Shown here: one piece after another, positions 1 to 64,000 of the stretch
Numbering within the stretch: position 1 is the stretch's first letter
Layout: each line of letters opens with the position of its first letter
Origin: the human T2T-CHM13v2.0 reference genome, Homo sapiens
Reading direction: 5' to 3' (one strand)
Assembly: GCF_009914755.1 (NCBI RefSeq)
Contig: NC_060943.1
DNA length: 64,000 nucleotides
Program-made: the position numbers and the translations under genes
The notes under the pieces: generated by a model
What the model was told of the DNA's origin: nothing
Database searches by the model: none
The model's input: only the letters and a program-made list of their open reading frames with translations

Positions 1-43
1 GTCTCCCTCTGAGCTTTTTTTTCTTTTCTTTTCTTTTTTTTGA

Positions 44-319
<276 letters not shown>

Positions 320-322
320 TGA

Positions 323-514
<192 letters not shown>

Positions 515-827
515 TAGCCCCTCTTAGTGTGCTTAGTGAGCACTTCCTATGTGCCTCTGCTAAGTGCTTGTGACAGATGTGTTTTCCCTGTCCAGGTGCC
601 AACACCTCCATGTTTCCTTAAGGATGCATCCCTTTCCCTATTGCAGGCCATTTGGTTTGGATGGGACTGCCTCCAACTGCAGGTAGGGTTTTGCCCCATC
701 TCTACTAAAAATACAAAAATTAGGCTGGGCACAGTGGCTCAAGTCTGTAATTCCAGCACTTTGGGTGGCCAAGGCAGGCGAATCACCTGAGGTCAGGATT
801 TCCAGACCAGCCTGGCCAACATGGTGA

Positions 828-923
<96 letters not shown>

Positions 924-1134
924 TGAGGTCAGGAGTTAAGAGACCAGCCTGACCAACATGGAGAAATCCCGTCTCTACTAAAAATACAAAAATTAGCTGG
1001 GTGTGGTGGCATGTGCCTGTAGTCCCAGCTACTCAGGAGGCTGAGGCAGGAGAATCATTGGAACCCAGGAGGCGGAGGTTGCATCACCCCATTGCACTCC
1101 AGCCTGGGCAACAGAGCGAGATTCCGTCTCAAAA

Positions 1135-1167
<33 letters not shown>

Positions 1168-1621
1168 GACAGGGACTATAACAACAGCCCCATCTCACAG
1201 GGTTGGTGGGTGGGTATTTAGAGTTTCCTCCCCATGGCCTACAAGGCCCCACCTGCATGCTTGCCCGTTTCCCCCAGCCCCATCTGCTCTCCTGCTCTAG
1301 CTTGCTGGCTTTGGCCACCCTGTTCACCAAGCTGGTCCCCAGCCCCTGGGGGCTCCTTCCCCACATTATCCAAGAGCTCACTCCCTTTCCTCTTTCAGGG
1401 TCCCCTCTGAGGTACCCTGCTCTGTGAAGGCACTGATGCCTGATGTACTCAATTTGCCCTCCATAAAGGGACTCTCCCAAACTCCTGTTCCCTGCTTTTT
1501 ACTTTTTCATAGATTTACTACCATCTGACAAATTCCAGTTTACCTCCCTGCTCCTCTGGGATCTCACTAGCAGGGCCTGCACACGATGGGTGCTCAATAG
1601 ACATTTGTTAAAGTGAATTAA

Positions 1622-1627
1622 TTTATT
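1622..1627 (-). terminator. EXOSC5: EXOSC5 polyadenylation signal AATAAA
   Basis: tttatt on + at 1622-1627, about 240 nt past the stop codon. Confidence 0.8.
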
Positions 1628-1866
1628 GATTCATCCATTCCATAAATGTGAGCTCCTTTGAATGTTATCCTTGCTGGGGGGATCTGTGCCCCCAGGCCTG
1701 GGGGCTGTCACAGGCCAAGGCCTCCCCACAGGAGCCCTGTGGTTACAGAGCTGCAGGCTCAAGGAGCCCATGGGTCAGAGAGGCAAGGCTGGGCTGCTGG
1801 TTTGCTTCAGGCTGTAGGGGGTGAGTGGGTGGAGGCAATGGGAGCGGCCCCTTGCCCCAGCTTGCC

Positions 1867-39832
<37,966 letters not shown>

Positions 39833-40195
39833 GACCTGCTCAGCCCACCCCCACCCATCCTCAGCTACCCCGAGAGGTAGCCCCACTCTAAGGGGAGCAG
39901 GGGGACCTGACAGCACACCACTGTCTTCCCCAGTCAGCTCCCTCTAAAATACTCAGCGGCCAGGGCGGCTGCCACTCTTCACCCCTGCTCCTCCCGGCTG
40001 TTACATTGTCAGGGGACAGCATCTGCAGCAGTTGCTGAGGCTCCGTCAGCCCCCTCTTCACCTGTTGTTACAGTGCCTTCTCCCAGGGGCTGGGTGAGGG
40101 CACATTCAGGACTAGAAGCCCCTCTGGGCATGGGGTGGACATGGCAGGTCAGCCTGTGGAACTTGCGCAGGTGCGAGTGGCCAGCAGAGGTCACG

Positions 40196-40201
40196 AATAA
40201 A
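40196..40201 (+). terminator. BCKDHA: BCKDHA polyadenylation signal AATAAA
   Basis: AATAAA about 365 nt after the stop, followed by a GU/U-rich downstream element (ggtctttgtttc). Confidence 0.85.
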
Positions 40202-40820
40202 CTGCATCTCTGCGCCTGGCTCTCTACCACCTCTGGTCTTTGTTTCCTGGAGTTTGGGGGTGATTTGAGGCCACCCCCAGCTTCTCCACCTTAGATAAAT
40301 AAGGTCAAGGCTCTTGAGATACCTACTTCCCCCGGAAGCTTGCGCAAGCTGGAAGGTTAACTTCAGCAGACAGGATGGGGGTGGGGGGGTCCTCCAGAGA
40401 TGGTCTCCTGCTCTCTCACAGAATGGGAGAAGCCTGCTGTCCAGCAGAGTGATGGGGAGCCCAGTGGAGCTAGCCCTGCCCAGCAGGGGTGCAGGGGAGC
40501 GTCCAGGATGAAGGTCAGGGTGTGGCCAAGCCCTGCTCCCCACCACTCCAGGGCCCCACAGATGCAAAAACAACCCCAGGCCTCAGAGTGGGGAGTGCAT
40601 GTTTTTCAAAAACAAAAAGTAGGCAAAAACAGTCCACCACCCCATCTTTCCTGCCCAGGCCCCTGGCTGGGGGAGGCCAAGGAGTGGCTTAAGTTGTCCA
40701 GCTTCTGGGCCCTCCTCCCTCCCATCAAGACCTGGAAGGAGGGGCTGAGCCAGGGGCCGGCCCCAGAGGCCCAGGCCAGGGCCGGGGCCAGGTCAGCACC
40801 TCCGCCCTCCCCAATGAGAG

Positions 40821-42014
40821 TCAGCACTGGAGCCTTGGGTCTTGCAGTTGTTTCCAGAGCCGAATGCTGGCCTGGGGGCCCAGGGGCCGTACCAGCAGCA
40901 GGTTGCGGAAAGCACAGTGGTCCGCAGTGCGGTCTGCTGGCCAGGCTGTGAGGAAGCCTGGGTGGGCCTGGGGCACCAGGCCCAGGGCTCGGATGCAAAG
41001 GCCAGTGTAGACGTCCTCAAAGGGGAAGGGTGCCACACGGGCTGCCGCCCGCAGCAGCCAGGGTGCCAGGCGCCCGGCAATGACGTAGCCACCCCCGCTT
41101 GCATAGGCTGGGTAGCCACCTTCGAAGAAGGACTCGGGCACATAGAAGGGTCCTCCTGGCTTCCGGAGAGGCATGGCCTGGGTAAAGACCTCACCCAGGT
41201 AGAGGCTTCGGGCCGAGGCAGGTGGCAGGGCCCGCAGGTGAGCCAGCAGGGCAGGGGTGTGTACAAAGGCATCGTCCTGAGCTCGCAAGACAAAACTCAC
41301 GGTGGGGCAGTGGCGGCCCAGCCAGGCCAGCAGCAGCAGGTCTTTGAGCGTCTGGTTGAATGGGACGTCGAGGAAGTCCCAGAGCAGCAGGTCGCTGTAG
41401 CGACGGCTCTCCCATGCCACTAGTGAGTCTAGGTCAGGCCCCGCCTCACCTACCGGAGACCCTAGCAGGAAGAGCAGCCGGATCCCTGGAGCTGGACTGC
41501 CCCACGTCTCTCTCACGGCCTGTCGTTCTGCAAAGCGCCCTGGTTCTGACTTGACGGCCAACAGCAGGTAGGGGACATCAGTATCTGAGCAGCTGGAGAC
41601 TTGGCCGCCACCACCTCCAGGCAGCCACTGTGGGAAGCTCCGGCAGGCTGCTGACAGCAAGAAGCGGCGGAGGTCCTTGGGGTAGGAGGCGAAGTCAGGG
41701 ATCTCGGTGGCGGCGGCGGCCCCCCAAGCCTGGCAGCCCCCCGTTTCAGTGCTGTCCCCACTGGGCAGGGACCCCAGCCGCCACTGCTGCTGGTTCCAGT
41801 AAGCAAAGGGCAGCGGGATAGTCTGGCCCAGGCGGGTGGAGAGGTTGGCAGGTAGGGTGGGCTCAGGGTTGGCTGGCGTGGGGCTTGGCGGGGTGCCCCG
41901 AGGGCTGGGGTAGGCCTTGCTGAGCCGGGACTCGGATGTCCATTCGATGTACACTTTGAGGCCCAGGAGTGTGAGCAGTGCTGACAGGCAGAGAAGGCAC
42001 TTGGGGCAGCGCAT
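40821..42014 (-). CDS. B3GNT8: UDP-GlcNAc:betaGal beta-1,3-N-acetylglucosaminyltransferase 8 (GT31), 397 aa, single coding exon
   Basis: Uninterrupted ORF with a type II membrane anchor (LLCLSALLTLLGL), a Pro-rich stem and GT31 motifs LLLAVKS, RQAVRETWG, DFLDVPFNQTLK, QDDAFV, YPAYASGGGY and EDVYTG. Confidence 0.98.
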   Translation of the reverse strand: MRCPKCLLCLSALLTLLGLKVYIEWTSESRLSKAYPSPRGTPPSPTPANPEPTLPANLSTRLGQTIPLPFAYWNQQQWRLGSLPSGDSTETGGCQAWGAAAATEIPDFASYPKDLRRFLLSAACRSFPQWLPGGGGGQVSSCSDTDVPYLLLAVKSEPGRFAERQAVRETWGSPAPGIRLLFLLGSPVGEAGPDLDSLVAWESRRYSDLLLWDFLDVPFNQTLKDLLLLAWLGRHCPTVSFVLRAQDDAFVHTPALLAHLRALPPASARSLYLGEVFTQAMPLRKPGGPFYVPESFFEGGYPAYASGGGYVIAGRLAPWLLRAAARVAPFPFEDVYTGLCIRALGLVPQAHPGFLTAWPADRTADHCAFRNLLLVRPLGPQASIRLWKQLQDPRLQC

Positions 42015-43950
42015 GACCCGGCCCAGGGAAGGGGCGGCCGCGGGAGCTACAAGGGAGCCACAGGGGAGCCACGGAGGCCATTGGGGTGTGGGGATGGGCC
42101 TCCAGAGAGGGCCCAGCCAGGCCCCAGGCAGACAGCTTCACAATCTCCCATAGTCCCCACCAACCCCCATAACAGATTCTCTCGGTCCCAGATCCTAAAC
42201 AGCTCCCCTGACCCAGGGACCTCGTTGGTCCTTATTCCTAGACCTAGGAGTCCCCCATTCCAATCCCGTACCAGCACCCTGTTCTTCCCACTCCGTCCAA
42301 ATGCTTCCACCTTCCTAAAAGCCCAAGGGTCTACCTCTTCCCTGTCTCCATCCAGGACAAGGGACCTTGCCGTCTATCTCCTCCCTCTCCCTCCATTTAT
42401 TGCCCTCACCAGGAAATCAGGAGCGGGATTCCTAGCTCCCTGGGGTTAGAAACCCAGCCTGCCTCCCGCAACACCCCAACCCCAGGGACTGGGGAACCAG
42501 GGATCCCATGCTTTTTTACCTCTGGGTCTGGCTCCCGCCAGCTCCGGGTGCCGGCCTCAGGTCAGGCCTCCCTCAGCTCCCTCTGATCTGCCTGCCCCAG
42601 CCCCTGTGTTGTCGACCGGCGGGGCCCAGCCCTGCCCAGCCAGTCCAGAGGGGCGGGGAGGGGAGTGGAGCGGGAGCAGGGAGGGCCCCAGGGGCCGGGG
42701 CGGGGCTGAGGCAGGAGAGAGGGAGGGAGGGAGGGAGGGAGGAGGGCAGGAGGCCGACCTGAGAGATGGGGCTCTGGCGTGTTAGGGCTGGTTTCTGGTG
42801 AGACAGCTGGGAAGGGTGCAGGGGGCAGCCACAGAAACAAGACGGGGGCTTTGTGAGGCCTGGGAGGGGAGAACCAGGGCCAGGGGGTGCCAGGGAGGGT
42901 GGGGCTGAAGGCTGGGCCTGGGCTGGGGAGTGTTAGAGTGACCAGGGCGAGGCAGGGTCCCACTGAGGCAGAGATGGGGAGGCTGAGAGGCTGGCGCCCG
43001 GCTGCACCCATGGCCAGGAGGCGGCAGTGAATGTGCTGAGTGGGAAGGGATCGGCGGGCCTGCCAGAGGGATGTTTGTTGTTGCTGCCCAGTCAGGGTGA
43101 GGTGGGGGGAACGGGGCTGGTGAGAAGGAGAGACAGAGACATTGTGGAGAGGGAAGAGACGGCCAGGGAGCAGAGAGAGGAGAACTGGGGTGAGACAGGC
43201 GATGGAGAGAGCTGAGGGGGAGAGAGAGAGAAGACGGGCAAGTGGGAAGGTGGCCAGGAGGGAGAGGGGGAGGGAAATGGAGATGGCGAGAAAGATAAGG
43301 GGTTGCGGAAGCCCTGTGGGGTGCTCATGGGGAAAGAGAGGTTGAGAGAGGCAGGTGGAGGGCAGAGGGGAGGGACTCAGGCTTCCGAGCCAGACCCAGG
43401 CAGAGGCGGAGAGGGAGCCAAGGGGAAGAACAGGAGAGGAAAAGACTGGAGCTTCAAGGGCAATAGAGGGTGACGGGGTGGGGCCCACGGGGAACCCCGG
43501 GAGCTAAGCTGATCCCCTGTACCTCCTCCATCCCTCTCGGCACCCGGGCTGCCTGCCCAGCAGCGTGGGAATCTGTTCCTACCTTACCCCCAACCTCCGG
43601 CCTGGAGCCAGCCTCACCCCGGGCCCCTCCCCTCCCCCAGCGGCACTGTGACTCCAGGAACACTCACATCCAGCCCCTTGGGGCAGGAGGGGGTGTCTGC
43701 CTGTGTTTGCATCCCTGCCCTCCAGGGGCCCCTGCTGTTGGGACTGCATCAGCTCTCTGAAGACCTCCCAAGACATGGGGTAAGACTAAGGGGCTCCCAC
43801 TAAGCCTGGGCTGACCCCTTCACTCCACCCTGGTTTGGGGCAGGCCTGTCCCCATCATGGCAGGAACACAGTCTGTCAGCAGCAGCAGTTGATGATCTGT
43901 CCAGCCCTGATTTCCTCCCCCAAAGTTTGAATAATGGAGCCTGTGGGAAC
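42015..43950 (-). other. B3GNT8: Predicted 5' non-coding exons of B3GNT8: last-exon acceptor at 42047/42046, exon 42758..42520, first exon ending at 43588
   Basis: cccttgtag| acceptor 32 nt before the ATG, donor AG|GTAAAA at 42520/42519, acceptor ctctcag| at 42759/42758, donor GG|GTAAGG at 43588/43587. The TSS position is approximate. Confidence 0.6.
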
Positions 43951-44203
43951 AGCTGGAGGAAGAGAGTGGGGAGGAAGTGGTGAATATTAATGGAATAATA
44001 GTTGGAGTGGGAAATGACAGCTAGGGGCTGGGGGCAGGGGCCCGAGCACCTCCTGAGGGAGTCTGCAAGCCCACTCCACTCTGGGGCTGGGGGAGAGGGA
44101 CTCCAGGCCCCCTGAGCTCATCTAGCTTCTGGGGGCAGGGGGTGCTGCTCCTCCTGGAAGCATTAGGAAGCTTCACAAGGTGCCTTTCTTTTTGCCTTTG
44201 CCA

Positions 44204-46620
<2,417 letters not shown>

Positions 46621-47111
46621 AGGGCTTCACTGGTAAAATGCTTCTGAATTGACTGGAAATCCATTTGGGGTGCTGGGGAACGTTATTCCCAGAGAGGTGC
46701 CTCAGTGGAGGCGCTGTGTCTCCTACGCAACTTCTGAGGGCTGGAGGGTGCCAAGGGCAGCTGCTGACCGCCTGGTGCTTCAGGAGCTGGGTGCTGGGGA
46801 AGCCACATGCACTGCGGCGTCCAGAGGCAGAAGCACAACCAACAAGAACCACGAAGGAGGCGCCTTTCCTCCTATAATGCCTGTTTGGTGCCCTCTACTG
46901 ACAAAGCTTATCCCCTTTCAAAAAACAGCCAACTGAAAAAGCTGAATTTGGAACATAAAGTCAATAAATCCATAACCAGCAATACTATGGGGCCTGGGGT
47001 GCGCTGGCCTTTAGTGAGTGGAGTGGGGCGAAGGATGCTGCATGTCCTGCAGTGGGCACAGCGGCCCTGCACGGGGGAGAACCATCCCTGTAAAGTGTCA
47101 GTAGTAGCCCC

Positions 47112-47440
47112 TGTGTCAGTCAGGGTCCCTGCAAGAAATGGCAGTGCACTCACATAAGGACAGTTTGAGAAGAGTCTCCTGACAAGGTGAGTGTGGCTCT
47201 CTGCGGCTACTAACAGCCTGAGCCTTTACCTCCCCAGGCCTGAACAGGGGCATGGAAAGGGCTGCCTGACAGGGTGACAGGAGCTGTGACCTTTAGCCAA
47301 GGGCAGCCAGGAATAAATACTGGGAACTCACGCTCTCTCCTGTGATTGGCCAGCACCACTCCCCCACCCTGACGTTGAGTGAAGACAAATGGAAGCCAGA
47401 AGTGTGGTGAGCTACCAGACATTCCATGCAGCCCGCTGAG
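47112..47440 (-). mobile_element. LTR33-like ERVL solo-LTR fragment in the DMAC2 3' UTR
   Basis: tgtgtcagtcagggtccctgcaagaaatggcagtgcactcac...tttgaagagagt resembles the remembered LTR33 terminus. The extent is approximate. Confidence 0.45.
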
Positions 47441-47470
47441 AAGCCACGTGAGTGGGGACAGGGCTAAAGG

Positions 47471-55132
<7,662 letters not shown>

Positions 55133-55140
<8 letters not shown>

Positions 55141-55260
55141 CTTGCTAAGGTTTCGTAACCGGAAGGGGCCGGTCTTATCCCACGCTCCTGGTTCAGCGCG
55201 AACTTATTCTCCTGTGGCCACGCCCCGCGTTTTCTAACCGTCCTCTTAAAGGTGCACGCA
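55133..55260 (-). promoter_or_regulatory. DMAC2: DMAC2 core promoter (CpG-rich)
   Basis: Perfect YY1 site CAAGATGGCGGC overlapping the ATG (55144-55133), ETS ACCGGAAG at 55158-55165, and SP/KLF GGCCACGCCCC at 55216-55226. Confidence 0.7.
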
Positions 55261-55526
55261 CTTTTTACTCTTAAAGGGTTTAGGGATTGCTCACAGCGCC
55301 CTCTCCCTGAGCTTCAAAACGAGACACAGGTCGGGCTCACGCACCTGTGAACCCAGCACTTTGTGGAGGCCGAGGCGAAAGCATCGCTTGAAGCCAGGAG
55401 TTCGAGACCAGCCTGGGCAACATAGGGGAGCCTTTATCTCCACAAAGAAATAGGGCAACCTTATATCCACAAAAAATAAAATGTTAGCCGGGCGTGGTGG
55501 TGCACGCCTGTGGTCCCAGCTACTCA

Positions 55527-55685
<159 letters not shown>

Positions 55686-56507
55686 CTAGGAGAAGATGGG
55701 GTGTTCTTCCCGGCAGAGTACCTTTCTTTCCTGACTGCAATTGCAGTCTCCCCAAGCTTTCTTATTCTTCCAGCTTCCACTCACTACCTCCTAAAAACAG
55801 GGAATGAGGGGGCTGAAAAGCTGACCACGTCATTTTTAAAAATTAGGGTCAGGTAAGAGAGTGGGTGAAGAGGTTAGATGTCAAGGTTAGAGACTGAGGT
55901 GAGATCTCAAGACCAGTTTGGAGTTGAAAGCTAGATCGCAGCATGAAGAGCCATTGTGAAGTCTTGTGGATAGAATTATTCATTCATTAGTTCCAAGAAT
56001 ATTTACTGAGCACCTACCACGTGATGGCAGGCACTGTTCTAGATGCCGAGGTTACCATGGTGAGCAGGACAGACCCAGTCCCTCTCTCAGGAAGTCAACA
56101 TTCTGGGCTGGGAGAGGATGGATGTGGGAGAGGATGAATAAGAAACAAAGGAATCAGCAAGGCAATTTTGATGAGAAGCAGATAAAAAAAAGTGACTGGG
56201 TGTAGGGCCATCAGCAAAGGCCTCTCTGAAGAGGTGACATTGAAGTAGAAGTGAATGATAAGGAAAGAGCCATTCAAAGATCTAGGGGAAAAGCGCTGCA
56301 GGGAGAGGTAGCCTCTAGAGCAGAGAGGCCTTGAGGTGGGAACCAGCTTGCAGACAGAGATAGGAGACTGGGTTGAGAGGTGGGCAGGGGCTGACGGTGC
56401 AGGCCTGGTAGGGTTTTATTCTATTCACAGTGGGAAGAAGGGAGTGTCAAAATCGGATTTACATTTTGTAAAGATTATTTCTGCCAGGTGGAGAATGTAC
56501 CTTAGAG

Positions 56508-56854
56508 CAGCGGTCCCTAACCGTTTTGTTACCAGGGACTGGTTTCGTGGAGGACAATTTTTCCATAGACTGGGGGTCGGGGGTGGGGTGGGGATGGTTT
56601 TGGGATGAAACTGTTCCACCTGAGATCATCAGGCATTAGATTCTCATAAGGAGCAGGCAACCTAGATCCCCCGCACGCACAGTTCACAATAGGGTTTGCC
56701 TCCTATGAGAATCTAATGCCACTGCTGATGTGACAGGAGGCGGAGCTCAGGCGGTAATGCTCACTTACCCGCTGCTCATCTCTTGCTGTGCGGCCCAGTT
56801 CCTAGCAGGCGAGGGGCTGGTACTGGTCCTTGGCCCAGGGACTGGGGACCCTTG
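56508..56854. mobile_element. MER1B-like hAT-Charlie MITE
   Basis: Terminal inverted repeats cagcggtccc.../...ggggacccttg and a perfect 8-bp TSD ccttagag (56500-56507, 56855-56862). Confidence 0.9.
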
Positions 56855-57323
56855 CCTTAGAGGGCAAGGGTGGATGCAGGGGACCAGTAAAAGAGGCTGC
56901 TGTAGCAGTCTAGGCAAGAGATGAATGGGGATGGGGCAGAGGGAATGGTGAGAAGTGCTCCAATCCTGGGTCTGTTTTGAAGGTTAAGCCAACAGATTGA
57001 GAAACTAAAAGCAGACGGGCGTGGCTGTGCACGTGAGGAAACTGGAAGGGCAGCAGGTTTAGGGAGGTGGGTGTGGCAGCTGAATAACGAACCCTCTCCC
57101 CATACCTGTGAATCCCTGGGCACTGTGACTATGTTACTTTCTATGGTAAAAGGGACTTGGGGCTGGGCGCGTTGGCTCACGCCTGTAATCCCAGCACTTT
57201 GGGAGGCCGAGGTGGGCAGATCACCTGAGGTCAGGGGTTTGAGACCAGCCTGGCTAACATGGTGAAACCCCGTCTCCACTAAACATACAAAAATTCGCCA
57301 GGTGTGGTGGCGTGCACCTGTAA

Positions 57324-57695
<372 letters not shown>

Positions 57696-58413
57696 TGACC
57701 TCGTGATCTACCATTATATATATGTATATATATGCACCTTGGGTCTGAAGGAAGGGTCCAAGGCCGAGAGAGGCCTGCAGTGCTTCCCAGACTTTTCCAC
57801 AGCAGAAGCCCTCACCCTCAACAGGGATAATATACCCATAGGCAAGTCCAGGGTCAGCAGAATTGGCTGCTTGGCCCTAGGCCAGCAGCCTGGACACAGG
57901 CACTCCAGCTAAGGGATTGCTGTCTTGGTGCCCCTGGGAGCCATTCCTGCCCCCAAAGGCACACTGGTGGGAAAGCCCTAGGATGACCCGTGCCAAGAGG
58001 ACAAGCAAGGACCAAGCTGTGGGCAAGCCAGAGGTCAAATGGAGGCTGAGGAGAGGCTGGAGAAGTGGTGGTGGTGGGGGGCAGGTGGAAGGACAGAGGG
58101 TGCCAGGCATCTACAGACACTGAGCGCCCCTGAGGGGTCAGGCCTGAGACAGGCAGGGAAGGGTGGAGTTAGACCTCTGCAAGAGGCTATGTTTGAACCC
58201 TGTGAGCAGAGTTGAGGTTAGACTTCAGAAGGAAAAAGAAAAGCACAAGGCCAGCTGATTCTCTCTGAAGAGTGGACTTTGGGATACCTTTCCCAGGAAC
58301 CCCCATCCCACTCCCTCTGCCCTTTACTCTCCACCACGCACACAGCTCCCCAGGGGACCAGGCCACCCTGGACCTTGCTACTTCCTGCTCCTTGCAGCCA
58401 TAGCTCAGAGACG

Positions 58414-59468
58414 ATGGAACTGTGGAGGCAGCTGAATCAGGCTGGACTGGTGCCTCCGGGGCTGGGCCCACCCCCCCAGGCCCTGAGGGAGGTCTCCCCA
58501 GTGGAAATCCCTGGTCAGACCCTCAGGACTGCAGGGGCAGACACTGGAGGTGCCTGCGATAGTCTGCTGTGGATCAGGGAGGAGCTGGTGAGTGAGGGGT
58601 TTGGAAGGGAAAGAGAAAGAGAGGAAATGAGAATGAATGGAAATGAACAAAAATAGAGAAGGCCAGAGATCGAAAAACAGAATCTGAGAGATAGAAGCAG
58701 AGACATGAGAGGCATGTACAGACACCGAGAGACAGACATAGAGTGAGGGACGGGAACAGAGGTGGGGACAGGGAGATCCCAAAAGAGAGGGACAGAGGTG
58801 GGAAGCAGAGACTGAGAGCAGGAACAGAGATGGAGAGACAGACTGAATTTGAGAAAGTTGGGGAGGGCAGAGAGAGGGCAAGCGAGAGAAAGAGAGCCAA
58901 AGGCAGGGGCAGAGAAATGGCAACACATAAAGACAGAGAGACAGGGGCATGGAAAGACAAAAAATAAATGGGGACAGAGACAAAGGGAAACAGGGACAGA
59001 TATAGATAAGAGAGGGAGGAGACAGAGAGAGAGAAGTCAGGGACAATGAAATGGAGAGACAAAGAGAAGAGTTAGAGATCAAGAGACACTCTGAGAAGCA
59101 GGAAGGCAGTTAGGGTCCATGGGCACAGTGAGGACCCTGCCCAGGCGCTGTGGCCAGGACATGAGTTGGGACCTGCTCTCACCCAGGTCCTGGAGAGACC
59201 CCTTGCTCTCTGGGGTGGCATCCCTGTGACGTCCCCTTCCTACTGGCAGGGGAACCTGCGCCGAGTGGATGTCCAGCTGCTGGGACAGCTGTGCAGCCTG
59301 GGGCTGGAGATGGGGGCGCTGCGGGAGGAACTGGTCACCATATTGGAGGAGGAGGAGGAGAGCAGCAAGGAAGAGGAGGAGGATCAAGAGCCCCAGAGGA
59401 AGCAGGAGGAGGAACACCTGGAGGCCTGCCCAGCCCCACATCCACCTGACTTTGAGATGATGATCTGA
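58414..59468 (+). CDS. ERICH4: Glutamate-rich protein 4 (C19orf69), 130 aa; join(58414..58587,59250..59468)
   Basis: ACGATGG start (MELWRQLNQAGLVPPG), donor CTG|GTGAGT at 58587, acceptor ggcag|GGG at 59250 (phase 0), acidic tail EEEEESSKEEEED...DFEMMI*. Confidence 0.93.
58600..59100 (+). repeat. GA-rich purine low-complexity tract filling the ERICH4 intron
   Basis: Recurrent gacagaga/gagaga motifs with few pyrimidines. Confidence 0.75.
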
Positions 59469-59789
59469 GGCTCTGCCAGTGGATTTAGATTGACATACAA
59501 ATGAGATGCAAATGTATGTAAAGGAGAAGGGAGATTTGCAGGTCAAAGCAGATGTGGAATCAAGTATACCCCTTTAGTAAGTGCTTTCTCTGAAGGTGCC
59601 TGCAATGATATTTAGGCATTGGCCTGTGAGCTATGAGTGTGTTTGCAGATGACATGAGGATGTGTTTGGAGGTGATGTGGGAGGTTGTAGAGAAGTTGCA
59701 GGTGCTTTCGCAGATGAGCCTCAGGTGTGCTGCTGAGATGGGGATCTCTGCAAATATGCTGGTGATGCATACAGATGCGATTTCAGATC

Positions 59790-60353
<564 letters not shown>

Positions 60354-60421
60354 TGAGCCACCTCGCCCAGCCTCATTGTTGTGTTACAAAGCACTTTCTG
60401 TTGGAAGTGAGAGTCTTTTCA

Positions 60422-60736
<315 letters not shown>

Positions 60737-61236
60737 CTATCTCAAAAACAATAACAACGAAAAACCAAGCTGCTTCGTTTTGTCCAGTGGAGACCCCAGG
60801 ATTAGGGTGGGGTACAGGACTGGGGTTTAGGGGTTCAGGCTCCATCCCCAGCCTGGTCCTCATTAGCTAACCTGAGCCAGGTCTGCAGCTGGTGTCAGTG
60901 CTGCTGTTTGGGGGTTGGGGAGAACGTTGAAGTCACGCCTAGCAGCCAGGGAAGGGGGAAGGACACCCCACAAAGCATGCAAGCGGCAGGGCATTCTCTC
61001 TCTGTCTTGGCACTCTAGACAGAGGCCCGGGGAGTCTGGGGGTCTCTTGGCAGCTACATCTAGACAGTAGGGGTCATGGGGAATGAGGATGTTGGATGCC
61101 ATGGCCCCAGGGTCTGGGTCATGCTTCACAAGTGCCAGGGTCCTCTGTCTCTTGGGGAGAAAGAGATGAGGGGGGTACAAGTGAGAGGCTGGTGGGGCGA
61201 CTTGTAACAGGTGCTCACTATTCAAGAACAGCATGA

Positions 61237-61792
<556 letters not shown>

Positions 61793-62339
61793 TCAGGGTG
61801 GGGACAGAGGAAGTATAATCTGAGGGATCAAGGCTGAGATGGGGGAGGCACAGGAGGCGGAGGGGACCCAGAGAAGGCAACAGGCCCAGGCTGAAATGTC
61901 AGGAAAGTGATCTTAGAGGAGAATTGAGGCAACAAGGAAAAATGAGCCAAGTAAAGAAAGTGAATGAGGCTGGGTGCAGTGGTTCACGCCTGTAATCCCA
62001 GCACTTTGGGAGGCCAAGGTGGGTGGATCACCTGAGGTCAGGAGTCTGAGATCAGCCTGGCCAACATGGCAAAACCCCGTCTCTACTAAAAATACGGAAA
62101 CTAGCCAGGCATGGGGGTGCATCTATAGTCGCAGCTACTCAGGAGGCTGAGGCACAATAATTGCTTGAACCCGGGAAGTGGAGGTTGCAGTCCGCCAAGA
62201 TTGCACCACTGCACTCCCACCTGGGCAACAGAGTGAGACTCTGTCTCAAAAAAAAAAAAAAAAAAGTGAATGAAAAGGATATAAAAGTAGAAAAATAGCA
62301 TACACAGAAGCCATGGGGCTTATCTAGTGATCTAGCCCC

Positions 62340-63330
<991 letters not shown>

Positions 63331-63479
63331 TCACAAATGTGACACTGTTTTGAGCAGGTGGAGCAGGGAAAGAGTAATTACATTTAGAGAGCTCCCTCTG
63401 GCTGCCGCGTGGAGGTTGGATTAGAGGGCTCAAGAGTGGTGGTCCAGTAGAAAGAACCAAAAAAAAAAAAAAAAAAAAA

Positions 63480-64000
<521 letters not shown>

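What the first reader, a model, noticed from the sequence alone, without database searches (positions are those of the whole stretch)
58552..59330. ERICH4 looks like an unrecognised LURAP1/FAM89/FAM167-type (MRCK-adaptor) helix protein
Seen: the spliced product reads CDSLLWIREEL|GNLRRVDVQLLGQLCSLGLEMGALREE, an amphipathic helix with the pattern L-x2-[LI]R-x-E[LM]-x2-LR-x2-D-x2-LL-x-QL-x2-L, flanked by Pro/Gly-rich and acidic, probably disordered arms. Knowledge (from memory): FAM89B/LRAP25 has [25 protein letters not shown] and FAM167A has a similar WLRKEL-x-EMRLQDQQLARQL. LURAP1/LRAP35a and LRAP25 use this region to bind MRCK (CDC42BPA/B) kinases. I also recall a phase-0 intron directly after RKEM/RKEL in those genes, the same place as the only ERICH4 intron (REEL|GNL). 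Inference: this function-less 'glutamate-rich' gene may be a tissue-specific MRCK adaptor.
Basis: partly seen in the sequence, partly recalled or inferred. Interest (0 to 1): 0.8.

Follow-up and report, generated by a model that had tools for sequence, protein, structure and literature searches.

The report
ERICH4 carries the MRCK-adaptor helix motif
The small, poorly understood human gene ERICH4 contains the same intron-split helix that three known adaptor proteins use to bind MRCK kinases, which gives it a testable function that has not yet been tested.

Summary
ERICH4's select transcript splices WIREEL (exon 1) to GNLRRVD (exon 2) across a phase-0 intron. The product is one confident helix (AF2, residues 45-113) between low-confidence arms.

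LURAP1, LURAP1L, FAM89A, FAM89B, FAM167A and FAM167B all have a phase-0 intron at the same motif residue. So does AARD, though its exon 2 is only inferred.

The kinship signals are weak one by one but agree:
- Pfam hits run both ways, below threshold (ERICH4 to LURAP E=0.0027; LURAP1 to DUF4530 E=1.5e-4).
- 52 of 70 ERICH4 orthologues hit LURAP.
- hhalign gives P=2e-5 against LURAP and 4e-5 against FAM167; 0 of 200 column shuffles reach either score.
- Language-model neighbours are FAM89B/A, FAM167B/A and AARD.

A 2025 PNAS paper shows that FAM167A (DIORA1) binds the MRCK KIM through this helix, and that R124A/E126A/D134A abolishes binding. These residues map to human ERICH4 R55, E57 and D65.

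Caveats:
- Residue 55 is Trp in 64 of 70 orthologues.
- The Pfam cut-off is not met.
- MRCK binding could not be tested here.

No paper in the library searched links ERICH4 to MRCK or LURAP1. Verdict: new member of a known kind. Homology is likely; the function is inferred.

The parts
58414..58587 (+). ERICH4 coding exon 1 (residues 1-58). It has a conserved N-terminal segment (M1, E2, W4, Q6, L7, A10-L12, L17, G18, P21, A23, L24 in at least 90% of 70 orthologues), a low-confidence Pro/Gly-rich linker, and the first 14 residues of the helix.
   Evidence: (Pfam DUF4530 positions 1-58)
58552..58587 (+). First half of the motif (A47-L58), ending WIREEL. R55 (58576-58578) and E57 (58582-58584) are the equivalents of DIORA1 R124 and E126. 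E57 and L58 are each kept in 69 of 70 orthologues. Residue 55 is W in 64, R in 5 and L in 1 of 70.
   Evidence: PMC12519202 section 7
58588..59249 (+). The only intron of the select transcript: phase 0, donor GTGAGT, acceptor CAG. It sits at the same motif residue as the intron of LURAP1, LURAP1L, FAM89A, FAM89B, FAM167A, FAM167B and AARD. It is purine-rich (80% A+G over its first 513 bases).
59250..59330 (+). Second half of the motif (G59-E85), starting GNLRRVD. L61, R62, D65 (59268-59270, the equivalent of DIORA1 D134), Q67, L68, L69, G70, Q71, L72, C73, L75, G76 and L77 are invariant or kept in at least 90% of 70 orthologues. Leucines 61/68/75/82 have heptad spacing.
59331..59414 (+). C-terminal part of the predicted helix. 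L86-x-x-I89-x-E91 (59331-59348) is followed by a Glu-rich tract. It fits the PP2A-B56 LxxIxE pattern; binding was not tested.
59445..59465 (+). Conserved C-terminal heptapeptide P124-I130. D125, F126 and I130 are kept in 70 of 70 orthologues; P124 and E127 in 69. Residue 129 is T in 67 of 70 and M in the three apes. It is a candidate docking motif with no known partner.
59187..59249 (+). Extra 21 codons used by the predicted isoform XM_054319461.1 (alternative acceptor at 59187). They are inserted in frame exactly where the motif is split.

Best explanation
ERICH4 is a diverged member of one vertebrate family of short, mostly disordered adaptor proteins: LURAP1/LRAP35a, LURAP1L, FAM89A, FAM89B/LRAP25, FAM167A/DIORA1, FAM167B and probably AARD. 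The only element they share is a leucine-repeat amphipathic helix. It is encoded across a phase-0 intron that falls right after the [RK]-x-E-[LM] turn.

In three family members this helix is the part that binds the kinase inhibitory motif (KIM), a helical stretch in the coiled-coil region of MRCK (CDC42BP) kinases. By inference, ERICH4 residues about 47-85 pack on the MRCK KIM in the same way, with E57 and D65 (and R55 in apes) as polar contacts. D65 sits in a core heptad position.

The rest of ERICH4 would then bring a partner or set the location. That covers the acidic tract with an LxxIxE-like site and the invariant C-terminal heptapeptide, in tissues where ERICH4 is expressed (one paper reports co-expression with APOB/MTTP in liver or gut).

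Shown here: the motif, the intron, the helix and the statistical kinship. Taken from papers: MRCK binding by the relatives. Inferred: that ERICH4 binds MRCK, and what follows from that. My estimate is about 0.85 for homology and about 0.5 for MRCK binding.
For: 1. Intron. All eight human genes have a phase-0 intron directly after the E-[LM] of the motif, and D lies 7 residues into the next exon in all eight (exon ends and starts). The junctions of LURAP1, LURAP1L, FAM167A and FAM167B agree with database proteins P0087, P0094, P0208 and P0306.

2. Pfam, each protein against all 24736 families. Human ERICH4 hits only its own DUF4530 and LURAP (E=0.0027; residues 39-81 = model 9-51). Pongo LURAP1 hits only LURAP and DUF4530 (E=1.5e-4; 29-91 = model 22-83). 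LURAP is hit by 52 of 70 ERICH4 orthologues at E<=1, and the next family by 7 of 70. DUF4530 is hit by 52 of 112 LURAP1/1L, best E=3.3e-5.

3. hhalign, local script. ERICH4 (70 sequences) vs LURAP1/1L (112): P=2.1e-5, prob 76.8%, 47-83 = 55-91, ungapped. Vs FAM167A/B (110): P=4e-5, prob 70.3%, 19-85 = 83-154. For comparison, LURAP vs FAM167 gives P=2e-4. Column-shuffled templates reach the observed score 0 of 200 times in both cases; reversed templates score 16.6 and 12.7 against 38.1 and 36.0.

4. ERICH4 HMM at Z=20000. E<=0.1 for 94 of 120 LURAP-set and 77 of 120 FAM167-set proteins. At E<=1, 0 of 1200 shuffled and 0 of 120 reversed decoys are hit in each set.

5. Atlas feature search. The nearest clusters are FAM89B 0.91, FAM89A 0.91, FAM167B 0.89, FAM167A 0.86 and AARD 0.85. 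With the helix alone they are FAM167B 0.79, a LURAP-bearing cluster 0.77 and AARD 0.76.

6. Structure. AF2 helix 45-113 in ERICH4 and 53-102 in LURAP1. The helix starts are offset by 8, as in the hhalign register.

7. Function of relatives. DIORA1 aa 104-157 binds MRCKB KIM, the region was aligned with the KIM-binding motifs of LURAP1 and LRAP25, and the R124A/E126A/D134A triple mutant loses binding (PMC12519202, section 7 read in full). Numbering was checked: W122 L123 R124 E126 L127. LURAP1 binds MRCK through its leucine-rich repeats (PMC5677176, passages).

8. Constraint. The helix core and the C-terminus are the most conserved parts of ERICH4.
Against: - ERICH4 does not reach the Pfam LURAP gathering score (18.1 vs 25 bits). 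LURAP1 does not reach that of DUF4530 (22.3 vs 28.1).
- The platform's own hhalign run gives only prob 38%, E=3.3e-4 over 29 columns. Global hhalign finds nothing.
- The shared element is a 37-residue leucine-rich helix, the kind of sequence that yields false profile hits. LURAP proteins also hit DUF4988 (68 of 112) and ATG16 (42 of 112) weakly.
- Column shuffling destroys helical periodicity, so it is a lenient null.
- Atlas scores of 0.9 are reached by 4-10% of shuffled proteins.
- The Arg of the hot-spot triple is Trp in 64 of 70 ERICH4 orthologues. The three DIORA1 mutations were tested only together.
- ERICH4 has near-invariant glycines (G70, G76, G80) where the others have large residues.
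- FAM89 could be compared only as two human sequences; no orthologue profile was built.
- AARD exon 2 was picked with a filter that required D at +7, so its D is not independent evidence.
- No MRCK interaction of ERICH4 was predicted or found in print.
Confidence: 0.55

Rival explanations
1. ERICH4 is homologous but retargeted. It descends from the same helix family but no longer binds MRCK. Its helix now pairs with itself (a leucine-zipper homodimer) or with another coiled-coil protein. Its working parts would then be the acidic LxxIxE-like site (PP2A-B56) and the invariant C-terminus.
For: - Trp replaces the hot-spot Arg in 64 of 70 orthologues.
- ERICH4 has its own invariant C73 and near-invariant G70 and G76 in the helix.
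- There is heptad leucine spacing at 61/68/75/82.
- L86-x-x-I89-x-E91 plus EEE fits the B56 consensus read in PMC10970375.
- PMC9913820 states, citing GeneCards, that PPP2R5A is one of ERICH4's few known interactors.
- No paper in the library links ERICH4 with MRCK.
Against: - E57 and D65, two of the three residues mutated in DIORA1, are each kept in 69 of 70 orthologues.
- ERICH4 is as similar to the known binders as they are to one another across families: 11-13 of 38 identities against 8-18.
- LURAP1 has Lys, not Arg, at the hot-spot position, so some variation there is tolerated.
- P4 of the B56-like site is I or L in only 34 of 70 orthologues and F in 29. AF2 also places the site inside a helix, whereas, as I recall, such motifs bind extended.
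Confidence: 0.3
2. The resemblance is chance or convergence. Two unrelated leucine-rich amphipathic helices happen to look alike, and the intron match is coincidence.
For: - All sequence scores are below the curated family thresholds.
- The aligned stretch is short (29-37 columns for LURAP).
- Leucine-repeat helices attract spurious matches, for example ATG16 and DUF4988 for LURAP.
- The Atlas method gives scores of 0.9 to 4-10% of shuffled queries.
Against: - Of 24736 Pfam families, each protein's only non-self hit at E<=10 is the other's family.
- 52 of 70 orthologues repeat the LURAP hit, against 7 of 70 for the next family.
- The intron falls at the same residue and phase in eight of eight genes. 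For a 130-codon gene with one intron that is roughly 1 in 390 by position and phase, my own estimate, and it is independent of the sequence score.
- Decoys never score.
- The Atlas neighbours are the very families predicted beforehand.
Confidence: 0.1

Closest known systems
LURAP1 / LRAP35a and LURAP1L (Pfam LURAP, PF14854)
   Same: - One confident central helix in a largely disordered protein.
- The same motif, split by a phase-0 intron at the same residue.
- 13 (LURAP1) and 11 (LURAP1L) of 38 identities.
- Pfam hits in both directions.
- hhalign P=2.1e-5.
- LURAP1 binds and activates MRCK through its leucine repeats and bridges it to MYO18A (PMC5677176 and PMC9954052, passages).
   Different: - ERICH4 is 130 aa against 239 and 225.
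- It has no Ser-rich tail and no C-terminal T-F-L PDZ ligand.
- It scores below the family cut-off.
- It has a poly-Glu tract and a different conserved C-terminus.
- It was found only in placental mammals, whereas LURAP1L hits include marsupials and reptiles.
FAM167A / DIORA1 and FAM167B (Pfam FAM167, PF11652)
   Same: - The same split motif and intron.
- 12 and 13 of 38 identities.
- hhalign P=4e-5 over 67 columns.
- W53 in ERICH4 matches W122 of DIORA1.
- The residues needed for KIM binding (R124, E126, D134) align with human R55, E57, D65.
   Different: - No Pfam FAM167 hit for human, mouse, sloth or tenrec ERICH4 at E<=10.
- PF11652 is not among the 25 most-matched families for the 70 orthologues; 28 families matched in all.
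- ERICH4 lacks the DIORA1 C-terminal segments 157-183 and 184-214 that bind CNH and C1-PH. At most the KIM contact would be shared.
- R55 is Trp in most orthologues.
FAM89B / LRAP25 and FAM89A
   Same: - The same split motif and intron.
- 11 and 12 of 38 identities.
- Top Atlas neighbours at 0.91.
- LRAP25 is reported to link MRCK to LIMK1 (PMC9954052 and bioRxiv 2022.03.11.483953, passages).
   Different: - Only the two human genes could be compared; no orthologue profile was built.
- The conserved N-terminal FAM89 region has no counterpart in ERICH4.
- The primary LRAP25 paper was not held.

Membership tests
Pfam DUF4530 (PF15039), the ERICH4 family | Score over the curated cut-off of 28.1 bits | tested here: met
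   193.5 bits, E=1.1e-57, residues 1-111. All 70 of 70 orthologues match.
Pfam LURAP (PF14854) | Score over the curated cut-off of 25 bits | tested here: not met
   18.1 bits, E=0.0027 for human; E=0.13 for mouse; none for sloth or tenrec. 52 of 70 orthologues match at E<=1, best 8.9e-4. ERICH4 is a sub-threshold relative, not a formal member.
Pfam FAM167 (PF11652) | A match to the model, which starts 3 residues after the intron and runs to the C-terminus | tested here: not met
   No hit at E<=10 for 4 ERICH4 proteins. PF11652 is not among the 25 most-matched families of 70 orthologues. The similarity is confined to the helix.
KIM-binding leucine-repeat adaptors (LURAP1, LRAP25/FAM89B, DIORA1/FAM167A) | A helix with [LI]-[RK]-x-E-[LM], then x-x-[LM]-[RQ]-x-x-D-x-x-[LI]-x-x-Q-L | tested here: met
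   Human ERICH4 fits every position. AF2 shows a helix at 45-113. In 64 of 70 orthologues the [RK] position is W.
KIM-binding leucine-repeat adaptors (LURAP1, LRAP25/FAM89B, DIORA1/FAM167A) | A phase-0 intron directly after E-[LM] of the motif | tested here: met
   8 of 8 human genes. AARD exon 2 is inferred with a biased filter.
KIM-binding leucine-repeat adaptors (LURAP1, LRAP25/FAM89B, DIORA1/FAM167A) | Statistically supported profile similarity of the helix | tested here: inconclusive
   hhalign P=2.1e-5 and 4e-5, prob 77% and 70%. The platform run gives prob 38%. 0 of 200 shuffles reach the score. Decoys score 0 of 1200. This is good for a 37-residue helix but is not a database-wide HHpred.
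KIM-binding leucine-repeat adaptors (LURAP1, LRAP25/FAM89B, DIORA1/FAM167A) | The three polar residues whose joint mutation abolishes KIM binding in DIORA1 (R124, E126, D134) | tested here: inconclusive
   Human has R55, E57, D65, so all three are present. Across 70 orthologues E is kept in 69 and D in 69, but R in only 5 (W in 64).
KIM-binding leucine-repeat adaptors (LURAP1, LRAP25/FAM89B, DIORA1/FAM167A) | Physical binding to the MRCK KIM region | not testable with these tools
   The two-protein predictor is off. There is no PDB relative. No paper holds ERICH4 together with MRCK.
PP2A-B56 LxxIxE ligands | [LMFI]xx[ILV]xE with acidic residues at P7-P9, in an accessible region | tested here: inconclusive
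   Human L86, I89, E91 plus E92-E94 fit the consensus. P4 is I or L in 34 of 70 orthologues and F in 29. AF2 puts the site in a helix. Binding was not tested; the PPP2R5A interaction is known only second-hand.

The most novel reading that the evidence does not exclude
Eight human genes form one old family of MRCK-KIM ligands: LURAP1, LURAP1L, FAM89A, FAM89B, FAM167A, FAM167B, AARD and ERICH4. The family is defined by a leucine-repeat helix split by a phase-0 intron. Each member couples the kinase to a different partner through its own tail.

ERICH4 would be the placental, gut/liver-enriched member. It would dock on MRCK with residues 47-85 and bring PP2A-B56 through L86-x-x-I89-x-E91 plus the Glu tract, and a further partner through its invariant C-terminal heptapeptide. 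That would put a kinase and a phosphatase on one scaffold at the enterocyte cortex.

This reading also predicts that the four members with no reported MRCK binding (FAM167B, FAM89A, LURAP1L, AARD) bind MRCK.
Probability: 0.2. Interest if true: 0.8.

Novelty: new member of a known kind. Interest (0 to 1): 0.62.

Why it matters
MRCK kinases control actomyosin contractility and cell motility. How they are steered to substrates is thought to depend on small adaptors that bind the KIM, and only three are described: LURAP1, LRAP25 and, since 2025, DIORA1.

Placing ERICH4 in that group has three consequences:
- It turns a gene with no reported positive function into one with a direct, cheap test: co-IP with the published KIM fragment, plus E57A/D65A mutants.
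- It suggests why ERICH4 is tissue-restricted.
- It shows that a split motif plus its intron can be used to list the whole family, including FAM167B, FAM89A, LURAP1L and AARD.

[quoted passage not shown] The family link found here argues otherwise.

Tried and rejected
- The genome-wide search of the human reference with the ERICH4 profile found only ERICH4's own two exons at E<=10. There is no second copy, and exon-sized pieces of the relatives are too short for that test.
- The PDB sequence search with the ERICH4 profile gave 0 hits at E<=1. I did not run fold search, because a single helix would give meaningless matches.
- The first local hhalign used an aberrant marmoset isoform (P0084) as master and gave prob 50%. 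I redid it with P0087. Global-mode hhalign gave no alignment, so only the helix is related.
- The genome search with PF14854 found LURAP1 and LURAP1L exons but not FAM89A/B or LURAP1 exon 1. I cut these out by gene coordinates instead. L011 did not hold LURAP1 exon 1; it is in L018.
- The A1 search (LURAP plus FAM89 exon 2 pieces) listed only LURAP1/1L in its best 120 of 928.
- I considered a similarity between the N-terminus of ERICH4 and the first leucine repeat of LURAP1. The DUF4530 model reaches LURAP1 residue 29 and the HMM alignments to FAM167A reach ERICH4 8-17. Confidence there is low, so I make no claim.
- I considered an origin by whole-genome-duplication paralogy with FAM89B (neighbourhoods). 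I did not pursue it.

Papers:
- Not held, known only from reference lists or titles: Tan 2008 (Cell), Lee 2014 (JBC) and Visser 2024 (Atherosclerosis).
- SI Fig. S6A of PMC12519202, the authors' motif alignment, is closed. It could show whether they saw further family members.
- Interactome supplements that might list ERICH4 partners could not be seen.

What was searched in print:
- 'ERICH4' gave 27 papers, of which 25 were listed. None has it in the title and one has it in the abstract.
- ERICH4 + MRCK gave 0.
- ERICH4 + LURAP1 gave 0.
- ERICH4 or C19orf69 + LxxIxE gave 0; the one paper listed holds only the two gene names.
- The mixed search listed 20 of 138 papers, none with ERICH4.
Full report
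WHAT IS THERE

ERICH4 lies at window 58400-60009 on the + strand. The RefSeq select transcript NM_001130514.3 has two exons.
- The exon 1 coding part, 58414-58587, gives 58 residues ending WIREEL.
- Exon 2 starts at 59250 with GNLRRVD and ends with the stop at 59466-59468, giving 72 residues.
- The protein has 130 aa and equals database protein P0001, human 'glutamate rich 4'.
- The intron is phase 0 with donor GTGAGT and acceptor CAG.
- The merged annotation start 59187 belongs to a predicted isoform that adds 21 residues in frame at the junction.
- The finding's coordinates 58552-59330 are residues 47-85.

SHAPE AND CONSTRAINT

AlphaFold2 with 70 orthologues predicts one long helix, 45-113. 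Mean pLDDT is 93-97 in the 10-residue blocks from 51 to 90. There is a short N-terminal helix (2-9) and low confidence elsewhere.

Among 70 full-length orthologues, all placental mammals, the invariant or nearly invariant residues cluster in four places:
- the first 24 residues;
- the helix core: L51, L52, W53, E57, L58, L61, R62, D65, Q67, L68, L69, G70, Q71, L72, C73, L75, G76, L77, L82, E84, L86;
- the start of the Glu tract (L90-E93);
- the last seven residues.

Leucines 61/68/75/82 are seven apart. L58, D65, L72, M79 and L86 take the other core position, which makes this a leucine zipper with an Asp in the core.

THE RELATIVES' GENES

I cut the seven candidate genes out of the same reference genome and located their exon ends and starts.
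- Each has a coding exon that ends in L-[RK]-x-E-[LM]: LKMEL in LURAP1, LRQEM in LURAP1L, LRKEM in FAM89A and FAM89B, LRKEL in FAM167A, LRREL in FAM167B and LRAEL in AARD.
- The donor is GTGAG in every case.
- The next coding exon has [LM] at +3 and [RQ] at +4 (not in AARD), D at +7, [LIM] at +10 and Q at +13.
- The junctions of LURAP1, LURAP1L, FAM167A and FAM167B agree with database proteins.
- Those of FAM89A/B rest on the splice signals and the open frames.
- AARD exon 2 was chosen with a filter that required D at +7, so it is the weakest.

With the register fixed by the intron and no gaps, ERICH4 shares 13, 11, 12, 11, 12 and 13 of 38 residues with LURAP1, LURAP1L, FAM89A, FAM89B, FAM167A and FAM167B. 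It shares 7 with AARD. Identities across the three established families run from 8 to 18. Shuffles of the ERICH4 38-mer reach the observed score in 0 of 20000 trials for five of the six, 1 of 20000 for FAM89A and 176 of 20000 for AARD.

SEQUENCE STATISTICS

- Against all of Pfam, human ERICH4 matches its own family DUF4530 (E=1.1e-57). The only other match at E<=10 is LURAP: E=0.0027, 18.1 bits against a cut-off of 25, residues 39-81 on model 9-51.
- The reverse also holds. Pongo LURAP1 matches LURAP and otherwise only DUF4530: E=1.5e-4, 22.3 bits against 28.1.
- Across families, 52 of 70 ERICH4 orthologues hit LURAP at E<=1, and the next family is hit by 7 of 70.
- 52 of 112 LURAP1/1L hit DUF4530 with the best non-self E-value (3.3e-5). 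DUF4988 (68 of 112) and ATG16 (42 of 112) are also hit weakly, which shows how readily such helices attract noise.
- Profile-profile comparison in a script gave P=2.1e-5 (prob 77%) for ERICH4 47-83 against LURAP1 55-91 without gaps. It gave P=4e-5 (prob 70%) for ERICH4 19-85 against FAM167A 83-154. For comparison, LURAP against FAM167 gave P=2e-4. The PNAS authors aligned DIORA1 with the LURAP1 and LRAP25 motifs to pick their mutants.
- The platform's own hhalign run was weaker (prob 38%, E=3.3e-4, 29 columns), and global mode found nothing.
- 0 of 200 column-shuffled templates reached the observed scores, and reversed templates scored 16.6 and 12.7 against 38.1 and 36.0.
- An ERICH4 HMM at proteome scale (Z=20000) gave E<=0.1 for 94 of 120 LURAP-set and 77 of 120 FAM167-set proteins. 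At E<=1 it hit 0 of 1200 shuffled and 0 of 120 reversed decoys in each set.
- The Atlas feature search, which uses no alignment, returned FAM89B, FAM89A, FAM167B, FAM167A and AARD as nearest clusters, at 0.91 to 0.85. With the helix alone it returned the same kinds at 0.76-0.79. These scores are only leads, but the families are exactly those predicted.
- AF2 of LURAP1 shows the same architecture: one confident helix at 53-102. Its start is offset by 8 from that of ERICH4, as in the alignment.

WHAT THE RELATIVES DO

- LURAP1/LRAP35a is described as binding and activating MRCK through its leucine-rich repeats and MYO18A through a C-terminal PDZ ligand (PMC5677176, passages; PMC9954052, passages).
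- Its site on MRCK was mapped to the KIM (bioRxiv 2022.03.11.483953, passages).
- LRAP25/FAM89B links MRCK to LIMK1.
- PMC12519202 (abstract, passages, and section 7 in full) shows that FAM167A/DIORA1 binds MRCKA/B/G.
- In that paper its helical segment 104-157 binds the KIM fragment of MRCKB (797-893). The authors aligned this segment with the KIM-binding motifs of LURAP1 and LRAP25, and R124A/E126A/D134A abolishes KIM binding.
- FAM167A exon 1 has 127 residues, so R124 and E126 are the R and E of LRKEL, and D134 is the D at +7.

In the intron-fixed register and in hhalign these residues are ERICH4 R55, E57 and D65. That paper does not mention ERICH4 in its main text. [quoted passage not shown]

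POINTS AGAINST

- Residue 55 is Trp in 64 of 70 orthologues. Arg occurs only in human, orang-utan, gibbon and two unrelated species. LURAP1 has Lys there. The DIORA1 residues were mutated only together, so the weight of this one is unknown.
- ERICH4 has near-invariant glycines and a cysteine in the helix that the others lack.
- It also lacks their second modules. It has no FAM167 Pfam match, so the C1-PH and CNH contacts of DIORA1 are not expected, and it has no T-F-L.
- No formal family threshold is met.
- I could not build a FAM89 orthologue profile.
- I could not run any prediction of the complex.

OTHER THINGS SEEN

- L86-x-x-I89-x-E91 followed by Glu residues fits the PP2A-B56 consensus [LMFI]xx[ILV]xE with acidic P7-P9 (PMC10970375, passages). 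One paper says, citing GeneCards, that PPP2R5A is among ERICH4's few known interactors.
- The C-terminal heptapeptide is invariant apart from T129M in apes.
- ERICH4 is reported as co-expressed with APOB and MTTP in liver or gut. A 2024 paper whose title says it is not involved in intestinal lipoprotein assembly and secretion is cited there (PMC13226660, passages). I could not read that paper.

VERDICT

Kinship of the ERICH4 helix with the LURAP/FAM89/FAM167 helix is likely (about 0.85), because weak sequence signals agree with an independent gene-structure character. MRCK binding is a reasonable inference (about 0.5) but is untested. In the library searched, no paper holds ERICH4 together with MRCK or LURAP1. 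This makes ERICH4 a new member of a known kind, of moderate to good interest, because it can be settled with one co-IP.

Noticed in passing
window 59331-59348 (L86-E91) and the Glu tract to about 59414: L-x-x-I-x-E followed by Glu residues fits the PP2A-B56 docking consensus with acidic P7-P9. P4 is I in 31, F in 29, M in 5 and L in 3 of 70 orthologues. A paper states second-hand that ERICH4 interacts with PPP2R5A. No paper in the library pairs ERICH4 with LxxIxE.
   Followed up: partly
window 59445-59465 (P124-I130): The last seven residues are almost invariant in 70 placental orthologues: D125, F126 and I130 in 70 of 70. Residue 129 is Thr in 67 and Met only in human, orang-utan and gibbon. 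This looks like a C-terminal docking peptide with an unknown partner.
   Followed up: partly
window 58576-58578 (codon 55, AGG): Residue 55 is Trp in 64 of 70 orthologues and Arg in 5: three apes, Onychomys and Nycticebus. Arg is the state found in FAM89, FAM167 and LURAP1L, so the ape change moves ERICH4 towards the family motif.
   Followed up: partly
window 59187-59249: The predicted isoform XM_054319461.1 uses an upstream acceptor and inserts 21 residues in frame exactly at the split of the motif. This would interrupt the helix.
   Followed up: no
window 58588-59249: The ERICH4 intron is strongly purine-rich on the + strand: 80% A+G over its first 513 bases, against 53-57% in the flanks. 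It is made of GA-rich, repeat-like sequence.
   Followed up: no
G000 gene neighbourhoods; L007, L012, L016, L006: FAM89A lies near CAPN9, PCNX2 and SIPA1L2, and FAM89B near CAPN1, PCNX3 and SIPA1. FAM167A is next to BLK and FAM167B next to LCK. These pairs sit in paralogous blocks. I did not examine whether ERICH4, which lies between DMAC2 and the CEACAM cluster, belongs to such a block.
   Followed up: no
proteins P0001-P0083: All 83 listed ERICH4 relatives are from placental mammals, including xenarthrans and afrotherians. None is from a marsupial, bird or reptile, whereas LURAP1L and FAM167A hits include such species. The search works on exact words and withheld 35 candidates, so absence elsewhere is not shown.
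   Followed up: partly
L010:319-639 and L010:4657-4770 (AARD): AARD exon 1 ends in LRAEL before a phase-0 GTGAGA donor. A candidate 38-residue last exon has D at +7 and Q at +13, giving 145 aa, the length of the Atlas AARD cluster representative. AARD may be a distant eighth member, but it shares only 7 of 38 identities with ERICH4.
   Followed up: partly
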